DNA of 64,000 nt from a virus (taxonomy: Duplodnaviria > Heunggongvirae > Uroviricota > Caudoviricetes > Straboviridae), in IMG/VR virus record IMGVR_UViG_638277085_000001, positions 99,399 through 163,398 of that record; one strand, written 5' to 3'. Below the pieces are notes generated by a model that was not told the origin of the DNA, ran no database searches, and was given only the letters and a program-made list of their open reading frames with translations. Position numbers and translations under genes: made by a program. Shown piece after piece: positions 1-64,000 of the stretch. How positions within the stretch are numbered: the first letter of the stretch is position 1; the number at the start of each line of letters is the position of its first letter.

Positions 1-2
1 AC

Positions 3-167
3 ATCAATGAAGACGGCGGTCGGCATGTTTACATGTATGTAAAAGAAGAGAACAAGTATGGTCATCTTGATTGGGCTATGTGTAAAGGTGATGTGTTTTA
101 TATGAAAGACCGTGTGACGGTTACTGCTGACGATTATGAATACTGTCGTGATGCTGAATTTTTCTAA
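3..167 (+). CDS. 3' end of hypothetical protein (partial, window edge)
   Basis: Frame 3 is open from the window start to TAA at 165-167. Confidence 0.5.
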   Translation: MNEDGGRHVYMYVKEENKYGHLDWAMCKGDVFYMKDRVTVTADDYEYCRDAEFF

Positions 168-176
168 GGGTTAAAG

Positions 177-782
177 ATGAAAAGAGTTGAGTTACACAAG
201 AAAGTGGTAGACAAGCAAGCTGTTCTTCCAGATCATTCTCATGTGCAAGTTGAGACGTATTACCACACGTACAAGGGTTACATGAATTATCTAACTGGTT
301 TGCGTGGTGTAGATGGTGATCAGTATCTGCTTGTTACAGATGATGGTCGTTTTGTTCGAGTAGAAGAGAAGCATCTAAACGGTCAAGAGCAGAAACAGCG
401 CAAGATCAGTGGTGGTTTAATTGATGTACGAGCGCGTTTGCAACTGCCAGCGAAAGATTGGGATTGGTATGACTGTATCTGGCGTAATGGTAAGATTGTT
501 TACAAGTACCGCGAGACAGATTTCGTTACTGAAGAACACGAGTTAGTGGTTGGTGAGATAGTAGACATTTACGAGTCTAACGACTTTAATGGTGATTATC
601 CGCATGATGCTACAGTGGTGTTATCTAGACCGAAGCAAATGGTACTTGAAGCATATGGTAAACTAGTAGTGTTTACAGTGCCGAAAGAGCCATGTGGTGA
701 TAGTTTAGTCTCTGATTGTGGTGATTATCGTATTGCTGGTAATTACGCCGCGAGTGAATACGACGAAGAACTGCATTCGTAA
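177..782 (+). CDS. hypothetical protein
   Basis: 201 aa ORF co-oriented with neighbours, ends at promoter/terminator cassette. Confidence 0.7.
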   Translation: MKRVELHKKVVDKQAVLPDHSHVQVETYYHTYKGYMNYLTGLRGVDGDQYLLVTDDGRFVRVEEKHLNGQEQKQRKISGGLIDVRARLQLPAKDWDWYDCIWRNGKIVYKYRETDFVTEEHELVVGEIVDIYESNDFNGDYPHDATVVLSRPKQMVLEAYGKLVVFTVPKEPCGDSLVSDCGDYRIAGNYAASEYDEELHS

Positions 783-789
783 TTGAAGA

Positions 790-840
790 AAAGGGTTGAC
801 GCTTGTCAGCCCTTTCTTGTATTATCTCTATATCGAAACG
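790..840 (+). promoter_or_regulatory. sigma70 early promoter with -35 inside a terminator hairpin (PeSL-like)
   Basis: TTGACG 796-801, TATTAT 820-825; hairpin AAGGGTTGAC-GCTT-GTCAGCCCTT; ATCGAAACG leader. Confidence 0.85.
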
Positions 841-865
841 ACATCGACTAACTAGAGAGAAAATT

Positions 866-1222
866 ATGTTTAACGCTACTACTGTTCTGAATCAACTAAC
901 TGCTTCAAACCATGGTCATTCACGTCTTGTTGCCATGACTGGTGCTAAGAATATCATGCAATCTGTAGAAAATCGTTTTGTTTCTTTCAAGTTGCCGAAA
1001 GCAGTACGTGGTATTAACTACGTGAAAATCACTCTGACTGACGCTGATTTGTATGATATTGAGTTTGGTAAGCAATCTAGCAAAGCTTGTCCAGACATGA
1101 AAGCAATTGGTATTAAAGTGATGATGCCGCATTACGCTCAGAAGAAAGTCGTAAATGGTGTATACAACGACATGCTAAAAGAGATTTTCGAGCAAGAAAC
1201 TGGTCTTTATTTGTCACTTTAA
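866..1222 (+). CDS. hypothetical early protein
   Basis: True ATG at 866 after AGAGAGAAAATT leader; track start at 803 runs through the promoter. Confidence 0.8.
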   Translation: MFNATTVLNQLTASNHGHSRLVAMTGAKNIMQSVENRFVSFKLPKAVRGINYVKITLTDADLYDIEFGKQSSKACPDMKAIGIKVMMPHYAQKKVVNGVYNDMLKEIFEQETGLYLSL

Positions 1223-1225
1223 GCA

Positions 1226-1270
1226 AAAAGTGGTTGCATGGTGTAGCCACTTACTGTATTATCTCTATAT
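1226..1270 (+). promoter_or_regulatory. sigma70 early promoter with hairpin
   Basis: TTGCAT 1234-1239, 17 nt spacer, TATTAT 1257-1262; AGTGGTTGCA...TGTAGCCACT stem with G-U pairs. Confidence 0.85.
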
Positions 1271-1301
1271 CGAAACGAGAACGACTAACAGAGAGAACAT
1301 T

Positions 1302-1583
1302 ATGTTTAACCAAGTAGAAAGCAAAATCCGTGAATTCAAGACACGCATCGAAGCTAACGAAGAGCCGACTATCGTATGGCCCGAGTTAGCAGAGTACATC
1401 GAAACGCTATTGAAATTCGCTGGTGTTACTATTGGTTGGGGTGATTTCAATGAAATGATTATTGAACATATCTCTAGTTGGGAAGATGTATCGTGGGAAT
1501 ACACTGAAGCGCGTTACCAGCCAAACAACATTGAGCTTGTGAAGTCTATTCTATTGCCATTTGCAGTGTTCAAAAACTACTAA
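1302..1583 (+). CDS. hypothetical early protein
   Basis: ATG after GAGAGAACATT leader. Confidence 0.8.
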   Translation: MFNQVESKIREFKTRIEANEEPTIVWPELAEYIETLLKFAGVTIGWGDFNEMIIEHISSWEDVSWEYTEARYQPNNIELVKSILLPFAVFKNY

Positions 1584-1606
1584 TTCGCCAAAAAAGAGAG
1601 AAAATT

Positions 1607-1996
1607 ATGCAAAATAACACCGAAATTCGCCGTGTAATCAGCGAAAAAGCACTTGAATTACGTCAAAACACCGAGATTTTGAGTGATGACGACTCTTACA
1701 CGTGTCATATTCTTGAAGATCACGTTGCTGACACGCTTGGCGAGCATTGTCGCTTAGAAAGTATGCTTCTCATTCATGATCTTGGTATTGCTTTTTGTAA
1801 GCATGTACGCGCTGAACCAGAAGCTGTTTTCGGTCGTGAATTGAATTCAACCACGGTTGAATACATCGACGAGATACTTACACACAAGCTTACTGCATTT
1901 GTACATAGCATTTCGCGTTCATTTGACGATGACGAAGGTATTGAGTTTGCAGATGTGCGTAAAGCATGGTTAAAATTCTTGATTAATTCACTATAA
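1607..1996 (+). CDS. hypothetical protein, paralogue of 2333-2746
   Basis: Shared AFVHS/T..RS(F/Y) and RKAWL(K/Q)FL motifs. Confidence 0.75.
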   Translation: MQNNTEIRRVISEKALELRQNTEILSDDDSYTCHILEDHVADTLGEHCRLESMLLIHDLGIAFCKHVRAEPEAVFGRELNSTTVEYIDEILTHKLTAFVHSISRSFDDDEGIEFADVRKAWLKFLINSL

Positions 1997-2002
1997 AGTG
2001 CA

Positions 2003-2050
2003 AAAAGTGGTTGCGTGCTGTAGCCACTTTCTGTATTATCTCTATATCGA
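2003..2050 (+). promoter_or_regulatory. sigma70 early promoter with hairpin
   Basis: TTGCGT 2011-2016, 17 nt, TATTAT 2034-2039; AAAGTGGTTGC...GTAGCCACTTT stem. Confidence 0.85.
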
Positions 2051-2072
2051 AACGAGATACAGAGAGAACATT

Positions 2073-2321
2073 ATGAACTTAATCACACGCAGCAAAATCA
2101 ATCACGATTCACTTTGGCTTAAAATCATTGCTTCTGACAAGAGCGAAGTAAAGCTATTCATCGGTCGTACTGGTGTAAAAATCAGTCACAAAACGACTGC
2201 TGCTTCAGCTACTGTTATTCGTGAAGTTGCGAACAACGTAAACAAAATGTTCAATGAGCTATACAAGAGTGGTTTGCCTTACGGTCAAATCATTGAGAAA
2301 ATCGAAGCCGCTTACAAATAA
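2073..2321 (+). CDS. hypothetical early protein
   Basis: ATG after GAGAGAACATT leader. Confidence 0.8.
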   Translation: MNLITRSKINHDSLWLKIIASDKSEVKLFIGRTGVKISHKTTAASATVIREVANNVNKMFNELYKSGLPYGQIIEKIEAAYK

Positions 2322-2332
2322 GGGATAAAAAT

Positions 2333-2746
2333 ATGTCTTACAATGTCGTGCCAGTTATTAAGAAAACAGCTTTAGCCATGTCTGAAGACGATTCACTCTT
2401 ACGTGACACGTTCGCGTATAGCTGCTGTGTCGTCTGTGATAAGGCAGCACTTGAAATCGACGATGAATTGCCAGAGAGTGATTATGCCGTAATCTGGACA
2501 ACTTGCAATCGCTTTGTTGAAAAAGCAGGTGAAGCGTTCTTGCGTCGAGTAATTGCCGATACCAAGTCTGTCCTTGGCTTTGATATACCGCAATTGGTTA
2601 AAAACGAGATTCTAGAAGATCTTGAATACGATATGGTTGGTGCTTTTGTTCATACACTAGCGCGTTCATACGGGCCGTTGAATGAAGAGCATTTTGTACT
2701 TGCTCGTAAAGCATGGCTGCAATTTTTATCAAAATATGAGGGTTAG
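2333..2746 (+). CDS. hypothetical protein, paralogue of 1607-1996
   Basis: Shared C-terminal motifs; AGGGA RBS. Confidence 0.75.
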   Translation: MSYNVVPVIKKTALAMSEDDSLLRDTFAYSCCVVCDKAALEIDDELPESDYAVIWTTCNRFVEKAGEAFLRRVIADTKSVLGFDIPQLVKNEILEDLEYDMVGAFVHTLARSYGPLNEEHFVLARKAWLQFLSKYEG

Positions 2747-2748
2747 AA

Positions 2749-3099
2749 ATGACTTTAGCTGAATTAGCAGTAGACCATCCGTATTACTGTGCTGACTGTA
2801 ATTACTACAGTCGCGAAGCTGGTGCAACTTACGACACAATGAAAGAGTTTTTAGACGAGTTCGAAGACGCTGACGTTGACTACAACCTTGTTTTTCGTTG
2901 GGATGTAAAGCCGATTTTAGACGATGAACACGACAAGCCAACTGGTGAGTTTTACGCTGAAGTCTTTATCATGCAGCAACGCAAAGGTATTTTCGCGCCG
3001 TTTTACATTCGTTCTATTACGGAAGATGACGTGCCGCGTTTTGTCGAGTACTTGAAGCCGCATAAAGAACGTCTTGAGCAAATCTGGATGCCGCTATGA
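2749..3099 (+). CDS. hypothetical protein
   Basis: 116 aa, GAGG RBS, tightly packed. Confidence 0.7.
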   Translation: MTLAELAVDHPYYCADCNYYSREAGATYDTMKEFLDEFEDADVDYNLVFRWDVKPILDDEHDKPTGEFYAEVFIMQQRKGIFAPFYIRSITEDDVPRFVEYLKPHKERLEQIWMPL

Positions 3100-3344
3100 T
3101 TCTGAATATCTTAATGTGGTACTTCGGGATTGCACTTGTGTACTTTCTTTACTGTGAAGCACACGACTGGATTTTGTACTTCAAGAACGGTCGTCGTGCA
3201 GACAACAAGTTCCCGATTACACACTCTGGCACTCATACGCTTTATTTGTTTATGGGTTTATTATGGTTCCCTTTGATGTTACTTTTGTTAAAGTGTGAAC
3301 TTGAACTGCGTTTTAAAATGGTGAAACTATGGCTGAAGAAGTAA
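3096..3344 (+). CDS. hypothetical membrane protein
   Basis: Two hydrophobic segments; ATGA overlap. Confidence 0.65.
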   Translation: MILNILMWYFGIALVYFLYCEAHDWILYFKNGRRADNKFPITHSGTHTLYLFMGLLWFPLMLLLLKCELELRFKMVKLWLKK

Positions 3345-3640
3345 AAGACTATGACCGCGCTGTTGTCGTGATCAACTATAAGAGTGGTAGAGCCGTTGCG
3401 TTTTGGGTTTATTCCTTTACGCATGAAGAAACGATGCGTGGCGCGTCTGTTGAGTGGCATTCAGCGACCAATCCGCTTGATGAAAAAGAGAGTAATGAAC
3501 TTCGTGAGCGTTTAGCACGTCAGAACATTGCATTGTTAGAAGACCCAGTTCGACTCGCTACCGACGTTTCAGACATTGAAAGTATCTGGGTAGCAGAGCG
3601 TTATCTAGGTCAAGATGGGGAAATTCCAGAAGATGAGTGA
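3329..3640 (+). CDS. hypothetical protein
   Basis: 103 aa in gene train. Confidence 0.65.
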   Translation: MAEEVKDYDRAVVVINYKSGRAVAFWVYSFTHEETMRGASVEWHSATNPLDEKESNELRERLARQNIALLEDPVRLATDVSDIESIWVAERYLGQDGEIPEDE

Positions 3641-3863
3641 TTTAATTGCAGGTATTGTCGGCGTGTTCGTCGTCCTTTTCATGGCAATTGTCGGTCTAGT
3701 GTGGTCGATTATTGAGTTTATCATTGGTGTGCTTGTGCTACTAGGGGCAGTAGTAGTGGGTATTATCGCGACTGTACTAGGCGCTGCAATTGCAACGATT
3801 GCATGGCCATTTGTAGAAGCGCGAAAAGCTTACAAAGAACACCGTCGCAAGAAGAATGATTAA
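3633..3863 (+). CDS. hypothetical membrane protein
   Basis: Long hydrophobic stretch and basic C-terminal tail. Confidence 0.65.
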   Translation: MSDLIAGIVGVFVVLFMAIVGLVWSIIEFIIGVLVLLGAVVVGIIATVLGAAIATIAWPFVEARKAYKEHRRKKND

Positions 3864-4176
3864 TCTAAGATCATTGATTGCCAGAGTCAAACAAGAACGT
3901 GATGGCCCCGTAATGGATGAATGTCGCTGTACTGTATGTCATAAAGACTTTGCAGTTACAGATTGCATTCATGATTACGGGCATCATGACGGTTGGGAAA
4001 TGCCGCCTTATACTGAAATTCAATGTCCCGAATGTGAATGTGGCGGTTGTATTGAAGATTTCTGGTCGAGCGATAAAGCCGTTCTTGAATATGGTGAATA
4101 TCTTCAAGAGCACGAATCGAGTCGATTTGAAGAATACAAGTCGTATTTCCCAGATGTGTATGGAGAGACAAAATGA
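3856..4176 (+). CDS. putative zinc-binding protein
   Basis: CRCTVC and CPECECGGC motifs. Confidence 0.65.
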   Translation: MINLRSLIARVKQERDGPVMDECRCTVCHKDFAVTDCIHDYGHHDGWEMPPYTEIQCPECECGGCIEDFWSSDKAVLEYGEYLQEHESSRFEEYKSYFPDVYGETK

Positions 4177-4607
4177 TTTACCGTTTCTGGAAAACACCCG
4201 ATAATATCTGTCTCATTGAAATGACAGACGACCATGCCAACGAAGGCACACGAGCTTACATGACCGATATGCATGATCTATACAATGAAAATCATGGTCG
4301 TTATATGCTTCTTGGTAACGTTCATTCTTGGGGTACGATTGACTTCACCACTTACGATATCCGTGAGTTACGTTGTCTCGGTTCGATTGAAACTGAAGAA
4401 CTGACGCTTTCGGCACAAGATAAATCAGTCTTGTCTCGGACGGTTGGTAAAGAAGGGTTCGATTACGCCATGTTGCATTACAGCGATTACCAGTCTGTAG
4501 AGTATAATGTCGTCGAGTCAAGAGAGTTTCACGCGCTGAGAAACAACTTGATTAACGCACGAACTGAACTCGAAACGTGGTTACAGCTACAAGGGATAGT
4601 AGAATGA
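4173..4607 (+). CDS. hypothetical protein
   Basis: ATGA-coupled 144 aa ORF. Confidence 0.65.
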   Translation: MIYRFWKTPDNICLIEMTDDHANEGTRAYMTDMHDLYNENHGRYMLLGNVHSWGTIDFTTYDIRELRCLGSIETEELTLSAQDKSVLSRTVGKEGFDYAMLHYSDYQSVEYNVVESREFHALRNNLINARTELETWLQLQGIVE

Positions 4608-4789
4608 ACGTAGGTGATGTTGTTAAAGTCACTGCTGCGCCAGCTAGTCGTTATCACAACATCGACGGTCAGCCAGTGACTATAATTGCAATTACTGAAC
4701 ATGACAACAAGCCGTTGTACGTGTTCTTTCATGGCGGTCAGAACGGCACTGGTTATGGTGCAATGCAAGAACACGGGTTTAAACGATGA
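4604..4789 (+). CDS. small SH3/KOW-like hypothetical protein
   Basis: MNVGDVVKV start pattern; ATGA overlap. Confidence 0.55.
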   Translation: MNVGDVVKVTAAPASRYHNIDGQPVTIIAITEHDNKPLYVFFHGGQNGTGYGAMQEHGFKR

Positions 4790-4937
4790 ACAAAATGTAC
4801 GCCGTCCGTTCTTCTCTATACGGGTTGTTATGGAAAGTCGTTATCTTCGCGGACAACTACGACCGCAGAACTGTTTCATATCATTTCACTTACAACGGGG
4901 CTTATGAGCTTTGTCGTAAGCTAAACGAGGAAAGGCA

Positions 4938-5405
4938 ATGATACAGGTACAACAAGTTTCACTAGACATTGACCAATGGCTTGAATATGCTTTGCAGAAA
5001 TTCGAAGACGCGAAATCGCAATATCTCAAAGCCGTTGCTAAAGCGAATGCATTCTCATGGGAGAAAGAAGAACCAGTTCTGGTGAAAACGTTCTTCATGG
5101 AATACGGCGGTGAAAGCGATCCTCGTTATCTGCTTGAGTTCTGGTCTGAAGTCAATGCATATATTGACGAGCACACGAGCGACAACTGGCAGTTTTGCTA
5201 TATTGAAGAAAACGAGTATGACGCCAACGATGACCCGTATGAAGATTATGAAATGCTATCGACTTCTATTGCAGTATATGCAACGGTCAAAGGCGACGAT
5301 TACACGCAGTCTGAAGAGTATCGAGCATTGAAAGATGACGTTGATCTCTGTCTAGAGCATCTATTAGAATGCAAGGAAAATTTCAAACGGGAGTTTAACA
5401 AATGA
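4938..5405 (+). CDS. hypothetical acidic protein
   Basis: GAGG RBS, 155 aa. Confidence 0.65.
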   Translation: MIQVQQVSLDIDQWLEYALQKFEDAKSQYLKAVAKANAFSWEKEEPVLVKTFFMEYGGESDPRYLLEFWSEVNAYIDEHTSDNWQFCYIEENEYDANDDPYEDYEMLSTSIAVYATVKGDDYTQSEEYRALKDDVDLCLEHLLECKENFKREFNK

Positions 5406-5728
5406 GCCAAATGGAATACAATAAAGGCGTATTGCATCCAACTAGCAAGTCGATTGAAGAACTAGCTGAAGAGCTTGTGACAGATTTACCAAGCTATTAC
5501 GATTCTAAAGTCGAATATCTCTTGGATAATCACGTCGATTATGGGCTAGTTTTGGTTTGTGACAAGCCTTACACTGTCACTTTTGAAGCCGAACGCGAAG
5601 ACCTATATCATCTTGCACGTGCTGACGTTCAAGAAAACGGTGATATTCATTTCGAGACGTATCACTATAACGGTGGTGCTCATTGGACTGAAGTAGTAGA
5701 AGATGCATTACGTGAGGTTAAGCAATGA
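5402..5728 (+). CDS. hypothetical protein
   Basis: ATGA-coupled. Confidence 0.65.
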   Translation: MSQMEYNKGVLHPTSKSIEELAEELVTDLPSYYDSKVEYLLDNHVDYGLVLVCDKPYTVTFEAEREDLYHLARADVQENGDIHFETYHYNGGAHWTEVVEDALREVKQ

Positions 5729-5897
5729 TCATTCTTGAGTTCATTTTTACTCTATTAGCCGCATACGCAGGGAACTACATCGGTCGCTATATCACGGTGA
5801 ATAATGGCACATACACTAAGCCGTACCCGTTTGCGTTTGAAAATCTAAATCACGAAGTCAATTGGGTATTGGCGATTGTACTAATGGTGATTATCTA

Positions 5898-6482
5898 ATG
5901 GCAAAACTTTACTACAATTATTCCGCTATGAACGCGGGCAAATCTGCACAGCTATTACAAGCTGCTCATAACTACGAACAAACTGGTTCTACTGTGTGGT
6001 ATTTTAACTACTATCAAGACGACCGTTTTGGTGGTGTTGGCAAGATCTCAAGTCGTATTGGCTTAGAGCATGACGCAGTGTTATACAGTGAAGAGTTCGA
6101 TTTCATTGACTATGCTTTATTTGAGCGAGTTCCAGCCGCGATTTTCGTCGATGAATGTCAGTTCCTTACTGAGAAACAAGTACTTCAGCTTGCTACGCTG
6201 GTTGATCAGTACAACATTCCAGTGCTTTGTTACGGTATACGCAATGATTACATGGGTAATTTGTTTGCTGGTTCTGCTGCATTGATGTGTCATGCCGATG
6301 AGATTCGCGAAATCAAAGCCATGTGTTCAGTCGAGGGTTGTCATAAGAAAGCAACTCATATCGGCTTGTATATCGGTGGTGAGCGTGTAACACAAGGCGA
6401 ACAGACATATATTGGTGATACTGATTACCGTAGTATGTGTCGTAAGCATTTTCTAAGGGATGCAAATGGACAGAGTACTTGA
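5898..6482 (+). CDS. tk: thymidine kinase
   Basis: YSAMNAGKS P-loop, SSRIG, VDECQF, YGIRND, C-terminal zinc cysteines. Confidence 0.95.
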   Translation: MAKLYYNYSAMNAGKSAQLLQAAHNYEQTGSTVWYFNYYQDDRFGGVGKISSRIGLEHDAVLYSEEFDFIDYALFERVPAAIFVDECQFLTEKQVLQLATLVDQYNIPVLCYGIRNDYMGNLFAGSAALMCHADEIREIKAMCSVEGCHKKATHIGLYIGGERVTQGEQTYIGDTDYRSMCRKHFLRDANGQST

Positions 6483-6768
6483 ATTGGAGTCGCAGATTGC
6501 GGCTCTGCAACGGGAATTACAAGACGAGCGTAACCGATGTCGTCATACTCGCGTTACATATGAGTTCAAGTCGAATACGGGTAATTACGATCCGCATTCT
6601 GATTGCTACTGGAATGAAGTGCAGTGCATTGACTGCGGTTCTCGTATGCACTTCGACTCAGATGATGACAATGTGAATTATCGTCTTGCTGGTGTAATCG
6701 GTTCTGAAGGTAAAGTTGAGAAGCACGATTACGAGACATATTTGAAAGTGAAAAAGGAACTAGAATGA
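6460..6768 (+). CDS. hypothetical zinc-binding protein
   Basis: CRH and CIDCG motifs after a coiled coil. Confidence 0.6.
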   Translation: MQMDRVLELESQIAALQRELQDERNRCRHTRVTYEFKSNTGNYDPHSDCYWNEVQCIDCGSRMHFDSDDDNVNYRLAGVIGSEGKVEKHDYETYLKVKKELE

Positions 6769-7115
6769 AGTACGTACGTTATACTGAATTCAACGACAAC
6801 GAAGGCGAGACATGGCATCGTTTTATCCCGATGACAGATCCGTGTTTAGACAAGTTTCTAGATGTCATGAAGCTAGTTGAAGATGACCCCGAAGAAGCGT
6901 ATTCGATTGAAGTCGATGCCAACGGAAAGCTTGTCCAATACGATGAGTCATACGTAAAAGTGCTAGTGGACGAAGCAGCCATGTATATGAGCGGTTACAT
7001 GAACATGTATGCCGTATGTAATATTAACGAAAAGCTATTCGAATGGGTTGCCGATGTCGAAAATGACGTTGAAGCAGTTTGCGAAATGCTATACAAGATG
7101 GGGTGGGCGAAATGA
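6765..7115 (+). CDS. hypothetical protein
   Basis: ATGA-coupled. Confidence 0.65.
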   Translation: MKYVRYTEFNDNEGETWHRFIPMTDPCLDKFLDVMKLVEDDPEEAYSIEVDANGKLVQYDESYVKVLVDEAAMYMSGYMNMYAVCNINEKLFEWVADVENDVEAVCEMLYKMGWAK

Positions 7116-7435
7116 GCCAAGCACTATATGACGCAGTAAAAGCGTACAACGACGAACATGGTTATTCAAACGAGCCAGATTCGATGTACGAGACGTTTGT
7201 AGAATGTCTAAGCAAACGCATTGTACAAGAAGAAACTGAATCTGAGCATCGTTGGTATGATGTTCGTTCTGTGGTACATGCTGTTGACATCGACGGGACA
7301 GAGCGATACTTCCAGACCTTTGATTATCATATTACTGGTGATAACTGTGCCAGTGACATGGATTTAGACATGCCGACGCTTGATGATGTAACAGAAGTTC
7401 ATCCGCATCAAGTAACCATGACTGTTTACAAGTAA
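7112..7435 (+). CDS. hypothetical protein
   Basis: ATGA-coupled start at 7112. Confidence 0.65.
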   Translation: MSQALYDAVKAYNDEHGYSNEPDSMYETFVECLSKRIVQEETESEHRWYDVRSVVHAVDIDGTERYFQTFDYHITGDNCASDMDLDMPTLDDVTEVHPHQVTMTVYK

Positions 7436-7728
7436 TGGACATCGGTACATTAACTGCGTTATGTGAGCGGGCAGCGTTGTTGTCTGTTCACTTACCAGTT
7501 GAGAAGCGTGACCGTTGTCTATCTATGATTGATGTGCTTCTAGCGAATTCACATTGGCCCGATCTAAAGATTGGTGGATGGTTAGAGCACATTATCACAG
7601 TGTGCATTGAAAACGGTATAACGACTATCGACGCAGAGCGTGAATTCAGCCGTCCGATAAAACATGCGTATTACAGAAGTATAGGTCTTGAACCGCCAGT
7701 TACTATTGACTTATCCAGAGCCCCTTAA
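7435..7728 (+). CDS. hypothetical protein
   Basis: TAATG-coupled; stop lies in the terminator loop. Confidence 0.6.
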   Translation: MDIGTLTALCERAALLSVHLPVEKRDRCLSMIDVLLANSHWPDLKIGGWLEHIITVCIENGITTIDAEREFSRPIKHAYYRSIGLEPPVTIDLSRAP

Positions 7729-7745
7729 TTGGGGCTTTTTTAGGT
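7719..7745 (+). terminator. intrinsic terminator, repeated copy 1
   Basis: AGCCCC-TTAATT-GGGGCT-TTTTT; 27 nt identical to 27017-27043. Confidence 0.9.
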
Positions 7746-7793
7746 CTGAAGAAAAATAAAAGAAAAAAGTTTAAGTTTTTTTGCAAAAAGTGG

Positions 7794-7838
7794 TTGCATG
7801 GCGAATGGTAATCTCCTATTATAGCTACATCGAAACGA
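7794..7838 (+). promoter_or_regulatory. sigma70 early promoter
   Basis: A-tract UP element, TTGCAT 7794, 17 nt, TATTAT 7817, CATCGAAACGA. Confidence 0.85.
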
Positions 7839-7877
7839 GATACACAATCTTAAACGACTTAACTAAGAGAGAACATT

Positions 7878-8477
7878 ATGCCAAGCAATCTGAACAACAT
7901 CAAAATCAAAGACATTCGCGAATTCGGTATCAGCACTATCTCATACAAAGATTTCACTATCTTTGCTACTGAAGAAGCTGACGAGATTGTTCTACGCGCT
8001 GCTGTAGAATACGATGAGAACTCAGACGCTCACGTATCAGTTACTGAAGTATGTGGTGACACATTGAAAGAAGCGAAAGCTTACTTGCAAGCTGAATTGA
8101 ACGACGTTGAGCACACTGCTGGTCAGATTGCTGAAATGGCGATTGCTCTTGACTTCACTGGTCAATACGACGTTCTAGTTGAGAAATTCAACGCGCCGAA
8201 AGCGAAGCCAGTTGCAGTAGTCGCTCCTGTAGCTAAAGTATCTGCTCCAGTAGAAGAGACTAAGCCAGCGCCTAAGAAGACTAACGCACGCGGTGCTGCT
8301 GCACGTGAGCTAGTCGCTGAGAAAGCAACTGAAGTTACAGGTCTGACTGACATCACTTTCGAACAGCGTGGCAAATACAAAGACTGGTACATCATGGGTA
8401 CTGACGCTGAAGGCGAAGCATTTGAGCAACGTCTAGACGTATTCAAGAAGAAACTAGTAGTAATGGGAGCATTGTAA
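7878..8477 (+). CDS. hypothetical early protein with Ala/Pro/Lys-rich linker
   Basis: Conserved leader; two domains joined by AKPVAVVAPVAKVSAP linker. Confidence 0.8.
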   Translation: MPSNLNNIKIKDIREFGISTISYKDFTIFATEEADEIVLRAAVEYDENSDAHVSVTEVCGDTLKEAKAYLQAELNDVEHTAGQIAEMAIALDFTGQYDVLVEKFNAPKAKPVAVVAPVAKVSAPVEETKPAPKKTNARGAAARELVAEKATEVTGLTDITFEQRGKYKDWYIMGTDAEGEAFEQRLDVFKKKLVVMGAL

Positions 8478-8656
8478 TGGTTAATCAAGTACGACGTATC
8501 AATGGTGATGATTACATTGTCAAGTCTCACCGTGACAACAAGTGTGAAGTACAAAAGCTTTCACATATTGAATTAGTTCTTGACACGTACGACGTTCACG
8601 AGCTAGAATCTTTCGAACTTATTACAACACTATCTGATACTTTTTAAGGACATATT

Positions 8657-9217
8657 ATGAACATCAAAGCAGGTCAAATCGTAGTTTCAACGGCAACATC
8701 ACACAAGTCAGTTGGCAAGAATGGCGAGTACGGATTGGTTATGCACGCCAACAACACTCTAGCAATCGTATATTGGCCAAACGCAGGTCGTTGTGTCAAA
8801 CAGTTTTTCAAAAATGCGACTATTGCATATGCGCCGTCTAGAACTACGTTTAATACCAATATCAATCGCGATAAAGCCGAAGCTGCATACGCACAATACA
8901 AAAACGATACTAAACCAGCAAAACGCAAACAAGAAAGTGAAGATAATAGTCAACCGTCATTGAATACGCCGATGGGATATGCAGTTGCGTTGATGCGCAA
9001 TGACTTATCAGCACGAGAACTAATTTCGATGCATGATGGTCTTATTTCGTCTGAGCAAATGTATTTGAGACACGTTGAGCGAGTTACTGGCGAATCAGCC
9101 TCGATTCACAGTGCGAAGATACAGTTACAGAAAACACTGCGTGCTCAAGAGCTATCAGAAATCGACGCAGAGATTAAGCGCCTTGAGCAACTAAAAGCAC
9201 AACTTGCAAACAAATAA
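8657..9217 (+). CDS. hypothetical protein
   Basis: AAGGA RBS; C-terminal coiled coil. Confidence 0.7.
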   Translation: MNIKAGQIVVSTATSHKSVGKNGEYGLVMHANNTLAIVYWPNAGRCVKQFFKNATIAYAPSRTTFNTNINRDKAEAAYAQYKNDTKPAKRKQESEDNSQPSLNTPMGYAVALMRNDLSARELISMHDGLISSEQMYLRHVERVTGESASIHSAKIQLQKTLRAQELSEIDAEIKRLEQLKAQLANK

Positions 9218-9249
9218 AACTTTATACCCAAACTTGAGAGAAAAACATT

Positions 9250-9807
9250 ATGAACAAATCAGTACAACTAGTAATCGCATTCGCTGGAACTTACATGCCA
9301 ACTGCATACGAACTTGGTCAGAACTTCTATGATGAAAGCAAAAGCAAGACATATATTGACTCGGTGCGTCGTCAATGTGCTAAAGAGCTTGAAGAAGGCG
9401 TGAAAGCGGGATTGCTAACTCGTGTTAAAGGTAAGAAGTATGCTGGTTCAACTAAGTTCGCGCATCGTTACACATGTCGTAAGTACGCTGATAAGATTGG
9501 TCTAAAGAACGTACCTTACCGTGACGGTCGTAATGCTCCACCACGCACTGGCATTATTGCACTGATTGAAAAATGCGTTGCTGAAATGATTATCGACAAA
9601 ACGTACCGTCACAAGAAGTTCACTTCAAACGAAGTTGGTATCGCTACTGTCATTCAATACATTCGCGAAGGAAAAACACCTGCTGCACGCAAGATCTTGA
9701 GCAGCCACGCGAACACATATGAAAAGAACGTGAAGTACGTTGTTCGCAATCACCGTGGTGTTCTTGATGACAAAGGGCTTAACTTACGCGACTTAGTGAA
9801 AGCATAA
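9250..9807 (+). CDS. hypothetical basic protein
   Basis: GAGAGAAAAACATTATG leader; Lys/Arg-rich. Confidence 0.75.
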   Translation: MNKSVQLVIAFAGTYMPTAYELGQNFYDESKSKTYIDSVRRQCAKELEEGVKAGLLTRVKGKKYAGSTKFAHRYTCRKYADKIGLKNVPYRDGRNAPPRTGIIALIEKCVAEMIIDKTYRHKKFTSNEVGIATVIQYIREGKTPAARKILSSHANTYEKNVKYVVRNHRGVLDDKGLNLRDLVKA

Positions 9808-9853
9808 TGCAACCAATAGATGTAAGAGATAGAATTGAACACGGGGCTACCAA

Positions 9854-10447
9854 ATGCACAAAATGACAGTTCATGTATGTGACTACTGCGACTTTCAAAG
9901 CATATTACCAAAAGAAGTCGAAGCGCATGAAAAGCGTTGCGCACAGCACGACACGTTTTTAAAAGTCAAAGCGATTCAGCAAGCACAAGCTCATGCCTAT
10001 CTTGATACGATTCGATTGCGTGCATGTTCGTTCAAGCACTTGTTTGAAATCATTCAAGACGAGGAAGACATGATCATCGAAGCGGTTCAGGTGTTGCACT
10101 TCTACGGCGAAGAGCGTAAAACACCGCGTATGATGAACTTCAAATGGAAATACTGTCATTTCTGTCACGAGCACGAGCAGTTTCGAGAACAGCGCAAGAC
10201 ACACAGCGCGCCAGTCGGTGAGAAAACTTGCCCGATGTGGTCAGAAAACAAAGACGACATCAAGAGCGGTCTTGCTTGTGCTATTGAATGCACATGGGAA
10301 CATCAAGGTAGTCGTAAATCAGTAGATCGCTATCGTAAATACCTTGGTTATATTCCGGGTGTGAATACTGGCTCAGGTGGTGGTGTTGATAAAGTTCATT
10401 ACTATCTGACACTGTGGAAAGATGATTTCCCATTAATTCAAAAATAA
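9854..10447 (+). CDS. hypothetical zinc-finger protein
   Basis: CDYC-x12-H-x3-C motif. Confidence 0.65.
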   Translation: MHKMTVHVCDYCDFQSILPKEVEAHEKRCAQHDTFLKVKAIQQAQAHAYLDTIRLRACSFKHLFEIIQDEEDMIIEAVQVLHFYGEERKTPRMMNFKWKYCHFCHEHEQFREQRKTHSAPVGEKTCPMWSENKDDIKSGLACAIECTWEHQGSRKSVDRYRKYLGYIPGVNTGSGGGVDKVHYYLTLWKDDFPLIQK

Positions 10448-10452
10448 CCAAA

Positions 10453-10505
10453 GAAAGGGGTTGCTTCGGCAGCCCTTTTTGCGTATTATAGCTCTATCGA
10501 AACGA
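10453..10505 (+). promoter_or_regulatory. sigma70 promoter with -35 in a cUUCGg terminator hairpin
   Basis: GGGTTGC-TTCG-GCAGCCC-TTTTT; TTGCTT 10461, 17 nt, TATTAT 10484. Confidence 0.9.
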
Positions 10506-10518
10506 AAGAGAGAACATT

Positions 10519-10761
10519 ATGACTTCAGTAATCAACGAAAAATTCATGACAGTGATTCACAAAGCACAAGACGCAGTTGTTGCTGAAAATGCTTCTTTCG
10601 ATTACGTAGCATCTAACGCTGAGATCGCAACTGACATTTGGCACAATCACATGACTCCGTTCGAGCGTCTAGAGTTTGTTCAGTTGTTCACTAACGAGTC
10701 TCTAGTGATTGAACGCCGTTACGACCTTGCGCTTTGGTTAATTGAAAATTCTTTGAAATAA
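10519..10761 (+). CDS. hypothetical early protein
   Basis: Conserved leader. Confidence 0.75.
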   Translation: MTSVINEKFMTVIHKAQDAVVAENASFDYVASNAEIATDIWHNHMTPFERLEFVQLFTNESLVIERRYDLALWLIENSLK

Positions 10762-10764
10762 TGC

Positions 10765-10808
10765 TTGACGAGTTTCACCAAAAAGCCGATAATAGCTACA
10801 TCAAAACG
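10765..10808 (+). promoter_or_regulatory. sigma70 early promoter
   Basis: TTGACG 10765, 17 nt, GATAAT 10788, AGCTACATCAAAACGA. Confidence 0.75.
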
Positions 10809-10819
10809 AGGAGAACATT

Positions 10820-11110
10820 ATGAACTACACAACTGAAACAATCAAAGCATGTCTTGAACTAGTTGCAACTTTGAAATCAGACAAGATTACAAAAGGCAAC
10901 GTAGAGAAGCTACGCGCCGCATATCGTGCTCAATCTGACCAAGAAGTGTCTATTGCTATGTCTTCTATCTGTTCGATTGCAGAGCGTCATTTAGACCGCA
11001 AAGCAGCGAATCGTCCTGCAATGAGCAAGTGTGCTGAGTCTTACTTGAACTTTGATTGGCGTACAATCCCGGGTTGTGTTGGTTTTTCACGTGAAGTACT
11101 AGAGGTATAA
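10820..11110 (+). CDS. hypothetical early protein
   Basis: GGAGAACATTATG leader. Confidence 0.75.
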   Translation: MNYTTETIKACLELVATLKSDKITKGNVEKLRAAYRAQSDQEVSIAMSSICSIAERHLDRKAANRPAMSKCAESYLNFDWRTIPGCVGFSREVLEV

Positions 11111-11206
11111 CATGAGCAAGATCGACGAAGCGTTTTTCTGCATTTTATTTTACCTATGCGTGTTTGTATACAAAACACGTTGGTTTCTAATTGGTATGGG
11201 GGTAGC

Positions 11207-11488
11207 ATGGTTAGTCTTTTAAAAGCAGTTAACAGTGAGTTCACAGACAAGACGGGTTATGTTTTGCCTGTTGAAATCGCAGAGAAAGTATCACGCGAGT
11301 GTGAGCAAGAATATTGGAATACGTTTTACACTCATGATTGCACGTCGTTAGACACTGCTGACCGCGATGTTGTATTCGATATGATTGCCGCAGAACTTGG
11401 ATTTGAAGACGGATGGCCAATGTACGGTTCGTCTGAAGAGTACACAAACAAATTTTGGCAAGCAATTCAAAAACTGGAGAAAGCATGA
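11207..11488 (+). CDS. hypothetical protein
   Basis: Probable ATG at 11207. Confidence 0.55.
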   Translation: MVSLLKAVNSEFTDKTGYVLPVEIAEKVSRECEQEYWNTFYTHDCTSLDTADRDVVFDMIAAELGFEDGWPMYGSSEEYTNKFWQAIQKLEKA

Positions 11489-11772
11489 AATTTTTAGCTA
11501 AAGTGAAAGAGTGGCTGTTCCCTACTATCACGCCACCATCAATTGGTGATAAATTTCGCCAAACCGAGAAAGATTGGGTTGACACTGAACGCGAAGCGAC
11601 TATAATCGAAGTCACCAACGTATCGAAAGACGGGAAATACGTGAAATACGAGTTCACGCAAATTGAAGGTAAGCCTGTTGTGCAGTCGCTTTCACTCAGT
11701 AGCTACTCATCAACGAGCACGTATGAAATCCCGACACAACACCTTTACAGATTATTTGAGAAAGTAGAATGA
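11485..11772 (+). CDS. small beta-barrel family protein (paralogue 1 of 3)
   Basis: IGDKF...IIEVTNVSKDGKYVKY motif shared with 12196 and 12624. Confidence 0.65.
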   Translation: MKFLAKVKEWLFPTITPPSIGDKFRQTEKDWVDTEREATIIEVTNVSKDGKYVKYEFTQIEGKPVVQSLSLSSYSSTSTYEIPTQHLYRLFEKVE

Positions 11773-12185
11773 CACGAATCAATTGTATGCCGGTTGAAAC
11801 GCTCTCTGACAAGCATTTGCTTGCAGAGTACAAAGAGATAACCAGACCGTTTAACAAGGTTGAGAAGCGCATACAAGCGCATACAATGGGTAATGTGACT
11901 ATTCCTAGTCATTACGTACTTGGTACAGGTCACGAAACGTTCTTTTTTGATAAGTTGCATTATCTTTACGTTCGTTATCGTGACCTTTGTGAAGAGTTAT
12001 TACATCGTGGCGTGAATATCAACGTTGATCAGTTCGATGAGATTTGTGAATGGATTGAACGAACGTTCGTTGACACGCCATATTGGAACTATTGGACACC
12101 GCGACCAGAAGACATGTATTTGAACATGGCGCGATTAGTAAAGCGTAGCAATTTCGACGCTGCAAAAGAAGAAGCACTAAACTGA
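11769..12185 (+). CDS. denV: pyrimidine dimer DNA glycosylase / endonuclease V
   Basis: MTRIN...L.DKHLLAEYKE and VLGTGHETFFFDKL match T4 endonuclease V. Confidence 0.93.
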   Translation: MTRINCMPVETLSDKHLLAEYKEITRPFNKVEKRIQAHTMGNVTIPSHYVLGTGHETFFFDKLHYLYVRYRDLCEELLHRGVNINVDQFDEICEWIERTFVDTPYWNYWTPRPEDMYLNMARLVKRSNFDAAKEEALN

Positions 12186-12195
12186 GGAAATTATT

Positions 12196-12627
12196 ATGGC
12201 ACTAGCACCCGACCCTAGAGAAGAGCTACCTGAACGTTTTGACTTCAAGATGCCAGAAGAGCCTAAGACTCGCAAGACGAACTGCAAAGTAACTGAAGAG
12301 AAAGACAAGAACATCTTCAAGATCATCATGTTCTGGTTCTTCTTTGCGATATTTGGTATTGCAGTTGCAGCGTTCTTTGGGGTTTTCAGCAAGATAGAAA
12401 TTGGGGATCGTTATTACCTTCTGCAAGACGTGGGATGGGAACGCTCTCAAAGCGTATTGTTCGGTATTGAAATCACAGACGTGAATTACGCAGCCGAGCG
12501 AGTACGGTACAAGTACATCAACTTAGATGCTGTAGATGAGAAAGAAATGGCGTTTAGTGCTTTGAAACGTTCTTACGTACCGGCTGACAGTGTTGAAATC
12601 AATCACTCTATGGAGAAAACAAAATGA
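12196..12627 (+). CDS. membrane-anchored beta-barrel family protein (paralogue 2)
   Basis: TM segment then IGDRYY...IEITDV...VRYKY. Confidence 0.65.
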   Translation: MALAPDPREELPERFDFKMPEEPKTRKTNCKVTEEKDKNIFKIIMFWFFFAIFGIAVAAFFGVFSKIEIGDRYYLLQDVGWERSQSVLFGIEITDVNYAAERVRYKYINLDAVDEKEMAFSALKRSYVPADSVEINHSMEKTK

Positions 12628-12977
12628 CAGCGACCAAATTCGTAGGCTCAATCGTAGCTGTATGGCTTGGTATTATATTTCTCGTAGCCATGAACATCAC
12701 TGGGTATTCGTTATTCAAACCAGACATTAAAGTTGGTGACGTATATCAGTCTGTCAAAGAAGCAGAATTTGCCAGTGACCCCGATGAAGTAACGATCATC
12801 GAAATCACTGAAATCAGCAAAGACGGCGATGACGTTCGTTACATTTACAAAATGATAGACAACAAGGCGTATGAAAACGACGATCCATATCATTGGAAAA
12901 TGAAAAAGCGTTATATCTACCGTTACTATGAGAAACTTGATTATGAAAGCAACGCAAAAACAGATCGAACTATGTAA
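12624..12977 (+). CDS. membrane-anchored beta-barrel family protein (paralogue 3)
   Basis: TM segment then VGDVYQ...IIEITEISKDGDDVRYIY. Confidence 0.65.
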   Translation: MTATKFVGSIVAVWLGIIFLVAMNITGYSLFKPDIKVGDVYQSVKEAEFASDPDEVTIIEITEISKDGDDVRYIYKMIDNKAYENDDPYHWKMKKRYIYRYYEKLDYESNAKTDRTM

Positions 12978-13167
12978 CTTACTCATTGACAACGGTGCTC
13001 CGTTTGAACTAAAACACCCACACGAAGATTCCATCGAAGCTGCTGATCAGTTCATCAAAGCGAATCGTCATTATCTACAGCGTGGTATCGTCAAGCACGA
13101 GAACTATTATCACAAAGCAGTTGAGAACGGTTTGATGCCTGAAGACATCGGTGTGTGGAATATGTAA
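12943..13167 (+). CDS. hypothetical protein
   Basis: MKATQKQIELC start. Confidence 0.55.
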   Translation: MKATQKQIELCNLLIDNGAPFELKHPHEDSIEAADQFIKANRHYLQRGIVKHENYYHKAVENGLMPEDIGVWNM

Positions 13168-13174
13168 AAAGTGG

Positions 13175-13210
13175 TTGCAATGCCGAATCAGATGCGTATA
13201 ATGAACTCAT
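13175..13210 (+). promoter_or_regulatory. sigma70 promoter
   Basis: AAAAAGTGG-TTGCAA 13175, TATAAT 13197 (16 nt spacer). Confidence 0.7.
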
Positions 13211-13230
13211 CAACTAAAGAGAGACACGTT

Positions 13231-13419
13231 ATGATTTTGAAATACATCATAATGCAATATGACGAAAAAGACGTGACGTATCATGATGAGTCTGTTTTCG
13301 ACTATCAACCAATATTCGTATCGTATGATTCTGCTGAGGCAATTGCCAAACTTGAATTGATGCGAAGATCTGAAACTAAAACACGTTGGTTTGCTTGCCA
13401 CGTTGAGGAAGAGAAATGA
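13231..13419 (+). CDS. hypothetical protein
   Basis: AGAGAG leader before ATG 13231. Confidence 0.6.
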   Translation: MILKYIIMQYDEKDVTYHDESVFDYQPIFVSYDSAEAIAKLELMRRSETKTRWFACHVEEEK

Positions 13420-13626
13420 GCTTTAAAACACGAGTACAAATTTGGCGCGTCGCACGAGTCATTGTGATGTTCACTTACAATCTCTCGGTCGCTATCTCGC
13501 GTAGCTTCTAACACACGAGGGATGGTATGCAGTTCACGCTATCCCTAAACGACTTATCACCAATGGGATTCGACGAGTTCAACAAAGCCGTCGATAAAGT
13601 CAGGGAAGAATCAGAGGAAGAAAATT

Positions 13627-13851
13627 ATGAAAGTAGTATACGAAAATGCGACAAAGCACGAGAAAGGTCTGCTTGTTTACTTGCATTTCAATGACGAGAC
13701 TGAATATCGTGTTGGTAAGAATGGCACTGTTCAGCGTGGTAAGTCGTTTCACGGCAAAGTAAGGCGCGGTGAAAAGGTCTACGCAAACGAACATGTTGTC
13801 GGTCACAAAAGCAACACGCTTGAAGAAGCGAACAAGCGAGTATTCAAATGA
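13627..13851 (+). CDS. hypothetical protein
   Basis: GAGG RBS. Confidence 0.6.
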   Translation: MKVVYENATKHEKGLLVYLHFNDETEYRVGKNGTVQRGKSFHGKVRRGEKVYANEHVVGHKSNTLEEANKRVFK

Positions 13852-14231
13852 ACGATAACGAACTAAAAGGCTTACCAACTGACATCGACTTGCTAGAAAC
13901 AGCAATTCAGTTGCTCAAAGCAAAACCTTATGATCAGCGCCGTTTAGAGCATTTAGCAAATGTCATGACTCGCGTTCAGCCTCAAGTGCTCAAGCGAAAA
14001 GCTGAACTTGATTGCTGGACAGTGAAGCCATTCACCAGAATGGACATGAAAAAGCTACAAATCGTACCAACGAACGGTGTGTTTTACCAAGATCAATTGA
14101 TTCACACGTACGATAAAGACGCTCAAGCGTTTCACATGCTTGATTATTTCAAAGAGAACGACATCAAATCATACGGTGAGTTTCTTGACCATCTTAGCGA
14201 ATTGGAGAATAAAGTATGCACGCAGGTGTAA
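13848..14231 (+). CDS. hypothetical protein
   Basis: ATGA-coupled; overlaps the nadR start. Confidence 0.6.
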   Translation: MNDNELKGLPTDIDLLETAIQLLKAKPYDQRRLEHLANVMTRVQPQVLKRKAELDCWTVKPFTRMDMKKLQIVPTNGVFYQDQLIHTYDKDAQAFHMLDYFKENDIKSYGEFLDHLSELENKVCTQV

Positions 14232-15196
14232 TTGGCAAGTTCAACAACTATCATCAAGGTCATTTCAAACTGATCAAGTTCGCGCTATCGCTTGCAGACA
14301 AAGTAACTGTTTTGCTTTGCACTGAAGACAGCGATCCAATTCCAGTTGAAACACGCATGAAATGGATGCACCAAGATTTCGGTAATCGTATTCGCATTAG
14401 TGTAATCTGCCCGAGTGATGAAAATCTCTCGAACAAATCAGAGTCTGATCGCGAAGTATCAAAGCAGTGGGCTGCTTTTATCGACGAGCGTTACCCTGAA
14501 ATTGATGCATTCGTTGGTTCTGAGCAATACATCAATTACTGTGCTGAGTACGGTAACTTTGACGGAATCATTTACGATGAAGCGCGAGAAATCACACCTT
14601 GCTCAAGCACTTCGGTTCGCGAGAACGATTCTCACGAGTTCTACAGCCCGAGCGCACAACAAGACCGAGTACGTCGAATTGCATTCATCGGTCCCGAGTC
14701 TTGTGGTAAGTCATGGAACGCAGCATCAATCGCAGCCGCTAACGGTTATGAACTCGTACTCGAAGCAGCACGCGACATCATGAGCGACAATCACTACACT
14801 GAACACGATATTCTTGAGTTCGCGATTGCACAAACTGCACGAATCGAAGCAACCGGTAAAGAAAGTGACACTGTAATCGTTGATTCTTCAGCTATTACGT
14901 CGGCAGTTTACAGTCAGTTTCAATTCAATCAATCATCGGTTCTTCTGAATGCATTAGCTGCTTTTGAAAACATTGATGCTTATGTACTCTTCCGACCAAA
15001 CTGTGAGTTTGTTCAAGATGGTACACGCACACAGACGCAAGAAGACCGCGAACGCTGGTTTGAACTTGCAAAGTCTATGCTTCTTCGATTGAACAAGCCA
15101 TTCTTGATTGTTCAGAAAGGCAATGATTGGGAAGAACGTTTACACGAAACGGCAAGTCATGTTTCACTACTGAGAGATAAAGTAAAATGGGTATAA
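14216..15196 (+). CDS. nadR: NadR-type NMN adenylyltransferase / nicotinamide riboside kinase (no HTH)
   Basis: GKF..YHQGH nucleotidyltransferase motif, GPESCGKS P-loop, EAARD, FVQDGTR. Confidence 0.88.
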   Translation: MHAGVIGKFNNYHQGHFKLIKFALSLADKVTVLLCTEDSDPIPVETRMKWMHQDFGNRIRISVICPSDENLSNKSESDREVSKQWAAFIDERYPEIDAFVGSEQYINYCAEYGNFDGIIYDEAREITPCSSTSVRENDSHEFYSPSAQQDRVRRIAFIGPESCGKSWNAASIAAANGYELVLEAARDIMSDNHYTEHDILEFAIAQTARIEATGKESDTVIVDSSAITSAVYSQFQFNQSSVLLNALAAFENIDAYVLFRPNCEFVQDGTRTQTQEDRERWFELAKSMLLRLNKPFLIVQKGNDWEERLHETASHVSLLRDKVKWV

Positions 15197-15525
15197 TCTG
15201 GATTTCAAATATTGCGATTGTCGTCGCGACGTTACTTGTGACATTCATCATCAAGTGTGTGTTCATGGTCGACATTGGATGGGAACGTTACTTAGACAAA
15301 CTGCAACGCTTTAAGTACCGTCATTTGTTCACTCGTGAAGTTCATGAATATTTCGAAGACCACAAACACGACGATATGCCATTCTGGTGTTTTTCGTTCA
15401 TCATTCTTGATATAGTCTGTTTGGGAGTATTGTGGTTAATCGCACACTTTGCGCCAGTTGTTGCAGTGGTTGTATTACTGCTTGCTCTAATTCGAATCAT
15501 TGTGATTAAGGTGAAAAAATGTTAG
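15187..15525 (+). CDS. hypothetical membrane protein
   Basis: Three hydrophobic segments. Confidence 0.65.
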   Translation: MGIIWISNIAIVVATLLVTFIIKCVFMVDIGWERYLDKLQRFKYRHLFTREVHEYFEDHKHDDMPFWCFSFIILDIVCLGVLWLIAHFAPVVAVVVLLLALIRIIVIKVKKC

Positions 15526-15863
15526 TCAAGACGATTTCTTCAATCCTTCTACTGGCGTGGTTAATCAACTTAGCTATACCAGTAGTTCTATCACTCGGCG
15601 GGTCATTGATCAACTTCATGTTCCGCAGTGACATCCCGTTTGTTAAATGGGCTGAATCATACCAAGAGTTCAAATATGGATGGCTATTTGGGCCATACAT
15701 GGAAGGTGACGATCACGCAATTGCGTTTTTCATGCTTGATTTGATTGTAGGATTCATAGTAACATTAATCAGCTTGTGGCTGATTGAGCAAAGCATCGTC
15801 GTGTGGCTGATTATCGCCATGCCATTCATTGTCCGATTCATTACAGGGTTGATTAAAAAATGA
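15519..15863 (+). CDS. hypothetical membrane protein
   Basis: Three hydrophobic segments; similar layout to the previous ORF. Confidence 0.65.
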   Translation: MLVKTISSILLLAWLINLAIPVVLSLGGSLINFMFRSDIPFVKWAESYQEFKYGWLFGPYMEGDDHAIAFFMLDLIVGFIVTLISLWLIEQSIVVWLIIAMPFIVRFITGLIKK

Positions 15864-16126
15864 GTTTAGCAAATTACACCGAGAACGCTCTTCGCGAAGA
15901 ACTACAACGTCGCGAAGCTGAACGCGAACTACTTGGTAGCATTCAAGTAGTAATTGACAAGACACCGGTTCAAGAAGTTGAATCACGACTAGTCAATTTG
16001 GCTAAATCATACCTCGAAGATGAATTGCAAGATCGAGAAATCGACACGCAATATGCATATGAAGAGATTATGATGCTCGTATACGGTAAAGACGTGTTTG
16101 ATAAACTGAATCGTCTTCGTCGCTAA
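15860..16126 (+). CDS. hypothetical protein
   Basis: ATGA-coupled. Confidence 0.6.
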   Translation: MSLANYTENALREELQRREAERELLGSIQVVIDKTPVQEVESRLVNLAKSYLEDELQDREIDTQYAYEEIMMLVYGKDVFDKLNRLRR

Positions 16127-16150
16127 CAATTACTTTGAGAGAAATATATC

Positions 16151-16816
16151 ATGTTTGATTTACTGTTTAACATTAACCACACTGTGTTTTCAATTGGTGA
16201 TTATGCAGTGTCTGGTCTAGAACTCTGGGCAACTCTTACTGGTTTGATTTGTGTCATCATGGCACGAATGAATATGAAGCACAACTTCACAGTCGGCATT
16301 GTGAACTGTATCGGGTTCGCAATTCTGTTCTTCCAGATTCAGTTGTATAGTGACGTGCTCTTGCAGGGGTTCTTCATTGCAATGTCGATCTTCGGCTTCT
16401 ATCAATGGAACAAGCAAGGTACAGATGAAGTCAAAATCCGTTACTTGAAGATGCGTAAATTCGCAGGTTCGATTATAGCGACGTTGATTGGTACTGCGGC
16501 ACTCGCGTACTTCATCGACCCGATTATGAACTTCAGTGGTTCACTGCTTGTTACCGATTACGTACACGCCCCTGCTGAACTCGCTGTGCAAGATGCATTC
16601 ACGACTGTAGCAAGTATCATGGCATTTATGCTCATGATTCAGCGTAAAGTCGAAGCATGGTGGTACTGGGTTGCAGTAAACGTAGTGTGCATTGTGAACT
16701 ACAGCACGCAGGGCGTAATTGTAGTTGCTGCTGAATACTGCATTTTCCTAGCAAACGCGCTTTATGCAATCGTAATCTGGCATAAAGAAGGCATGAAAAA
16801 CGAGGCACAAGCATGA
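16151..16816 (+). CDS. pnuC: nicotinamide riboside transporter PnuC
   Basis: Multi-TM; ELWATLTGL, LYSDVLLQGFF..MSIFGFYQW, DAFTTVAS, EAWWYWVAVN. Confidence 0.92.
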   Translation: MFDLLFNINHTVFSIGDYAVSGLELWATLTGLICVIMARMNMKHNFTVGIVNCIGFAILFFQIQLYSDVLLQGFFIAMSIFGFYQWNKQGTDEVKIRYLKMRKFAGSIIATLIGTAALAYFIDPIMNFSGSLLVTDYVHAPAELAVQDAFTTVASIMAFMLMIQRKVEAWWYWVAVNVVCIVNYSTQGVIVVAAEYCIFLANALYAIVIWHKEGMKNEAQA

Positions 16817-17061
16817 GTACATGGGACGAAGTGAAAGACGCTGTAAACGGCGTCTTCAAAACAACTGGTGAATTCACAAAACGATTCCCAGATACTGACG
16901 TTGTAGCAGTTGTCTTTGATAACGCACTACCGCAAGCACTAGACAAAGCGTTGCAGCTTGCATTCATTCACAATCTCGACCGTAACAGCGTTGATTGTCA
17001 AGTCATGTTAAACGGTTACGAGCAACTAAAAACAAAAGGTTGGATTGGCGATGGTTGTTAA
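16813..17061 (+). CDS. hypothetical protein
   Basis: ATGA-coupled. Confidence 0.6.
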   Translation: MSTWDEVKDAVNGVFKTTGEFTKRFPDTDVVAVVFDNALPQALDKALQLAFIHNLDRNSVDCQVMLNGYEQLKTKGWIGDGC

Positions 17062-17338
17062 AGGGTTACCTGTTTATCTAGTCGGCGCACCGTGCATCAT
17101 GATTGATGCGCAAACCAAAGCACCGCTCAACGGCACTGAAGGTGATGTCGAAAAGCAAGTATTGGAAATGCGAAGCTTCTTGAGCAAGCCGAACTGGTGG
17201 CTTGAGAAAGTACTTGAAGAACTCGCTGACGGTGCGATTCAAGAAGGCGCAACTGCCCTGTACTTGTATGACGTTGATCATCACGCAGAAATCCCGGGTA
17301 CTGGTATCATTTACAGAATTCGCGGGGCGTGGGCATGA
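17051..17338 (+). CDS. hypothetical protein
   Basis: In gene train. Confidence 0.55.
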   Translation: MVVKGLPVYLVGAPCIMIDAQTKAPLNGTEGDVEKQVLEMRSFLSKPNWWLEKVLEELADGAIQEGATALYLYDVDHHAEIPGTGIIYRIRGAWA

Positions 17339-17832
17339 CATATCGAAAGTTCAACTTACGTGAGAACTTCGAACACTGTACTGAAGAGCAAATGACCGAT
17401 TTACATTTCGTCTTTGATAAAGTCGAACCTTATTGGCGAGATTGCAAAATGCTAACCGAAGAGCAACGTTTTCGTTTAGCTCAGTGTCATGCAATGGCGG
17501 TTGTTCGAACGTTGAATAACGCGATTATCGACGGCAAGCGTAATCGTATTATGAATCGACTACGACAAGAAGAAGCGGATCGACTATACAATGGCGATCA
17601 ATCAAAGCTATATTTGTACTACCCGCACCACTTAGTTGACGAAGAGTACCCGCTTCGCGCTGAATGGTGGGTTAGCTATTGTGAACAAGATATTGAAAAT
17701 ATCGAAATCGCGCTTCAGAAAAGTCGATATAGTGAAGGGCGCTTTATGAGCCGTGACCGTTATCACCTTGAAACGATGATGGAAGTTTTTGATGTAGTAC
17801 GTGAAAAACTTGAAAGAAGATACTTGATGTAG
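17335..17832 (+). CDS. hypothetical protein
   Basis: ATGA-coupled. Confidence 0.65.
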   Translation: MTYRKFNLRENFEHCTEEQMTDLHFVFDKVEPYWRDCKMLTEEQRFRLAQCHAMAVVRTLNNAIIDGKRNRIMNRLRQEEADRLYNGDQSKLYLYYPHHLVDEEYPLRAEWWVSYCEQDIENIEIALQKSRYSEGRFMSRDRYHLETMMEVFDVVREKLERRYLM

Positions 17833-17871
17833 CGATTTGATTCGTGTATACTCCTAAAAAAGGAGTATCAC

Positions 17872-18066
17872 ATGAACCAAGTACCAGATTTAATCTTCCA
17901 TCTAATGAACGACAATGAAATTATTACAATGTGTTTCATTGTCGCTCTGACATTAATCATAATGCACGCGATTACGTTTAAACAATGCGCTGTGTTATTC
18001 GTTTCATCATTTATTCACGGCATCATGACATTCATTGCCTTGTTCTATACGCCTATGGGAGGCTAA
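17872..18066 (+). CDS. small membrane protein
   Basis: AAGGAG RBS; two TM segments. Confidence 0.6.
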   Translation: MNQVPDLIFHLMNDNEIITMCFIVALTLIIMHAITFKQCAVLFVSSFIHGIMTFIALFYTPMGG

Positions 18067-18067
18067 T

Positions 18068-18337
18068 ATGAGCGCACCTAGTACAGCACACTTCTTTACT
18101 GTTCACGAAAACGGTGAACGTGAACACTTAGGTCATATTTTCTGCAACTGTGGTTGGTTCTTTCACGAAGAACATTTCTTAGCAGATATTGCAGACGACA
18201 TCGAACGAAGTGAGATTCTAAACGGCACAATGAAGAAAGGCGTCGAATGGGATTACGTAATTGCATACGGCATGGCATGGTCGAAAGAAACTGTCATGAG
18301 TCATCTACCAGAACTAGCACCAAGACGTGGTGAATAA
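18068..18337 (+). CDS. hypothetical protein
   Basis: GGAGG RBS before ATG 18068. Confidence 0.6.
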   Translation: MSAPSTAHFFTVHENGEREHLGHIFCNCGWFFHEEHFLADIADDIERSEILNGTMKKGVEWDYVIAYGMAWSKETVMSHLPELAPRRGE

Positions 18338-18555
18338 TGCTAGATGCAATTCATTACACGATCATCAAGTCGCCAATCTTGTTCACTGTAATAGAAGCGT
18401 TTCTTCTTCTATTCACAGCGGGAGCAATGGAGTGGATACCCGAAACAGACGAATCAGAAATTGGAATAGCTGTATGTTTGTTTTTGATCTTTATGTCACT
18501 AATGGTATTCATTGCATACATGTGGTTTTTCTACGAACCATCGTATGTTTTTTAA
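18337..18555 (+). CDS. small membrane protein
   Basis: Two TM segments. Confidence 0.6.
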   Translation: MLDAIHYTIIKSPILFTVIEAFLLLFTAGAMEWIPETDESEIGIAVCLFLIFMSLMVFIAYMWFFYEPSYVF

Positions 18556-18576
18556 GACGCTTCGGCGTCTTTTTTT
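18554..18576 (+). terminator. intrinsic terminator with UUCG loop
   Basis: AAGACGC-TTCG-GCGTCTT-TTTTT. Confidence 0.9.
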
Positions 18577-18606
18577 CGGTTTGAAGAAAATAATTGCAAA
18601 AAACGG

Positions 18607-18651
18607 TTGCATGAAACAACGAATAGACCTAATATAGCTACATCGAAACGA
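18607..18651 (+). promoter_or_regulatory. sigma70 early promoter
   Basis: TTGCAT 18607, 17 nt, TAATAT 18630, AGCTACATCGAAACGA. Confidence 0.85.
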
Positions 18652-18669
18652 GATACGAAAGAGAACATT

Positions 18670-19032
18670 ATGAAAACTCATCTACGCGACAACGCAGTAA
18701 CAAGCACAACTCACATCGAACTTGAAATCACAACTGAAGTACTTGGTTGGTTCAATAATGAATTCAATCAAGCTGACGGTTGGGTGATTGTTGCTCTTGA
18801 TGAATTCGAAAAAGGTTTTCTTGAGAATGCATCAATCGATCATTCAAAAGTGTATCGCGTTATGAATGATGACCGTACAAGCTTATGTCGCATCAACGTT
18901 GAAAAAGAAACATATGCGTTTCTTGACAACGCTGAACTAATGGAAACTGGCATGTATAAGTTCGAGCGCCCAGCGAAATACCGCTCACTTTACATTGACA
19001 GCAAAAACGAACTATTCAATCAAGGGAAATAA
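18670..19032 (+). CDS. hypothetical early protein
   Basis: Conserved leader; true ATG at 18670. Confidence 0.75.
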   Translation: MKTHLRDNAVTSTTHIELEITTEVLGWFNNEFNQADGWVIVALDEFEKGFLENASIDHSKVYRVMNDDRTSLCRINVEKETYAFLDNAELMETGMYKFERPAKYRSLYIDSKNELFNQGK

Positions 19033-19033
19033 T

Positions 19034-19264
19034 ATGTTGAAACTAACTGTATTTGATGTTGAACAAGTTGTTCAAGTCGGTATGCCAATTCGTGTGCAAA
19101 ACATTCGCACTGAACGAGTTTTCACAACTCACGTCGGGTTGATTCGCGGCACATGCGTTGCAGTATTCGAAGATGATGCCATTTATGTATTCTCTTCAGA
19201 TAGTCGCAAAGACGATACTGAAATGTATCAACTAGCAGACAACGCAACACTTACTTTTCACTAA
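19034..19264 (+). CDS. hypothetical protein
   Basis: AAGGG RBS. Confidence 0.6.
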   Translation: MLKLTVFDVEQVVQVGMPIRVQNIRTERVFTTHVGLIRGTCVAVFEDDAIYVFSSDSRKDDTEMYQLADNATLTFH

Positions 19265-19275
19265 GAGGACACATC

Positions 19276-19515
19276 ATGTTTGGTATTTTTGATAGCGTAG
19301 TAGACAGCGTATCGCGCACAGTAGATGATTTCATCGACGATCCAGTTGGTCAGACTGTGTATCATGCAACTTCACCGATTCGTGACGCTGCTGAGATTAT
19401 CGACGGTCTAACTGAAGGCGAGATCAGAGGCATGGCTGTAGCTCGGCTAGGCGCAGATGTAGCGGCTGGCATGGCAATTTCTGAAATCATCGAAGTACTT
19501 GAGTTAGGAGAATAA
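19276..19515 (+). CDS. hypothetical protein
   Basis: GAGGA RBS. Confidence 0.65.
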   Translation: MFGIFDSVVDSVSRTVDDFIDDPVGQTVYHATSPIRDAAEIIDGLTEGEIRGMAVARLGADVAAGMAISEIIEVLELGE

Positions 19516-19516
19516 T

Positions 19517-19783
19517 ATGAAACAAAGTATCTGGCTACCGCACGTTTCGTTAACTTACTTTCATGCATTCTTAGTATTGGTTAACTTGTGGACTGCTTCG
19601 ACAATCTACGAATACGCTGTTCCAATGCTAATCGGTCTAATCCCTGGCATAGGTATCGGCATGAGCGTCACCCTTGTAGTATATCAATGGGAAAAGAACT
19701 CAGAAACGTTTGTTGCAGACGTTAAAAAGCCAATTCAATTACTTCTTACCAAGATTCGCGGTAAGATTGGTAAGCAATCATGA
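19517..19783 (+). CDS. membrane protein
   Basis: AGGAG RBS; two TM segments. Confidence 0.6.
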   Translation: MKQSIWLPHVSLTYFHAFLVLVNLWTASTIYEYAVPMLIGLIPGIGIGMSVTLVVYQWEKNSETFVADVKKPIQLLLTKIRGKIGKQS

Positions 19784-19933
19784 AAGCAGTATTCACACTA
19801 TCTCGAATAGTAGCAATCTATGCAGCGGGTGTAATGACGCCTGCTCTATACGCAAGCAATCCGTGGACAGTTATCGCACCAGCTATGGTAGTTATCGGAT
19901 TTGGAATTTCACTAATCTCGGATGTAGTATCAA

Positions 19934-20671
19934 ATGAAAAAAACTAAAATCACAGCACAAGTCGGTATGATGTCTCTTTGTGGTGTATCAGGTTCATTTC
20001 CATTCTCACACGGTAATTACTGTAGCAACACACAAGGCTATTACTTTGTCAATCTATGGGCAGAGAATCTTAAACATCTAGTAGCTAACGATTACTTGCC
20101 TGACGGGCAAATCGAAGTGCTACTGTTTAGAGACAATAAGCGCCAGAACTACGTTTATGCCTATGTTATTGACGAGCGTGTGCCGAAAGAAGCACTCCAC
20201 GCGCCATACTTCTGTGGTATTGCGACCTCAGTTGAGATCATGCGCTACCATCATCAAACACCAGACGATAAATGTCTATGCCATTCTGAAGACTACAGAT
20301 TGCTTAGTATGCGTTCGCAAGACATGAAAGGTCGTTCAGTACGTCATTGCCCTGAGTGTGACACTCGCTACACGATTCAGCTACCAAGGCGCAACGATGT
20401 CTTTCGTGTTCAGACGTTCTCCGAGGATGGTTGGCACAAGTGGAATCTGTTCTATCACAAAGACGGTGTTTTCTACACAATTCCCGAAAATGAGCCGGTG
20501 CCTGCCGAAGACATCATCAAGGTCGACGCGAAACCTGTCAATAACTTCGGTACTGGCGAAGAACAGCAAGCGGCAATCTCGCTTGAAGAGTTCAACTTCA
20601 GCGGCGTTGTTGAGAAAGCTGTCCCGAAAATCGAGAATGGTCAGACACGATACGAAGTTGTACAAAAATAG
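19934..20671 (+). CDS. hypothetical protein with zinc ribbon
   Basis: CLC...CPEC motifs. Confidence 0.65.
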   Translation: MKKTKITAQVGMMSLCGVSGSFPFSHGNYCSNTQGYYFVNLWAENLKHLVANDYLPDGQIEVLLFRDNKRQNYVYAYVIDERVPKEALHAPYFCGIATSVEIMRYHHQTPDDKCLCHSEDYRLLSMRSQDMKGRSVRHCPECDTRYTIQLPRRNDVFRVQTFSEDGWHKWNLFYHKDGVFYTIPENEPVPAEDIIKVDAKPVNNFGTGEEQQAAISLEEFNFSGVVEKAVPKIENGQTRYEVVQK

Positions 20672-20727
20672 TACAAAAAATCGGCGTTCCTGCGGAGCTG
20701 AGTGTCTGGCGACACTGTATCAGCTCC

Positions 20728-21063
20728 TTGGGTATTGAGGTACTTATGGTATTCACTGAAGAGCAGCTTGATCAAATCGAGCACAACTACTCGCATATTG
20801 ATACTGTCAATCTTGCAGATAGAAAGGGCGTGCCACAAGCGAAGTATGTCATAGAGATACGACAAGGCACGTATACTAAATTCAAAACATCTTGGTTAAG
20901 TCAAGATTCATGCGAAGAACTAGATATTGACCCAGAGCTAGTCGGCTACTGGATTCTATCTCACGAAATCGACCCTTATTGGTACTCAGTTCAAGAATGT
21001 TTGAAAGAGTATGAATGGGAACGAGCGCACGAAGTAACAGTCACAACATGGGAAGCAATTTAA
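20728..21063 (+). CDS. hypothetical protein
   Basis: Acidic 111 aa; start may be ATG 20746. Confidence 0.6.
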   Translation: MGIEVLMVFTEEQLDQIEHNYSHIDTVNLADRKGVPQAKYVIEIRQGTYTKFKTSWLSQDSCEELDIDPELVGYWILSHEIDPYWYSVQECLKEYEWERAHEVTVTTWEAI

Positions 21064-21437
21064 TGAGCACAAATTCAAGCATTAGCATTACACAAGAAAA
21101 CGGTCATGTTCGTTCAATCTACTGTCATTGGGATGGTGGTATGTGGACGGGTGGCGTAGCTGAAACCCTGATCGAGAACTATCGCACCGAAGCCGAAGTC
21201 AATGCACTGATCGACCAAGGTGGATGTAGCTCACTTGGCGGTACAATCGAAGATAGCGTTTTCTACGCACGTGACCGCGGTGAAGAACTCGAAATCTACA
21301 TCGACAACATCCCCGAGCAAGAATACAACTACATGTTTAAAGACGGAAAATGGTTTGTATGTTGTCCGGAAACGAATTGGGAAGATGTCGTTCTAACAAA
21401 TGAACTTCGTGTTGAACTTGAAAACTATGAAGAGTAG
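21063..21437 (+). CDS. conserved phage hypothetical protein (SIYCHWDG family)
   Basis: RSIYCHWDG motif recalled from many phage proteins. Confidence 0.7.
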   Translation: MSTNSSISITQENGHVRSIYCHWDGGMWTGGVAETLIENYRTEAEVNALIDQGGCSSLGGTIEDSVFYARDRGEELEIYIDNIPEQEYNYMFKDGKWFVCCPETNWEDVVLTNELRVELENYEE

Positions 21438-21439
21438 CC

Positions 21440-21802
21440 ATGCCAGAATACAAACCCGCTGAAACAATCAAAGACTCTGCCGGTCATGAATATCAGATCG
21501 GCGCGTATTATAAAGTTCGTTGCACTGACAATGGCCCATTCGGTTACGGTGAAACTAAAATCGTCCCGATGACAGCAAATTTCGATTTTGCATATCACAC
21601 AGTCGAAGAAGTTCACGGTGTGTTTGGTACAATTCGCAAGCCACCACCGAAACTAATCGAAGGTAGGGCATATATGTTCTACATGTGCGATTCTAACGAG
21701 CGTAGCGTGGGTATATGGGGCGGAATAGACAAAGGCTTTGTATGCGGTCCCGTTAATCTTAAAATGTCTCAAATCGACGCACAGACGCTCTCAGAGGTAT
21801 AG
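21440..21802 (+). CDS. hypothetical protein
   Basis: In gene train. Confidence 0.6.
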   Translation: MPEYKPAETIKDSAGHEYQIGAYYKVRCTDNGPFGYGETKIVPMTANFDFAYHTVEEVHGVFGTIRKPPPKLIEGRAYMFYMCDSNERSVGIWGGIDKGFVCGPVNLKMSQIDAQTLSEV

Positions 21803-21971
21803 ATGAAATGTGAAATCTGCGGACACCCTGACGGGTACAGTGACGGTGTAGGTATGATTCTGTGCAATGACTGCTACAGTTTAGCACGTCGACCATTGAT
21901 TGGTTACACTGAAGAAAGTCAGCCAGTTATCGTGCCACCGTCACTTGTAGACAAAATCAAAAAACTTTTCG

Positions 21972-22021
21972 AAAAGGGTTGACTACGGTCAACCCTTTCT
22001 TGTATTATAGCTTCATCGAAA
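21972..22021 (+). promoter_or_regulatory. sigma70 promoter with -35 in a perfect cUACGg hairpin
   Basis: AAAGGGTTGAC-TACG-GTCAACCCTTT; TTGACT 21979, TATTAT 22003. Confidence 0.9.
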
Positions 22022-22043
22022 CAAAACACGAAAAGAGAACATT

Positions 22044-22334
22044 ATGATTACACTATCTACTAACAAAGAACAACTAGCTATCTTCTGCGTACTTGATTCA
22101 GCACTAAGTGCTCCAATCATGAACTTCGTTGAGACGAAGACAGTTCTAGACATGACTGTGTATCATCTTGTATTATCTCGCGAAGATGTTCTCGCACTAG
22201 CAAAAGCAGTTGAAGCAAGTGACTTTGATCACGAAGATGAGTTCGGTCTTATCTTTAACGAAACAATGTCAGAACTGCTTTTTGAAATCTACGAAGAAAA
22301 CGACACAGAATCTGTTCACGGTATCGCACTATAA
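22044..22334 (+). CDS. hypothetical early protein
   Basis: Conserved leader. Confidence 0.75.
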   Translation: MITLSTNKEQLAIFCVLDSALSAPIMNFVETKTVLDMTVYHLVLSREDVLALAKAVEASDFDHEDEFGLIFNETMSELLFEIYEENDTESVHGIAL

Positions 22335-22344
22335 GGAGCGCATT

Positions 22345-22797
22345 ATGATTTACCCATTATCACCTGTACTTTGGTCTTTTCAAGATGTTGAACGCGAAAC
22401 TGGTCTTCGCATTTGGGAAGAAATGATCCCTAACGTAGAAGGTACTGGCATTCGTCTGTTTGCTGCGAAGTACAATCAATTTGTATTCGACGCTGTTCAC
22501 CCTAGTGTACCGCTGTGCGACCACTTTAACGTACTGCCGCCTCTTGATGCGACAATCAACTTTCATAACAATAGCTATACGATTGTTATCATCACTGAAG
22601 ATTCATTCGATGTGCTTTTCTCAGAGCGTGCAAGCGAACGTACAATTGCAGACGTTGAACGTATCATTAACGATGTCGCCGAGAGTTGGAACGAACATCG
22701 CCTTTGTACTCACGAGCAGCGTTATACAATCGAGTGGTGCAGTGCTATTCAAGACTACATCATTAATACAGTCACGTTTGAACGCAAGTGGGGATAA
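22345..22797 (+). CDS. hypothetical protein
   Basis: AAGGAG RBS before ATG 22345. Confidence 0.7.
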   Translation: MIYPLSPVLWSFQDVERETGLRIWEEMIPNVEGTGIRLFAAKYNQFVFDAVHPSVPLCDHFNVLPPLDATINFHNNSYTIVIITEDSFDVLFSERASERTIADVERIINDVAESWNEHRLCTHEQRYTIEWCSAIQDYIINTVTFERKWG

Positions 22798-22799
22798 TC

Positions 22800-23066
22800 A
22801 TGGAATATATGTCTTTCATTGCATTTGTTGGTTTTGTTGCATATGCAATATACATTCTTGTGAGAAAAGAACCTTGCAAGCACGACTGGATTACTATCAA
22901 AGACGATACGACAAAATCTCGCGGTGAAATATACGGTGAAATGACTGGAAAAGTTCCCTCGCCGCGCAACTCGTATCACATGGAAGAGCTTACAAAGCGC
23001 AAACGTATCATAATTTTAAGCTGCTGCAAGTGCGGTAAGCTAGACAAAACAGTGGAGAATATCTAA
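22800..23066 (+). CDS. membrane-anchored zinc-binding protein
   Basis: N-terminal TM, CKHDW and CCKCG motifs. Confidence 0.6.
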   Translation: MEYMSFIAFVGFVAYAIYILVRKEPCKHDWITIKDDTTKSRGEIYGEMTGKVPSPRNSYHMEELTKRKRIIILSCCKCGKLDKTVENI

Positions 23067-23344
23067 TGCAGTACACACTTGATTTACTCAATGAAAAGCT
23101 TGAATCCCTCAAGTCAGAACAATTCGGTTGGGTTGTTGCATTACCTAAAAAAGAAGGTGATGACATTGCAACTGTTCAGAAAATCATTACTGACATTGCA
23201 GTTCAGATTACATCAATCGAGCACGATATTAAACTCATCGAAGCATCACGAGGTCTAAATGCAAGAGTAGTTAAGCAAATCGTCGATGAACATTACCGCG
23301 AACACTACAAACTTGACGAAAACGACAACTTTATCGGAGATTAA
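23066..23344 (+). CDS. hypothetical protein
   Basis: TAATG-coupled. Confidence 0.6.
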   Translation: MQYTLDLLNEKLESLKSEQFGWVVALPKKEGDDIATVQKIITDIAVQITSIEHDIKLIEASRGLNARVVKQIVDEHYREHYKLDENDNFIGD

Positions 23345-23345
23345 C

Positions 23346-24170
23346 ATGGAAATTGAAATCGAGCGCAAATGGCTAGTCACTGCTGAACAGTATCGTGAAT
23401 TCGTAAACTGGATGCATTATCGCGATAACGGCGCCACTTCAATGAACATCTTTCAGCGTTATTTCAAGAAAGATGAGATCTCATTCGTCGATGGCTCGTT
23501 TTACATCAACAGTCGAGTGAAGGAAGGTCGCGGTTATTTGATTAAAGCACCGAAAGACTGTCCTGATCTAACTGGCGTGAATCTACGCAAGCTAGGTGCG
23601 CGTATGCGACTAACCACGTCTGAAAACTTCATTGACAAGCTTGAATTCACAATCAAGATTCCACACGGTGACGGCATTGCCAAGCGTGAAATCAATATCC
23701 CACTTGAATCTGGTTATGCAGACTTGATCACAGATTCGATTGAGAAAGATGACAAGCTAAATCGCAATACAACCGAAGTCGTCCCGACGGGATTGATTAA
23801 AAAGGTTCGGTGGTCAGGTGAAGTTGACGACGTACATTACGATGCTGACCGTTTCACGAATCGACCTTTTTACATAATCGAAGCTGAATTCAAAGATGAA
23901 GCTGAAGCTGAAGCATTCGTCTCACCTTTTGAGTTCATTCGCGAGGTGACGGAAGACAAGCGATTCAGCAACAAGCGAATGGCATGGAATCACGATGCCG
24001 CCGACGGGTTGGCTAGTAATATTCGTCTTTATGTCGAGAAGCTTGAGAAAGAAGCGAATGCATTGCGAAGTGATACGCTAGTATCAATGCGTGAAAGCGT
24101 AACGAACGAAATCATGGCAGAACGTTACGAGAAAATTGCTCGTGACTTAAAACACATTGTAGGTGCGTAA
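23346..24170 (+). CDS. CYTH-family (adenylate cyclase / triphosphatase-like) protein
   Basis: EIERKWLV, KKVR, IIEAEF, EVTEDKRFSN motifs. Confidence 0.85.
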   Translation: MEIEIERKWLVTAEQYREFVNWMHYRDNGATSMNIFQRYFKKDEISFVDGSFYINSRVKEGRGYLIKAPKDCPDLTGVNLRKLGARMRLTTSENFIDKLEFTIKIPHGDGIAKREINIPLESGYADLITDSIEKDDKLNRNTTEVVPTGLIKKVRWSGEVDDVHYDADRFTNRPFYIIEAEFKDEAEAEAFVSPFEFIREVTEDKRFSNKRMAWNHDAADGLASNIRLYVEKLEKEANALRSDTLVSMRESVTNEIMAERYEKIARDLKHIVGA

Positions 24171-24652
24171 TGAAAGTAATTGCAATTCACATTAACAACT
24201 TAACAACTGGTATGATGTGCGGGTCTCCACTCGCACAAGGTTCTTTCAATCTAATCGTTGATCGTCTACCTAGCGAAGCAGTGTATGAACGACACGGGAG
24301 ATTTCTGATCAGCAACACAGACGGTGTTTGGCGTCACTTTACAATCGGCGAACAAGGCGGTTTTGCAGGTCGTACGTTCAAACTACGCATGAAGGGTGGT
24401 ACTGTATTCAAGAACAAAGGTTATCATTATGAAGAATTCAAAGGTAATCTGTGGGATACTGCTGCTGGATTGCAAAAGTGTATGGAACTTGCTGGCGGTC
24501 CCTTGATGAGCGTTTCATTGCGTAGTTGTCGAGACAATGGCTGTTTCATTGGTGGATATTACTTCAGTCAAGAAGAAGTTCTTTTGAAGTTCAGTCACTT
24601 GATTCGTTTTGCACCTTCGACTCAAAACAGCGCGATTACATTCGGTGAGTAA
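24170..24652 (+). CDS. hypothetical protein
   Basis: TAATG-coupled. Confidence 0.65.
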   Translation: MKVIAIHINNLTTGMMCGSPLAQGSFNLIVDRLPSEAVYERHGRFLISNTDGVWRHFTIGEQGGFAGRTFKLRMKGGTVFKNKGYHYEEFKGNLWDTAAGLQKCMELAGGPLMSVSLRSCRDNGCFIGGYYFSQEEVLLKFSHLIRFAPSTQNSAITFGE

Positions 24653-24654
24653 AA

Positions 24655-25287
24655 ATGAAGATCAATAAATTTCAAGTAGACGGCAAGCCATTCTTGATGA
24701 TTGATGACTTTCTACCTAGTGAAGTTGTTGATGAAATCGAGGACACGTTAAAATCAATCAACGATTGGGATCACGCCGACAACATCTTTGACTTCAATAC
24801 GATTGTCAAAGACAAAACCGCGATACTGCAAGGTGACCAATATCGCTTGCGAACTGGTGTGTTAGCTGAACTTGCCGAATCGACGCTCGACCGAATTCTT
24901 GAAATACTCGAAACTGAATTCGGATGCAAGTACGATAAAGACGTTCTTCGTAAAATCAACGAATGGGAATATGCGTTTCGTTTCAATACATCGTATTATG
25001 AAAAAGTAAACGATGAAATGCTGTTTCATTATGACAGCAAAGGCGTAACATTCATGTATATGCCATGCGACCAGCATGACGACGGTACGTATTTCTTCGC
25101 TGACGGTGATCGTGACAAGCACGTATACACTCTGAAGCATAAGCGCGGGTCAGTTGCGATATTCAATGCAAGTGATATTATGCATTGCAGCGCGAAGCCG
25201 TCACCGCTTGATGACTACCGATACACTATGGTATGGCAGTTTGTATTCCCGTCTCATCTTAAACCAATTAGAGAAGTAATCGCATGA
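24655..25287 (+). CDS. 2OG-Fe(II) oxygenase-like protein (tandem copy 1)
   Basis: LFHYD (HxD), GTYF, IMH, YRYTMVWQ jelly-roll motifs. Confidence 0.75.
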   Translation: MKINKFQVDGKPFLMIDDFLPSEVVDEIEDTLKSINDWDHADNIFDFNTIVKDKTAILQGDQYRLRTGVLAELAESTLDRILEILETEFGCKYDKDVLRKINEWEYAFRFNTSYYEKVNDEMLFHYDSKGVTFMYMPCDQHDDGTYFFADGDRDKHVYTLKHKRGSVAIFNASDIMHCSAKPSPLDDYRYTMVWQFVFPSHLKPIREVIA

Positions 25288-25898
25288 AATACGAAAAACT
25301 TCAAATCGACGGGTGCGCGTTTGTATTGATTGAAGATCTATTGCCAGAAGATTTGGTTGAAAAACTTGATAAAGCAATGAAGAAAGAACTTGCATGGCAA
25401 CACGACGACAACATTTTTAAGTTTTGCCATTACGTTAAAGATCGTTCAGCAACTCTTCAAGGTGATATGTTTGAACTTGCCGATGATCCAGAGTTGACTG
25501 AACTTTCAGAACAGCTACTACAACACGTTTTGGATTTCATCAAAGCTGAGTTCAATCACGAGTTCACGATTGAAGAACTAAAGCCGATATTTTCTCGCGA
25601 ACGAATTCACCGATACAAACCGCATTACTACGACAATGCAAAAGGTAACTTGCTGTATCATAAAGATGCGTGGATGACTATTTTCTACATGCCAGATGCG
25701 TATGCAGATGAAGGCACTCATTTTTATGCAAATGAAGACCCAGAACAGCTTGTTTACACGCTGAAGCACAAACGTGGTATGATTGCGTTATTCAACGGTG
25801 ACATTCTACACGCACCAGCTAAGATGTCAGAAACAGACACAAATAGAATTGTGTTGACTATGCAATATCATACTCATATTCAAGACATAATCTCATAG
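25284..25898 (+). CDS. 2OG-Fe(II) oxygenase-like protein (tandem copy 2)
   Basis: YHKD, GTHF, ILH, NRIVLTMQ; shares VYTLKHKRG with copy 1. Confidence 0.75.
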   Translation: MKYEKLQIDGCAFVLIEDLLPEDLVEKLDKAMKKELAWQHDDNIFKFCHYVKDRSATLQGDMFELADDPELTELSEQLLQHVLDFIKAEFNHEFTIEELKPIFSRERIHRYKPHYYDNAKGNLLYHKDAWMTIFYMPDAYADEGTHFYANEDPEQLVYTLKHKRGMIALFNGDILHAPAKMSETDTNRIVLTMQYHTHIQDIIS

Positions 25899-25905
25899 GT
25901 GAAAC

Positions 25906-26433
25906 ATGGACAGTCACAGAGCAGAAATCATCCGTTTGAAACGACGTGTGTCTAAGCTAGAAGAATTGGTGAAAACTCTCATGAATCGTGACGTTACACC
26001 CCGTAACGTTTTCGATGAAGAAGACGAGCACATTTCATTACATCCCGTTGATGACACATTCGATATGTTTCGAATCAAGCGTGAGCTATTGCAAGCAATG
26101 TCTCAACAATCTGTGCGTTATCTCGACATTACGTTCGAGAATTATCCTGACGTAGCACGACACAAAGTGTATCAGAATCATCTAATGCAAGATGTCGGTA
26201 TGTCAGATGCCGACCGCAAGAAACTTGCAAAGACTCGTTACATGATTGCCGATGAAATGTCAGTGGGTGATGAGTTCGAATGTCCTGGATGTGGTGAGAA
26301 AGTCATTAAGAAATCTTACCAGCATCGTTTCTGTGGTGTGAAGAAACAAGGTCAGAGCAATTGCAAAGATTTTATAAACAATTGGTTTAACCCAAAGCGT
26401 TTAGAACGCACACTTGAATGGCTTGAAAAATGA
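25906..26433 (+). CDS. hypothetical zinc-ribbon protein
   Basis: CPGC...FC...C motif. Confidence 0.7.
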   Translation: MDSHRAEIIRLKRRVSKLEELVKTLMNRDVTPRNVFDEEDEHISLHPVDDTFDMFRIKRELLQAMSQQSVRYLDITFENYPDVARHKVYQNHLMQDVGMSDADRKKLAKTRYMIADEMSVGDEFECPGCGEKVIKKSYQHRFCGVKKQGQSNCKDFINNWFNPKRLERTLEWLEK

Positions 26434-26678
26434 AGACAAGAATAGTAAGATTCGAAGACGGTACGGGAAAATCACTGTATCGCATACAGTTCAAGAATTG
26501 GTATTGGCCATTCTGGACATTTTACAAACGAATGAATGATGCAGGAAGTGAAGGCATTGTTGAGTGCGAGACTATTGAAGATGCAATTAAATGTCTTCAA
26601 TGCGACGCTCAACGAGAACTTCACCGTCATCGTGAGTTCAAAGAAGTTGTGGGAAGTTATGATGATCAAATCTGTTAA
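26430..26678 (+). CDS. hypothetical protein
   Basis: ATGA-coupled. Confidence 0.6.
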   Translation: MKTRIVRFEDGTGKSLYRIQFKNWYWPFWTFYKRMNDAGSEGIVECETIEDAIKCLQCDAQRELHRHREFKEVVGSYDDQIC

Positions 26679-27012
26679 AGCTTTATTCAGCAAACGCAAA
26701 TGGAATGTTGTAGGTCGTTCTGAAAATCTCGATTTATGGACAGTGACTACTCGCAGACCACAAGTGAAATGTCGATTACTATTGAAAGAAGATCAGCACG
26801 GGAATCGTGATTATGAACTTGACATGCTCGACGACTCTCCTGTTAATTACAATAGTTCAATTCGCTATTGCATGATTGACCAAATCATCCCGCGTGAATA
26901 CATTCACAAGTTCTTGAAAGGTTGGTCAGTAGACAAAATCAACCGCATTTACGGGAAGACTGTCTTTACCATTGAGAAAACGCCATACGAGTCTTTCAAA
27001 GACTGGCGTTAA
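26659..27012 (+). CDS. hypothetical protein, probable paralogue of 29835-30254
   Basis: KALF...W.V and KCR.....D.H..R motifs shared. Confidence 0.6.
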   Translation: MMIKSVKALFSKRKWNVVGRSENLDLWTVTTRRPQVKCRLLLKEDQHGNRDYELDMLDDSPVNYNSSIRYCMIDQIIPREYIHKFLKGWSVDKINRIYGKTVFTIEKTPYESFKDWR

Positions 27013-27016
27013 TAAA

Positions 27017-27043
27017 AGCCCCTTAATTGGGGCTTTTTTAGGT
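27017..27043 (+). terminator. intrinsic terminator, repeated copy 2
   Basis: Identical 27-mer to 7719-7745. Confidence 0.9.
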
Positions 27044-27068
27044 TTGATGAAAATAATTGAAAAAGTTA

Positions 27069-27113
27069 TTGACGAGTGTTTAGAATTTGCCTAATATGTG
27101 TCTATCGAAACGA
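27069..27113 (+). promoter_or_regulatory. sigma70 early promoter
   Basis: TTGACG 27069, 17 nt, TAATAT 27092, TATCGAAACGA. Confidence 0.85.
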
Positions 27114-27132
27114 AACAACGAAAGAGAAAATT

Positions 27133-27462
27133 ATGACTACAATCACATTTACGAGCGACACTCACTTCGGTCACGCTTCTGTATCATCAAATGATTTAGT
27201 GACTAAGCTGTTCAAAGAGATTCTTCGCAAGAACAACATTAGTTATCGCAAATTGTACCGCGAGAAACGCACGTCAGCGCATCGTAGCAACATTGACGGT
27301 AAGAGCGTACGATTCGTCGGAGTTCGTCATACAATCGCTGAGAAGACGATAGAGAAGGTTCTACGCGAGTTTAACGCTATCATGCCAGATACTTACGTGG
27401 CTGAGTACAACAAGCCATGGTCTCGTTATGCATGTGCATCATTTCAAATTTTTAAGAAGTAG
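27133..27462 (+). CDS. hypothetical basic protein with metallophosphoesterase-like N-terminus
   Basis: FTSDTHFGH followed by unrelated basic sequence. Confidence 0.7.
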   Translation: MTTITFTSDTHFGHASVSSNDLVTKLFKEILRKNNISYRKLYREKRTSAHRSNIDGKSVRFVGVRHTIAEKTIEKVLREFNAIMPDTYVAEYNKPWSRYACASFQIFKK

Positions 27463-27465
27463 ATT

Positions 27466-27813
27466 ATGATTAAAAAAGACGTTAGTCGCCTCACGGTAGG
27501 CGACATCAATTACGACACCGATTGGACGAGTACTATCATCTTAGATGAAGGCGTCTACAAACTTTCAGGTGTTCAAAAAGACGGTGAGAAACTGCCTGAC
27601 TTTGAGCACGAAGAACTTGAGCACGTGATCGCGGTTGTTAATCAATCAATCGCTGATAGAACAAGCGGATCATTCATGCGACAGTTCAATCGCCACATTG
27701 TCATTGAATCGACAAACAGCTTGCTGCATGTTCGCTTAGGTTACGGTTCGTATGATAGTAAATCACCAATGCATTACTTGCACGAGATTAAAATCGAGGT
27801 TAAAAATGACTAA
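27466..27813 (+). CDS. hypothetical protein
   Basis: In gene train. Confidence 0.6.
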   Translation: MIKKDVSRLTVGDINYDTDWTSTIILDEGVYKLSGVQKDGEKLPDFEHEELEHVIAVVNQSIADRTSGSFMRQFNRHIVIESTNSLLHVRLGYGSYDSKSPMHYLHEIKIEVKND

Positions 27814-28240
27814 AGGTTGGTCAGATTACGAGCTTGAAGGTCGCTCAAAACAAGAACCTGTTCGACACAAGATGCAAGATTCAGTCGATGAAATGTGTCG
27901 TATTATGCGAGACGAGCATGATCGTTTCAGCGTCTCAACTCACACGGTTGATTTCGACAATGGGATTGAGTTATGGCGCACCGATATGACTTGCATTTGG
28001 ACTGGTAGAACTACTCAAAAGGTATTCACATGGGAACAAGCAAAACAGCTACGTGATGCATATGACGACGGTATGCAGACTAAGAAGACTAAAGCACAAG
28101 AAGAAATCGAACGCAAATTCTTGCGCAAAAAACAACGTCCTCAAGAGCCAGTAGCTGAGAAAAACAGTGATCGTGGCATTGGCGTTGAAATGGTTGGTAT
28201 TAAGAAGTCAGATAAACGCTGGTGGGAGTTTTGGAAATGA
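27806..28240 (+). CDS. hypothetical protein
   Basis: GAGG RBS; C-terminal KRWWEFWK. Confidence 0.65.
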   Translation: MTKGWSDYELEGRSKQEPVRHKMQDSVDEMCRIMRDEHDRFSVSTHTVDFDNGIELWRTDMTCIWTGRTTQKVFTWEQAKQLRDAYDDGMQTKKTKAQEEIERKFLRKKQRPQEPVAEKNSDRGIGVEMVGIKKSDKRWWEFWK

Positions 28241-28701
28241 AATCACAAGAAGAATTTGCACGTCATGCAATGCGCGTAAGAGCAGCAGTTGGCTTGTTTG
28301 ATACAGACATTAGCTTCCAAGAAGCATTAAACGATGATTTGTCTCATCGTGGTCAGCGTGTCATGTCAGCGTTACCAGACAACATTCAGTTCATGTGGCA
28401 GAAACGCGACGAAATGAACGAAAAGATTTTAGCTGAAATCAGTTGCATCGAAAAGCGCATTGACAAAACGCTATGCGAAATCAACGATCCGTTACATGCA
28501 ATCGGAAAATACGTAGCGAAGAAATCAGGCAAGCCTTTTAAAGGCGGCGAAGATATTGTCAAAGTAACGGGTATTACAAGACACCCTCACGTCGATGGGT
28601 ATGCGTTTACTTACAACTACTCAGAAGAAGACGGTAAATTGGCACAATCATACATTCACACGGCTATGGTAATTATCAACTATTCTAGTTTGAAATTATG
28701 A
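28237..28701 (+). CDS. hypothetical protein
   Basis: ATGA-coupled. Confidence 0.6.
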   Translation: MKSQEEFARHAMRVRAAVGLFDTDISFQEALNDDLSHRGQRVMSALPDNIQFMWQKRDEMNEKILAEISCIEKRIDKTLCEINDPLHAIGKYVAKKSGKPFKGGEDIVKVTGITRHPHVDGYAFTYNYSEEDGKLAQSYIHTAMVIINYSSLKL

Positions 28702-29168
28702 TCATTTATGAAAACGGGATCCCCGTCAAGACTCACGAACATCAACCAGAGAGTAAAACAATGTTAGAAAAAGTAAACGAATTTGTAAAAGCAAAGCCAC
28801 TTGTATCACTTGCACTTGCCGTTGCAATCGGTGTAATTGGTACTAAAGTGATTCAATCTGACCCACTTGCTGAAAAACCGCTATTGAAATACCGTGTCGT
28901 GTACGAATACAACAAAGATTACGGTCGTGATTGTGGTGATTTAGGCGACGGTTACTACTGGTACACGCAAGAACTCAACGAAGGCATCATCTTCGATAAC
29001 TGGAAGCCAAGTGGTTGGTGTGCAGAAACTGAATCGGGTGCGCGTGAGTTGGCAGAAAGCGCGATTAAAAAGCGCATCGAGACTGAAAACTCGAAAGCGC
29101 GTGTATATCAAGCATGGGCAACTAAGGAAGACTCGGTACGTTTCGAGCCTCTAAAGGTGACTGAATGA
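28698..29168 (+). CDS. membrane-anchored hypothetical protein
   Basis: Single TM segment. Confidence 0.6.
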   Translation: MIIYENGIPVKTHEHQPESKTMLEKVNEFVKAKPLVSLALAVAIGVIGTKVIQSDPLAEKPLLKYRVVYEYNKDYGRDCGDLGDGYYWYTQELNEGIIFDNWKPSGWCAETESGARELAESAIKKRIETENSKARVYQAWATKEDSVRFEPLKVTE

Positions 29169-29494
29169 TCTCACTAGGTACATTGATTGCACTGTTCGCA
29201 GTGCATTTCATTGCAGATTTCTTCGTACAAACTGAACATCAAGCAATGAACAAGAGCAAAGACATCTGGCCATTAGCTAGACACTGCCTAACATACGCAC
29301 TGTGCTTCTTGCCATTTGGTATCCTGTTCGCAATCGTAACTGGTATACTGCACATGGTTGTCGATTACATGACTTCAAGGATGACAAGCTCACTTTGGGC
29401 GAAAGGTGAAACTCGTAAGTTCTTCCAAGTCATCGGGTTCGATCAGTTCTTACATGCAGTTAGTTTAGTAACGATGTACGTAATTTTGAATTAA
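29165..29494 (+). CDS. DUF3307-like membrane protein
   Basis: HFIADF..Q, H...H...D and DQFLH motifs. Confidence 0.75.
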   Translation: MISLGTLIALFAVHFIADFFVQTEHQAMNKSKDIWPLARHCLTYALCFLPFGILFAIVTGILHMVVDYMTSRMTSSLWAKGETRKFFQVIGFDQFLHAVSLVTMYVILN

Positions 29495-29500
29495 TTAAAG

Positions 29501-29547
29501 AAAAGTGGTTGCTCTATGCAGCCACTTTCTGTATTATAGCTACATCA
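29501..29547 (+). promoter_or_regulatory. sigma70 promoter with -35 in a terminator hairpin
   Basis: AAAGTGGTTGC-TCTAT-GCAGCCACTTT; TTGCTC 29509, 17 nt, TATTAT 29532. Confidence 0.85.
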
Positions 29548-29576
29548 AGTGACGAGTTAAACAAAAAGAGAACATT

Positions 29577-29825
29577 ATGAAAATCAATCTTCGCAAACTT
29601 CTAATGTGGTGGGACGAAAACGAACAAGTTGCTGGCGAGTTCACGAACTTCGTGCTTGAGTATGCAATGAAAGCTGGTAGTGACAACTTCATTTCAGATT
29701 ATGCAACTTATCTTCGTGATTCTGGCAAGTACACTGTGCCAAATCTAGCTGACTTAGAATCTCTTCTTCGTCATGCGGGATTGAAATCCGAGTTTGATGG
29801 CCGCCACACTCGAATCGTTCTATAA
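29577..29825 (+). CDS. hypothetical early protein
   Basis: Conserved leader. Confidence 0.75.
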   Translation: MKINLRKLLMWWDENEQVAGEFTNFVLEYAMKAGSDNFISDYATYLRDSGKYTVPNLADLESLLRHAGLKSEFDGRHTRIVL

Positions 29826-29834
29826 GAGGTCAAT

Positions 29835-30254
29835 ATGTTAAAGAAAATATGGCGAGCATTATTTCCAGACCCTGAATGGAAAGTAGCCGCATACACAGCT
29901 CAGAAGTCGTTCGATGTATCTAGCTCTTGGTGTAATAAAGGGGTTATTAAGTGTCGTGCAGTTATTCTAGTAGACAAGCATGACCGCCGACAAGTTAGAG
30001 TAGTATTCGATGAGTACGATTATGGTCGAGAAATATCAGCGTACAATGAGAACTTAATTCGAAAAATCTTATCGAGTAATAGTCTGGCATTGATTCGAGG
30101 CTCGATGAGTACTAGAAAGTTGAATAGCTATGATGGATTTGATCTGTGCGAACACCACGAAGCATTCTACGATTGGGAAACATTCAAGAATAACTTCATT
30201 TATGGTGAAGTTGATTTATGCGGGAACTTAATTGAGAAAAGCGAAGCGGAATAG
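29835..30254 (+). CDS. hypothetical protein
   Basis: GAGG RBS; resembles 26659-27012. Confidence 0.65.
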   Translation: MLKKIWRALFPDPEWKVAAYTAQKSFDVSSSWCNKGVIKCRAVILVDKHDRRQVRVVFDEYDYGREISAYNENLIRKILSSNSLALIRGSMSTRKLNSYDGFDLCEHHEAFYDWETFKNNFIYGEVDLCGNLIEKSEAE

Positions 30255-30334
30255 CCAACTGAGGCGGAAAAATTCCGCATCATCTTAGTAGAATTAGTAG
30301 TTTTAGTGAAGTTAGTAATATTAGGAGTATTAGA

Positions 30335-31030
30335 ATGAAAAAGCTCGTACTTGTAGCTGCCGCTGCTGTAGCTCTTGTTGGATGTGGTGATTTGCCACGC
30401 CTGGAAACTAAGACAGACAAGAAATTCACCACGGTTAATGCAGTTGTGAACAAAAAAGAGCGTGAAATGATTAACTACTGGATGGCAGATGCTGACGGTA
30501 GTAACTATCTTTACAACAAGCTTTGGACTGCTCTTGCTACTCGTAACAAATACGGTTCTAATGCTGTGCGTCGTTCAGATGATGAAGTTCCGTTCTGTGA
30601 TGTCATTGTAGCTCTTGCTAAATCTGAAGAAGATATTCGAAGCACGTACGAGCGTACATTTAATAATCAGTGGCGAACTCAATACGGCATTAGTCTTAAT
30701 CAGCAATGTGGCTATACTCCACCAGAAACACTCGAAGAGCAAGCAGAGCGCGTTGAGAAACTTGAAATGCAAGCTGATTTGAAAAAGCGTGAGCAACAAG
30801 CACAGAGTATTGAAACGCTTGATGACGTTGCCGACGCGACGACTGAGCTACTTGATCCGCATGAGTACGACTATCTGATCGAATCGGCACGCGAGTGTAA
30901 TCGAGCCAAAACCAAATTGCTTGAACTAACGCAAGCAGGCAAACCTTTGACACAAGCTGACGGCTCAGATGCACGTAAGCTAATTATCGAATGCAAAATG
31001 CATAAACTTGAAGTTGAATTGAATAAGTGA
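30335..31030 (+). CDS. lipoprotein, paralogue of 42874-43593
   Basis: Lipobox LVGC; EVPFCDVI, CNRAK and KLEVELNK motifs. Confidence 0.8.
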   Translation: MKKLVLVAAAAVALVGCGDLPRLETKTDKKFTTVNAVVNKKEREMINYWMADADGSNYLYNKLWTALATRNKYGSNAVRRSDDEVPFCDVIVALAKSEEDIRSTYERTFNNQWRTQYGISLNQQCGYTPPETLEEQAERVEKLEMQADLKKREQQAQSIETLDDVADATTELLDPHEYDYLIESARECNRAKTKLLELTQAGKPLTQADGSDARKLIIECKMHKLEVELNK

Positions 31031-31036
31031 GAAAAC

Positions 31037-31819
31037 ATGTTGAGAACAAATATTGCGATTGAAGAACTGAAAATCCGAATGCATCCGTTCGATCAAGTTG
31101 CGAACGCAAACAACGACGATAGCTCAGTTCGCGACTGGCGCCAAATCCCTGACGTTGCTAATGACAATATCTTGAAGAACTCGGTTCTACCGTCGTGGGT
31201 AATTCGAGAGTTTCACTGGCGTGATATTTCATTCAATCAACCATCAATGGGTGATCTGCCCGTTGAGTACAAAACAGAAGCAGGTGAAATCGGTAAATGT
31301 CAATCGCATTATCTCGGTGAACTTGATGATTGCAAGTTCTGGCGCCCTGATATTGTATCTTTGAATGCTCAATTCATTGATTCAAAAGACGTTGATAAAG
31401 CACTTGCAGAATTGCAAGCCGTTGATGTGTTTGACGCTTCACAAGGATTCGCTGACGGTCGACCTGACCCGGTTAGTCACAATGAACACGGTATAACCGA
31501 TGATGAGCTTGAAGCTGCAATCGTCGAAGCTGAAATGGCAGCGGCTGTGGATGCTTTAAAAGTTGAGTCGCAATCGTTGTTCGATCCAGATCATGTTTAT
31601 TACATGAATGAAAAGTATTATATTATCGGTGACGATCCGTTTGACGAAAATTACTGCTATGCGTTGAATGCTGCAAAATACCCACAGCGTATTGCAAAAT
31701 CCCAACTCGTAACCGATGAGCAATACAAAGAAGCTGAAGTTTTGAAGAATCAGTTCCCGCAGATGTGGACTGCTCAAGATTACGCAAAGCTTGCTAAGTT
31801 CATTCGCAGCAAAAAGTAG
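31037..31819 (+). CDS. hypothetical acidic protein
   Basis: 260 aa ORF with GAGA leader. Confidence 0.7.
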   Translation: MLRTNIAIEELKIRMHPFDQVANANNDDSSVRDWRQIPDVANDNILKNSVLPSWVIREFHWRDISFNQPSMGDLPVEYKTEAGEIGKCQSHYLGELDDCKFWRPDIVSLNAQFIDSKDVDKALAELQAVDVFDASQGFADGRPDPVSHNEHGITDDELEAAIVEAEMAAAVDALKVESQSLFDPDHVYYMNEKYYIIGDDPFDENYCYALNAAKYPQRIAKSQLVTDEQYKEAEVLKNQFPQMWTAQDYAKLAKFIRSKK

Positions 31820-31825
31820 TTTCCG

Positions 31826-31856
31826 ATGCGGGTTGTTACGACATCCCGCATAAATA
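31826..31856 (+). promoter_or_regulatory. UACG hairpin overlapping a T4-type late promoter (ATAAATA)
   Basis: ATGCGGGTTGT-TACG-ACATCCCGCAT; ATAAATA 31850-31856 about 33 nt before the ATG. Confidence 0.6.
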
Positions 31857-31888
31857 GTTCTATATGGACTAACAAGGAAATTACGACA

Positions 31889-32419
31889 ATGCCAACTCCT
31901 ACAACAGGTGCGATTTCAATCGGTACCGTTCGTGATTATTTCAGTAGAACCGGCGCTGCTTCATTGTCTCAGTACTACAGAGGCGGCGGTATTGTTCCTG
32001 ATATTACTGAAAATGCTCACGTACCAACTTCAGGCGCGATTAGCTTGAATGACTTGCGCGGTGTATATCGCTTGTCAACGTATACGACATCATTTACGAC
32101 AACATACAACACCACTGTATCAACATCGAATACGACTTCGCGTAGTACATCAAGAAGTACAACTAGAAGTACTGCATACAGTACAACTCGCTCGACTGCG
32201 TATACTACTAGTTGGACAACTAGCCGAACTACGTCGGTGACTAAAGGTTCGTATTCGACATCATACACGACTTCTCGTGCTACATCACGTTCAACATCAT
32301 ATAGCACGACACGTTCAACAGCTTATACGTCTACGTGGACAACATCATGGACAACCACGTACAACACAACAGTATCAACATCAAACACAACTTCGCGAAG
32401 CACGCAAGTTGCAGTTTAA
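31889..32419 (+). CDS. Ser/Thr tetrapeptide-repeat protein with adhesin-like N-terminal head (putative modified virion needle or RiPP-like precursor)
   Basis: AAGGA RBS; 63 aa head with two PT(T/S)GAIS motifs, then 14 tetrapeptides + G + 14 tetrapeptides. Confidence 0.85.
   Translation: MPTPTTGAISIGTVRDYFSRTGAASLSQYYRGGGIVPDITENAHVPTSGAISLNDLRGVYRLSTYTTSFTTTYNTTVSTSNTTSRSTSRSTTRSTAYSTTRSTAYTTSWTTSRTTSVTKGSYSTSYTTSRATSRSTSYSTTRSTAYTSTWTTSWTTTYNTTVSTSNTTSRSTQVAV
32078..32416 (+). repeat. protein-level 12-nt periodic repeat
   Basis: Units mostly [STA]-[RYWFVN]-[STN]-T; TTTYNTTVSTSNTTSRST occurs twice with different synonymous codons. Confidence 0.9.
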
Positions 32420-32431
32420 CAGGGTTAAATT

Positions 32432-32650
32432 ATGAGCTACAATGAAGAACACGAGAACCGAATCAACGAGCTTGAGAACAAGGTTTCAAAGCTTGAGTCG
32501 ATAATTGAAAATCTGGTCGAGTCAATGACTTCGAACAGCGAAGCTATTATCGAACATATTGCATCACTTGAGACCGAGAGGGATTCGATTCTTGCATCAT
32601 ATGATGACAAACTTAATGAGATCGTGACCAAATATGAACCCAAGCAATAG
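32432..32650 (+). CDS. small acidic coiled-coil protein
   Basis: Heptad pattern RINELENKVSKLESIIENL. Confidence 0.75.
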   Translation: MSYNEEHENRINELENKVSKLESIIENLVESMTSNSEAIIEHIASLETERDSILASYDDKLNEIVTKYEPKQ

Positions 32651-32654
32651 AGAA

Positions 32655-33488
32655 ATGACTGGGTTCAATAACATTTCTCGCACCGGTAAGTTGAAATTAC
32701 AATCCGATGCAGACAACGTCCGTGCCATGTGTATGGACGTTGTTCGTTTATTGAACTCTAAAAATATACCATCTAACTTCGACATCAATCACAATGACGG
32801 TGGTAACATCGGCGTGCATGAATGGGTGTCACAAATCCGCTTCATTCACTTGAAATACATGAACGTTAATTTCCAAACGAAGATTTTCAAGCATGCCTAT
32901 CATAACACTGAAAACGTCGTTGACTATTTTGACACGTTCAAACATTCTGACAAATATCATCTATCAGCGAAGCCTAGATTTTTAGAATATGAAAACGTCG
33001 TATTTCTATGTGGATCGAATGTACTTGAATTGGCAATTGACTTTGACAAGATTGATACGCTGGTCGAACATTATCCCGATTTAGTGATCAAACCACACCC
33101 GATTACGACGCTGTATTACATCAATATGCTTAAAACTCGATATGGATCGAAGCGCGTGCTTTCTCAGAAGATCAGCGGTGTTGATGTTCTTAAATCTGCT
33201 AAACGTGTTTGGCTACCTTCAACGTCTGAGTTCTGGTTTAGTGCCTTGAACTACGACAAAGAAATCGGGTTTATCTCTAAAGATGGTTTCTGTGGAACGT
33301 ACACGTCAATCATCAACGCAGTATGGGAATTGCATGAAGAAACCGGTGATCCATTGAAAGATATTGTGAATAAAATTATCTCGTCACCTTACTCAGGTCT
33401 GTATGGTAGTATGGCAGACTTTGAAGAGCATCACGAGAAATACTGTAATGTGATTCTAGAACTAGGGGGTAATTTCGATAATGTATGA
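32655..33488 (+). CDS. GT-B glycosyltransferase-like protein (KpsS/KpsC or sialyltransferase-like HP motif)
   Basis: LVIKPHP motif followed by DVLKSAKRV...SEFWF..ALNYDKEI. Confidence 0.6.
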   Translation: MTGFNNISRTGKLKLQSDADNVRAMCMDVVRLLNSKNIPSNFDINHNDGGNIGVHEWVSQIRFIHLKYMNVNFQTKIFKHAYHNTENVVDYFDTFKHSDKYHLSAKPRFLEYENVVFLCGSNVLELAIDFDKIDTLVEHYPDLVIKPHPITTLYYINMLKTRYGSKRVLSQKISGVDVLKSAKRVWLPSTSEFWFSALNYDKEIGFISKDGFCGTYTSIINAVWELHEETGDPLKDIVNKIISSPYSGLYGSMADFEEHHEKYCNVILELGGNFDNV

Positions 33489-34113
33489 TTATGTAATTCA
33501 CACTTCGATTAGTGACAAAAGTCAGCTAAACCAACTAGTGATGTTTGTCGGGTCTTTCATCGAGACGCACAAAAAAGGTCGCGTGGTCTGCGTGACTGAT
33601 CTTGAACTTGATTTCACGATGCCTCGACTGTCATTTGAGAAAAAACTACCCGAAGAGTACGTTTTCATTTCAGTTGACAATCTATTTTTACAAAAAACAT
33701 ACGGCGTTGTTAGCTACATTGACAGTGGTACTTGGCGATGTACTTGGCAAAAGAATGATCATGATGATTTCGTCATTAAAAAGCATGGCGAAAGAAGCGG
33801 GTTGATTCACCCTGATATTGCAATTGCAAATTACAATGTTTCGAGACATGGCGATCTCGACATGTATTACAACGCGCTTCGTTACATTGAGAGCGCAATC
33901 ACGATCAACTGCAAAGACTTTGCCCCTGCTGCTGAGAATAAAATCAACAGCTTTTACACGCTTGTATTTCCATGGGAGATTTATTTTCACGTTATGATCA
34001 CTTACCAAGAGTATATTGATTCTGAATACGTTGAGCGAGTTCGCGCTAACTGTCATAAGTTCGCACACTCGGTTTATTACAGAAAATCAGGGTTGTTACG
34101 TGATGGGTTATGA
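33481..34113 (+). CDS. putative GT-A-like glycosyltransferase / tailoring enzyme
   Basis: N-terminal beta-alpha-beta (YVIHTS...RVVCVTD) and FISVDNLFL resembling a DxD region; weak. Confidence 0.4.
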   Translation: MYDYVIHTSISDKSQLNQLVMFVGSFIETHKKGRVVCVTDLELDFTMPRLSFEKKLPEEYVFISVDNLFLQKTYGVVSYIDSGTWRCTWQKNDHDDFVIKKHGERSGLIHPDIAIANYNVSRHGDLDMYYNALRYIESAITINCKDFAPAAENKINSFYTLVFPWEIYFHVMITYQEYIDSEYVERVRANCHKFAHSVYYRKSGLLRDGL

Positions 34114-34786
34114 TGAGATAATTTTAGTATCTGGTCTTGATAGTTTAGTTCTATATGAATTTCTTGAACGAAAGCCACACCCTGTTTACTTTAAATGGGG
34201 TTTTGCTATCGACGACATTGAAATGGCTGCTTTGCCTGAAGAAACAACTATCATAGAAATGCCAGAGATTTTGCATTTGAAACATGATCCGTATGAGTTC
34301 AAGACACCAAGAAATCCCGATTTAATTGGTCGGAATACGTTGATGTTTAACTCAGTTTTCCATGCATTCAGACCAAACGTAATTTATCGCGGGATGTTGA
34401 AAGGTGATGATTTCTATTACGACGCATCGCCTACGCATTCAGATGAAATCGCAGCTATGTGGTCGAAAATGCTGAATAAAGAGTGTCGAATTGAACAACC
34501 GTTCAAAGACAAAACGAAACGTGACATAATGCAAATGGCGGTCGAATACGGTATTGATGCGAATTCATTACAGCATTGTTACAATCGAGAACACAACTGC
34601 GGTCGATGTAGCAAGTGTGTGGATGCACATGTTAATTCTATGTACACCGACAACCCAGACATCATGTGGCTGAAACGAATAGTTAATGACTCGGGTATGG
34701 CATCATTGGCTAATCACATGTTTGGTGTTGATACAGTTGACAGAATAAAGGAATTTCTAGATGAATTTGATCGAACAGACTGCTGA
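34103..34786 (+). CDS. QueC-like PP-loop ATPase
   Basis: ILVSGLDS PP-loop, QPF...TKRDI, C-terminal CY-x5-CGRCSKC zinc site. Confidence 0.75.
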   Translation: MGYDEIILVSGLDSLVLYEFLERKPHPVYFKWGFAIDDIEMAALPEETTIIEMPEILHLKHDPYEFKTPRNPDLIGRNTLMFNSVFHAFRPNVIYRGMLKGDDFYYDASPTHSDEIAAMWSKMLNKECRIEQPFKDKTKRDIMQMAVEYGIDANSLQHCYNREHNCGRCSKCVDAHVNSMYTDNPDIMWLKRIVNDSGMASLANHMFGVDTVDRIKEFLDEFDRTDC

Positions 34787-35654
34787 TAAATTCGAGCATA
34801 GTTACCGAGAAGACGTTCAAGGCGTACAGTGGTATTTCGGTAGTCGAACGCATGATTTTTATCTGTATGGAATAGACTCTCTTATTGATAAAGTCAAAGA
34901 CTGTGATTTTATTGAAATCAAGCATGTTCAAGAGGGTACGCTGGTTAAACGAGGCGAAGCTGCGGTCACGGTTACGATTACAGATCATAGTCGTATCGCA
35001 TATGGGAACATGATTGAAACATTGTTGTACAATGAGTTGTGGTATTCGAGCACGGTCGGTACGATTTTACACCGTTGTCTTGATGTGTTGCATGAAAACG
35101 GCTATGACGCTCGTTCAGCATACCCTCAAATCGGACGGGCGAGTTCAACGCCAGAACAGTCAGCTAAAGCAAGGGATGTGTTCGCACGTATATTTTATCA
35201 ATCGTCGAATGAGAAAATACCCGTTGCGATGCACAGTGATATTTTAATCAACGGTGAGGAATATTGCATGGAACATTATAACGGCATCATGATTGATACT
35301 TTCGATAAGCAAGCTTGCATTGACTTGATCAACAAGAAAGACTTTCGAGGGACTGTGATGGTTGACTCTCAGCCAATAATTGAAACAATTGAGAGAGTTC
35401 TAGCTGAAACAAAATGCTTTGTTGCACAAGCTGAAAGTGTTACACTCGATGAGTGGATAGAGATAGTGCGACATTTTAAAGGCAATAAGCGAATTTTCTA
35501 CGGGATTGGTAGCTTTGCATTTAGCAATATATCACGAGACACATTTGGTTTGATTTACAAAGTGTGTGCAGTTAAGAAAAACGACAACTGGATCGGAGTT
35601 TCAAAGATGACGACAGGTAAACAAACATCGGCTGGTTATAAGGTTATAGGTTAG
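34761..35654 (+). CDS. degenerate NAMPT/NAPRTase-like type II phosphoribosyltransferase
   Basis: WYSSTV, MHS, IDTFD, VDS, YGIGS, RDTFGLIYKV, K.TTGKQTSAG parallel the NadV motifs. Confidence 0.7.
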   Translation: MNLIEQTADKFEHSYREDVQGVQWYFGSRTHDFYLYGIDSLIDKVKDCDFIEIKHVQEGTLVKRGEAAVTVTITDHSRIAYGNMIETLLYNELWYSSTVGTILHRCLDVLHENGYDARSAYPQIGRASSTPEQSAKARDVFARIFYQSSNEKIPVAMHSDILINGEEYCMEHYNGIMIDTFDKQACIDLINKKDFRGTVMVDSQPIIETIERVLAETKCFVAQAESVTLDEWIEIVRHFKGNKRIFYGIGSFAFSNISRDTFGLIYKVCAVKKNDNWIGVSKMTTGKQTSAGYKVIG

Positions 35655-35656
35655 TT

Positions 35657-36646
35657 ATGAATTATTGTATAGCGCCGTTTACATCGCCGTCTATTACACC
35701 AGACGGTTTTAAAATTTGCAGCATGCCAGGTCAGAAAGTATACCCTGATATTTCATTCTGGAATAGTGATGAAGTGATCAAGATTCGCGAACAGATTATC
35801 GCTGGTGAAATTCCTGAATCGTGCAAGGCATGTCGTAGTATGCGTGACGGGTTGATTGTGTCAAAAGAAAAACCAACTGATACTCATGTTGACTTGAATT
35901 TCAAAGCTCTTTACATTGCGCGGTCGAACAAGTGTGAATATGCTTGTGAAATGTGCAGTTCATCAATCTCACATAGCTATGACAAGAAATACAATGACGG
36001 TAAGTTGGGGATTATTGAGAATGACTTTGATGTTATTCCGTATCTGCACGAAACACAAGCCGTTGCTATTTCGGGCGGGAACCCTGTCATTGACAAAAAG
36101 GTTGCAGAGATTCTTGAGAATCTAGACCCTGACGTGGTAGAACGTTTCATTATTACTTCAAATGGGACAGTCTTTCCAGACAGATTCTTGAATGCAATTA
36201 AGAGATTGAAATGTGACGCGACTTTGATATTCTCTATGGACGGACCGAAAGAGTTTAATGAAGTGGTTCGATCTGGTGCGAAGCAAGAGAGAATCTATCG
36301 CACCATTAATCGAGTTCTTGACGAGATTGAAGATTACCCAAACTTGCATGTGGCAATTGAGTATACTTTCACGAATAAGTCAATTCATCACTACGTTGAT
36401 TTGTATGATGAAATGCTCTTCGAGATCAACCCGAAGCATTTGAAAAACAACTCAGTTAAAGTGATTGCGAATATGTGTACATACCCGCATCACCTTAGCG
36501 TTACAACTGTTCCCAAAACCGTCATTGATGACATATTGTTCAATCAGTTGCCGTATTTGAGACAGCAACCCAGCCCATTGTCAAATCAATTCAAACTTGG
36601 CTATGATAAGTTTTTGACTCAGTATCACAACAGCGTGATTATGTGA
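35657..36646 (+). CDS. radical SAM enzyme with N-terminal twitch-like Cys cluster
   Basis: CEYACEMC (CxxxCxxC), ISGGNP, TSNGT, SMDG; N-terminal C..PF...C...C..C. Confidence 0.9.
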   Translation: MNYCIAPFTSPSITPDGFKICSMPGQKVYPDISFWNSDEVIKIREQIIAGEIPESCKACRSMRDGLIVSKEKPTDTHVDLNFKALYIARSNKCEYACEMCSSSISHSYDKKYNDGKLGIIENDFDVIPYLHETQAVAISGGNPVIDKKVAEILENLDPDVVERFIITSNGTVFPDRFLNAIKRLKCDATLIFSMDGPKEFNEVVRSGAKQERIYRTINRVLDEIEDYPNLHVAIEYTFTNKSIHHYVDLYDEMLFEINPKHLKNNSVKVIANMCTYPHHLSVTTVPKTVIDDILFNQLPYLRQQPSPLSNQFKLGYDKFLTQYHNSVIM

Positions 36647-37763
36647 TCAGATCATACGCTTTGATATGTGAGTAAAACTCTGGACACGCAGACGATAAAT
36701 TAGTTTTCGTCTTCGTGTCTATTCTTTTGTTAAGAACAAAGAATTCAGGGTTGAATTTACAAACACTGTGTTCCAGAGTAAGACATTCAGCAACGTGCTT
36801 AAATGGTCTAGCCAAATCCTCACGCCCATCTTTTAAATACGCTTCTTCTTTCACTTTGAATCTTGATAATAGCTGGTCTCGAAATGCAACTGGAATGTTG
36901 TAAATTGAGTATGGATTATCAGGCTCACCGACGACATGCACAGACAAACGTACACGTTTACCATCATAAAGCGAATCAAAATCTGAAACCAATGTTTCAA
37001 GATGTTCAAGAGTCACGTTTGACACGGTCGCAGTGATAACTACATCAAAGTGTTGCTTGATGACTTCAATGTTTGATTTGACTTTTTTGATGTCTGCAAA
37101 CAATCGAATATAATCTTGGTATTCTCGTAGACCGTCGATTGATACGAACACCGTTGATGCATTAGCTTCTTTAAGCGATTTGATGAGATCTGAGCCATCG
37201 GCTAACACTAGTGATGAGCCATTCGTGAAAATATTCACTGCGGCTTTAATGTCGCCTACGTTGCGAAGAACTTCAGGAGCATTTGACGAGCGGGTAATTT
37301 CACCGCCTAGAATTGTCAATGACGAAAGTCCTTTGCTGATTGTGTTGATTGTCGTACTCAAATCATTGAATCGAGTACTTGAATCTTCTTCATTGAACAA
37401 TCTAGCCTTCAAGTCTGATAATTTGCTGTAGCAGTAACGACAAGCTTGATTACATTCATTACTAGGGAATACTTGTAGCCAGCGAACTGAATCAGCGGGC
37501 ATAATAGGTGAAACTTCAGAATCGTGTTCTGTTAGACGCTGTGGGTCATTATCAGTAATGCACATTTGACATGCCTTTGACAGCTTGCTCATGTCGTGGT
37601 TTAGCATTGCTTCACGATAAGCGACAAGCTTTTCATCATTCCAAGCGTCTGCTAGTGTTTTTTCATCAGTAAACCATTCATAATCAGCCGAACAGCAAAA
37701 CGTAATTTGATTGTTTGCTCGTGTGATGAACTGCTTGAACGGCATATAACATAGTGGTTTCAT
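36639..37763 (-). CDS. radical SAM enzyme with N-terminal twitch-like Cys cluster
   Basis: CNQACRYC, LGGE, FTNGS, SIDG; N-terminal CYMPF...CC...CQMC. Confidence 0.9.
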   Translation of the reverse strand: MKPLCYMPFKQFITRANNQITFCCSADYEWFTDEKTLADAWNDEKLVAYREAMLNHDMSKLSKACQMCITDNDPQRLTEHDSEVSPIMPADSVRWLQVFPSNECNQACRYCYSKLSDLKARLFNEEDSSTRFNDLSTTINTISKGLSSLTILGGEITRSSNAPEVLRNVGDIKAAVNIFTNGSSLVLADGSDLIKSLKEANASTVFVSIDGLREYQDYIRLFADIKKVKSNIEVIKQHFDVVITATVSNVTLEHLETLVSDFDSLYDGKRVRLSVHVVGEPDNPYSIYNIPVAFRDQLLSRFKVKEEAYLKDGREDLARPFKHVAECLTLEHSVCKFNPEFFVLNKRIDTKTKTNLSSACPEFYSHIKAYDLIT

Positions 37764-37773
37764 GTTTCTGTCC

Positions 37774-38346
37774 TTAGTTAAAAATGCTACTTGTATATAT
37801 AGCAGTCTTCAGGGCATTGAAATGATCGTCAACTCTATTCACGTGTATGCATTCAATGTCAAATCTTTCTTGGATTTCTCGGATGTTGTCTAGCGAGTCG
37901 TCGATGAAGTATTTCACCTCATGCAGTTCACACAGCTTCTCGACATACTTTGCCTTCGAGTCGAAGTACTCAATCGAAATCACCTCACTTATCATCCCTG
38001 GGAATAACGCATTTAGATTATACACGCGATTTGACCATGAAGTTCTACTCATGCTGAACTTGGTTAGTGCAATGATGTTATATCGGTCTGAGAGTTCGCG
38101 TAACGCATCGTAAGCGTCTTCATATGCGGGTATGTACTTTGCACACTCATGTTCATTGTATGCGCCTATAAGCTTTCCTAGTTGCATGTCACTCACGTTA
38201 ATAAATAAAGAGCGTGCATCGGTATCAGTATTTGAACCGTTGATATTCAAATTATCAAGCATGCCTAATTGCATCATGAAGAATGGCAAGTTGGCTTTCC
38301 AGTTAAGCAAAACCCCGTCTACATCTATGATGATCGTCTTTTTCAT
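37774..38346 (-). CDS. HAD-family phosphatase (5'(3')-nucleotidase / T4 30.2-like)
   Basis: IIIDVDGVLL motif I, ALT motif II, FIDD motif IV. Confidence 0.8.
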   Translation of the reverse strand: MKKTIIIDVDGVLLNWKANLPFFMMQLGMLDNLNINGSNTDTDARSLFINVSDMQLGKLIGAYNEHECAKYIPAYEDAYDALRELSDRYNIIALTKFSMSRTSWSNRVYNLNALFPGMISEVISIEYFDSKAKYVEKLCELHEVKYFIDDSLDNIREIQERFDIECIHVNRVDDHFNALKTAIYTSSIFN

Positions 38347-38386
38347 TACTACCTCGAAAAAAATTAAAATTTTTCGAAAAAAAGTA

Positions 38387-38415
38387 TTGACACTTAGTTT
38401 CGTTCATGTAATACT
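38387..38415 (+). promoter_or_regulatory. sigma70 promoter
   Basis: A-tracts, TTGACA 38387, TAATACT near 38409. Confidence 0.6.
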
Positions 38416-38479
38416 TATCTCAACTTAACGAAACAAGTTAAACAAACAAGACAACATTTAATCAAAAAAGGAAATACAC

Positions 38480-38716
38480 ATGAAAAACTTCAAATCAATC
38501 GCAACTGCACTTCTTCTAACTATGACTTTCTCTGCTGGTGCTTTCGCACACGGCTCAGGCGGTACGCTAGGTGGTAACCTTGGCATCGAAATGTGCAAAA
38601 TCGGAGCAATCAACTGCGGCTTCCCTAAACAAGAAGTTAAAGTTGAAAAAGAAGCACCAAAAGCTGAAAAGGCTGAGGTGAAAGAAGTTAAGCTGGCAAC
38701 TGATCTGACAGCTTAA
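38480..38716 (+). CDS. small secreted/periplasmic protein
   Basis: Signal peptide ending AGAFA; CKIGAINC; Lys/Glu tail. Confidence 0.75.
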   Translation: MKNFKSIATALLLTMTFSAGAFAHGSGGTLGGNLGIEMCKIGAINCGFPKQEVKVEKEAPKAEKAEVKEVKLATDLTA

Positions 38717-38720
38717 TTGA

Positions 38721-38746
38721 AATGTGCAGATTCGTCTGCACATTTT
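38721..38746 (+). terminator. hairpin terminator
   Basis: AATGTGCAGA-TTCG-TCTGCACATT-TT. Confidence 0.75.
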
Positions 38747-38815
38747 GTTTAATAACGACTCATCGAGACATATACTAAAGTCTCACACAATCAAGCATAA
38801 AATGGGAGCCATACA

Positions 38816-40309
38816 ATGCTAAATCTTAATCAAAATATCGCAATCGCAACTGACAGCTACAAAGTTTCACACTGGTCTCAATTCCCTCGTGGTCTAGAGT
38901 ACAGCCAATATTACGTCGAAAGCCGGGGTGGTAAGTTCGACAAAATTATGGTCGATGGTATGGCATACATGTGTCGTATTCTCGAAAAAGGTGTTTCGAT
39001 GAACGATGTCAAGCGTGCGAAACGTCTGTTCAAAAAGCACTTCGGTTCTGAAGTCTTCAATGACAAGGGTTGGGACATCATCGTTAACGAACTGAAAGGC
39101 AAACTGCCTATTAAGATTCGTGCGGTCAAAGAAGGTACTGTAGTACCAGTTAAACACCCTATCTTGACGATTGAGAACACAGATCCGCGTTTTGGTTGGC
39201 TGCCTGGCTATCTTGAAACGTTCATCTTGCGTGCTCTTTGGTACCCGACAACTGTAGCAACGATCTCGTTCGAAGTGAAGAAAATCATTCGCCAATTCAT
39301 GAAGAAGACGGTTGATGATGAACGCATTGCAGAACAAGAGCCGTTCAAACTTCACGACTTTGGTTCTCGTGGTGTATCAAGTGGCGAATCTGCGGCTATC
39401 GGCGGCTCTGCTCACTTGAAAAACTTCTTGGGTACTGACACTGTAGAAGCACTTGTTGCAGTTGAAGAACTTTACGCTGAAGATGTTGAAGACTTCATTG
39501 CAGGATTCTCAATCCCTGCACGTGAACACTCAACAACTACAATCTACAAAGAAGCTGGTGAAGACCAAGCATTCTTGAACTCTATTGAGCAATGGGGTGC
39601 TGCATTATACGCTTGTGTAATGGACAGCTACGACTACGAAGCAGCAATGAATCGTGTCTCGACTGGTCGCTTCAAAGAGCTAATCATCAGCAAAGGCGGT
39701 ACGTTTGTTGCTCGTCCTGACTCTGGTGTGCCTGTAGATGTAGTAATGAAAGGTCTTGAGATTCTTGGTAAAAACGTTGGTTATACAATCAACAGCAAGG
39801 GTTACAAAGTATTGCACCCTAGCTACCGTATCATTCAAGGTGACGGCGTGAACATCGAAGAAATTCGTCGAATCTTGTCTTACATGGAAAGTAAAGGCTG
39901 GTCGGCAGAAAATATTGCATTCGGTATGGGTGGCGGGTTGCTTCAACAACTTGACCGTGATACTCAACGCTTTGCAATGAAAATGTCAGCGGCAATCATC
40001 AACGGCGAATACGTTAGCGTGTTCAAAATGCCGAAGACTGATCCGACAAAAGCATCAAAAGCAGGTTTCTTGGATTTGATTGCAGTTGATGCAGACAATC
40101 CGAACCCAGCGGCTCGTGGTTACGTGACGTTCTCTTCTGAAGATTACGACAATCGCGTACACCCGAAAAGCGTGATGCAGACAATCTTCGAAGACGGTGT
40201 AACAGTTGCCGACTTCTCACTAGAAGAAGCGCGTAAACTGTCTGACGTACAAGCTGATTTCCTGAACGAAGGTGAATGGAAAATCGCGAAAAAGATTCAA
40301 ACTGCGTAA
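38816..40309 (+). CDS. nadV: nicotinamide phosphoribosyltransferase
   Basis: TDSYKVSH, WYPTTVAT, LHDFGSRG, PAREHS, RPDSG, IQGDG, FGMGGGLLQ, RDT. Confidence 0.96.
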   Translation: MLNLNQNIAIATDSYKVSHWSQFPRGLEYSQYYVESRGGKFDKIMVDGMAYMCRILEKGVSMNDVKRAKRLFKKHFGSEVFNDKGWDIIVNELKGKLPIKIRAVKEGTVVPVKHPILTIENTDPRFGWLPGYLETFILRALWYPTTVATISFEVKKIIRQFMKKTVDDERIAEQEPFKLHDFGSRGVSSGESAAIGGSAHLKNFLGTDTVEALVAVEELYAEDVEDFIAGFSIPAREHSTTTIYKEAGEDQAFLNSIEQWGAALYACVMDSYDYEAAMNRVSTGRFKELIISKGGTFVARPDSGVPVDVVMKGLEILGKNVGYTINSKGYKVLHPSYRIIQGDGVNIEEIRRILSYMESKGWSAENIAFGMGGGLLQQLDRDTQRFAMKMSAAIINGEYVSVFKMPKTDPTKASKAGFLDLIAVDADNPNPAARGYVTFSSEDYDNRVHPKSVMQTIFEDGVTVADFSLEEARKLSDVQADFLNEGEWKIAKKIQTA

Positions 40310-40311
40310 AA

Positions 40312-40327
40312 TGTGACATTGATCACT
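40312..40327. promoter_or_regulatory. CRP-like site
   Basis: TGTGA-N6-TCACT with A/T flanks, centred near -62.5 of the next promoter. Confidence 0.4.
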
Positions 40328-40342
40328 AAAAATCGTAAATTT

Positions 40343-40391
40343 AGGGTTGCTTCGGCAGCCCTTTTTTCGTATTATAGCTACATCGAAACGA
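40343..40391 (+). promoter_or_regulatory. sigma70 promoter with -35 in a cUUCGg terminator hairpin
   Basis: AGGGTTGC-TTCG-GCAGCCCT-TTTTT; TTGCTT 40347, 17 nt, TATTAT 40370. Confidence 0.9.
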
Positions 40392-40416
40392 GATACGAAA
40401 ACAAAGAGAGAACATT

Positions 40417-40743
40417 ATGCAACTAACTACTAACATGACTAAAGCGCAAAAAACTAAAGTTGTTGAAGGTTTCAACTTCGAGCGTGAAACAGGTCAAGGT
40501 CAATATAAGTTCCGTAACGGTTCTTATGCTATGGAAGGATCAGATGTTGCACGTCGATTCAATCTAATCTCTACTATCGTGACTGGTAAGCCAGCGATTA
40601 TTCCTGAAGCGACAGTTGCTGATTTTGACCGCATTGTTCTTATGCAAGCAATGACTGATCAGTTCTTAACAATGAGTTCTGGTAAAGCTTCTCTTGAAGA
40701 ATCTAACGAATTTGGTAAAAAAGTGCTTGCACACTTCGCTTAA
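40417..40743 (+). CDS. hypothetical early protein
   Basis: Conserved leader. Confidence 0.75.
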   Translation: MQLTTNMTKAQKTKVVEGFNFERETGQGQYKFRNGSYAMEGSDVARRFNLISTIVTGKPAIIPEATVADFDRIVLMQAMTDQFLTMSSGKASLEESNEFGKKVLAHFA

Positions 40744-40765
40744 TTCAATTAGAATACTTACATCA
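40727..40765 (+). promoter_or_regulatory. sigma70 promoter overlapping the end of the upstream ORF
   Basis: TTGCAC 40727, 17 nt, TAGAAT 40750. Confidence 0.7.
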
Positions 40766-40784
40766 ACTGAGAAGAGAGAACATT

Positions 40785-41027
40785 ATGAAAGCAACTATCC
40801 CACAACTTAAAAAGAAAATCAATTCACTTGCTGACAAATACGGTTACGCTTTTGACAAAAACGCACCGTACTACGTAAATGACGGTCGCATCAAAGCAAT
40901 CGAAGCTGCAATCATTACTGTCAAAGAAGACGGTGAAGCGAATCCTACTCGTCGTTATGAGATCAGCGAAAAGCAGCTTGTGTCACTGAACAACTGGGTT
41001 CGTGATTTGAAACACAAATATCTGTGA
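40785..41027 (+). CDS. hypothetical early protein
   Basis: Conserved leader. Confidence 0.75.
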   Translation: MKATIPQLKKKINSLADKYGYAFDKNAPYYVNDGRIKAIEAAIITVKEDGEANPTRRYEISEKQLVSLNNWVRDLKHKYL

Positions 41028-41033
41028 GGTAGT

Positions 41034-41273
41034 ATGTACGCAATACAAGCAACTAGTCATTTCGTTCAATTCGTTCTAAAGAGCGTGAGCGTAAATGGCT
41101 TCCCGAAATACGTGCCAATGTATACGTTTAATTTGGGAATCATAACAACATTCGCAACTCTTGAAGAATGTCAAAAGTTCATCGACGAGTACGATCCCAA
41201 CCCCGACGCATGTCTGCCATGGCGTGCATATAAACTACACGATCTTGAAATCGCTCAACTGGAGACAAAATAA
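41034..41273 (+). CDS. hypothetical protein
   Basis: GAGGT RBS. Confidence 0.6.
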   Translation: MYAIQATSHFVQFVLKSVSVNGFPKYVPMYTFNLGIITTFATLEECQKFIDEYDPNPDACLPWRAYKLHDLEIAQLETK

Positions 41274-42541
41274 TGGGTTCATTTAACACTACTTGCGCAA
41301 TCACTCGTACACCAATTCAAGAAGGCGGTCTTGCGCGTGTCTTTTTCTTAGAAATGGACGCATTTGCAACAAACTATTACGGTCGTCAAGGTCTGTTTAA
41401 GAACATCATGATGGGATGTGGTTGCTACCCATGGGATAATTTCAAGATCATCGGTTACCCGCTGCTCGGCAAATATGCAGATTACAACAATTACGAGTTT
41501 GAAGATGCAGATATGGCTAATATGACGCTGGCTGCAATCAACAAACGATACGTACCAAATCGAGTAGCTGAAGGTAAGACGCTTGAAGATTACAATGAAT
41601 ATCATGATTACATGGAAATCGACGAGATTTCAGACATGAGTCAGCTTCAAGATATGGAACACAGTGGTTCGCTTCGAGTTAAAGGTGCGCATGGTAATGT
41701 AACTGCGGTTGTTAAAATGGCAATGCATGAAGAAGTGTACCAAATGATGCTTGAAGGTAACGTGACTGAGGGTTGGGGTGATGATGCGAAGACATATTCA
41801 TTTGCCGACGACTTGAAACGTCTCACAGATAAGTATAGTGGTTCAGTATCAGGTTTTGATGCATTAACCGAGCAACAACAGAAGCGAATGAATGACATGC
41901 GTGATGAGCTTTACGCTAAGGCTGACGCGGGCGAAATCAATGAACGCACTGGCGAACCATATACTCGTGAACATGCTGACAAGAGCTTCGAACAAATGGT
42001 TGAATGGCTTGCTGAAGACCGTATTGAGCTTGGCGGCGAACGCGCTGAATGGTTTGCACATCAATCTCATAGCCGAGATATGGCAAATCTTAAAGACAAT
42101 CAAGAACTACTTCACAAACTAGCTGAAGCAGTCGTAGGTGCAAAATGGTGTGCTCGATGGATGATGTGTAACAACTACGAATTTGCACCTGTGATGACAT
42201 GCGGTCAAGATTACGATACTGCTTCTCATGCGTCGCGTCTTCGTAAGCTTGCTGACATCATCGAATCGAAGAAAAACAAATATCACTACGAAGAGCACGT
42301 TGAACTTGATGTAGTTCGTTCTGAGCGCGTTGAACTGTCTCTAAGTAATCTGAAAGAGCGTTTTGCTGATTGGTACGATGAAGATGAACAAGAATATCAA
42401 GATCTACTGTCAGCGATTGAAAGTGTAAAAGAACAATCAAGCTTTGTTTACGGTGATGGTTCTATTTTCGATAAATTCATTGAAGAATACGACGTTCTAC
42501 GTGATGTTGAAGAAAATACACAAATTCATTTCAAAAAGTAG
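41273..42541 (+). CDS. hypothetical protein (MGSFNTTC family)
   Basis: 422 aa acidic ORF. Confidence 0.8.
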   Translation: MGSFNTTCAITRTPIQEGGLARVFFLEMDAFATNYYGRQGLFKNIMMGCGCYPWDNFKIIGYPLLGKYADYNNYEFEDADMANMTLAAINKRYVPNRVAEGKTLEDYNEYHDYMEIDEISDMSQLQDMEHSGSLRVKGAHGNVTAVVKMAMHEEVYQMMLEGNVTEGWGDDAKTYSFADDLKRLTDKYSGSVSGFDALTEQQQKRMNDMRDELYAKADAGEINERTGEPYTREHADKSFEQMVEWLAEDRIELGGERAEWFAHQSHSRDMANLKDNQELLHKLAEAVVGAKWCARWMMCNNYEFAPVMTCGQDYDTASHASRLRKLADIIESKKNKYHYEEHVELDVVRSERVELSLSNLKERFADWYDEDEQEYQDLLSAIESVKEQSSFVYGDGSIFDKFIEEYDVLRDVEENTQIHFKK

Positions 42542-42570
42542 TTGACAAGGTGCGTGAGTGGCTGTAATAT
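42542..42570 (+). promoter_or_regulatory. sigma70 promoter
   Basis: TTGACA 42542, 17 nt, TAATAT 42565. Confidence 0.8.
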
Positions 42571-42601
42571 GTCACTCAACGCCTAACGAGAGAACAATAT
42601 T

Positions 42602-42862
42602 ATGAAAGATGAAATTACGCTGCACATTAAGAATCATTGGTTGCACCGTCGCGCATATTTCGTACTTTACAATAAACCGATGAAATTCAGAAAGAAAGCA
42701 TTGGCTGAGTGGGAAGAAAAACGCAGTGAATTTTGGTACGTAGTTCAACGACTTAATCCTGAGTTTTTCGCGCAGTGTCCTGAAGGTATGCAACCGTATT
42801 TGTCTTGCGTACCAACCCCGCGCAATGGCGCACAATACTTCTACATCAAATTTGACAAATAA
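42602..42862 (+). CDS. hypothetical protein
   Basis: GAGAGAACAATATTATG leader. Confidence 0.7.
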   Translation: MKDEITLHIKNHWLHRRAYFVLYNKPMKFRKKALAEWEEKRSEFWYVVQRLNPEFFAQCPEGMQPYLSCVPTPRNGAQYFYIKFDK

Positions 42863-42873
42863 GAGAGAACATC

Positions 42874-43593
42874 ATGAAAAAATTAATCGCAATCGTAGCA
42901 CTAGCAGCATCAGTAGCAATGACTGGTTGTACTGACACCATCGACAATTCAGCAACTGATCAGCTAAAAGCAGCCATGCCAGTTCTTTCTCAAACTGAAA
43001 AAGATATGCTGAATGTATTCGCTGCTCCGAACTTCTTGAGCCGTTACGACAACATGTATGCAGAAGTGGTCAAAAATCGCGTACACTTCGGTCAGAAGCC
43101 GATTCCACGAGCAGATACAGAAGTGCCGTTCTGTGATGTAATCGACGCTGTAATCGCAGCAGAGCGCGAAAACAATCTAACAGAACGTGATTACTCACTG
43201 AGCAATCAATGGAAGATGAAATACGGCATCACACTTCTTGAGCAATGTAATCAATCAGACCGTGCTCGTATTGAAATGCAGATCGCTAAAGCAAAAGCCG
43301 ATGCTGAAGCAGCTAAAGATCGAGTAATCATCGAAGAACAAGAATTCAGCAAGAAAGAAATCAAAGCTGAGAAAATCATCGAAGACACCGTTGTAATCAA
43401 AGATGATGTGCTACTATCACCTGAACTTGTTCGTGAACTACGTGGCTCAGTTAAAGACTGTAATCGCGCTAAAGTCAAGCTAATGAGTGTAGTTGATGCC
43501 GGTGAGCAGCTAACTACAAAGCACTACGACGAAGTTAAAGGTCTAGTTCTACAGTGTGAAATGTTGAAACTAGAAGTCGAACTCAACAAATAA
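42874..43593 (+). CDS. lipoprotein, paralogue of 30335-31030
   Basis: Lipobox MTGC; EVPFCDVI, NQW..KYGI, CNRAK, KLEVELNK. Confidence 0.8.
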   Translation: MKKLIAIVALAASVAMTGCTDTIDNSATDQLKAAMPVLSQTEKDMLNVFAAPNFLSRYDNMYAEVVKNRVHFGQKPIPRADTEVPFCDVIDAVIAAERENNLTERDYSLSNQWKMKYGITLLEQCNQSDRARIEMQIAKAKADAEAAKDRVIIEEQEFSKKEIKAEKIIEDTVVIKDDVLLSPELVRELRGSVKDCNRAKVKLMSVVDAGEQLTTKHYDEVKGLVLQCEMLKLEVELNK

Positions 43594-43610
43594 CATGACT
43601 TGAATCACAT

Positions 43611-43636
43611 AAAAGCCCCTTAATTGGGGCTTTTTT
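43611..43636 (+). terminator. intrinsic terminator, repeated copy 3
   Basis: AAAAGCCCCTTAATTGGGGCTTTTTT. Confidence 0.9.
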
Positions 43637-43647
43637 CGTTTTAGCGG

Positions 43648-43691
43648 TTGTATGATGAATGGCAATTGCCTAATATAGCTACATCGAAACG
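43648..43691 (+). promoter_or_regulatory. sigma70 early promoter
   Basis: TTGTAT 43648, 17 nt, TAATAT 43671, AGCTACATCGAAACGA. Confidence 0.8.
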
Positions 43692-43711
43692 ACGAACACA
43701 AAGAGAACATT

Positions 43712-44020
43712 ATGATTATCACAGACTTCCACGCATTTGCACGCAGCGACATCGACTATAACGATAACGAGTACTTTTACATCGTAGCTGAACTACCATG
43801 CGGTTTTCGATTCGCACTTCAGGGAACTAATTTCGGTGATGATGGTGACCGAGCAGAACGTTTCGCAGATAAGATTAATAAAGCGGGGCGTATTGACACA
43901 AATAATTGGTCAGAGATTGACCCTTGCTATGGGTCTGAAGCTCATCAACGAATCGGTGATTTTCATCTAATGAGCGAAGATGAACTCGAACACGGTAGAA
44001 AAATGGGTTATTGGTTATAA
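43712..44020 (+). CDS. hypothetical early protein
   Basis: Conserved leader. Confidence 0.75.
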   Translation: MIITDFHAFARSDIDYNDNEYFYIVAELPCGFRFALQGTNFGDDGDRAERFADKINKAGRIDTNNWSEIDPCYGSEAHQRIGDFHLMSEDELEHGRKMGYWL

Positions 44021-44045
44021 AAAAGGGAGCACTAAGCTCCCTTTC
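44021..44045. terminator. bidirectional terminator
   Basis: AAAAAGGGAGC-ACTAA-GCTCCCTTT between convergent genes. Confidence 0.85.
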
Positions 44046-45098
44046 TCATTTCACCATTTTGATTTGAATCTGATTGTCCATGTAAGCCATTTTCTTTTCA
44101 AATTCAACATCATATTCTGGTCGATGTTCGTATTCGACTGAAAGCATTTGCTTCAGACAACGGTACAATTCCGACTTGTAATACCCTTCTTTCATTCCCT
44201 TCATCTGTTCATATTGCTTTTTCATAGCAGCTTTGATTATCTTCGGGTCCATGAATTTGATTGACATTTCTCGCGGTGCTTTTACTGTGCCAAAGTCAAC
44301 AAACACCTGAGCCTTTTCAGCTACTTGAATGAAGTCATAAATCGTGTCATAACTCATTCGACTTAGCGTGTGGTGCATACAAACATGTTTGCTATGTTCT
44401 TTTAGCAACGGTACATTTGCAAGCATCAAGTCGTGGTCGATGTTCTGACGAATGTATTCGTTGCGCTCTTTTCCGCCGTCACATGAAATTGTAAACACTA
44501 GACGATGTTTGTACTTTTTACATATGGCTAGAATCTTCTTCGCAAGTGGCGTATGCAACACAGTACCATTTGTCAGAATGTAAACTTCCGCATTTGTTTC
44601 TTCCATGACTTCAGTCAGAACTTCGACTGTTCTCTTGTCCATGAACGGTTCGCCGCCGTATAGCACAACAGTTTCAACACCCTTCGGGATACTGAAATCG
44701 AGTTGTGTGTAATCGTAATGGTCGTCAATGTCATACAAGTCCATGTATGTTTTGCTATTCTTGCCATAGCACATTCGACACGCTAGGTTACATTTGTTTG
44801 ACATCAATATTTGAATTGTTCTAGGATGCTCTTCGAGTGCTTCATATTCGAAGTACTTCTGATCAGACAATTCGCCATAACTCATACATTCTTTGCAGTA
44901 TTCTGGTAAAGTGTCATACTCAAACATTTTGGCACGATGTTCATTGATGATGTCACTGTGCCACCAGTCTTCAACGTTCGGGAATGGTTCACTTAGCTGA
45001 GAACAGCAAATGTGATACCCATCAGGTTTTGCGTCACGTGTATTAAAGGGAGAGCCACAAAGTGGTCTCTTCCCGTCTTTAAATCCGAATTTATCCAT
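44046..45098 (-). CDS. radical SAM enzyme with N-terminal twitch-like Cys cluster
   Basis: CNLACRMC, YGGEPF, LTNGT, SCDG; N-terminal CGSPF...CC...CKEC. Confidence 0.9.
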   Translation of the reverse strand: MDKFGFKDGKRPLCGSPFNTRDAKPDGYHICCSQLSEPFPNVEDWWHSDIINEHRAKMFEYDTLPEYCKECMSYGELSDQKYFEYEALEEHPRTIQILMSNKCNLACRMCYGKNSKTYMDLYDIDDHYDYTQLDFSIPKGVETVVLYGGEPFMDKRTVEVLTEVMEETNAEVYILTNGTVLHTPLAKKILAICKKYKHRLVFTISCDGGKERNEYIRQNIDHDLMLANVPLLKEHSKHVCMHHTLSRMSYDTIYDFIQVAEKAQVFVDFGTVKAPREMSIKFMDPKIIKAAMKKQYEQMKGMKEGYYKSELYRCLKQMLSVEYEHRPEYDVEFEKKMAYMDNQIQIKMVK

Positions 45099-45370
45099 TA
45101 ATCTAGCTCATCAAGAAGTGATTGAAATTCCTCGTCGCGTTCAGCGTCGATTGTACCAGTCATCAACTCTGTTAGAGTCTTCAACGACTTGATCTCTGGT
45201 GGTTGAGGGCGTAGATCTTCGAGAATGTGAATGATTGACTCGGCTGGGAGATCGTGATTTACGATCTCATCTGGCAGGTGGTGTTTGTAAACGCAGTCGT
45301 CGCCCCAATCAATAACTACTGCATGTTCCCATTTGTCGATTTCTAGTATTTTAAAATTTGGTTTCATCAT
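45098..45370 (-). CDS. small acidic hypothetical protein
   Basis: Coupled to both neighbours; MKPNFKILEID start. Confidence 0.6.
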   Translation of the reverse strand: MMKPNFKILEIDKWEHAVVIDWGDDCVYKHHLPDEIVNHDLPAESIIHILEDLRPQPPEIKSLKTLTELMTGTIDAERDEEFQSLLDELD

Positions 45371-46368
45371 AAGCCCCAGAGTTCTTTCCAATGTGTTTTA
45401 GCATCTTGTCGATACTTCTCAATGTCAAATTTTTGATATTTCTGTTCGATTGCATCATCAATGACGCGAATCAACGTATCATTGTTTATATCAGCACGAA
45501 TCACTGGGAAAATAAAATCCCTTGTGTAAGGTGCGTCATGCTGAACAATACAAGGTATGTACTGACATGCTTCTAATAACGCATATGGCATAATCTCGAT
45601 TCTAGACATATGAAGCAAAACTTTACTTTTCATCATATGTGCCATGACTCGCTCACGCCGCTGACAAGTTTCGACTATACAATCAACACCATTCGGGATT
45701 CTTATTGATTCGGTTGTGAATAGACGAATTTTAAGACCGCTGTATGCAAGCGCGTTTAGCATTTCGGGTATCTGCTTACGTTTGTATGCACCTGACACGA
45801 TAATCACGTCAGACTCTTCAGCAGCGTCAATATCAGCTTGTGATATGGACGGAAGCTCAAAAGGTTCAAATGCAGTCACATGTTTGCCACCGATTACTTC
45901 TCGACCCCATTGTGCAATCCCGTTCGATTGAGCAATGTTAGTGACTAATGACGTTGACATCATGTGTCGCCATTGAGGTAAGTTGTAAATTTGATGAATG
46001 TCCATGTATTCGCGATATGAATCTGGTACTATCAAGTCACCGAAATGATGTTGGTTGTAACAACGGCGCTTCGCTTCGATACATGCGCGGAGTGCTTCAT
46101 ATGAATGCGTATAGATAATCGCTTCGCTATCAATCGCGTTGATAACCATTGCGTTTGCCTTGTAGTCTTTATAAGACCGTTTCGTTAAAATGAAGTCACA
46201 CCCGAAATCCCATTTACTCACGTGCGGACACGATTCGTCTCCGAGTACAATAACTTTGACATCACAGTTTAGTGATTGCATTAAACGAACGTGATCTTGA
46301 ATGAATGTGTAAATACCGCCGCCAATTCCCAACATAAAGTCAGTTACTACGTAGCGAACTTTTTTCAT
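45367..46368 (-). CDS. GT4-like (GT-B retaining) glycosyltransferase
   Basis: N-terminal GGG and SKVLLHMSRIEIMPYALLEAC...PCIV (E-x7-E motif). Confidence 0.75.
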   Translation of the reverse strand: MKKVRYVVTDFMLGIGGGIYTFIQDHVRLMQSLNCDVKVIVLGDESCPHVSKWDFGCDFILTKRSYKDYKANAMVINAIDSEAIIYTHSYEALRACIEAKRRCYNQHHFGDLIVPDSYREYMDIHQIYNLPQWRHMMSTSLVTNIAQSNGIAQWGREVIGGKHVTAFEPFELPSISQADIDAAEESDVIIVSGAYKRKQIPEMLNALAYSGLKIRLFTTESIRIPNGVDCIVETCQRRERVMAHMMKSKVLLHMSRIEIMPYALLEACQYIPCIVQHDAPYTRDFIFPVIRADINNDTLIRVIDDAIEQKYQKFDIEKYRQDAKTHWKELWGL

Positions 46369-46376
46369 AAAAAGTG

Positions 46377-46405
46377 TTGACTCCTACTGTGTTTGTCTGT
46401 AGACT
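46377..46405 (+). promoter_or_regulatory. sigma70 promoter
   Basis: TTGACT 46377, 17 nt, TAGACT 46400. Confidence 0.65.
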
Positions 46406-46437
46406 AATTGTATCTCAAGCAGAATGGGAATTAAACA

Positions 46438-46644
46438 ATGCGACTATTATCTCAAGACTTAGTTCGCTTGCGTGTAGAAGAGCTACCGTTCGTGAATTTA
46501 AGTGTTGAAACGCAGATCAAAATATGCGATTATCTCAACACTCTAGATGATGAGACTATTTACTCGCTTGAGAAGCATACTGAGACACCGCAAGGTGCAA
46601 GAAAACTATTAAACTTTCTATTAAAGAAGATTGGAGACACATAA
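46438..46644 (+). CDS. hypothetical protein
   Basis: 68 aa after the promoter. Confidence 0.6.
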   Translation: MRLLSQDLVRLRVEELPFVNLSVETQIKICDYLNTLDDETIYSLEKHTETPQGARKLLNFLLKKIGDT

Positions 46645-46645
46645 T

Positions 46646-47122
46646 ATGGCATATGAATCAGTTTTTAACGGTACAAACCGTTACAAAGTTCTACGTGAAG
46701 GTCGTGAATACATCAACAAAGTTGCACATCGTCATGGCGCAGTTGACAAAGGTATTTACGTCACTATGGACTATCACGTGATTGTTCGCATCATGGATCA
46801 TTCGTTCCCTGCACGTGTATTTGAAATCATCGTTGGTCGATTGATCAAAAATCACCAAGACGAGATTTTGAAAATCGCGAATATGCCAGCAGAAGAACGA
46901 CCGAAGCACATCAATGTGTACGGCAACAAGCCAGATTCACCGTACATGGTTGGCATTACAATCAACAAAGCGCAAACAGGTAAAGTTTATGTGAACTTGA
47001 GAACGTGCTATAAAGAACGCAACAGCAAATACCGTCAACGCATCATCGAAGCATACAAGATTCGTGTAAAATCTTCTTCAGAACTTGAAGGCGCAGAAAG
47101 TGAGGTTGATTCAGATCAATAA
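46646..47122 (+). CDS. regB: RegB-like site-specific endoribonuclease
   Basis: H...R helix, MP...RP, VGITINK, LRTC resemble T4 RegB; its own SD contains GGAG. Confidence 0.5.
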   Translation: MAYESVFNGTNRYKVLREGREYINKVAHRHGAVDKGIYVTMDYHVIVRIMDHSFPARVFEIIVGRLIKNHQDEILKIANMPAEERPKHINVYGNKPDSPYMVGITINKAQTGKVYVNLRTCYKERNSKYRQRIIEAYKIRVKSSSELEGAESEVDSDQ

Positions 47123-47125
47123 ATA
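47119..47125 (+). promoter_or_regulatory. possible T4-type late promoter
   Basis: ATAAATA upstream of nrdA. Confidence 0.4.
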
Positions 47126-47154
47126 GAAAACAATTAACAAACGAGGGAATTTTG

Positions 47155-49380
47155 ATGCTTGTAGTGAAGTCTTCTGGCATTACAGAAGAATTTGAAGAAA
47201 GTAAATTGATGCGCGTACTTAGTGACGCATGTAAGAATACGACAATTGATCCACATCAATTACTTGCCCGCGTGAAAGCTCAACTTAGCGACGGGATGAC
47301 GAGCAAAGACATTCAAAAGGCAGCGATCAAAATCGCTGCCGATAGCATTTCAGTAGAAGAGCCAGATTATCAATACGTCGCGGCTCGACTGGCTATGTAT
47401 GGTCTTCGCAAAGATGTATATGGTCAATTCGACCCTATTCCATTCAAACAACTCATTGAAAGAAACACTGCAATCGAAGTTTACGATTCCGAGATTCTTG
47501 AAAAATGGTCAGACTCAGAACTAGAATACCTGGAATCTCAAGTCAAGCATGAGCGCGACTTTGATTTTGCGTATGCAGGTGTAATGCAATTCAAAGAAAA
47601 ATACTTGTGCAAAAACCGTGGTACTGGTGCGATTTACGAAACACCGCAATATGCTTACATGCTCATTGCTATGTGTTTGCACCAAGAAGAGAAATACGAC
47701 CGATTAAAGCACGTTATTGACTTTTATAACGCTGTTTCAACTCAAAAACTTTCGCTACCTACACCGATTATGGCAGGCGTTCGTACCCCGACACGTCAAT
47801 TTAGCTCGTGTGTGAAAATCGAATCTGGCGACTCGCTGCGTTCGATCAACAAGGTATCTGAAGCTATCGTTGATTACATTAGTAAACGTGCGGGTATTGG
47901 CGTAAACGGTGGTGCAATTCGAGCAGAGGGTTCGGTTGTACGTGCGGGTGAAATTCGTCACACTGGCGTAATTCCTTTCTGGAAACACTTTCAGACTGCG
48001 GTTAAATCGTGTTCTCAAGGTGGTGTACGTGGCGGTGCTGCGACTCTGACTTACCCGATCTGGCACTTAGAAGTAGAAAAGCTTCTTGTTCTGAAGAACA
48101 ACAAAGGTGTTGAAGAGAACCGTATTCGTCATCTTGACTACAGCGTATCAATTAACCGATTGATGATGCAACGCCTGGTTAATAACGAGTACATCACGCT
48201 ATTCAGCCCCGATGAGCGTCACGGTGCGCTTTACGGTGAGTATCACACAAACCCAGAAGAGTTTGAGCGTCTTTACCTAGAGCTTGAAGCTGATCCGAAA
48301 GTGCGCAAGAAACGCATCAAGGCAACTGAACTATTCAGTATCTTTGGTCAAGAGCGTTCAAGTACGGGTCGTATCTACCCGATCTTCGTAGATAACTTGA
48401 ATGCACAGTCACCGTACATCGAAGCAATCAAGCAATCTAACTTGTGTATGGAAATCGCGCTACCGACGTACCCGCTTGGTACTTCATATGAAGAAATCGC
48501 ACTTTGTACGCTTGCTGCTTACAACTTAGGTGCAATCGAATCGCCGAGTGAATTTGCTCGACTGGCGCCAATCGTTATTCGTGCGCTTGATAATCTACTA
48601 GATTACCAAGATTATCCAGTAGAAGCCGCTGAAAAAGCAAAATATCGTCGCGCATTGGGTATCGGTATCACTAACTTTGCATATTTCTTGGCAAAGAACT
48701 TCGTTGGATACGACTCATCAGCTAAGTATCTCGTGCATGAATGGATGGAAGCAATGTCTTACTACAACATTCAAGCATCAATGATGTTAGCAAAAGAGCG
48801 TGGCGCGAACAAATGGCATCGTAAGACGCGCTGGGCTAAAGGTCAGTTGCCAATTGACTGGTACAATAAAAATGTTGATAAGCTTGTCAAGCCGAATTAT
48901 AATCTAGACTGGGAAGCACTTCGCGCTGACGTAATTCGTTACGGTATGCGAAATGACACCACTTCAGCTTTCATGCCATGTGAAAGTAGTTCTCAGATTA
49001 GCAACAGCACGAACGGTATTGAGCCACCACGTGGTCTAGTATCGACTAAGCAATCAAAAGATGGCGTTTTCAACCAAGTTGTGCCTGAAGTTGACTTGCT
49101 GAAAGATGAATACGGACTTGCGTGGAAAGTTTGCGAAAAAGATAACTTTGGTTATCTGACGCTAGTTGCAATCATGCAGAAGTTTGTTGATCAAAGCATT
49201 TCAGCGAACCAATATTACGATCCTTCTAAATTCCCAAATGGGAAGATTCCGATGGAACGTATTTTTGAAGAACTAGCGTTCTGTAGCCATTACGGTATCA
49301 AGACTCTTTATTATTCTAACACTCGTGACGGTGCTGACGGCACTGAAGACGGGGAAGACTGTGACGGTTGCAAAGTTTAA
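47155..49380 (+). CDS. nrdA: class Ia ribonucleotide reductase alpha subunit
   Basis: ATP cone, PTPIMAG, QFSSC, QGGVRGG, SNLCMEI, C-terminal CDGCKV. Confidence 0.97.
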   Translation: MLVVKSSGITEEFEESKLMRVLSDACKNTTIDPHQLLARVKAQLSDGMTSKDIQKAAIKIAADSISVEEPDYQYVAARLAMYGLRKDVYGQFDPIPFKQLIERNTAIEVYDSEILEKWSDSELEYLESQVKHERDFDFAYAGVMQFKEKYLCKNRGTGAIYETPQYAYMLIAMCLHQEEKYDRLKHVIDFYNAVSTQKLSLPTPIMAGVRTPTRQFSSCVKIESGDSLRSINKVSEAIVDYISKRAGIGVNGGAIRAEGSVVRAGEIRHTGVIPFWKHFQTAVKSCSQGGVRGGAATLTYPIWHLEVEKLLVLKNNKGVEENRIRHLDYSVSINRLMMQRLVNNEYITLFSPDERHGALYGEYHTNPEEFERLYLELEADPKVRKKRIKATELFSIFGQERSSTGRIYPIFVDNLNAQSPYIEAIKQSNLCMEIALPTYPLGTSYEEIALCTLAAYNLGAIESPSEFARLAPIVIRALDNLLDYQDYPVEAAEKAKYRRALGIGITNFAYFLAKNFVGYDSSAKYLVHEWMEAMSYYNIQASMMLAKERGANKWHRKTRWAKGQLPIDWYNKNVDKLVKPNYNLDWEALRADVIRYGMRNDTTSAFMPCESSSQISNSTNGIEPPRGLVSTKQSKDGVFNQVVPEVDLLKDEYGLAWKVCEKDNFGYLTLVAIMQKFVDQSISANQYYDPSKFPNGKIPMERIFEELAFCSHYGIKTLYYSNTRDGADGTEDGEDCDGCKV

Positions 49381-49389
49381 GGTAGATAC

Positions 49390-50514
49390 ATGTCTAAGAC
49401 GATTTTCAATAAAAATAAGGTTGACCATCTTGGTCAACCTCTTTTCTTGGGCGAAGACCCAAACATTTCACGATTCGAAACGGTGAAACACGGCGTATTC
49501 GAACAGCTTACTGAAAAACAACTTTCATTCTTCTGGCGACCAGAAGAAGTCGATTTGACTCTTGACTCTCAAGAATTTGATCGAATGCCCGAACACTGGA
49601 AACACGTGTTCACGCAAAATCTGAAGTATCAATCACTGCTAGACTCAGTGCAGGGTCGTGCGCCTAATATCGCGTTCTTGCCTATCTGTAGTGACAACTC
49701 GCTTGAAAACTGGATCACTACGTGGGACTTCAGTGAAACTATTCACAGTCGCTCTTACACGCACATCATGCGCAACTTGTATTCAAACCCGAGTGCGGTG
49801 TTTGACGAAATTGTTCTTGACAAGTCAATCATGGCACGTGCTGAAGCAGTTACCGAGCATTATGACAAGCTAATTGCCGAAACGCAAAAGCTAAATCAGC
49901 TCAAAACTATGAATCTAGATGAAGCTCACATTCTTATGCAAGAGAGTGCAGTGAAAGAAGCTCTTTATCTGTGTATGCACGCAGTAAATGCTCTTGAAGC
50001 TATTCGATTCTACGTTTCATTCGCGTGTACGTTCAACTTTGCCGAGCAAGGCATTATGGAAGGTAACGCTAAAGTAATGAAGCTGATTGCTCGTGATGAA
50101 CAGCTTCACTTGAAAGGTACACAAGCGTTAATCAGCATCTGGCAGAACTACAAAGACGACCCAGAAATGGCAGAAATTTCGCTTCGCCTTCAACCAGAAG
50201 CCGAAAAGATTTTCATGCAAGTCGTTGATCAAGAGAAAGAATGGGCACATTCTCTGTTCTCACAAGGTACAGTTCCAGGTCTAAACGCTCAAATTCTTTG
50301 TGAATATGTTGAATATCTTGCAGATAGTCGTATGCGTTCAGTTGGTTTGAATAGTCCGTACCCTCGACGTAAACACCCACTTCCATGGATTCGTAAGTGG
50401 CTAAATAGTGATTCAGTACAAGTAGCAGCGCAAGAAGCTGAACTTAGTTCGTACCTTGTTGGTCAGATTGACTCGACAGTACGCCCTGAATTCCTAAAAA
50501 CGTTAGAGGTGTAA
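49390..50514 (+). CDS. nrdB: class Ia ribonucleotide reductase beta subunit
   Basis: FFWRPEEV, DSVQGR, ETIHSRSY, EAIRFYVSF, RDEQLH. Confidence 0.97.
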   Translation: MSKTIFNKNKVDHLGQPLFLGEDPNISRFETVKHGVFEQLTEKQLSFFWRPEEVDLTLDSQEFDRMPEHWKHVFTQNLKYQSLLDSVQGRAPNIAFLPICSDNSLENWITTWDFSETIHSRSYTHIMRNLYSNPSAVFDEIVLDKSIMARAEAVTEHYDKLIAETQKLNQLKTMNLDEAHILMQESAVKEALYLCMHAVNALEAIRFYVSFACTFNFAEQGIMEGNAKVMKLIARDEQLHLKGTQALISIWQNYKDDPEMAEISLRLQPEAEKIFMQVVDQEKEWAHSLFSQGTVPGLNAQILCEYVEYLADSRMRSVGLNSPYPRRKHPLPWIRKWLNSDSVQVAAQEAELSSYLVGQIDSTVRPEFLKTLEV

Positions 50515-50515
50515 T

Positions 50516-50815
50516 TTGGTAGAAATATTTGGTTGGGACGAAAGCGATTTTCGCTGCGTTCCTTGCTTGAAAGCAAAACGACTAGCTGAAACACGCGGCA
50601 TGATCTTTGACTTCATCCCGCTTGCAAAAGAAAAGGTAACAGACGCACACAAACACAATCGCGAAGAACTAGAAAGGCGAATGCATGAAATGGGTAAAGA
50701 GCTAAAGACTCTCCCACAAGTGTTCTTCGACGGTGTTCATGTGGGTGGTTTTGACGACTTCAAGGCTAAGATACATTCCATTGAAGAAGCTCGTTGGGAT
50801 GCACGCATCAAATAA
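50516..50815 (+). CDS. nrdC: glutaredoxin (T4 NrdC-like)
   Basis: CVPC, TLPQVF, HVGGFDD. Confidence 0.85.
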   Translation: MVEIFGWDESDFRCVPCLKAKRLAETRGMIFDFIPLAKEKVTDAHKHNREELERRMHEMGKELKTLPQVFFDGVHVGGFDDFKAKIHSIEEARWDARIK

Positions 50816-50821
50816 TTAAAG

Positions 50822-50858
50822 AAAAGGGTTGACAGATGTCAGCCCTTTTTTGTATGCT
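50822..50858 (+). promoter_or_regulatory. sigma70 promoter with -35 in a terminator hairpin
   Basis: AAAGGGTTGAC-AGAT-GTCAGCCCTTT-TTT; TTGACA 50829, TATGCT 50853. Confidence 0.8.
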
Positions 50859-50889
50859 TCGTTTGCTAAATCGACAAAGAGTGAGAAAT

Positions 50890-51462
50890 ATGAAAAAGCT
50901 AATGACACTGCTTCTAGCAGTTTGCGCGTTCAATGCATCTGCAAGCAATGTATGTCACGTCAAGTTCAACGGTCAAGAACTATCCGAGAAGCAATGGCAC
51001 AATGTTCGTGCTGTGTTCATCAACGGTTGGTACAATGACTTGAGTTGGTCACTTGCTGCTATCGCTATTGTCGAATCTAGTGCTGGTGAGCAAATGATTA
51101 ACAATCGAACGAAAGATTATGGTTTGATGCAAAACAACATCAAAACTGCGACTGCTCGATTGAAACGTTGGGAGAAAGCAGGTCGAGACTTCGGTCCCTA
51201 TGATCTCAACAATCCAGAAGATGTAAAAACAATATTGCTTACTGACCGTACGGTTTCCGTTCAGCTTGCCATTGAAGAGCTTGAATACTGGAAGAAGATA
51301 CGCGGTAAAAACAACTGGCGTGAAATCTATGCGAGTTACAATGGGGGTTTTTACAAAGATAAAACATGGGAAGCGCGTGCTGAAAAGTACTCTGAAAAAA
51401 TCGTAATGACTATGCGCAAACTAAAACCTTGCAAAGAGCAACTATTGAGAGGGTTATACTAA
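50890..51462 (+). CDS. secreted lytic transglycosylase (SLT-like)
   Basis: Signal peptide; AIAIVESS, DYGLMQ, YASYNGG. Confidence 0.8.
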   Translation: MKKLMTLLLAVCAFNASASNVCHVKFNGQELSEKQWHNVRAVFINGWYNDLSWSLAAIAIVESSAGEQMINNRTKDYGLMQNNIKTATARLKRWEKAGRDFGPYDLNNPEDVKTILLTDRTVSVQLAIEELEYWKKIRGKNNWREIYASYNGGFYKDKTWEARAEKYSEKIVMTMRKLKPCKEQLLRGLY

Positions 51463-51647
51463 TGGGACAGATATTAATTTGGGCAACTGCGTGGGCGATT
51501 GTGATGAACAATCAGTGGATGTTGAAAATCTTTTGTGCGTTTGGTTGGCACACGTGGGAATATACGAAAGGCAGTAAGCGCGTATGTAAGCATTGCCAGA
51601 AGCGTCAAAGCCTAATTCGTGTCGGTAATGACACTGAATGGAAATAA
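51462..51647 (+). CDS. small membrane zinc-binding protein
   Basis: FC..GWH.W...CKHC motif. Confidence 0.55.
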   Translation: MGQILIWATAWAIVMNNQWMLKIFCAFGWHTWEYTKGSKRVCKHCQKRQSLIRVGNDTEWK

Positions 51648-51670
51648 ATTAAAAAAAATGAAAAAAGTGG

Positions 51671-51698
51671 TTGCGTTGGTCTCAAAAATCATTAATAT
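51671..51698 (+). promoter_or_regulatory. sigma70 promoter
   Basis: A-tract, GTGG-TTGCGT 51671, TAATAT 51693. Confidence 0.7.
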
Positions 51699-51746
51699 AG
51701 ACGGTGTTGAAGAGAACAACGCAACTAACTAAAGAGAGAACATTAT

Positions 51747-52751
51747 ATGCAAGCTATCATCACTAACGCACTTTACCGCAACACTGAAATCAACGGCACT
51801 TACACTCTAATCGAGAAAGTTTGGAATAGCTCAGACGCAGCACCAAAAAATGGTCGTATGAAAATCATGCTTGACGGTGCAGTACGTACTATTCGCGTTA
51901 ACAAAGAAGACGTGCAATACGTTGATGAAGCTGACGCATCACAAACAGCAATCCCTGCACTTGCACCAGTGATTGAAGCTGAAACTGAAGAGCAAATCGC
52001 ACAACGCATCACTGAAGCGTTTGAAGCAATGGACATTTTCACAGTAGGTGCTATCGCTGGTCACGTTAAATCGCTGATTATCTCTGGTGCAGCAGGTGTT
52101 GGTAAGACGTTCACACTTGAGCGCGAACTAAACAAAGCTCAAGATCGCGGTGACATCAACTTCAAGAAAGTTGCTGGTACATGTTCTGGTATCGGTCTGT
52201 TCACTAAGCTTTGGGAATGTCGCAACCCAGGTGATGTTCTTCTTCTAGATGACGTAGACGTTTTCAAAGACGAAGATCAGCTAAACCTTCTTAAAGCAGC
52301 ACTAGACACTGGTGAAGAGCGTTGGGTTTCTTGGATGAAAGCAAGTTCTTACCTAGAAGAGCAAGGTATCGAACAAGAATTCTTGTTTGAAGGTACAGTA
52401 ATCTTTATCTCAAACAAAGACTTCGACCGCGAACTTGATGCAAACACAAAGTTATCACCGCACTTCAGCGCACTGATTTCACGTAGCATCTACCTTGATC
52501 TTGGTGTTCACACTAAAGAAGAAATCATGGTTCGCATCAAGCAAGTTGTTACAGCAACTACAATGCTCGAAGATCTTGGTCTAAACGGCGAGCAGATTGC
52601 TGAAATGCTAGTGTGGATTGAAAAGCACATGCTTGAACTGCGTACACTATCACTACGCACATGTTTACACATTGCAGACATGATGCTAACATCGCCTACT
52701 AAATGGGAAATGCTTGCGAAGATGACTATGCTATCTAAGAAGCGTAAATAA
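51747..52751 (+). CDS. AAA+ ATPase (T4-like phage family)
   Basis: GAAGVGKT Walker A, LLLDD Walker B, FISN sensor, ALISR. Confidence 0.85.
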   Translation: MQAIITNALYRNTEINGTYTLIEKVWNSSDAAPKNGRMKIMLDGAVRTIRVNKEDVQYVDEADASQTAIPALAPVIEAETEEQIAQRITEAFEAMDIFTVGAIAGHVKSLIISGAAGVGKTFTLERELNKAQDRGDINFKKVAGTCSGIGLFTKLWECRNPGDVLLLDDVDVFKDEDQLNLLKAALDTGEERWVSWMKASSYLEEQGIEQEFLFEGTVIFISNKDFDRELDANTKLSPHFSALISRSIYLDLGVHTKEEIMVRIKQVVTATTMLEDLGLNGEQIAEMLVWIEKHMLELRTLSLRTCLHIADMMLTSPTKWEMLAKMTMLSKKRK

Positions 52752-52758
52752 ACTCTTT

Positions 52759-52782
52759 GAGGGGCTGAAAAGCCCCGTTTTT
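52759..52782 (+). terminator. intrinsic terminator
   Basis: GGGGCT-GAAA-AGCCCC-GTTTTT. Confidence 0.8.
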
Positions 52783-52796
52783 CATATGAGGGATAT

Positions 52797-54083
52797 ATGC
52801 AACGTACACTATCAAGTATCGTTAATGACGAAGCGTTAGAATACGCTATGTATACCATCGAGAACCGCGCACTGGCAAACGGGATTGATGGACTTAAACC
52901 TGTTCAGCGATTTGTTCTGTACAACGTGATTAAAGACGCTAGTACATCGTTTGACAAGGTCGCAGCGTTAGGTAGCTCAGTGTCAAAGATTGGTTACAAT
53001 CACGGTGAGACTTCGGCACAAGACGCTCTAGCACTAATGGCAGCAGAATGGCAGAACAATGTCCCGATTGTACAAGGTCGCGGCAACTTCGGTTCTCGAA
53101 TGGTTAAAGAGTCGGCTTCTGCTCGTTACGTTTATGCAAAACTGCATGACAATTTTGATCTGTACTTCAAAGACATTCACTTGTCGCCTGAACATAAAGA
53201 TCTCGAACACGTACCGCCACAGTTTTATGTGCCTGTACTTCCGATGATTCTCATGAACGGTGTTCAAGGGATTGCGACGGGTTTCGCGTGTAACATTCTA
53301 CCCCATGACCCTGAGTGGGTTAAGAAAGCTGTTCTTGAATATCTAGCGGGTAAAGAAATCAGTGAACCAGTTGTTAAGTTCCCTGAGTTTTACGGCAAGA
53401 TTGAAAAGCTCGAACATAACAAATATGCTCAGATTGGTACAGTTGAAATTAGCGGTCTGACTGCGGTTGTTACTGAAATCCCGACAGGGTTCGATCACGC
53501 GAAATACATCATTGAACTTGACAAACTCGTTGAGAAAGGTAAAATCAGTAGCTACGTAGACGAGACTAGCGAAACGTTTCAGTTTCGTGTGCGATTCAAA
53601 CGTGGCGCGAAGATGACTGAAGAATCTGTAATCAAGACTCTGAAGTTGCAAAGCACATTCACGCAGAACATCAACGTCATCGACGAGAACTATCAAATTC
53701 GTCATTTTGACGACGTGAGAGAACTTGTGAAGTGGTTTGTTGATTTTCGCATGTCGTTCTTACCTAAACGCATTCAAGACTCGACAGAGCGCACAGAGAA
53801 GCGTGCTTCTCTAGCAATTGCAAAAGTTGAGTTTATCAAACGTGTTGTTTCGGGTACAATTATATTATTCGGTAAGAAGCGTGCTGAAGTAGCAGCAGAA
53901 CTTAAAGCCGATGAAGCATTTTCTGAGCATGTTACAGAGCTTCTAAATATGTCGGTCGACAAAATGACTGACGATGAGATTGCTCGGCTTGAGAAAGATG
54001 CCACAGTGGCTCAGAAAGAACTTTCTTACTGGCAGAAAACAACTGCTCAGAAAGAGTTTATCAAAGACATCAAGGCAATATAA
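52797..54083 (+). CDS. 52: type II DNA topoisomerase breakage-reunion subunit (gp52 / GyrA-like)
   Basis: DGLKPVQR, YNHGETS, GRGNFGS, ASARY, GIATGF. Confidence 0.93.
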   Translation: MQRTLSSIVNDEALEYAMYTIENRALANGIDGLKPVQRFVLYNVIKDASTSFDKVAALGSSVSKIGYNHGETSAQDALALMAAEWQNNVPIVQGRGNFGSRMVKESASARYVYAKLHDNFDLYFKDIHLSPEHKDLEHVPPQFYVPVLPMILMNGVQGIATGFACNILPHDPEWVKKAVLEYLAGKEISEPVVKFPEFYGKIEKLEHNKYAQIGTVEISGLTAVVTEIPTGFDHAKYIIELDKLVEKGKISSYVDETSETFQFRVRFKRGAKMTEESVIKTLKLQSTFTQNINVIDENYQIRHFDDVRELVKWFVDFRMSFLPKRIQDSTERTEKRASLAIAKVEFIKRVVSGTIILFGKKRAEVAAELKADEAFSEHVTELLNMSVDKMTDDEIARLEKDATVAQKELSYWQKTTAQKEFIKDIKAI

Positions 54084-54325
54084 TGAATATTATCGTCGAA
54101 AACGGCAACATTTTGCCGACTGATCAAGCGACGTTATTTGCTGACGAAGAAGTATTGAGAGTGCCTGGCACTTTCAATCTTACTGACTTGGTTTGTCATC
54201 TTGGTCTTTACAAATCAAAATCACAAGCCAGACAAGCGAATCGTGTCGGTGAAATTCCGACTGGTTACACTGAATTTAAAGGCAATAAGAAAACGCCTTT
54301 GTACGTCTGGAATCCAACAGAGTAA
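54083..54325 (+). CDS. stand-alone S4-like RNA-binding domain protein
   Basis: LGLYKSKSQARQ..RVGEI resembles the TyrRS C-terminal S4 motif. Confidence 0.5.
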   Translation: MNIIVENGNILPTDQATLFADEEVLRVPGTFNLTDLVCHLGLYKSKSQARQANRVGEIPTGYTEFKGNKKTPLYVWNPTE

Positions 54326-54333
54326 GGTAAATT

Positions 54334-55215
54334 ATGCAGGTAAGATGGACAGAAATGTTTTACAGCATTCAAGGCGAAGGGAAATACACTGGTCAAGCTA
54401 GTTTGTTCTTTCGCTTCTGGGGTTGTAACTTAGAATGTCACGGCTTCGGGCAAGAAGATCCGACGAATAAAGATACATGGGTATTAGACTTCAAAGACTA
54501 CGACCCGAAAGCGAACAACGTGACTTCAGTCGAAGATCTGCCTGTATGGACTCGTGGATGTGACTCTTCTTACACGTGGGCTAAAAAGTATGCTCATCTT
54601 GCTTCAAAGTCTGAAGTCGCAGATGTATGCGAAGCAATGCTTGAGAAACTGCCTAATCGAGTTTGGGGAGATATTCATTGGGTAATTACAGGTGGTGAGC
54701 CGATGATGAATCAAGCTCAAATCATCGAAATGATGAATTACTTCATCAAAATTGACAATTATCCAAAACATGTCACGATTGAAACTAATGGTACGCGAGA
54801 ACTCAAGCCAGAATTTGCAGAGCGTTGGGCGCTAATTCAGTGGAATACGCATCGTAATGTTCACTTGAGTTTCAGCGTGTCGGCTAAGTTGTACAACGTA
54901 ACTGGCGAAGTGCATGAAAAAGCAATCAAGCCAAAAGTTGTCAACCAGTATGCACGCATCGGAGAAGTCTGGCTAAAGCCAGTCGTCGTAGACAAGGAAG
55001 CGTGTTGGGACGAGCTTGATATTGTGATCGCACAGTTCAAAGCAGAACGCAACTTACACAACGTTCCGGTGTATATCATGCCATGTGGCGCTACTCAAGA
55101 AGAGCAAGAGCAAGATGGTTATATGGCGTCAATCGCAGGGAAAGCATTGGCGCGTGGTTACAACGTTTCTGTACGAACTCACGTATGGATTTGGGGTAAC
55201 GCGGTGGGCACGTAA
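54334..55215 (+). CDS. queE: 7-carboxy-7-deazaguanine synthase (radical SAM)
   Basis: EMFYSIQGEG, GCNLECHGF...GCDS, ITGGEP, IETNGT, SVSAK, RTHVWIWGN. Confidence 0.85.
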   Translation: MQVRWTEMFYSIQGEGKYTGQASLFFRFWGCNLECHGFGQEDPTNKDTWVLDFKDYDPKANNVTSVEDLPVWTRGCDSSYTWAKKYAHLASKSEVADVCEAMLEKLPNRVWGDIHWVITGGEPMMNQAQIIEMMNYFIKIDNYPKHVTIETNGTRELKPEFAERWALIQWNTHRNVHLSFSVSAKLYNVTGEVHEKAIKPKVVNQYARIGEVWLKPVVVDKEACWDELDIVIAQFKAERNLHNVPVYIMPCGATQEEQEQDGYMASIAGKALARGYNVSVRTHVWIWGNAVGT

Positions 55216-55250
55216 GTGCCCTTTTATTCCCTTTGAAGTGAGAAATTATT

Positions 55251-55505
55251 ATGATTCTATTTGGTCACGTGGTTGGTACAATCGGTATGATTCTAATCTG
55301 TCTAGCATTCTGGATGGTGACGAGTGAAAAATATAAGCCTACCGATGATAAGTACTTGTGGACTAATATGTCAGGTGCTATACTGCTTACGATTAGCTTG
55401 CTAATCAACTTCAATCTTGGTAGCTTCATGATTGAGCTATTCTGGATTTACATTAGCGGCACCGCGCTATACAAGAACTACAAATTGCGAAAAAACGCTA
55501 AATAG
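55251..55505 (+). CDS. small three-TM membrane protein (CBU_0592 / PQ-loop-like)
   Basis: G.IGMILI, N..GAILL, IELFWIYIS. Confidence 0.7.
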   Translation: MILFGHVVGTIGMILICLAFWMVTSEKYKPTDDKYLWTNMSGAILLTISLLINFNLGSFMIELFWIYISGTALYKNYKLRKNAK

Positions 55506-55508
55506 TAG

Positions 55509-55552
55509 TTGATAAGCTTGTCGATTCGTGTATAATCAACTGCGAATCGACA
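55509..55552 (+). promoter_or_regulatory. promoter whose -10 is enclosed by an 11-bp inverted repeat
   Basis: TTGATA 55509, TATAAT 55531; TTGTCGATTCG...CGAATCGACAA. Confidence 0.6.
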
Positions 55553-55570
55553 AACAAACTGGAGAATCTA

Positions 55571-55729
55571 ATGTCTAAAAATAAAAAGCCAAGCAATAAG
55601 CCACAAAACTTCGTTGCAAAGCACATGAATACTTTCAATCATGCTTCAGTTGAAGAAGATAGAAAGAAGAAATCAAAGCGTTTAACTAAGCGCAAAATGA
55701 AACACAAAGGGAAAGCCTATGATGAATGA
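55571..55729 (+). CDS. small basic protein (absent from ORF track, 52 aa)
   Basis: GGAG RBS; NFVAKHMNTFN...DRKK...KHK. Confidence 0.7.
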   Translation: MSKNKKPSNKPQNFVAKHMNTFNHASVEEDRKKKSKRLTKRKMKHKGKAYDE

Positions 55730-56018
55730 TGTTTTAGCTGGTATACCCATGCCGCCTCAGAAACCCAAGTTCATCCCAGAATCTGACGACCATCAATTCT
55801 TTCACGATTGTGCTGGGTTTGATTGGTTCTATCAATTCAGTGATGATCACAGCGTATATCTTCGCGGTGAACGTGAATTGTCTAAGCTAAAGTCGCGAAT
55901 GACAAACGAACGCAGAAATAAAATCTATGAAGCGTGGTGTCAGTATATGTTCAGCGGTCCCAATTTCGGGCTAGAGCAACACCCTGAACCAAAGTGGGAA
56001 GATTTTAAAGATGCATAA
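55719..56018 (+). CDS. hypothetical protein
   Basis: FDWFYQFSDD motif. Confidence 0.65.
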   Translation: MMNDVLAGIPMPPQKPKFIPESDDHQFFHDCAGFDWFYQFSDDHSVYLRGERELSKLKSRMTNERRNKIYEAWCQYMFSGPNFGLEQHPEPKWEDFKDA

Positions 56019-56280
56019 AGATGTACTCGGCAATGTAATCGAAATGAAAGATATTGTGTTTCGTCTTTCGAAAGAGAGATTATGCGTCGAACCGTGCATC
56101 GTAACCGGGTTTACACAGTACAAAGTGCTGTTAAATGATGGTCTTCAATGCGACCCAAATCGTGTCGTAGTTGTGACCGAACAAATTCAAAATAACGGTA
56201 TCGACTTGTGGTCAAACACACTCGAATTCAAATATCGTGAGTATATCATCAAAGGCTATAAACGCCTGCAAAATAAGTGA
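56011..56280 (+). CDS. hypothetical protein
   Basis: DVLGNVIE..DIV start pattern. Confidence 0.6.
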   Translation: MHKDVLGNVIEMKDIVFRLSKERLCVEPCIVTGFTQYKVLLNDGLQCDPNRVVVVTEQIQNNGIDLWSNTLEFKYREYIIKGYKRLQNK

Positions 56281-56287
56281 GAAAAAC

Positions 56288-56560
56288 ATGACATTCTTTC
56301 AAAAACTAGTAGCAATCTTCACCAACACTCCTCGTCCAACAGAAGACATTCTGGAAGACATGAATCAGAAAGCGAACGAACTTCGCGCACGTGCTCAATT
56401 TGACCAAGAACAAATTGAAGCAAACGAAGCTGAAGAGCGTCGCGCACGTGAAGAAGTAGAGCGTCGTGCGCAAGAACTAGCAGCGCGAAATGCCGTTCAT
56501 GCGCAGTCTAAAGAGCGTGCAGAACGTGTTGCGAAGCGAGTTGAAGAATTCACTGCGTAA
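56288..56560 (+). CDS. coiled-coil protein
   Basis: Glu/Arg/Ala-rich helix. Confidence 0.65.
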   Translation: MTFFQKLVAIFTNTPRPTEDILEDMNQKANELRARAQFDQEQIEANEAEERRAREEVERRAQELAARNAVHAQSKERAERVAKRVEEFTA

Positions 56561-56589
56561 TGTTCTAGAAACGTAACATAATCCCTAAA

Positions 56590-56638
56590 AAGCCCCGTTA
56601 ATGTGCTAATTCAGTAACATTATCACGGGGCTTTTTTG
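56590..56638 (+). terminator. long interrupted hairpin terminator
   Basis: AAAGCCCCGT-TAATGT...ACATTA-TC-ACGGGGCTTTTTT. Confidence 0.7.
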
Positions 56639-56646
56639 TGTCTGTC

Positions 56647-56653
56647 ATAAATA
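56647..56653 (+). promoter_or_regulatory. T4-type late promoter
   Basis: ATAAATA about 21 nt before the ATG. Confidence 0.6.
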
Positions 56654-56674
56654 CAAATAAAATGTGAGGATGCA

Positions 56675-57793
56675 ATGAAAAATCTAAAATCTTTTATGGA
56701 AGAACTTCAATCATTGAACGAAGTCTTCATTCGTGGCGGTCGACCACGAAACGGGTCTAAGGTTCTTGCGAACGGCAAGAATATTTGGGTGTGGAATAGC
56801 GATAGAGAGTTCGAACGTCTAGCGCCATTTATCAATCGTGAACTCGGAACCGACTTTGAAGAAGAGTACGATCTAGACTCTTGGTACGAAGAGGGCGCAC
56901 AAGCGGTATACGCGACGATTGAAAACGGCAAGCTAGATATGCAAGGGCAATCATCTTATCGCCCGTCTGTAGCGTCTGACACGCTTCGCAAGACTATTAA
57001 AGCCCTTAACCTGAACGGCGTGACTCGTCGAACGCAATCATTTAACCCTGATTACGATGAAGTTGAGCACGATTTCGAGACCGACCGTCGAGAATTCAAC
57101 AAGAAACTGTCTCAGAAGACGTTCTATCACGGTACATCGACTACGTTCATCGAATCAATGTTGAAATTTGGTCTGAAACCGAATCCGAATGAAACGCAAT
57201 TCGATAATATTGAACATGCTGATAAAGTCTTTATTACAACAGAACTTGACAAAGCAATGTTCCACGCGACACACTCAGCGAACCGAAACAACTCGTTCCC
57301 TGTGATTATCGAGCTACGTATTCCAGACGAAAGCAAGCTTGTATCTGATTATGACGTTGTAATTGATGTTCTAGGCGCTAATTCAGAAGAAGCATCCGAG
57401 CTTGGGTATGCTGACATCTTCTATCAAATGCCACATTCGCGTGGTGACGGTACGAAGTATCACAGAGACGACATCGAAAGTCGATTTGGTAAACGTCTAG
57501 GGGGATTGAGTACTCGCATCGGTATCTTCGGGTACAAAGGTCGAATCCCTGCAAGTCATTTCAATTTCATCTACGCTGACGGTGACGTGATCGAAGAGTC
57601 AATGCCAGAAATGTATTGGGAAATGGACGGCGAATTCGACATGGCAGAAATGCGTACTGAATCAGTCAATCACCGTTCGTTCGACTACTGGGATCAATTC
57701 AAACCCACTAAATTCATTGCTCACTTCGAAGAACTTTGGGATGATCTCAAAGATGAATACGAAGACGAGGAAGAAGACGAAGATTGGGACTAA
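56675..57793 (+). CDS. probable internal head protein with ADP-ribosyltransferase-like domain
   Basis: MKNLKSFMEE..LNE capsid-targeting-like N-terminus; FYHGTS...GLKPN, VFITT..AMFHA, IIELRIP. Confidence 0.6.
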   Translation: MKNLKSFMEELQSLNEVFIRGGRPRNGSKVLANGKNIWVWNSDREFERLAPFINRELGTDFEEEYDLDSWYEEGAQAVYATIENGKLDMQGQSSYRPSVASDTLRKTIKALNLNGVTRRTQSFNPDYDEVEHDFETDRREFNKKLSQKTFYHGTSTTFIESMLKFGLKPNPNETQFDNIEHADKVFITTELDKAMFHATHSANRNNSFPVIIELRIPDESKLVSDYDVVIDVLGANSEEASELGYADIFYQMPHSRGDGTKYHRDDIESRFGKRLGGLSTRIGIFGYKGRIPASHFNFIYADGDVIEESMPEMYWEMDGEFDMAEMRTESVNHRSFDYWDQFKPTKFIAHFEELWDDLKDEYEDEEEDEDWD

Positions 57794-57799
57794 ATACTA

Positions 57800-57823
57800 G
57801 GGAGCAATAACGCTCCCTTTTTT
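57800..57823 (+). terminator. intrinsic terminator
   Basis: GGGAGC-AATAAC-GCTCCC-TTTTTT. Confidence 0.85.
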
Positions 57824-57834
57824 AGGACTGAATC

Positions 57835-58320
57835 ATGTATAAATGTAAACATTTCAAAATCCAAGAGCTTGTAACTCCACAAATGCACGCTGCATGGGGT
57901 GAAAGATGTTGGTCACTTTTCGACGACCGTCTATTACGCACGCTAGACGCGCTCAGAGAACGTTTCGGTCCCTGCACCATAAACGATTGGAGTTGGGGCG
58001 GATCGTTCAAATACAGCGGTTTCAGAGACGAAAACTTCTACGGATCGACACAAAAGTACCTTGATAGCCGTTCTCAGCACAAATACGGTCGTGCAGCCGA
58101 CTGCAAATTCAGAAATCACACCGCAGATCAAGTGCGTAAATACATCTTAGAGAACCCAGAAGAATTCCCTTATGTGAAATTCATTGAATGTAGCCCGCTT
58201 GCAAACGGAACATCTATGTCATGGGTTCACATCGACGTACGTAACAGCGAAGATGTTCAATGTTGGTCTCCAAAAGAAGGCTTTATTGATGCTGACGAAG
58301 TAATCCGCAGAAAACTTTAG
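57835..58320 (+). CDS. peptidase M15 family (endolysin-like)
   Basis: SGFR, SQH..GRAAD, WVHIDVR zinc motifs. Confidence 0.85.
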   Translation: MYKCKHFKIQELVTPQMHAAWGERCWSLFDDRLLRTLDALRERFGPCTINDWSWGGSFKYSGFRDENFYGSTQKYLDSRSQHKYGRAADCKFRNHTADQVRKYILENPEEFPYVKFIECSPLANGTSMSWVHIDVRNSEDVQCWSPKEGFIDADEVIRRKL

Positions 58321-58384
58321 TTTATCTGCCGATACATTGCCGTTACTATAAATCTGTCAAACAACACAACAAAAGGTCTACTAC

Positions 58385-59092
58385 ATGGGCAAAAAGAAGA
58401 ACTCTGAAGAACGCACACTACAACGCATTGAGTTACTGACCTTCAACCAAGAGCAATACGCGGCTGCATTGCAGGAAGAAGTCGGTGAAGACGGCTCAGG
58501 TGCATTTGTATTTGCGATTGGTTCTGCGGGTACAGGTAAGACATGGCTTGCAACGACTCTAGGTGCAGACATGTACTCAGCTTTTGACTACACCGAATTC
58601 ATCATCTTGAAGCCGACGCTTTCATGCGGTGAAGAACTCGGTTACTTACCCGGTACTCTTGAAGAAAAGATGGAACCTTGGATTCAAACAGTAACGCAGC
58701 CATTGAAAGACCGACTAGGCGCAGATAAATTCAAATGCGACTGGAACAAACGCATTCACGCTGAACCTATTCAATTCGTTCGAGGCAAGACATTCGACAA
58801 CTGTTTCATCGTCGTCGATGAAGCTCAGAACTTAACTAAAACTGAAATTCAGACCATCATGACTCGTATCGGCGAGAATACGAAAATGGTTTTCTGCGGC
58901 GACTTGAAACAAGACGACCATAAGATGATCTATCGTACTGGTCAGAAAGAAATCAGTGGTCTAGCGTGGATGGTAAATGAAATTCGTAATCAGCAACGCT
59001 CAGGCATCGAGATTATTGAGTTCACAAACAAGGACGTAGTTCGTTCTGGTGCTTGTAAGCTTGCTCTTGACATCATCGACAAGGCTCAATAA
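58385..59092 (+). CDS. phoH: PhoH-family ATPase
   Basis: GSAGTGKT, LGYLPG...EKM.PW, RGKTFDN, DEAQN, TRIG, GD..Q.D, VVRS. Confidence 0.93.
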   Translation: MGKKKNSEERTLQRIELLTFNQEQYAAALQEEVGEDGSGAFVFAIGSAGTGKTWLATTLGADMYSAFDYTEFIILKPTLSCGEELGYLPGTLEEKMEPWIQTVTQPLKDRLGADKFKCDWNKRIHAEPIQFVRGKTFDNCFIVVDEAQNLTKTEIQTIMTRIGENTKMVFCGDLKQDDHKMIYRTGQKEISGLAWMVNEIRNQQRSGIEIIEFTNKDVVRSGACKLALDIIDKAQ

Positions 59093-59400
59093 TGGGAAAA
59101 ATGATTGTAAATCAGACTGTGAAAATCACTGATACAGGCAATTTCAATACACTAGTCAAGCACTGGTATTCAGTCGGCGGAACTAACGATTCGGTTGAGC
59201 TTCAATTAGAAGTCGGCGAAATCGTTAACATCAAGTCGTTCCAAGACCCAACAGTTCCTGGTGGCGTGTATTCTCACATCACAAAAACTTCGAAACATTA
59301 CACGAACGTGCTAGGCGTTTTAATTCAAGACCGTAATTCACCGGATTACGACATGAAGAAAGACCGACATAGAATTCAGGTAACTTCGAAACTCAATTAA
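59092..59400 (+). CDS. hypothetical protein
   Basis: TAATG-coupled. Confidence 0.6.
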   Translation: MGKMIVNQTVKITDTGNFNTLVKHWYSVGGTNDSVELQLEVGEIVNIKSFQDPTVPGGVYSHITKTSKHYTNVLGVLIQDRNSPDYDMKKDRHRIQVTSKLN

Positions 59401-59401
59401 C

Positions 59402-59425
59402 AAAGCGCCTCCGGGCGCTTTTTTT
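59402..59425 (+). terminator. intrinsic terminator
   Basis: AAAGCGCC-TCCG-GGCGCTTT-TTTT. Confidence 0.85.
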
Positions 59426-59474
59426 GTTTAGAACTCCCTAAACTTACATTAAAATATCTAGACGGGAGGTGTCG

Positions 59475-59690
59475 ATGAAAGACAAGCAACAATTGAAAGT
59501 TCGATGTTCTATTCATATCGCAGAACAACTAATGCAGTTACCCGAATTTCGTGACATGTCGGTTACGAAAATCTTCCAAACACTATCTACAGATTATCTC
59601 AACAAGAGTGCGTTTCAGCACGTCGGGGCGATTAATGGAAAGAGCAGAAATCATCATTCCTACGAAAAGTGTAAGGAATGCGGGGTATGA
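59475..59690 (+). CDS. small putative DNA-binding protein
   Basis: GGAGG RBS; ribbon-helix-helix-like layout (weak). Confidence 0.5.
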   Translation: MKDKQQLKVRCSIHIAEQLMQLPEFRDMSVTKIFQTLSTDYLNKSAFQHVGAINGKSRNHHSYEKCKECGV

Positions 59691-60366
59691 GTTCGAAGTG
59701 ATCGATACTAGCAAACTCGATCACTATCACGTGCGCTGTGTTACAAACACACTGTACGATAATAGAATCAAAGGGTCAAAACTAGATGGGTTCAGAGCAG
59801 AAATTACGCTAATGGACGCGGAATCACTAGTTTTTTTAAACTCGATGAATCTATATGCTAACTTCACTGAATCTAACAGAGCAAACAACGGCATGAAGCG
59901 TATCAAATCGGCAAGATACGACTATCATCATTATTATCAGCAACAAGAAGATTGGTTCAAATCAATATTACGTCAACACAAAATCAAAGTGAAATATCCA
60001 AACGGAGAGACTCGCGAGAAATTACCGATGTTCTACACGTGCGGATTGCGACTTTCGAACGTTCGACGTTCAGCGGATAAAGCATGTGCAATGCTCGTTC
60101 TAGATGAGAATCAAAAGCCGAAGCTGTATGCATTTGCAATAGGTAAACTTAGGTATGTTGTAGACGCTTATGACAAGACCGCTAACCTAAACTGTCCAGC
60201 GCAGATCGGGAAGAAGACGGTTGACGTTATTGAGTGTTTAGACTATAATGATGAAGACGATTGGAATGATGAAAATGAACTCGAAGAAGTTCACAAAAAG
60301 ATTGTTATTCCAGATGTATCCGATTTAGATAAAGTATTAATGTCGTTAGACGAAGAAGAGTTTTAA
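59635..60366 (+). CDS. hypothetical protein
   Basis: ATG 59635; acidic C-terminus. Confidence 0.65.
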   Translation: MERAEIIIPTKSVRNAGYEFEVIDTSKLDHYHVRCVTNTLYDNRIKGSKLDGFRAEITLMDAESLVFLNSMNLYANFTESNRANNGMKRIKSARYDYHHYYQQQEDWFKSILRQHKIKVKYPNGETREKLPMFYTCGLRLSNVRRSADKACAMLVLDENQKPKLYAFAIGKLRYVVDAYDKTANLNCPAQIGKKTVDVIECLDYNDEDDWNDENELEEVHKKIVIPDVSDLDKVLMSLDEEEF

Positions 60367-60369
60367 TTT

Positions 60370-60669
60370 ATGAAAGAAGTATCAACAACAACTTACAAAA
60401 GCACTCCAGAACTGGCTCTTGATATTGCAGCATATGCATCACTGTTAGTCAAGATGGGATATGATGAGTGTGTCACAAATCAGAAACTCTTTGTTGAAAT
60501 GTGCAATGAAGCAGGATTTAGAACCACAACGGGCAAAGAATTCACGCAGATGTCTTTTCGACAAATGTTTGCTCGTCTTCCGCAAGGGACTAAGCGCGAA
60601 GTTCGTGAATCGTTCTCGTGGGGTAATGTCCCGCAAGGTGAATCAATTTTAGAAAGCATTTATGTTTAA
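60370..60669 (+). CDS. asiA: anti-sigma70 factor AsiA
   Basis: ASLLVKM, V.N...F....NE.G, GKEFTQMSFRQ...L....K.....F align with T4 AsiA; T4-like position opposite the tail fibre/lysis genes. Confidence 0.8.
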   Translation: MKEVSTTTYKSTPELALDIAAYASLLVKMGYDECVTNQKLFVEMCNEAGFRTTTGKEFTQMSFRQMFARLPQGTKREVRESFSWGNVPQGESILESIYV

Positions 60670-60677
60670 GGTAAATT

Positions 60678-60974
60678 ATGAATTTTGGAAATGCACTTGA
60701 ATCTTTAAAAGCCGGTCGAAAAATATCACGCGAAGGTTGGAATGGTAAGGGTATGTTTATCGTTCTTATGCCAGCACTTTACTTGCCGCCTTTTAGCACG
60801 CAAGACACAATGCGAAAAGTCAATGATCGAACTGCAAAACACATCGGCGAAGATACGCCATTAGACAGTCAACCGTATATTGCAATGTTCACGGCTGAAC
60901 AGAAATGGCAACCTGGGTGGGTAGCGTCTCAAGCTGATATTTTAGCTGAAGATTGGGTCGTTCACGACGAATAA
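60678..60974 (+). CDS. DUF2829 / Tad2-like signalling-molecule sponge
   Basis: MNFG.ALE.LK.G.KI.R.GWNGKGMF and W.ASQ.D.LAEDW. Confidence 0.75.
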   Translation: MNFGNALESLKAGRKISREGWNGKGMFIVLMPALYLPPFSTQDTMRKVNDRTAKHIGEDTPLDSQPYIAMFTAEQKWQPGWVASQADILAEDWVVHDE

Positions 60975-60976
60975 AG

Positions 60977-61012
60977 AAAAGGGAGAGTACAACTGTTACT
61001 CTCCCTTTTTTT
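60977..61012. terminator. bidirectional terminator
   Basis: AAAAGGGAGAGT...ACTCTCCCTTTTTTT between convergent genes. Confidence 0.85.
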
Positions 61013-61014
61013 GG

Positions 61015-61590
61015 TCACTGTACTTTCTTAGTTCGCTTGTCAATCTCTTGAACTTTACTTTCAAGATTGTCAATACGAGTATTAAGCATTTCTCCATCTT
61101 TCCCCGTAAAGCGGTCAGTTGAATCAATGTTAATCAATGTCTCGACTCTGGCTAAATCAGTCTCAATCTTAGAGTAACGTGAATGGGTACCGTCTATCTT
61201 AGTAATAATGGCGTTCTGAGTGTTTTTAATACTCTCCACTGAGTTTACTAGATTTTTGTCGCCCAACTCTGACGCACTCCTCAATGCTCTTACTTCGCTC
61301 TCAAGACTACCATAGTTTACAAGCACTTGATCTTGCTTTTTAACGATAAGAGCTTGCGCTCCTTCTAAGCCAATCAGTTGTTGTGCCTGCGTTGCGTTTG
61401 TTAGTTTGATGTCAGTTATTTCTTGCATGATTTTAGCGTTTTGAGCAACTGCGGTTTTACCTTGTTCTTGGACAACTTGTAATGCTTCTTGCATACTACC
61501 GTAGTTTGTCGCAACGCTCATTGAGGTGATAGCCAGAGGGATAAGAATAGTACCTATAACAGCTAACAAAAATTGCGCCATTTTACTCAT
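61015..61590 (-). CDS. membrane-anchored coiled-coil late protein (at the position of T4 holin t)
   Basis: N-terminal TM, long coiled coil; AGGA RBS; directly downstream of the tail fibre. Confidence 0.55.
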   Translation of the reverse strand: MSKMAQFLLAVIGTILIPLAITSMSVATNYGSMQEALQVVQEQGKTAVAQNAKIMQEITDIKLTNATQAQQLIGLEGAQALIVKKQDQVLVNYGSLESEVRALRSASELGDKNLVNSVESIKNTQNAIITKIDGTHSRYSKIETDLARVETLINIDSTDRFTGKDGEMLNTRIDNLESKVQEIDKRTKKVQ

Positions 61591-61637
61591 AGTATTGGTT
61601 CCTATGTTGGTTTATCTTATTCTCTGACTGTCAGGTG

Positions 61638-61645
61638 TATTTATA
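61638..61645 (-). promoter_or_regulatory. T4 late promoter TATAAATA
   Basis: Exact consensus on the minus strand overlapping the tail fibre stop. Confidence 0.7.
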
Positions 61646-63998
61646 AACGAAGCAACTTCTTCCACCATGGGCGTTTAAGCTCTTGTACTTCGTTCTGAAG
61701 CGTGTCTACTTTTTCATTAAGCTCTTTAATAGCTTCAATCAAAAGACCGTTCATATTGCCGTACGCGACTGATAGAATACGATCTTCGTCGTCACTTTCC
61801 ATCACTGCTTCTGGCAGTACTTTTTCCACTTCTTGCGCAATCACACCCGTTTCACGAATATATTCGTCGGAATCGAATGAACTACGCTTGTCATATGTAT
61901 ACCCGTTTAATTCACCTACTTTATTGAGTGCATTGTCAATAAGCTTGATGTTTTTCTTCAAACGTCGGTCCGAGTACGCTGTCACGTTACCCGGCGCAGT
62001 GAAGTTACCAGTTGAATACTGGAATGACCATTGCTTAGTCGTTGAGCTATTCAGCGACGAAACGATCTGAGCCGTATGCGCTCCTGAAGAACTCAAAATT
62101 GCACCGAATGAGTGCTGATAACGACCACCCGAGTGGTTAATATCACCTTTCATAAAAGCATGATATTCACTAGTACCCGAACTTGATTTGTAGTGATAAA
62201 ATGGGGCTTGTGACGTGTAATGCGAAGCATACGAATAAGATGCCGCAGATCCGTAAGCCGTCATCCTACCCGTAGACAACAATGCACTTTGAACTGTTAC
62301 ATCAGTAAAGTCATTCCCATAGTTGACAATCAAGTTTGACGTTGTACCTACTAATGCTCGCTTATCACGAATCTTGAAATCTTGACCGCCATTTGAGCTA
62401 ATCAAAGAAGACCCGAGATAGGTTGCTGTGGTAGCAGTCGTAGCCGATGTCGCCGTCGTAGCGTTGCCACTCAGAGAACCCACGAATGTCGGCGCTGTTA
62501 CACTATGCGCAAACACCGCAGTTCCGTTTTCGTTCAATCTGAAATCATCAGATGCACTACCGTTGTATCTAAACGCCATGACACCGTTTTGATGGTCAAG
62601 CTGCCAGTAGTTATCGCTGTACGTACTGTCCATCAAGTTCAACTGAACGTTTGTGTGTCGAATCGTCAACTGTCCATTGATCGTATCCCCTGCTTTGCTA
62701 ACCGCACCAATTTCAGCCAATGACCATGCAACGTTAGCAGATCCGTTTACTGATTTGCCAGTATTACCGATTGTCAATGTACGAGCATTAGCCCATGTCG
62801 TTGCTGTACTTGCATTCCCACTCAGTGGGCCTACAAAGCTACCACTCATAGTCCCACCGATAACTGATATATTACCAGACGAATTGCAGTCTAGGCGAAT
62901 GTCATAATCAGCCGTGCTATTAGTCGTGTGGAAATCAATATATCTCGCAACTTCAAGCACACCAGCAGATGTAACTTTTGCTAGGTATTTGTTAACAATC
63001 CCTGCGAATGTTTGAGTTGTCGAGAACTCGGAATTTTGTGCAAATCGAGCATCGGATTCAGATTCAGTGTAGTACCGACCATCGTGAGTATGAGAGTCAT
63101 TTGCCACAGTAACTGTCATTGTCGCATTTGAGCTACCGTCAAACGAAACTGCGCCACTTACATCGCCGTTTAGCGTCAGCGTACGAGCAGTAGTCCATTT
63201 GTCAGCATTTGGATGATAACCGTCATGAAACACATTGTTGCTTCCGTATTTCAAAACCCCATCAACTGAAGACAATACCCCGTCAATACCCCAGAAATTT
63301 GAGTGATAGTTGCCGCCCGTATTGACAAACTCATGGTAAACTTCAACAGTATAGTTCGATGTGTGCCATGTCGAAACAGCAGGATCGCCATCTACATCAA
63401 TGAAGAAATTGATTCTATTACTACTTGCCGCAGATTGAGTAGTATTAACAACCGTCCATGCACCGTTGATATTAGTGAATGTCGCGCTAGATGCCGAGTC
63501 AGTAGTTCCAGTGCCCGTAATTACAGCTCGTACACGGATAGAACCTTGCGTAATCGCAGCCCCATTTTGGTCTAACAACTTAGCAGGAGCATTGATGTTT
63601 ACTGCATAGTCTCGGCGATACTTGTACATCCCTCCGTAGAAATCACCCGTGATCTCTTTAGCTGTCCATGTTACATTACTCGTACCATCTACTGACTTAC
63701 CAGTGTTACCGATTGTCAACGTCCTTGCAGTTGTCCATTTATCAGCATTCGGGTGATAAGCATCGTGAAACACACGTTGGTTTACTTTCGCGAAAATCTC
63801 ACCTTCAACTTCAAGACCAGCAGGTGATGCAATTGAGCCATTATCACGAATGATCAATGCTTGACCGTTGCCACCAGCCGTGTTAATATCACCGTCAGTG
63901 ATCTCGTGAATCAACTCAAGGTTTTGACCAGCACTTGTAATCCAGTTGATGCCTGAATTGTTGTTTGCGTAATCAGTTTCATTGAAACTCAAACGCCC
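61641..63998 (-). CDS. long tail fibre distal subunit with C-terminal S74 intramolecular chaperone (5'-partial)
   Basis: Frame is open to the window edge; repeated HPNADKWTTARTL modules; AYSDRRLKKNI, GVIAQEVEKVLPEAV, AYGNMNGLLIEAIKEL. Confidence 0.9.
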   Translation of the reverse strand, partial: GRLSFNETDYANNNSGINWITSAGQNLELIHEITDGDINTAGGNGQALIIRDNGSIASPAGLEVEGEIFAKVNQRVFHDAYHPNADKWTTARTLTIGNTGKSVDGTSNVTWTAKEITGDFYGGMYKYRRDYAVNINAPAKLLDQNGAAITQGSIRVRAVITGTGTTDSASSATFTNINGAWTVVNTTQSAASSNRINFFIDVDGDPAVSTWHTSNYTVEVYHEFVNTGGNYHSNFWGIDGVLSSVDGVLKYGSNNVFHDGYHPNADKWTTARTLTLNGDVSGAVSFDGSSNATMTVTVANDSHTHDGRYYTESESDARFAQNSEFSTTQTFAGIVNKYLAKVTSAGVLEVARYIDFHTTNSTADYDIRLDCNSSGNISVIGGTMSGSFVGPLSGNASTATTWANARTLTIGNTGKSVNGSANVAWSLAEIGAVSKAGDTINGQLTIRHTNVQLNLMDSTYSDNYWQLDHQNGVMAFRYNGSASDDFRLNENGTAVFAHSVTAPTFVGSLSGNATTATSATTATTATYLGSSLISSNGGQDFKIRDKRALVGTTSNLIVNYGNDFTDVTVQSALLSTGRMTAYGSAASYSYASHYTSQAPFYHYKSSSGTSEYHAFMKGDINHSGGRYQHSFGAILSSSGAHTAQIVSSLNSSTTKQWSFQYSTGNFTAPGNVTAYSDRRLKKNIKLIDNALNKVGELNGYTYDKRSSFDSDEYIRETGVIAQEVEKVLPEAVMESDDEDRILSVAYGNMNGLLIEAIKELNEKVDTLQNEVQELKRPWWKKLLRL

Positions 63999-64000
63999 GC

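Follow-up and report, generated by a model that had tools for sequence, protein, structure and literature searches.

A Ser/Thr-repeat fibre-type gene, an HP-motif glycosyltransferase-like gene and a putative protein-decorating cluster in KVP40-type Vibrio phages

Gene content and layout of the locus

The window, the whole 64,000-nt stretch of DNA that was analysed, comes from a KVP40-type Vibrio phage. The locus contains a promoter-like motif and nine packed genes, which are listed with their positions in the window.

31849-31856, + strand: promoter-like motif CATAAATA, T4-late type
31889-32419, + strand: Ser/Thr-repeat fibre-type protein, 176 aa (PHROG 30374)
32432-32650, + strand: coiled-coil protein, 72 aa (PHROG 5851)
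32634-33488, + strand: GT-B glycosyltransferase-like protein with an HP motif, 284 aa, folded like the retaining beta-Kdo transferases
33481-34113, + strand: 210-aa protein, possibly nucleotide-sugar-transferase-like (GT8/HPAT-like; PHROG 30897)
34103-34786, + strand: QueC-family PP-loop ATPase, 227 aa (PF06508, 37 bits)
34761-35654, + strand: trimmed NAMPT-fold protein (type II phosphoribosyltransferase-like), 297 aa (PF04095, NAPRTase, 28.5 bits)
35657-36646, + strand: radical SAM enzyme A, 329 aa (PF04055, PHROG 14086)
36639-37763, - strand: radical SAM enzyme B, 374 aa (PF04055, PHROG 14086)
37774-38346, - strand: HAD-type phosphatase-like protein, 190 aa (PHROG 420, E 1e-38; weak PF00702)

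Going from the first gene to radical SAM A, a gap of 12 nt is followed by overlaps of 17, 8, 11 and 26 nt and a gap of 2 nt. The two radical SAM genes converge with an 8-nt overlap, and a 10-nt gap separates radical SAM B from the HAD gene. A preliminary description of this DNA had listed nine packed genes of these classes; they are real and present as described, the weakest class being “GT-A-like” for the 210-aa protein.

The motif CATAAATA lies 33 nt upstream of the ATG of the Ser/Thr gene and overlaps the 3' arm of a hairpin (ATGCGGG...CCCGCAT) behind the upstream gene. Such matches are not significant alone in the window (2 observed, 2.9 expected), so the evidence for a promoter is positional conservation: a TAAATA-type motif occupies the same position before the orthologous gene in five lineages (QD01, phi-pp2, 6E35.1a, VH7D and nt-1), and the VH7D copy is a perfect TATAAATA. 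The earlier claim of a late-type promoter is thus upheld by the motif and its kept position, but not by its frequency.

The Ser/Thr-repeat protein and the transferase that follows it

The first gene product is indeed mostly Ser/Thr, as first described. Ser+Thr account for 50% of the whole protein, 21% of the head (residues 1-62) and 66% of the 114-residue tail (residues 63-176), and among the 86 ORFs of at least 100 aa in the window it is the sole case with a Ser+Thr share of at least 0.38. The tail is basic (10 Arg/Lys, no Asp/Glu); its non-Ser/Thr residues are most often spaced by 4, with Arg, Tyr or Trp at about every fourth residue. Only two 12-nt units (1.9-2.4 copies) are repeated in the DNA of this gene, which is not a recent tandem repeat; the Ser/Thr pattern is therefore held at the protein level. 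In the head, two copies of a P-T-S/T-G-x-I-S motif flank SQYYRGGG. The AF2 pLDDT is 72-85 for the head and 25-39 for the tail.

Homologues of the head are found behind fibre genes in Xanthomonas phage RTH11, Stenotrophomonas phage DLP_6 and 36 IMG/VR loci, and head-bearing proteins match PHROG 2056/11439 (“tail fiber; host specificity”). These comparisons support a fibre- or adhesin-type late protein. It would be small and tail-fibre-associated, and the conserved 62-residue head would anchor it to the fibre, as in the related adhesins with glycine-rich or other tails. The sole pertinent virion proteome, that of 6E35.1a, is uninformative on its presence in virions, since the Ser/Thr gene was not called in the annotation used. 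In every Vibrio-type copy of the cluster, the Ser/Thr gene and the transferase gene have the 72-aa coiled-coil gene between them, and this gene also has homologues in the metagenomic phages L083 and L091. Pfam gives only coiled-coil-type noise for its product, which might be a folding helper.

A comparable plan is known from gp38 of T2/S16-type phages, a small tail-fibre-tip adhesin whose gene follows the distal fibre gene and in which an N-terminal module for attachment is joined to a receptor-facing part rich in repeats. Proteins related to the head described here carry glycine-rich motifs like those of gp38. However, the KVP40 gene is not beside a fibre gene, the Ser/Thr repeat takes the place of the glycine-rich sandwich, and the Ser/Thr protein matched gp38 neither in sequence nor in fold.

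For the transferase, an AF2 model built from 22 sequences (pLDDT 85) confirmed by its fold the suggested class, a KpsS/sialyltransferase-like HP-motif GT-B. The best matches are KpsC (6mgb, Z 9.8; 6mgd, Z 8.9) and WbbB (5fa0, Z 9.2), and Foldseek also retrieved WbbB (E 7e-5). K153-x-H155-P156 and S198-E199 align with the VHP and SS..G motifs of KpsC, within a shared pattern of HP and C-terminal S-S/E...G...K motifs, and both HP and SE are invariant or nearly so in the 22 sequences. Unlike KpsC/KpsS (GT107) and WbbB (GT99), the phage protein is short (284 aa), and Pfam returned no Kdo-transferase model for it, PF05159 included (GT52 reached 19.5 bits, under cut-off). The QxxxKD nucleophile motif of KpsC and WbbB is not recognisable, and invariant G127-x-N129 and D106-K107-Y108 are seen instead, so that mechanism and donor could differ from those of KpsC/WbbB. 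Besides, the acceptors of KpsC/KpsS and WbbB are lipids or glycans rather than proteins. To our knowledge, O-linked Kdo on a protein would be new.

We sampled the transferase family in 27 IMG/VR loci and in isolates. In 31 loci from about 20 lineages, the transferase directly follows an ORF rich in Ser/Thr, the two being separated by no more than one small gene. Only 18 of 491 ORFs of at least 100 aa have a Ser+Thr share of at least 0.38, and all 18 precede a transferase in this way (Fisher p = 7e-19). Two Caulobacter phages, Lullwater and Cr30, and a Dongiaceae MAG contig show the pairing too, and the upstream neighbours at the pairing loci are tail-fibre proteins (a collagen-like fibre, a central fibre J and a T7-type fibre N-terminus). 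The paired Ser/Thr-rich proteins have different N-termini, and the transferase therefore tracks the repeat rather than one protein family. As a converse control, 36 IMG/VR loci with the same head and glycine-rich or other tails were inspected; all 36 lack the transferase, and none is Ser/Thr-rich. Likewise, RTH11, DLP_6, VH7D and nt-1 carry the head with another tail and no transferase. The Ser/Thr protein and transferase form a two-gene unit widespread in phages, and the comparison supports a functional tie between them. Because a Kdo-transferase-like enzyme accompanies such proteins in many unrelated phages, the phage probably sugar-coats the Ser/Thr protein.

Instead, the GT-B might change the surface of the infected cell by modifying LPS core, capsule or a lipid acceptor of the host envelope, in the manner of KpsC/KpsS; the Ser/Thr protein would then be a separate structural or surface protein without glycosylation. 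The closest folds are all those of enzymes with glycolipid acceptors, and envelope remodelling is suggested by the PagP, LpxC-like, GT8 and RfaF-like genes that sister phages have at this site. We regard this reading as improbable, as it leaves unexplained why the transferase, in some 20 lineages that include small podophages, occurs only beside Ser/Thr-rich ORFs and never with the head plus other tails.

Virion O-glycosylation was reportedly described by Freeman et al. in 2023 for the mycobacteriophages Che8, Corndog and Myrna. There too, phage glycosyltransferases adjoin virion proteins with Ser/Thr-rich acceptor stretches, and the donor presumably comes from the host. The acceptors in mycobacteriophages are C-terminal extensions of capsid or tail-tube subunits and the hosts are Actinobacteria, whereas the candidate acceptor here is a separate small fibre-type protein that consists almost entirely of repeats, the transferase is a Kdo-transferase-like GT-B with an HP motif, and the hosts are Gram-negative. 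The novelty first claimed therefore has to be narrowed, phage virion O-glycosylation as such being known.

The enzymes encoded downstream of the transferase

The 210-aa protein has TM scores of 0.45-0.51 to GT8/HPAT clusters in the Atlas, from a poor model (pLDDT 0.44), but no conserved DxD, and neither Pfam nor NCBIfam matched it; “GT-A-like” is a weak lead. It is present only in phages carrying the full cluster.

The QueC-like assignment is backed by the PF06508 match, and the sole PDB sequence match is Cap9 (9nto_B, E 1e-5). Six members share an invariant SG[LIF]DS, GR, P133, K139 and a C-x6-C-x2-C-x2-C zinc site. This subfamily is very rare, with only 5 representatives below 1e-10 among 1.84 billion. 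The protein is short like Cap9 of type IV CBASS, keeps the RN, PF..K and zinc motifs, and its partner has a nucleobase-transferase fold, just as Cap9 is accompanied by the TGT-like Cap10. In contrast to Cap9 and QatC, the PP-loop has one residue fewer than SGGxDS, the substrate motifs Y/F-x-Q and Y-x-D-C lack conservation, the partner is of NAMPT rather than TGT fold, a CD-NTase is absent, and the genes lie in a phage fibre module instead of a bacterial defence system.

One could suppose that the QueC-like and radical SAM proteins are spare parts of a phage 7-deazaguanine DNA-modification pathway, as some records annotate them queC and queE and KVP40-type phages modify their DNA with 7-deazaguanines (PMC12028318; PMC8056088). 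Yet the full canonical set lies elsewhere (FolE, QueD and QueC at 69.7-74.3 kb and QueE at about 154 kb of the genome), and DpdA2/QueF are listed as KVP40.0122-0123. The QueC-like protein has the shortened PP-loop, has lost the canonical CDG-binding motifs and is without the Y-x-Q and YPDC substrate motifs, and the matches beyond E 1e-9 are those adjoining GTP cyclohydrolase. All this makes the supposition very hard to sustain.

The NAMPT-fold protein had been called degenerate NAMPT-like, which fits its PF04095 match and an Atlas model with TM 0.90 to NAMPT; the NAMPT N-terminal domain is missing and the active-site motifs have diverged. It aligns with the phage's own NadV in two short stretches only (24-33% identity).

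Two radical SAM enzymes had been recognised, and PF04055 is found in both. Radical SAM A has an N-terminal Cys-rich twitch-type domain and scores 118.6 bits with NF033640, whose cut-off is 170; its paralogue B scores 127.9 bits, also under cut-off. Both stay under every curated peptide-maturase cut-off, and the viperin and QueE models match them weakly. Of the idea of a decorated adhesin, comparative genomics supports a fibre-type protein tied to a transferase; the RiPP-like analogy is not supported, since both radical SAM proteins have an N-terminal twitch-type domain and stay under those cut-offs. Radical SAM B occurs in KVP40-type and 6E35-type clusters and has no clear orthologue in L083 or L091. 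Further N-twitch paralogues occur without a Ser/Thr protein at 44046-45098 of the window, in nt-1 and in the K566 island, in the last with GT8, PagP and LpxC-like genes, which hints at envelope or small-molecule chemistry for the radical SAM proteins.

The HAD protein is related to T4 gp30.2 through PHROG 420; its HAD assignment is weak (PF00702). Its gene is at the cluster edge on the opposite strand in 6E35.1a, L083 (50% identity) and L091 (52%).

Conservation of the cluster at a swap site and its possible function

By tblastn, 28 of 28 Vibrio phages whose protein has the Ser/Thr tail possess all four of the GT-B, 210-aa, QueC-like and NAMPT-fold genes; the radical SAM and HAD genes were read in annotated representatives. 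None of 14 same-group records with another gene at the site has any of these genes. In L083 and L091 the cluster recurs as a unit with other flanks or gene order. What's more, the QueC-like protein is fused to radical SAM A in P0014/L083 (61% identity). Within the Vibrio group, co-loss of the cluster genes may mean physical linkage only, because they form one syntenic block at a cassette-swap site.

It is somewhat probable, judging from sequence comparison, that the fibre protein is O-glycosylated by the adjacent GT-B and that a second enzyme set adds a further group. The acceptor would be the basic tail of Ser/Thr tetrapeptide-like repeats. The GT-B would belong to the HP-motif, CMP-sugar-using group, with the beta-Kdo transferases KpsC and WbbB as nearest folds, and the sugar that it transfers to the Ser/Thr hydroxyls would most likely be Kdo or another CMP-activated ulosonic acid of this kind, drawn from the Gram-negative host. 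In KVP40-type Vibrio phages this unit may have been joined by a QueC-family carboxylate-activating ATPase with radical SAM, NAMPT-fold and HAD proteins; the second set would also include the 210-aa possible second transferase and the second radical SAM paralogue, and we infer that its role is to attach another group, or to elaborate one, on this fibre protein or its glycan. The QueC-family proteins Cap9 and QatC ligate a carboxylated base to protein N-termini (bioRxiv 10.1101/2025.04.06.647259; PMC13329287).

Alternatively, two unrelated units may have met at an accessory hot spot, as positions downstream of fibre genes are for accessory genes. The acceptor-enzyme pair would then be real, and the other enzymes would produce or alter a small molecule, NAD-related or nucleotide-like, for counter-defence or host takeover, with no tie to the fibre protein. 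The cluster is a cassette swapped between a conserved upstream gene (PHROG 13539) and nadV, a NAD-salvage gene 0.5 kb away, and sister phages carry very different cargo there. The GT-B family exists in about 18 lineages without QueC-like, NAMPT-fold, radical SAM or HAD genes, and the weak viperin and QueE matches point the same way. PMC12028318 calls the stretch an “anti-defense island”, on annotation alone, and tags the QueC-like protein CBASS-QueC-like and the radical SAM protein viperin-like. These labels are automatic annotation, however, the cluster lacks a CD-NTase or Cap10-like partner, and the NAMPT-fold protein is without the N-terminal domain, its alignment with NadV being confined to short stretches. 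We hold such a chance meeting to be rather unlikely, yet worth more weight than action on the envelope.

Decoration of the fibre protein by both enzyme sets accords better with the distribution of the QueC-like and NAMPT-fold pair, which stays with the Ser/Thr gene in five lineages despite differing flanks and order. The NAMPT-fold gene accompanies the QueC-like gene in L083, L091, L086 (35% identity) and L088. In two unrelated lytic-type phages, the pair lies within structural or fibre modules: directly after a tail-fibre gene in an SU10-like podophage, and directly after two S74 fibres and a head-plus-glycine-rich adhesin in a siphophage.

Gene cluster of the KVP40-type phage

The 6.6-kb region studied here shares 96-99% identity with Vibrio phages of the species Schizotequatrovirus KVP40 (VH1_2019, PVA8, phi-pp2 and others), which places the window, part of a virus record of 244,834 bp, in a KVP40-type T4-like vibriophage. 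All nine ORFs of the preliminary description were found at their coordinates and are packed as it had described:

31889-32419, plus strand, Ser/Thr protein (176 aa; head, residues 1-62; tail, residues 63-176)
between the Ser/Thr and GT-B genes, plus strand, coiled-coil protein (72 aa)
32634-33488, plus strand, GT-B transferase-like protein (284 aa)
between the GT-B and QueC-like genes, plus strand, 210-aa protein
34103-34786, plus strand, QueC-like protein
34761-35654, plus strand, NAMPT-fold protein
35657-36646, plus strand, radical SAM protein A
36639-37763, minus strand, radical SAM protein B
37774-38346, minus strand, HAD protein

Pfam, PHROGs and NCBIfam bore out several of the proposed enzyme classes, namely a QueC-family protein, an NAPRTase-family protein, a gp30.2-type HAD protein and two paralogous radical SAM proteins, and the 210-aa protein had no match in Pfam or NCBIfam.

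A late-type promoter had also been proposed in front of the first gene. The motif CATAAATA is indeed present 33 nt upstream, but its frequency in the window is no higher than chance, and significance by count was rejected. In five lineages a TAAATA-type motif stands at the equivalent site ahead of the orthologous gene, and phage VH7D has a perfect TATAAATA at this position. Besides, a 7-bp hairpin (31826-31853; ATGCGGG / CCCGCAT, 12-nt loop) follows the upstream gene. Its 3' arm extends into the CATAAATA motif, and it is kept in phage QD01 with a change in the loop.

The Ser/Thr protein and the GT-B transferase

We collected homologues of the GT-B gene from phage genomes. By tblastn they were found in the 28 Vibrio phages bearing the Ser/Thr tail and in Caulobacter phages, where the gene closes the fibre module, and an IMG/VR scan gave 27 further loci with 25-33% identity. 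In nearly all of these 27, the ORF directly upstream, or one small gene beyond, encodes a product of 148-984 aa with 38-62% Ser/Thr, and these ORFs are alike in repeat style, with T/S runs interrupted by R, K, N, Y, W or F. It turned out that all Ser/Thr-rich ORFs (18 of 18) lay in this position just upstream of GT-B and none elsewhere (491 ORFs of at least 100 aa in 31 loci; p = 7e-19), while the five lineages under the Ser/Thr threshold (27-32%) have the same repeat style. The N-termini of the paired Ser/Thr proteins are of at least four unrelated types, the KVP40 head being present in three loci (L039, L041 and L043), and the upstream neighbours of the paired loci are fibre proteins. For the converse control, we took 36 loci in which the head carries other tails; a profile search found GT-B in 0 of 36, and 0 of 36 had a Ser/Thr-rich tail. 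The other cluster enzymes are absent from the 27 IMG/VR loci, one of which has a radical SAM gene 6 kb off. For a putative acceptor-enzyme pair, this co-occurrence evidence is as strong as such evidence gets, and the Ser/Thr protein and GT-B, considered as a pair alone, quite probably stand in that relationship.

In bacterial genomes, a back-translated VIKPHPIT pattern retrieved 23 stretches, only two of which were true homologues, indicating that the GT-B family is essentially viral. One of the two, on a Dongiaceae MAG contig, likewise has GT-B paired with a Ser/Thr-rich protein. The 1030-aa Ser/Thr-rich protein on this contig (L103:2212-5304), upstream of the GT-B homologue, carries an intein-like insert, which starts with Cys, ends with His-Asn and is flanked on either side by Ser/Thr repeats.

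Small genes accompany the pair as well. A family of 158-201-aa proteins with no Pfam or PHROG match lies between the Ser/Thr-rich gene and GT-B in ten loci (L020, L022, L023, L025-L028, L033, L040 and L042; in L027 after GT-B), occupying the slot of the 72-aa coiled-coil protein of the Vibrio phages. The genes directly downstream of GT-B in other phages have no detectable homology to the 210-aa protein or to one another, and no PHROG or Pfam match.

The tail of the Ser/Thr protein (residues 63-176) is 66% Ser/Thr with 10 Arg/Lys and 0 acidic residues, and a non-Ser/Thr residue is commonest at every fourth position, while the head (residues 1-62) has an ordinary composition and the DNA of the gene contains no fresh tandem repeat. 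Outside close relatives, tblastn with the whole protein matches the head only. For example, the head opens a 156-aa protein in Xanthomonas phage RTH11, directly after a 6.6-kb tail-fibre gene, and in Stenotrophomonas phage DLP_6 the head protein comes after a fibre gene and one small gene; the tails of both are ordinary and without repeats. An IMG/VR scan with the head alignment returned the 36 loci used as the control, which encode mostly 315-380-aa proteins with glycine-rich motifs, downstream of large fibre genes and a small gene. These proteins match PHROG 2056 and 11439 ("tail fiber protein; host specificity") and, via the head, the KVP40 family PHROG 30374. Judged by its relatives, the Ser/Thr protein is a predicted fibre-type protein with a swappable tail. 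In the AF2 model the small head is usable and moderately confident (pLDDT 72-85), while for the tail (pLDDT 25-39) the model shows long hairpins that are not trustworthy.

We rejected the reading that the Ser/Thr ORF is not a gene, because the reading frame, the head and the repeat style persist from 50% down to unrelated N-termini, and the intein-like insert in one relative also argues for a real gene. The label "Cell wall mannoprotein" in the database records is a composition artefact of automatic annotation. The analogy with RiPP pathways was not sustained either: the supposed substrate has 176 aa and a folded head common to fibre proteins, unlike a short leader/core precursor, and every peptide-maturase model scores far under its cut-off for the radical SAM proteins.

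The GT-B protein had been described as a KpsS/sialyltransferase-like transferase with an HP motif, and its fold upholds this. We built an AF2 model from an alignment of 22 family members (pLDDT 85), and Foldseek related it to the two-domain GT-B fold of WbbB and KpsC (E 7e-5 to 1e-3, the best, 7e-5, being WbbB). In the exhaustive VIA fold search, the leading structures were KpsC 6mgb (Z 9.8 over 220 residues), WbbB 5fa0 (Z 9.2) and KpsC 6mgd (Z 8.9), and unrelated structures followed at no more than Z 7. Retaining beta-Kdo transferases are thus at the top in both searches and sialyltransferases lower. The Atlas model has TM 0.57 to a KpsS cluster, and the family fills many all-viral Atlas clusters. 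K153, H155, P156 and E199 are invariant in the 22 sequences, and in a profile-to-PDB comparison the motifs align to VHP and SS..G..LGKEV of KpsC 6mgb, at an overall E of only 0.36. PF05159 (Capsule_synth) gave no match at E 0.1 or below, so we regard GT-B as fold-related to Kdo transferases and do not file it as a member; the GT52 sialyltransferase model (PF07922) reached 19.5 bits, under its cut-off of 26.1, over residues 83-163 only. Before the HP motif, K107-Y108 (with a nearly invariant D106) and G127-x-N129 are invariant. The QxxxKD motif, which carries the Asp nucleophile of KpsC and WbbB, is not recognisable by sequence, so that mechanism and donor could differ from theirs. We describe GT-B as an HP-motif, CMP-sugar-type transferase-like protein. 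The sugar would most likely be Kdo, since CMP-Kdo is made by every Gram-negative host. Word-index searches for homologues of GT-B and radical SAM protein B returned only near-identical phage proteins, and the literature search turned up no paper that links phage fibres with Kdo-type transferases or Thr-rich partners.

O-glycosylation of phage virions is established for mycobacteriophages. The pair resembles virion O-glycosylation systems in that the transferase gene travels with putative Ser/Thr-rich acceptor stretches; it differs from the mycobacteriophage systems in enzyme family, acceptor architecture and host group, and in the second enzyme set added to it. If the pairing is functional, many phages of Gram-negative bacteria would possess a dedicated fibre protein with heavy glycosylation, made by a simple two-gene unit of acceptor and CMP-sugar-type transferase that draws on the host LPS precursor pool. 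Virion glycosylation would then reach well past the mycobacteriophages, the Kdo/sialyl-transferase fold group would gain a protein-directed branch, and it would become easy to probe how KVP40 and other broad-host-range vibriophages meet cell surfaces, mucus or capsule.

The QueC-like, NAMPT-fold and radical SAM proteins

By tblastn against 50,697 phage records, matches to the 210-aa, QueC-like and NAMPT-fold proteins came exclusively from those 28 Vibrio phages. When 1.84 billion representatives were searched exhaustively with phmmer, no more than five QueC-like relatives fell below 1e-10; weaker matches adjoin GTP cyclohydrolase and are ordinary deazaguanine-pathway QueC, and scanning IMG/VR for the pattern of the QueC-like alignment gave no match. 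The contexts of the relatives are informative. In contig L083, which has other flanks, the whole cluster is present, comprising the head with a 367-aa Ser/Thr protein, coiled coil, GT-B, 210-aa homologue, NAMPT-fold and HAD proteins, and the QueC-like protein is fused to radical SAM A (P0014), which ties radical SAM A to the QueC-like/NAMPT-fold unit. In locus L091, too, the cluster is present, its radical SAM genes shifted upstream. In an SU10-like podophage (L086), a gene for a 670-aa tail-fibre protein is followed directly by genes for the QueC-like and NAMPT-fold proteins (each at 35% identity), with no other cluster member, and in a siphophage (L088) the pair comes after two S74 fibres and an adhesin of 266 aa that has the head motifs and a glycine-rich tail. 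These two contexts point to the QueC-like and NAMPT-fold genes as a second unit recurring beside fibre genes.

The QueC-like protein matches PF06508 (37 bits, cut-off 22) and falls far from TIGR00364 (28.7, cut-off 150). Canonical QueC has an SGGxDS loop and the motifs YxQxHxxE, VPxRN and YPDC (PMC13329287). In the subfamily, the PP-loop is SG[LIF]DS, one residue short of SGGxDS, while the GR(N), P-F...K and zinc motifs are kept, the zinc Cys4 (C159, C166, C169 and C172) being invariant in six members. As for the substrate motifs, only RN is left of VPxRN, Y-x-Q is absent, and YPDC, which has become YYDA in KVP40, is not conserved in phage 6E35.1a. The sole solved relative by sequence is Cap9, which ligates 7-carboxy-7-deazaguanine to a protein N-terminus (bioRxiv 10.1101/2025.04.06.647259). 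In contrast to the type IV CBASS of Cap9, the cluster is without CD-NTase or TGT-like Cap10 domains; PF01702 (TGT) matches nothing genome-wide, though this model does not detect the published DpdA2 either.

The reading of the cluster enzymes as the deazaguanine genes of the phage was rejected, because a complete canonical 7-deazaguanine set lies elsewhere (cf. PMC8056088), with FolE, QueD-like and QueC at genome 69.7-74.3 kb and QueE at ~154 kb (window about 54565-54879), so that a QueC paralogue in the cluster would be unnecessary for DNA modification.

The NAMPT-fold protein, claimed as degenerate NAMPT-like, has a confident fold (PF04095, 28.5 bits, cut-off 20.8; Atlas model, TM 0.90 to NAMPT clusters), yet it is trimmed and diverged, with no NAMPT_N match, 200 aa fewer than NadV, and BLAST similarity to the phage's own NadV in two stretches only (24-33% identity). 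The radical SAM proteins have the CxxxCxxC core and PF04055. Their best model is the N-terminal-twitch family NF033640, but the scores of 118.6 (A), 127.9 (B) and 131.4 bits are all below its cut-off of 170, so they are not filed as members. The pairing of a radical SAM protein with a QueC-type ATPase resembles QueE-QueC, which is an analogy and not evidence. A third N-twitch radical SAM paralogue (350 aa) is encoded at 44046-46368 on the minus strand with 97-aa and 333-aa proteins; this three-gene unit also exists in phage nt-1 (ORF138-140), which has no Ser/Thr cluster.

Taken together, a glycosylated fibre protein with a second tailoring set is the best explanation overall, and we favour it by a little. 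It is less sure, and slightly less likely than not, that all the enzymes of the Vibrio-phage cluster act on this one protein, because within these phages the genes form one block in a cassette site, fibre-proximal sites gather accessory genes, and N-twitch radical SAM paralogues occur without any Ser/Thr protein. In one scheme, which seems unlikely, the QueC-like protein, the fused or adjacent radical SAM protein and the NAMPT-fold protein would synthesise a carboxylated heterocycle, pyridine or nucleobase-like, and ligate it via an amide bond onto the phage fibre/adhesin protein or its Kdo-type glycan. This would amount to a viral Cap9/QatC-like protein-nucleobase conjugation that tunes adsorption and not immunity, atop the first CMP-ulosonic-acid O-glycosylation of protein on a phage fibre. 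The second set defines a QueC subfamily that is very rare and associated with phage fibres, and offers a concrete lead to new protein-modification chemistry akin to the recently discovered deazaguanylation.

The variable site between the PHROG 13539 gene and nadV

The interval between the PHROG 13539 gene and the NAD-salvage gene nadV (window 31820-38800; L017, L018 and L019) is a variable cassette-swap site among KVP40 relatives.

Table. Cargo of the swap site in KVP40 relatives
Phage type: cargo
VH7D: head-motif protein with a different 125-aa tail, and PagP
nt-1: head-motif protein with an FG-GAP propeller
K566/K567: lipoprotein, 3-4 radical SAM paralogues, GT8, PagP and an LpxC-like gene
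Window: Ser/Thr cluster

An ISME J paper on 6E35.1a-type phages labels this stretch an anti-defence island of ancestral origin and notes its replacement in K566/K567, phages that have also changed receptor from OmpK to LamB (PMC12028318). The anti-defence labels in that paper derive from automatic matches. In 6E35.1a (L009:9001-9534), the annotation behind the published virion proteome calls ORFs of 36, 29 and 127 aa in place of the Ser/Thr gene, so the protein was absent from the MS search database and undetectable by that proteome. This indicates that the Ser/Thr gene can escape gene callers and hence be missing from the very database able to detect its product.

Besides, an extra gene of ~1.15 kb separates the 78-aa signal-peptide gene from nadV in phi-pp2 and QD01 (L001:12958-14100 and L002:10920-12095); in QD01 it is annotated as an RfaF-like ADP-heptose:LPS heptosyltransferase. 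At this place the window has only about 100 nt (38716-38816).

What the first reader, a model, noticed from the sequence alone, without database searches (positions are those of the whole stretch)
32078..32416. Exact 14+1+14 tetrapeptide symmetry suggests one very long beta-hairpin needle
After a 63 aa head the protein parses as TYTT SFTT TYNT TVST SNTT SRST SRST TRST AYST TRST AYTT SWTT SRTT SVTK, then G (codon 32246-32248), then SYST SYTT SRAT SRST SYST TRST AYTS TWTT SWTT TYNT TVST SNTT SRST QVAV. The two arms are both 56 aa and the register shifts at the single Gly. Position 2 of each unit carries the non-S/T residue (R/Y/W/F/V/N). The 18 aa block TTTYNTTVSTSNTTSRST appears twice with diverged synonymous codons, so selection acts on the protein. 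Inference: an out-and-back antiparallel hairpin, possibly trimeric like the T4 gp37 needle tip, presenting dozens of hydroxyls. An alternative is a beta-helix with alternating epimerised residues.
Basis: partly seen in the sequence, partly recalled or inferred. Interest (0 to 1): 0.8.

Follow-up and report, generated by a model that had tools for sequence, protein, structure and literature searches.

The report
Phage fibre-tip protein with long beta-hairpin
This KVP40-type Vibrio phage gene probably encodes a small tail-fibre-tip protein whose Ser/Thr-rich tail folds into one roughly 18 nm beta-hairpin zipped by arginine-aromatic pairs, and genes of this kind always sit beside a glycosyltransferase-like gene, so it may be an undescribed type of phage adhesin.

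Summary
The CDS at 31889-32419 (176 aa) parses as a 63-aa head, 14 tetrads, one Gly and 14 tetrads. The duplicated 18-aa block differs only by synonymous changes.

The hairpin reading is strongly supported. In nine homologue lineages, one antiparallel register centred on a conserved K-G-type turn pairs every Arg/Lys with Tyr/Trp/Phe. That gives 5-13 such pairs per protein, with no like-with-like clashes in eight lineages and two in the longest (L025); permutation p was <=0.0023 in the seven lineages tested, <=1e-4 in five. Arm lengths co-vary, and in three lineages the only two cysteines flank the turn.

The trimeric gp37-needle analogy and the epimerised beta-helix alternative are not supported.

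The head belongs to a family of about 930 clusters that has no Pfam entry. Its genes usually follow gp37-like distal fibre genes. Its best solved-structure match is the S16 gp38 attachment domain, but that match is weak (Z 2.6). I therefore read the protein as a gp38-class fibre-tip adhesin with a new distal domain.

Ser/Thr-tetrad genes are always linked to a KpsS-like, HP-motif transferase-like gene, here at 32634-33488. In the reverse test, 75 of 80 viral loci holding the enzyme have such a gene just upstream. This suggests O-glycosylation, which is untested.

Virion presence, oligomeric state and receptor are also untested. Earlier notes from this scan on the same window gave the gp38 and glycosyltransferase leads.

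The parts
31889..32419 (+). CDS, 176 aa plus stop (P0001). PHROG 30374, no Pfam family. Annotated 'cell wall mannoprotein' in phi-pp2, which is a low-complexity artefact.
31889..32077 (+). Head, residues 1-63: two G-x-IS-x-x-(D/N)-(L/I/F) motifs around YYRGGG-VP-ITEN-VPTSG. Putative fibre-docking module. About 930 representative clusters carry it, nearly always at the N-terminus.
   Evidence: (pLDDT 85)
32078..32242 (+). Arm 1 of the hairpin, residues 64-118 (tetrads S/T/A - X - S/T - T).
32243..32248 (+). K119-G120, inferred two-residue beta-turn. G120 is the only Gly in the tail.
32249..32416 (+). Arm 2 of the hairpin, residues 121-176. It pairs with arm 1 so that residue numbers sum to 239.
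32096..32149 (+). First copy of the 18-aa block TTTYNTTVSTSNTTSRST (outer end of arm 1).
32351..32404 (+). Second copy of the 18-aa block (outer end of arm 2), with 11 synonymous differences.
31849..31856 (+). CATAAATA at -40, resembling a T4 late promoter in 7 of 8 positions. Conserved in KVP40, QD01 and VS1 only, and overlaps a stem (31826-31832 / 31845-31851). Weak evidence.
32432..32650 (+). 72-aa coiled-coil protein (PHROG 5851). Co-inherited with the hairpin gene in Schizotequatroviruses and in L025.
32634..33488 (+). 284-aa GT-B/KpsS-like protein with invariant K-x-HP-x-T and S-E motifs (PHROG 30602). Found next to every Ser/Thr-tetrad gene examined.
33481..34113 (+). 210-aa protein (PHROG 30897), also conserved downstream in L025.

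Best explanation
The gene encodes a small tail-fibre-associated adhesin of the gp38 class. The 63-residue head is a docking module that attaches the protein, probably as a monomer, to the tip of a gp37-like long tail fibre. This step is inferred.

The remaining 113 residues form one two-stranded antiparallel beta-ribbon about 18 nm long, turning at K119-G120. This step is shown by covariation. On one face, position-2 residues of the two arms meet in non-hydrogen-bonded pairs: nine consecutive Arg-Tyr/Trp/Phe pairs alternating with Thr-Thr pairs. The other face is pure Ser/Thr/Ala.

The ribbon probably serves as the receptor- or glycan-contacting probe. It is probably O-glycosylated on Ser/Thr by the co-inherited KpsS-like transferase at 32634-33488. 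Both of these points are inferred from synteny.
For: Hairpin:
- One register centred on the conserved turn gives 9-13 basic-aromatic pairs with no R-R or aromatic-aromatic pairs in window, VS1, D479, K575, D484 and F86; QD01 differs only by one His-Tyr pair. It gives 5-6 in P0007 and L030 and 13 in L025. Permutation p is <=1e-4 for the five Vibrio-phage proteins tested, 0.0006 for P0007 and 0.0023 for L030.
- D479 has a run of Arg in arm 1 facing a run of Trp/Tyr in arm 2, so this is complementarity and not periodicity.
- R-Ar and Ar-R orientations swap between lineages at the same rung.
- Arm lengths co-vary.
- The only two Cys in D479, K575 and F86 flank the K-G turn.
- The gene contains no DNA inverted repeat.
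- AF2 places strands at 60-119 and 122-175 with a turn at 120-121, although mean pLDDT is only 56.

Fibre docking:
- Upstream neighbours of head-family genes match long-tail-fibre distal-subunit PHROGs in at least 17 of 62 loci, including the two other hairpin lineages L025 and L030, and RTH11 and DLP_6.
- The head folds confidently (pLDDT 85). Its top hit among 48,161 PDB chains is S16 gp38 residues 2-52 (Z 2.6, rmsd 2.2 A).
- BFVD matches include proteins named Gp38-domain-containing, and VH7D gp152.
- Gp38 is monomeric and docks through its N-terminal domain (PMC12032242).

Glycosylation:
- The 284-aa gene is present beside S/T-tetrad genes in the KVP40 clade, L025, L030-34, L012 and the L010 contig. 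It is absent from the 74 other head-family loci.
- 75 of 80 IMG/VR loci with the enzyme have an S/T-rich ORF just upstream; the other 5 lack upstream sequence.
- Structural neighbours are KpsS/LipB (TM 0.57). There is a sub-threshold GT52 hit and invariant HP and SE motifs.
Against: - In KVP40 the gene lies 29 kb from the gp37-like fibre genes, not directly after them.
- The match to the gp38 attachment domain is weak (Z 2.6). There is no sequence similarity to any solved structure and no Foldseek PDB hit.
- AF2 confidence for the ribbon is low.
- No data show the protein in virions. The only relevant proteome (6E35.1a) was searched against an annotation lacking this ORF.
- The transferase assignment rests on sub-threshold and fold-level hits. 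No glycan has been shown.
- A free 18-nm two-stranded ribbon has no solved precedent known to me, so it may need partners or oligomerisation.
Confidence: 0.6

Rival explanations
1. The hairpins assemble into a trimer, giving a six-stranded needle like the T4 gp37 tip, or into another oligomer. The small Ser/Thr/Ala face would form the core and the Arg/aromatic face would point outward.
For: Most fibre proteins are trimeric. One face holds only S/T/A with a few N/Q, which suits tight packing. A lone 18-nm ribbon seems fragile.
Against: There are no HxH metal sites. The head resembles the docking module of monomeric gp38 adhesins. No oligomer prediction could be run.
Confidence: 0.2
2. The tail is an intrinsically disordered, mucin-like glycosylated spacer with no defined hairpin.
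For: The tail is 65% Ser+Thr, a glycosyltransferase-like gene is adjacent, and AF2 pLDDT is low.
Against: The tail has strict tetrad phase and no Pro. Basic-aromatic complementarity in one register is perfect or near-perfect across lineages, the turn is conserved, and Cys pairs flank it.
Confidence: 0.08
3. The tail forms a beta-solenoid or antifreeze-like T-x-T array, or a radical-SAM-epimerised beta-helix (proteusin-like).
For: T-x-T-like periodicity is present, and three radical SAM genes lie within 13 kb (and scan note e1-5442364).
Against: No parallel offset gives consistent pairing across homologues. The radical SAM gene is found only in Schizotequatrovirus loci, not in L025, L030 or L012. 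No leader-type domain was detected.
Confidence: 0.04
4. The protein is not a virion component. It acts inside or on the infected cell, for example in anti-defence or superinfection exclusion. The region was called an anti-defence island in 6E35.1a.
For: The KVP40 gene sits among non-structural accessory genes, and PMC12028318 labels the adjacent genes an anti-defence island. No virion evidence exists.
Against: In other lineages the gene lies inside tail-fibre modules. The head matches gp38-type docking modules.
Confidence: 0.12

Closest known systems
Gp38 tail-fibre-tip adhesins of T2/T6/S16-type Straboviridae (PDB 6F45; PMC12032242)
   Same: Both are small modular proteins. Head-family genes typically lie directly after the distal fibre gene. 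The N-terminal roughly 60-aa domain gives the best, though weak, structural match. The distal domain is variable. Some head-family members carry Gly-rich or Gp38-type C-termini.
   Different: There is no sequence similarity. There are no glycine-rich motifs and no polyglycine-II sandwich; the distal domain is a Ser/Thr hairpin. In KVP40 the gene is 29 kb from the fibre genes.
T4 gp37 needle domain (from my own knowledge: Bartual et al. 2010, PNAS)
   Same: The chain runs out to a tip and back as antiparallel strands in a thin, long rod at a fibre end.
   Different: gp37 is an intertwined trimer held by Fe ions on HxH motifs. Here there are no His motifs, pairing is intramolecular through Arg-aromatic pairs, and the protein is likely a monomer.
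Trp-Arg (cation-pi) ladders of thrombospondin type-1 repeats and cytokine-receptor WSXWS motifs, and designed Trp-zipper or Lys/Arg-Trp beta-hairpins (from my own knowledge)
   Same: Thin antiparallel strands are stabilised by alternating Arg and aromatic side chains from neighbouring strands. TSRs are also glycosylated by dedicated enzymes.
   Different: Those ladders have 3-6 rungs in 40-60 residue domains, with WxxW/RxR spacing and disulfide knots. Here there are 9-13 rungs at four-residue spacing alternating with Thr-Thr pairs, over arms of at least 50 residues.
Glycosylated Ser/Thr-rich virion proteins of mycobacteriophages, and bacterial serine-rich-repeat or AIDA-type adhesins with dedicated transferases (from my own knowledge)
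   Same: A Ser/Thr-rich surface protein is encoded next to its own transferase-like gene.
   Different: The enzyme here is KpsS/GT52-like (HP motif). The substrate would be a regular beta-ribbon, not a tail or solenoid. No glycan has been demonstrated.

Membership tests
Gp38-class fibre-tip adhesin | Gene immediately downstream of the distal long-tail-fibre gene | tested here: inconclusive
   Met for relatives: at least 17 of 62 head-family loci, plus L025, L030, RTH11 and DLP_6. Not met in KVP40 itself, where the fibre genes lie from window 61641 onward on the minus strand.
Gp38-class fibre-tip adhesin | N-terminal attachment-domain fold | tested here: inconclusive
   The top PDB hit is 6f45_D residues 2-52, but only Z 2.6 and rmsd 2.2 A over 51 residues. 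BFVD hits include Gp38-domain-named proteins at E about 1e-2. Foldseek found no PDB hit.
Gp38-class fibre-tip adhesin | Glycine-rich motifs forming a polyglycine-II sandwich | tested here: not met
   The tail has one Gly and there is no Pfam match.
Gp38-class fibre-tip adhesin | Present on virions as a monomer capping trimeric gp37 | not testable with these tools
   The 6E35.1a virion MS used an annotation without this ORF.
T4 gp37 needle | HxH iron-binding motifs along the needle | tested here: not met
   There is a single His, located in the head.
T4 gp37 needle | Out-and-back antiparallel strands | tested here: met
   Register scan and covariation.
Proteusin / epimerised beta-helix RiPP | Leader domain plus a co-inherited radical SAM epimerase | tested here: not met
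   No leader family was detected. The radical SAM homologue is absent from L025, L030 and L012 loci.
O-glycosylated Ser/Thr-rich surface protein with dedicated transferase | Adjacent, co-inherited glycosyltransferase gene | tested here: inconclusive
   Synteny is very strong. Enzyme identity rests on TM 0.57 to KpsS/LipB, a sub-threshold GT52 hit, and HP/SE motifs.
O-glycosylated Ser/Thr-rich surface protein with dedicated transferase | Glycan attached to Ser/Thr | not testable with these tools
   Requires mass spectrometry.
Yeast Tir-type cell wall mannoprotein (database annotation) | Homology to Tir/Srp1 family domains | tested here: not met
   No Pfam family at E<=10 except noise. The label dates from RAST annotation of phi-pp2.

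The most novel reading that the evidence does not exclude
Ser/Thr-tetrad proteins and their KpsS-like partner enzyme form a widespread, undescribed class of phage fibre. The fibre would be an enzyme-tailored (glycosylated) two-stranded beta-ribbon zipped by an Arg/Lys-aromatic ladder. Its length would be set simply by adding tetrads to both arms, from about 30 residues per arm (L030) to about 156 (L025), and perhaps far more in the 400-1850-aa marine-phage ORFs. It would dock on fibres either through a gp38-like head or by other means.
Probability: 0.35. Interest if true: 0.85.

Novelty: new variant of a known kind. Interest (0 to 1): 0.72.

Why it matters
If this reading is right, four things follow.

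1. It gives a natural, sequence-readable design rule for very long single beta-hairpins: Thr-rich strands, a K-G turn, and Arg-aromatic pairs at non-H-bonded sites. This is far longer than any solved example I know of.

2. It assigns a role, fibre docking, to an unannotated N-terminal domain found in about 930 protein clusters.

3. It points to a new receptor-binding module in broad-host-range KVP40-type vibriophages, whose receptor-binding proteins are only partly known.

4. It reveals a conserved substrate-enzyme gene pair in hundreds of viral contigs, which may mean that virion glycosylation is common in marine and Caulobacter phages.

It also shows that current annotations mislabel or miss this gene.

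Tried and rejected
- Pfam found no family for the protein.
- The word-indexed homologue search found only 3 proteins because of the low-complexity tail.
- PDB sequence searches with P0003 and with the head profile gave nothing relevant.
- A Foldseek PDB search of the head model gave no hit.
- The ESM Atlas has no model of this protein and gave no usable hit.
- A parallel-stacking (solenoid) scan gave no consistent period.
- A DNA inverted repeat as the source of the protein symmetry was ruled out: none is present.
- I looked for the protein in the virion proteome of 6E35.1a. It is absent, but the ORF was not in the search database, so this is uninformative.
- Late-promoter evidence is weak and restricted to one clade.
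- The profile of the five enzyme homologues was too divergent for a collection scan, so sub-alignments were used.
- Pfam found no domains in seven giant S/T ORFs. The Hint-like C-terminus of the L010 ORF was seen by eye only.

Full report
**Identity of the window**

The region matches KVP40-type Schizotequatroviruses at 97-98% identity. The window's own record is a 244,834-bp virus genome. The finding lies in a 176-aa CDS at 31889-32419 on the + strand. In phi-pp2 the orthologue is labelled 'cell wall mannoprotein'. That label traces to automatic annotation and has no Pfam support. The only family hit is PHROG 30374, of unknown function.

**Observation**

The parse into a 63-aa head, 14 tetrads, Gly and 14 tetrads is correct.
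- Position 2 of each tetrad carries R/Y/W/F/V/N.
- Position 4 is Thr in 25 of 28 units.
- Positions 1 and 3 are Ser/Thr/Ala, with a few Asn/Gln.
- The tail has one Gly and no Pro.
- The two copies of the 18-aa block differ at 11 of 54 nucleotides, all synonymous. They belong to a 75-nt direct repeat.
- Among near-identical phages, tail codon differences are mostly synonymous (11:6, 7:3 and 8:4). The replacements are S/T/A/N or V/I swaps that leave the large residues untouched.

**The hairpin**

I collected homologues from GenBank phages (QD01/VS1/VS2, D479, the K575/D48x group, F86), from the representative library (P0007) and from IMG/VR (L025, L030).

Arm lengths around the centre co-vary: 56/56, 52/52, 48/51, 53/55 and 57/59.

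The centre is always a K-G-type turn: TKGS, GKSG, CGKGVC, CSKGGC, PGK, DGK or SKG. In D479, K575 and F86 the only two cysteines of the protein flank this turn.

I scanned every antiparallel register. In every protein one register, centred on that turn, puts position-2 residues opposite each other and pairs every Arg/Lys with Tyr/Trp/Phe.
- Window: 9 such pairs, with no R-R and no aromatic-aromatic pairs.
- QD01 and VS1: 9 each.
- D479: 13. K575: 12. F86: 11.
- P0007: 6. L030: 5.
- L025: 13, with a centre at the exact midpoint of a 316-aa tail.

Other in-phase registers give 2-8 pairs with clashes. Shuffling arm-2 residues reaches the observed score in at most 2 of 20,000 trials for the five Vibrio-phage proteins tested, and gives p=0.0006 and 0.0023 for P0007 and L030.

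This is not a by-product of an alternating repeat. D479 has a run of Arg units in arm 1 facing a run of Trp/Tyr units in arm 2. The R-aromatic and aromatic-R orientation also flips between lineages at equivalent rungs. There is no DNA palindrome and no consistent parallel (solenoid) offset.

With K-G as a two-residue turn, the X-X and T-T pairs fall on the non-hydrogen-bonded face. That is also where the Cys pairs of the other lineages lie. The opposite face is Ser/Thr/Ala only. At 3.3-3.4 A per residue the ribbon would be about 18 nm long.

AF2 with a 5-sequence alignment gave the same topology, with strands at 60-119 and 122-175 and a turn at 120-121. Its mean pLDDT was only 56, so I treat it as weak corroboration.

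**The head**

A full HMMER scan with residues 1-63 found 930 representative clusters, almost always with the domain at the N-terminus. The C-termini are unrelated: beta-sandwiches, Calx-beta arrays, SBBP propellers and Gly_rich_2.

In 62 distinct IMG/VR loci, the gene just upstream matches long-tail-fibre distal-subunit PHROGs in at least 17 cases, and other tail-fibre families in many more. The same holds for Xanthomonas phage RTH11 and Stenotrophomonas phage DLP_6, and for the two other hairpin-bearing lineages L025 and L030.

With a 136-sequence alignment the head folds confidently (pLDDT 85).
- An exhaustive comparison with 48,161 PDB chains returned only two hits with Z>=2. The top hit is the N-terminal attachment domain (residues 2-52) of S16 gp38 in the gp37-gp38 complex (Z 2.6, rmsd 2.2 A over 51 residues). 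This is weak.
- It fits the gene-order evidence. It also fits BFVD matches to proteins named 'Receptor-recognising protein Gp38 domain-containing', to a Gly-rich protein, and to VH7D gp152.
- Gp38 adhesins are monomeric and dock on gp37 through this domain (PMC12032242).

In KVP40 the gp37-like genes end in an S74-type chaperone domain. They lie 29 kb away on the minus strand and have no gp38-like gene after them. The genome has no second head-family gene.

VH7D and ValKK3 carry, at the same slot, a protein with three copies of the head motif and a different C-terminus. They lack the downstream block.

**The linked enzyme**

Scan notes on this window suggested a tailoring cluster, and I tested that idea.

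The 284-aa protein encoded two genes downstream (32634-33488) has homologues next to every Ser/Thr-tetrad gene examined:
- all Schizotequatrovirus versions;
- L025 (28% identity, E 5e-30), where the coiled-coil and 210-aa proteins are also conserved;
- L030-L034;
- the head-less repeat proteins in L012 and in the L010 contig.

None of the other 74 head-family loci has a homologue within the flanks held.

In the reverse direction, 75 of 80 IMG/VR loci holding the L012-type enzyme have a 100-1850-aa S/T-rich ORF ending just before it on the same strand. The remaining five have no upstream sequence.

In cultured Caulobacter phages the gene order is tail fibre, then a Thr/Tyr/Arg-rich small protein, then the enzyme (Lullwater gp40-42, Cr30 gp253-255). 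Lullwater gp41 again shows a best antiparallel register at its midpoint.

On the identity of the enzyme:
- It has invariant K-x-HP-x-T and S-E motifs.
- It has a sub-threshold GT52 hit.
- Its Atlas model is nearest to KpsS/LipB capsule transferases (TM 0.57) and to pyruvyl transferases.

I infer a CMP-sugar-type transferase acting on the repeat, but neither the chemistry nor the substrate has been shown. The QueC-like, NAMPT-like and radical SAM genes are not co-inherited with the repeat outside this genus.

**Virion status**

The 6E35.1a particle proteome (PMC12028318, Table S4) does not list the protein. However, the annotation used for that search replaced this ORF with a 36-aa call in another frame (VP6E351A_0311). 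The data are therefore silent on this point. Promoter evidence is weak.

**Verdict**

The protein is best read as a gp38-class fibre-tip adhesin whose distal domain is a new kind of long Arg-aromatic-zipped Ser/Thr beta-ribbon, coupled genetically to a transferase-like enzyme. The trimeric needle and the epimerised helix are unsupported. Docking, glycosylation, oligomeric state and receptor remain inferences.

Noticed in passing
L010 2473-6111 (= L129 120-3755); L129 3798-6923; L124, L135, L195: Marine viral contigs carry one or two tandem giant ORFs (400-1850 aa) built from the same S/T-X-S/T-T tetrads, directly upstream of the KpsS-like gene. The L010 ORF ends in a Hint/intein-like sequence that I saw by eye only. 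Pfam found no domains in the seven ORFs scanned.
   Followed up: partly
Vibrio phage 6E35.1a, MW824377.1 219984-220517 (L118 2501-3034): The re-annotation used in PMC12028318 does not call this gene. VP6E351A_0311 is a 36-aa ORF in another frame, and K575, D48x and F86 records show the same fragmentation. The gene was therefore invisible to the published virion proteomics and pangenome analysis.
   Followed up: yes
L014 4856-5389 (VH7D gp152); L015 3747-4280 (ValKK3): At the same genomic slot, VH7D-type phages carry a protein with three SG-x-IS-x-x-D-x-R motifs and an unrelated C-terminus, followed by a PagP-like gene. The whole hairpin/transferase/QueC/radical-SAM block is missing.
   Followed up: partly
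window 61015-61590 (-) and 61641-63998 (-): The gp37-like distal fibre gene ends in an S74-type intramolecular chaperone sequence. It is followed by a 191-aa protein with an N-terminal hydrophobic segment and coiled-coil character. A second gp37-like paralogue lies just beyond the window.
   Followed up: no
L201 5204-5851 (Lullwater gp41); L200 5500-5850 (Cr30 gp254): Cultured Caulobacter phages have Thr/Tyr/Arg-rich small proteins between a tail-fibre gene and the enzyme homologue. The best antiparallel register of gp41 centres on KPSEDP at its midpoint (10 basic-aromatic pairs).
   Followed up: partly
window 30335-31030 (+): The 231-aa protein two genes upstream has a lipoprotein-like signal (…LVGCGD). 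Its 6E35.1a orthologue (VP6E351A_0309) was detected at low counts in virion MS.
   Followed up: no
window 31826-31856: A stem (ATGCGGG / CCCGCAT) overlaps a CATAAATA motif 40 nt before the start codon. The motif is conserved in QD01 and VS1 but not in D479, K575 or F86. The stem was checked in the window only.
   Followed up: partly

What the first reader, a model, noticed from the sequence alone, without database searches (positions are those of the whole stretch)
34761..35654. A second, stripped-down NAMPT-like enzyme 3 kb from an intact nadV
The 297 aa ORF keeps the NAMPT skeleton in order, but with many conserved residues changed: WYSSTV vs WYPTTV, YPQIGRA vs HDFGSRG, MHS vs EHS, IDTFD vs MDSYD, VDSQ vs PDSG, AQAES vs QGDG, YGIGS vs FGMGG, RDTFG vs RDTQR. 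It is about 200 aa shorter than NadV. Because canonical NadV is already present, this is probably a repurposed phosphoribosyltransferase (different base, or transfer of ribose-phosphate to a protein or sugar) serving the cluster.
Basis: partly seen in the sequence, partly recalled or inferred. Interest (0 to 1): 0.7.

Follow-up and report, generated by a model that had tools for sequence, protein, structure and literature searches.

The report
Repurposed NAMPT-like enzyme beside phage adhesin
This Vibrio phage (KVP40-type) gene encodes a shortened relative of the NAD-salvage enzyme NAMPT that is kept under selection, has lost the nicotinamide-binding residues, and in five phage lineages lies next to a QueC-like ligase gene and a tail-fibre-tip (adhesin-like) gene, so it probably does a new, untested job that is not NAD salvage.

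Summary
ORF 34761-35654 (+) is an intact 297-aa gene with a ribosome-binding site. It folds as a NAMPT-type (type II) phosphoribosyltransferase (AF2 pLDDT 95.6; VIA Z 23.9 to a bacterial NAMPT). It lies 3.2 kb upstream of the intact NadV.

It is not a decaying pseudogene: dN/dS is 0.07-0.13. It belongs to a small, rare clade of about 10 clusters, separate from canonical NAMPTs.

All ten members keep the residues that I assign from memory of the NAMPT literature to PRPP/phosphate binding and catalysis (human R40, R196, H247, D279, D313, R392, D393, K400, K415, K423). All ten have replaced the nicotinamide-side residues (F193 to Q/K, D219 loop deleted or changed, R311 to M/I/L/V, G353/D354).

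In all five phage lineages found, the gene abuts or overlaps a gene of a distinct QueC-family ATP-pyrophosphatase, directly or across a small radical SAM gene. The enzyme genes follow a gene for a small protein with a shared N-terminal "head". In four lineages this sits right after or among tail genes (S74 fibres in three), and in one the protein is a Pfam GP38 adhesin.

Best reading: an active, repurposed PRPP-dependent transferase that works with the QueC-like ligase on a non-nicotinamide acceptor linked to the fibre-tip protein. Chemistry and target are untested, and a non-catalytic binding role remains possible. I found no published description.

The parts
34761..35654 (+). NAMPT-like type II phosphoribosyltransferase homologue, 297 aa (P0001); the finding
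   Evidence: ORF and RBS. Pfam, PHROG and PDB profile hits. AF2 pLDDT 95.6. Foldseek to human NAMPT E 4e-18. VIA Z 23.9 to Xcc NAMPT. dN/dS 0.07-0.13. Site table.
34103..34786 (+). QueC-family ATP-pyrophosphatase (227 aa); its 3' end overlaps the NAMPT-like start by 26 nt; the constant partner
   Evidence: Pfam QueC 4.5e-9, PHROG 1550 3.6e-52. PADLOC CBASS-type QueC 3e-13. Profile against PDB: QueC 4e-14 and Cap9 8e-14. AF2 model (pLDDT 81.7) matches QueC and Cap9 best. SGxDS loop and Cys4 zinc motif conserved.
31889..32419 (+). Head-module protein with a Ser/Thr/Arg tetrapeptide-repeat tail (176 aa from the annotated start); adhesin-like, first gene of the cassette
   Evidence: Translation. 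Head aligns with proteins encoded after tail genes in other phages. Conserved at the head of the cassette in L012 and F86.
31850..31856 (+). ATAAATA, a T4-late-promoter-like heptamer 33 nt before the head-module gene's ATG and preceded by a hairpin
   Evidence: Only 5 copies in the 64 kb against 11 expected. Function is inferred, not shown.
32432..32650 (+). 72-aa coiled-coil-like protein, conserved in the KVP40-type cassette
32634..33488 (+). 284-aa protein with an IKPHP motif; weak likeness to KpsS/GT52 glycosyltransferases; KVP40-type cassette only
   Evidence: Pfam GT52 6e-4, below cut-off. PHROG 30602. Atlas structural TM 0.57 to the KpsS/LipB family.
33481..34113 (+). 210-aa protein of unknown family (PHROG 30897); KVP40-type cassette only
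35657..36646 (+). Radical SAM enzyme with an N-terminal twitch domain; starts 2 nt after the NAMPT-like stop
   Evidence: Pfam Radical_SAM. NCBIfam NF033640 3e-34, below its cut-off. Found in the same 28 phage records as the NAMPT-like gene.
36639..37763 (-). Second N-twitch radical SAM enzyme, convergent with the first
38816..40309 (+). Canonical NadV/NAMPT (497 aa). A comparator, not part of the cassette; the NARP2 enzyme of KVP40
   Evidence: Pfam NAMPT_N 3.8e-40 and NAPRTase 1.3e-47. 359 bits to human NAMPT. 10.1101/2024.02.11.579819.

Best explanation
The ORF encodes a functional, neofunctionalised member of the NAMPT branch of type II phosphoribosyltransferases. It keeps the part of the NAMPT active site that I take to hold PRPP and its phosphates, including the phospho-histidine. 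Its acceptor pocket is rebuilt, so nicotinamide is no longer the substrate. It works as the second enzyme of a pair with the QueC-family ATP-pyrophosphatase gene that overlaps its start. That family activates a heteroaromatic carboxylate as an acyl-adenylate and joins it to ammonia or to a protein amine. The pair belongs to a variable cassette headed by a small tail-fibre-tip (gp38-like, adhesin-like) protein and is probably expressed late. My committed mechanism is as follows. The QueC-like enzyme activates and ligates a 7-carboxy-7-deazaguanine-like base. The NAMPT-like enzyme then puts ribose-5-phosphate from PRPP on a ring nitrogen of that base. The result is a nucleotide-like product or protein modification associated with the adhesin. 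Shown here: gene integrity, selection, fold, the residue pattern, the separate clade and the synteny. Inferred: PRPP use, the acceptor, the order of steps and the target. I give about 0.45 to the general statement (an active repurposed transferase coupled to the QueC-like enzyme with a non-nicotinamide acceptor) and about 0.2 to the specific deazaguanine-on-adhesin version.
For: The gene is intact, has an RBS, and abuts or overlaps the genes on both sides. dN/dS is 0.07-0.13 in unsaturated pairs. The AF2 model has pLDDT 95.6; its nearest folds are NAMPT (Z 23.9), then NAPRT (20.8), then QPRT (about 17). In all 10 family members R40, H247, D279, D313, R392, D393, K400, K415, K423 and G428 are invariant and R196 is kept (K in one). 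F193 is Q/K/C (a gap in one member), D192 mostly P, D219 deleted or changed, R311 M/I/L/V and G353 A/V/I/M/L; most of the replacements are conserved within the family (human numbering). The family is a separate clade from 27 canonical NAMPTs, including this phage's NadV (SH-aLRT 100). A QueC-like gene lies next to it, directly or across one small gene, in the KVP40-type phages and in L005, L007, L008 and L021, mostly with 1-26-nt overlaps. The QueC-like proteins form their own rare subfamily that keeps the P-loop, the zinc Cys4 and, in my reading of the alignment, the R99-, Y131- and K165-type residues (motifs from PMC13329287). In all five lineages a head-module protein gene comes first. One of these is Pfam GP38 at 2.6e-20. 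Three follow S74 fibres and one follows a tail protein. VH7D, which lacks the enzymes, carries at the same locus a head-module protein with a different C-terminal domain. The precedent for QueC-family enzymes ligating a deazaguanine to a protein, paired with a glycosidic-bond enzyme homologue (Cap9/Cap10), is 10.1101/2025.04.06.647259 and PMC13279940.
Against: There is no biochemical result. The R311 equivalent is hydrophobic in every member, and the G353-D354 equivalents are also lost. The NARP paper cites R311 as important for human NAMPT activity and inactivated Namat by mutating its homologue. One homologue (P0007) stands alone in a bacterial contig beside a transposase, with no QueC-like gene or adhesin called nearby. 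The QueC-like proteins lack the Q/H of YxQxHxxE and the Cys of YPDC, so CDG as substrate is uncertain. The head-module proteins do not share an N-terminal glycine motif like QatB or CdnD. From general knowledge, DNA downstream of tail-fibre genes is a common landing site for unrelated accessory genes. The copy in phi-pp2 carries a frameshift, so the gene may be dispensable.
Confidence: 0.45

Rival explanations
1. It is a non-catalytic, ligand-binding or scaffold subunit (a pseudoenzyme). It would use the remodelled NAMPT pocket to hold a base, a nucleotide or the modified protein for the QueC-like enzyme. This would parallel Cap10, the TGT-family protein of type IV CBASS, which is remodelled to bind the deazaguanylated N-terminus.
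For: The R311, G353 and D354 equivalents are lost in all members, and R311 is cited as important for human NAMPT activity. About 200 residues are deleted, including regions that I recall contributing to the NAMPT dimer interface. The Cap10 precedent is 10.1101/2025.04.06.647259.
Against: Ten positions that I assign to phosphate binding or catalysis, including the phospho-histidine H247 equivalent and the acidic pair D279/D313, are invariant across members only 25-35% identical. That is unusual for a mere binding module.
Confidence: 0.2
2. It transfers ribose-5-phosphate from PRPP directly onto a hydroxyl or amine of the adhesin-like protein or of a glycan on it. This is how the PRPP-dependent ribofuranosyltransferases of capsule and O-antigen synthesis work (CriT with the phosphatase CrpP). 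The QueC-like enzyme would carry out a separate step.
For: The KVP40-type target candidate is extremely Ser/Thr-rich, and a KpsS-like glycosyltransferase-like gene lies in the cassette. PRPP-dependent O-ribosylation followed by a HAD phosphatase is established (PMC10299916, PMC12096443). A neighbouring gene has a weak HAD hit, E 0.004, below cut-off.
Against: CriT has the five-stranded alpha/beta PRTase core of the nucleotide-synthesis PRTases, which I classify as type I and not the NAMPT fold. In the other lineages the partner proteins are Gly-rich or globular, not Ser/Thr-rich, and no glycosyltransferase or phosphatase is present there. The weak-HAD gene (PHROG 420, labelled '30.2 superfamily' in the QD01 record) may be a conserved flanking gene rather than part of the cassette.
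Confidence: 0.12
3. It makes a free, unusual nucleotide from a base and PRPP. The product would serve DNA or RNA modification, signalling or counter-defence. Under this reading the position next to adhesin genes is only a hotspot effect. From memory, the analogy is ToyM (QueC) plus the phosphoribosyltransferase ToyH in toyocamycin biosynthesis.
For: The enzyme set is typical of nucleobase chemistry: QueC-like, NAMPT-like and, in L008 and L021, small RlmN/Cfr-like radical SAM enzymes. The phage makes 7-deazaguanine precursors elsewhere in its genome (PMC12028318). P0007 occurs alone in a bacterium.
Against: A head-module gene directly precedes the enzyme genes in five of five phage lineages, and the enzymes are absent when that protein carries another C-terminal domain at the same locus in VH7D. 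This is hard to explain by hotspot chance alone.
Confidence: 0.15
4. It is an ordinary, merely compact NAMPT, NAPRT or Namat paralogue that adds to NAD salvage next to NadV.
For: Records annotate it automatically as nicotinamide or nicotinate phosphoribosyltransferase. It lies 3 kb from NadV.
Against: F193, D219 and R311 are all replaced. There is no NAMPT_N hit. It scores 63.5 bits against the 405-bit cut-off of the NCBIfam equivalog. No Prs/Adps-like gene appears among the annotated or scanned neighbours. It is a separate clade. Between the window and QD01 it is 76% identical where NadV is 96%, so the two genes have different histories. Many KVP40 relatives with NadV lack it.
Confidence: 0.06
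5. It is a decaying pseudogene or an annotation artefact.
For: The phi-pp2 copy has a +1 frameshift near codon 207.
Against: It is intact in 27 other phage records down to 49% identity. dN/dS is 0.07-0.13. The fold is predicted with high confidence.
Confidence: 0.02

Closest known systems
NAMPT / NadV (EC 2.4.2.12), including the KVP40 NadV of the NARP2 pathway
   Same: Same fold and nearest structural neighbour (Z 23.9, rmsd 2.3 A over 285 residues). The equivalents of R40, R196, H247, D279, D313, R392, D393, K400, K415 and K423 are kept.
   Different: About 200 residues shorter, with no NAMPT_N domain hit. F193, D192, D219, R311, G353 and D354 are replaced or deleted. It forms a separate clade and is linked to a QueC-like gene, not to an NMN adenylyltransferase.
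Namat, the nicotinamide ADP-ribose transferase of the phage NARP1 pathway (10.1101/2024.02.11.579819)
   Same: A phage NAMPT homologue that was repurposed by changing a substrate. This shows the scaffold is evolvable in phages.
   Different: Namat changes the donor (ADPR-PP) and keeps nicotinamide and the R311-type arginine; it is paired with the Prs homologue Adps. Here the acceptor side is changed, the arginine is lost, and the partner is a QueC-like enzyme.
Cap9-Cap10 of type IV CBASS, and QatC-QatB (protein deazaguanylation)
   Same: A QueC-family enzyme sits next to a homologue of an enzyme that makes base-ribose bonds, beside a candidate protein target. The QueC-like protein here scores as well against Cap9 as against QueC.
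   Different: Those are bacterial defence systems; the second protein is TGT-like, not NAMPT-like; the target is the N-terminal glycine of a CD-NTase or of QatB. Here the system is in phages, beside tail-fibre genes, and no shared N-terminal glycine motif is seen.
ToyM (QueC) and ToyH (phosphoribosyltransferase) of toyocamycin/sangivamycin biosynthesis (from memory, not checked here)
   Same: The logic of amidating or dehydrating a deazapurine carboxylate and then attaching ribose-5-phosphate from PRPP.
   Different: As I recall, ToyH is a type I PRTase. That pathway sits in an actinomycete antibiotic cluster with GTP cyclohydrolase, QueD and QueE.
CriT/CrpP-type PRPP-dependent ribofuranosyltransferases (PMC10299916)
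   Same: They use a phosphoribosyltransferase-like enzyme to decorate a macromolecule rather than to make a nucleotide.
   Different: Different PRTase fold class, an obligatory HAD phosphatase partner, and polysaccharide acceptors.

Membership tests
Type II phosphoribosyltransferase superfamily (Pfam PF04095 NAPRTase; QPRT/NAPRT/NAMPT fold) | Match to the family model above its curated cut-off | tested here: met
   28.5 bits against a cut-off of 20.8, E 1.6e-6. Family profile against PDB NAMPTs at E 1e-17.
Type II phosphoribosyltransferase superfamily (Pfam PF04095 NAPRTase; QPRT/NAPRT/NAMPT fold) | Two-domain fold: an open-faced sandwich plus an irregular alpha/beta barrel | tested here: met
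   AF2 pLDDT 95.6. Foldseek TM 0.8 by query. VIA Z 23.9 (NAMPT), 20.8 (NAPRT) and 16-20 (QPRT).
NAMPT / NadV proper | N-terminal NAMPT_N domain (PF18127) | tested here: not met
   No hit in P0001, whereas NadV in the same window scores 3.8e-40. The region is largely deleted in the alignment.
NAMPT / NadV proper | Nicotinamide site: aromatic clamp F193 (with Y18 of the other subunit) and D219 | tested here: not met
   F193 is Q123 (Q/K/C in the family, a gap in one member). The D219 loop is deleted in the seven short members and is R/T/E in the three longer ones. The Y18 position is F/M/V/Y.
NAMPT / NadV proper | R311 of the RPDSG motif (cited as important for human NAMPT activity; its homologue was mutated to inactivate Namat) | tested here: not met
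   M200 here and M/I/L/V in all ten members.
NAMPT / NadV proper | Phospho-histidine H247 and the basic and acidic residues I assign to PRPP/phosphate binding | tested here: met
   H158, R29, R126, D179, D202, R259, D260, K267, K282 and K287 are conserved in the family; nine are invariant and R126 is K in one member.
NAMPT / NadV proper | Score above the NCBIfam equivalog cut-off | tested here: not met
   NF006629 scores 63.5 bits against a cut-off of 405.
NAMPT / NadV proper | Nicotinamide + PRPP gives NMN | not testable with these tools
   Needs an enzyme assay.
Namat (NARP1) | Adjacent Adps (a Prs homologue) | tested here: not met
   No Prs-like gene appears among the neighbours that were annotated or scanned. 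The rest of the genome was not searched for one.
Deazaguanylation systems (Cap9-Cap10, QatBC) | QueC-family ligase with an intact P-loop and zinc site beside the target gene | tested here: met
   The neighbouring gene 34103-34786.
Deazaguanylation systems (Cap9-Cap10, QatBC) | TGT-family Cap10, or QatB with an N-terminal glycine motif; a CD-NTase or QatA/QatD | tested here: not met
   No PADLOC hit other than QueC and weak viperin-like hits. No PF01702 match in the genome. The N-termini of the head-module proteins differ from one another.
CriT-type PRPP-dependent ribofuranosyltransferases | PRTase-like catalytic core of the nucleotide-synthesis type, with a HAD phosphatase partner | tested here: inconclusive
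   The fold here is type II. The only HAD-like signal is a sub-threshold hit (E 0.004) in a neighbouring gene.

The most novel reading that the evidence does not exclude
Phage receptor-binding tip proteins (gp38-like adhesins and their Ser/Thr-repeat relatives) are covalently decorated with a nucleobase or nucleotide. A dedicated two-enzyme module would do this: a QueC-like ligase attaches the base, and the NAMPT-like enzyme turns it into a ribotide on the protein. This would be a nucleotide-type post-translational modification of a virion adhesin, the phage-side counterpart of the deazaguanylation recently found in bacterial defence.
Probability: 0.15. Interest if true: 0.9.

Novelty: new variant of a known kind. 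Interest (0 to 1): 0.66.

Why it matters
NAMPT-family enzymes in phages are currently read as NAD-salvage and counter-defence genes (NARP1, NARP2), and this gene is annotated that way automatically. The evidence here points to a separate subfamily with another substrate. It is tied to a QueC-like enzyme and to the most variable, host-range-determining part of the virion. If the pair modifies the adhesin or makes a new nucleotide, that would add a new reaction to the type II phosphoribosyltransferases. It would extend QueC-family ligation chemistry from bacterial immunity to phages. It would also point to an unrecognised factor in receptor recognition by large vibriophages that are being studied for aquaculture phage therapy. 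If the protein is only a binding subunit, it would still be a clear case of an enzyme scaffold turned into a reader.

Tried and rejected
- Searches for more family members found nothing beyond the few listed. The family is rare, so the synteny statistics rest on five phage lineages.
- P0008 (1877 aa, 33 'stretches') is the translation of a tandem repeat and not a relative.
- Pairwise BLAST between the KVP40-type head and the L005 head is only marginal (E 0.012). The link goes through VH7D gp152, which occupies the same locus (E 3e-11 to L005, 1e-6 to L008) and through the multiple alignment.
- The idea that the small radical SAM enzymes of L008 and L021 are QueE-like was rejected. They resemble RlmN/Cfr only around the cluster-binding motif.
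- The HAD-like neighbour (37774-38346) as a dedicated phosphatase was set aside. The hit is below cut-off, and the gene (PHROG 420, labelled '30.2 superfamily' in the QD01 record) looks like a conserved flanking gene rather than part of the cassette.
- Virion proteomics of 6E35.1a (PMC12028318 supplement) lists none of the cassette enzymes. The Ser/Thr-repeat gene is not annotated as one gene in that genome, so it could not have been detected. This says nothing about its presence in virions.
- Literature searches for this gene pair found no description. The QueC-family survey PMC13329287 does not mention a phosphoribosyltransferase partner.
Full report
WHAT THE WINDOW IS

The window is part of a 244,834-bp virus record. 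Over the studied region it is 99% identical to Vibrio phage VH1_2019, 98.5% to PVA8 and 96% to phi-pp2, which are KVP40-type Schizotequatrovirus phages. PVA8's gene notes refer to KVP40 locus tags.

ORF 34761-35654 (+) gives 297 residues without stops. An AAGGA lies 8 nt before the ATG. The start overlaps the end of the upstream QueC-like gene by 26 nt, and the stop is 2 nt before the ATG of the next gene. GC content matches the surroundings.

The protein matches Pfam NAPRTase above its cut-off and PHROG 448 'nicotinamide phosphoribosyl transferase' at 4e-37. A profile of its family matches solved NAMPTs at 1e-17 over nearly its whole length. The intact NadV (497 aa, NAMPT_N plus NAPRTase) lies at 38816-40309.

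IT IS A REAL, SELECTED GENE WITH A NAMPT FOLD

- tblastn finds the gene intact in 27 further phage records, at 100% down to 49% identity. All are Vibrio phages of this group.
- In pairs where synonymous sites are not saturated, dN/dS is 0.07-0.13.
- One record, phi-pp2, has a +1 frameshift near codon 207.
- AlphaFold2 with a 31-sequence alignment gives mean pLDDT 95.6.
- Foldseek puts human NAMPT first (E 4e-18, TM 0.8 by query).
- An independent all-against-representatives search gives Z 23.9 (rmsd 2.3 A, 285 residues) for Xanthomonas NAMPT and 23.6 for another NadV. NAPRT scores 20.8 and the QPRTs 16-20.

IT IS NOT A COPY OF NadV BUT A SEPARATE, RARE SUBFAMILY

A full HMMER scan of 1.84 billion representatives found only a handful of close relatives. 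These are about 295-aa forms (P0001-P0007) and about 390-400-aa forms (P0009, P0010, P0011). Below them come ordinary NAMPTs at E 1e-6 or worse.

In a quick maximum-likelihood tree, the short forms are one clade (SH-aLRT 98). With the longer forms they sit across a long, fully supported branch from 27 canonical NAMPTs, which include this phage's NadV (midpoint root, quick search only).

Between the window and phage QD01 the gene is 76% identical with saturated dS. NadV is 96% identical with dS 0.39. The cassette therefore has a different history from NadV. Many relatives with NadV at 90-94% DNA identity lack the cassette.

THE ACTIVE-SITE PATTERN IS THE KEY RESULT

I mapped human NAMPT numbering through the NadV-to-5upe alignment and the 31-sequence alignment, then tabulated ten family members against 21 canonical sequences.

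Kept in all ten members:
- R40, H247, D279, D313, R392, D393, K400, K415, K423 and G428 are invariant.
- R196 is kept (K in one member).
- S280 and S425 are conservatively T.

Replaced in all ten members:
- F193 is Q/K/C (a gap in one member).
- D192 is mostly P.
- D219 is deleted, or R/T/E in the longer forms.
- R311 is M/I/L/V.
- G353 is A/V/I/M/L.
- G355 is S/T/N.
- D354 is E/S/Q in eight members and kept as D in two.
- E246 and H191 vary.

F193 with Y18' and D219 hold nicotinamide. The NARP paper cites Arg311 as important for human NAMPT activity and inactivated Namat by mutating the homologous Arg306 (10.1101/2024.02.11.579819).

The donor half of the site is therefore conserved across proteins only 25-35% identical. 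The acceptor half is replaced, mostly by new residues that are themselves conserved within the family. This is the pattern of a changed function, not of decay. The loss of R311 and of G353/D354 means that activity is not assured.

THE SURROUNDINGS

In the window the gene is the sixth of a tightly packed same-strand run, followed by a convergent gene:
- 31889-32419: a protein with a 60-residue head and a Ser/Thr/Arg-rich tetrapeptide-repeat tail.
- 32432-32650: a small coiled-coil protein.
- 32634-33488: a 284-aa protein with weak KpsS/GT52 likeness.
- 33481-34113: a 210-aa protein of unknown family.
- 34103-34786: the QueC-like gene.
- 34761-35654: the NAMPT-like gene.
- 35657-36646: a radical SAM enzyme with an N-terminal twitch domain.
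- 36639-37763 (-): a second, convergent radical SAM enzyme.

An ATAAATA heptamer, which resembles the T4 late-promoter box and is under-represented in the window (5 copies against 11 expected), lies 33 nt before the first gene. Late co-transcription is my inference. The same order of genes is kept in relatives at about 50% identity (F86, D479/L012, 6E35.1a).

THE COMPARATIVE RESULT THAT CHANGES THE PICTURE

Every other phage context of the family carries the same core.
- L005: two S74-domain tail fibres, then a 291-aa protein with the same head and a polyglycine tail, then QueC-like, then NAMPT-like, then a tail collar fibre.
- L007: a 676-aa tail protein, then an uncalled 272-aa ORF that is a Pfam GP38 tail-fibre adhesin (2.6e-20), then QueC-like, then NAMPT-like.
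- L008: an S74 fibre, a 166-aa head-module protein, QueC-like, a small radical SAM enzyme, NAMPT-like, and a second QueC-like.
- L021: two S74 fibres, an 86-aa protein, a 319-aa head-plus-polyglycine protein, QueC-like, a small radical SAM enzyme, NAMPT-like, then the lysis genes.

In these four loci each enzyme gene overlaps the next called gene by 4 to 59 nt. The small radical SAM enzymes resemble RlmN/Cfr around the cluster motif.

The heads align across all contexts. VH7D, a KVP40 relative that lacks the enzymes, has at the very same locus a 177-aa protein with the same head but a different, non-repetitive C-terminal domain, followed by PagP and NadV. Its head matches that of L005 at E 3e-11 and that of L008 at 1e-6.

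The locus therefore behaves as an exchangeable cassette: one head with varying cargo. The enzymes come with particular cargo. One bacterial homologue (P0007) stands alone beside a transposase, which is a caveat.

THE PARTNER ENZYME

The QueC-like proteins form their own rare subfamily.
- They carry an SGxDS P-loop, one residue shorter than the canonical SGGxDS.
- They keep the Cys4 zinc motif.
- In my reading of the alignment they keep a GR(D/N) that corresponds to the essential R99 of the VPxRN loop, an aromatic-x-acid that corresponds to YPDC, and the conserved lysine.
- They lack the Q/H of YxQxHxxE (motif definitions from PMC13329287).

A profile matches QueC and Cap9 equally well. The AF2 model (pLDDT 81.7) finds QueC, Cap9 and QueC again as its best folds, with QatC lower. 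PADLOC's CBASS-type QueC model matches over its full length.

QueC-family enzymes adenylate the carboxylate of 7-carboxy-7-deazaguanine. In Cap9, and probably in QatC, the activated base is transferred to a protein N-terminus (10.1101/2025.04.06.647259; PMC13279940). The phage has a canonical QueC and a QueD elsewhere in its genome. The group is reported to carry a core preQ0/DpdA cluster (PMC12028318), so deazaguanine precursors should be present in infected cells.

HOW IT MOST LIKELY WORKS

I commit to an active PRPP-dependent transferase with a new acceptor, acting together with the QueC-like ligase in a cassette that serves the fibre-tip protein.

The most specific version has two steps. 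The ligase attaches a CDG-like base. The NAMPT-like enzyme then ribotidylates that base. This version rests on analogy (Cap9/Cap10, and from memory ToyM/ToyH) and on the nucleobase-type enzyme set. I give it about 0.2, and about 0.45 to the general statement.

The rivals, with my odds:
- A Cap10-like non-catalytic reader: 0.2.
- A free unusual nucleotide, with hotspot co-location only: 0.15.
- Direct phosphoribosylation of the protein or its glycan, as with CriT/CrpP (PMC10299916): 0.12.
- Ordinary NAD salvage: 0.06.
- A pseudogene: 0.02.

COMPARISON WITH WHAT IS KNOWN, AND NOVELTY

The protein is a member of the type II PRTase superfamily and of the NAMPT branch by fold. It fails the defining NAMPT features: the NAMPT_N domain, F193/D219, R311 and the equivalog score. 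It also lacks Namat's partner among the neighbours I looked at. I therefore do not file it as NAMPT, NAPRT or Namat.

Public records annotate it automatically as a nicotinamide or nicotinate phosphoribosyltransferase. I found no paper that discusses it or the QueC-like/NAMPT-like/adhesin association.

I rate it a new variant of a known kind. The surrounding system could prove to be new in kind if a protein-nucleotide modification is shown.

Noticed in passing
window 31889-32419; L022:7864-8397 (VH7D gp152); L005:6450-7325; L008:6016-6516; L021:5635-6594: A shared N-terminal head of about 55 aa (motif like [ST]GxIS[LM]..., ending in SGxISxxDLRGK) carries very different C-terminal domains: Ser/Thr tetrapeptide repeats, polyglycine, or a small globular domain. 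In other phages these proteins are encoded right after S74 tail fibres. The arrangement looks like a modular fibre-tip adhesin family with cassette exchange.
   Followed up: partly
L007:6476-7294: A 272-aa GP38-family adhesin ORF (Pfam 2.6e-20) was not called in the source record. A spurious 100-aa ORF in another frame was called in its place.
   Followed up: yes
L003:3347-3904 (phage F86) and 6E35.1a near 160.5-161.0 kb: The Ser/Thr-repeat gene is unannotated, or split into tiny ORFs, in these public records. Proteomic surveys that use those annotations could not have detected it.
   Followed up: partly
L017:301-1195 (phi-pp2): The NAMPT-like gene has a +1 frameshift near codon 207. The record annotates only a 210-aa product. 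This could be a sequencing error or a real loss.
   Followed up: partly
window 32000-38400 compared with 38816-40309: Between the window and phage QD01 the cassette genes are 76-83% identical in protein with saturated dS, whereas the adjacent NadV is 96% identical with dS 0.39. The region is mosaic, as expected for a fast-evolving or exchanged host-range module.
   Followed up: partly
L008:7138-8004; L021:7249-8004: Small radical SAM proteins of 250-290 aa, with weak RlmN/Cfr likeness around CxxxCxxC, sit between the QueC-like and NAMPT-like genes in two lineages. The KVP40 type instead has two N-terminal-twitch radical SAM enzymes.
   Followed up: partly
window 44046-46368 (-): A third N-twitch radical SAM enzyme (NF033640, 4.8e-39) lies with a 333-aa protein of unknown family on the minus strand, 8 kb downstream. 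It may belong to the same system.
   Followed up: no
G000 whole record: There is no Pfam TGT (PF01702) match anywhere in the genome, although the literature reports a core DpdA in this phage group. The phage DpdA is presumably too diverged for that model.
   Followed up: no
window, both strands: ATAAATA occurs 5 times against 11 expected. One copy lies 33 nt upstream of the head-module gene and another at the start of the S74 fibre region (61638). This fits a late-promoter signal that is avoided elsewhere.
   Followed up: partly
L006:8001-8912: The only non-phage family member (P0007, 36% identical, with all conserved site residues) lies alone in a 196-kb bacterial metagenome contig, between a tyrosine-phosphatase-like gene and a transposase and near a group II intron.
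   Followed up: no
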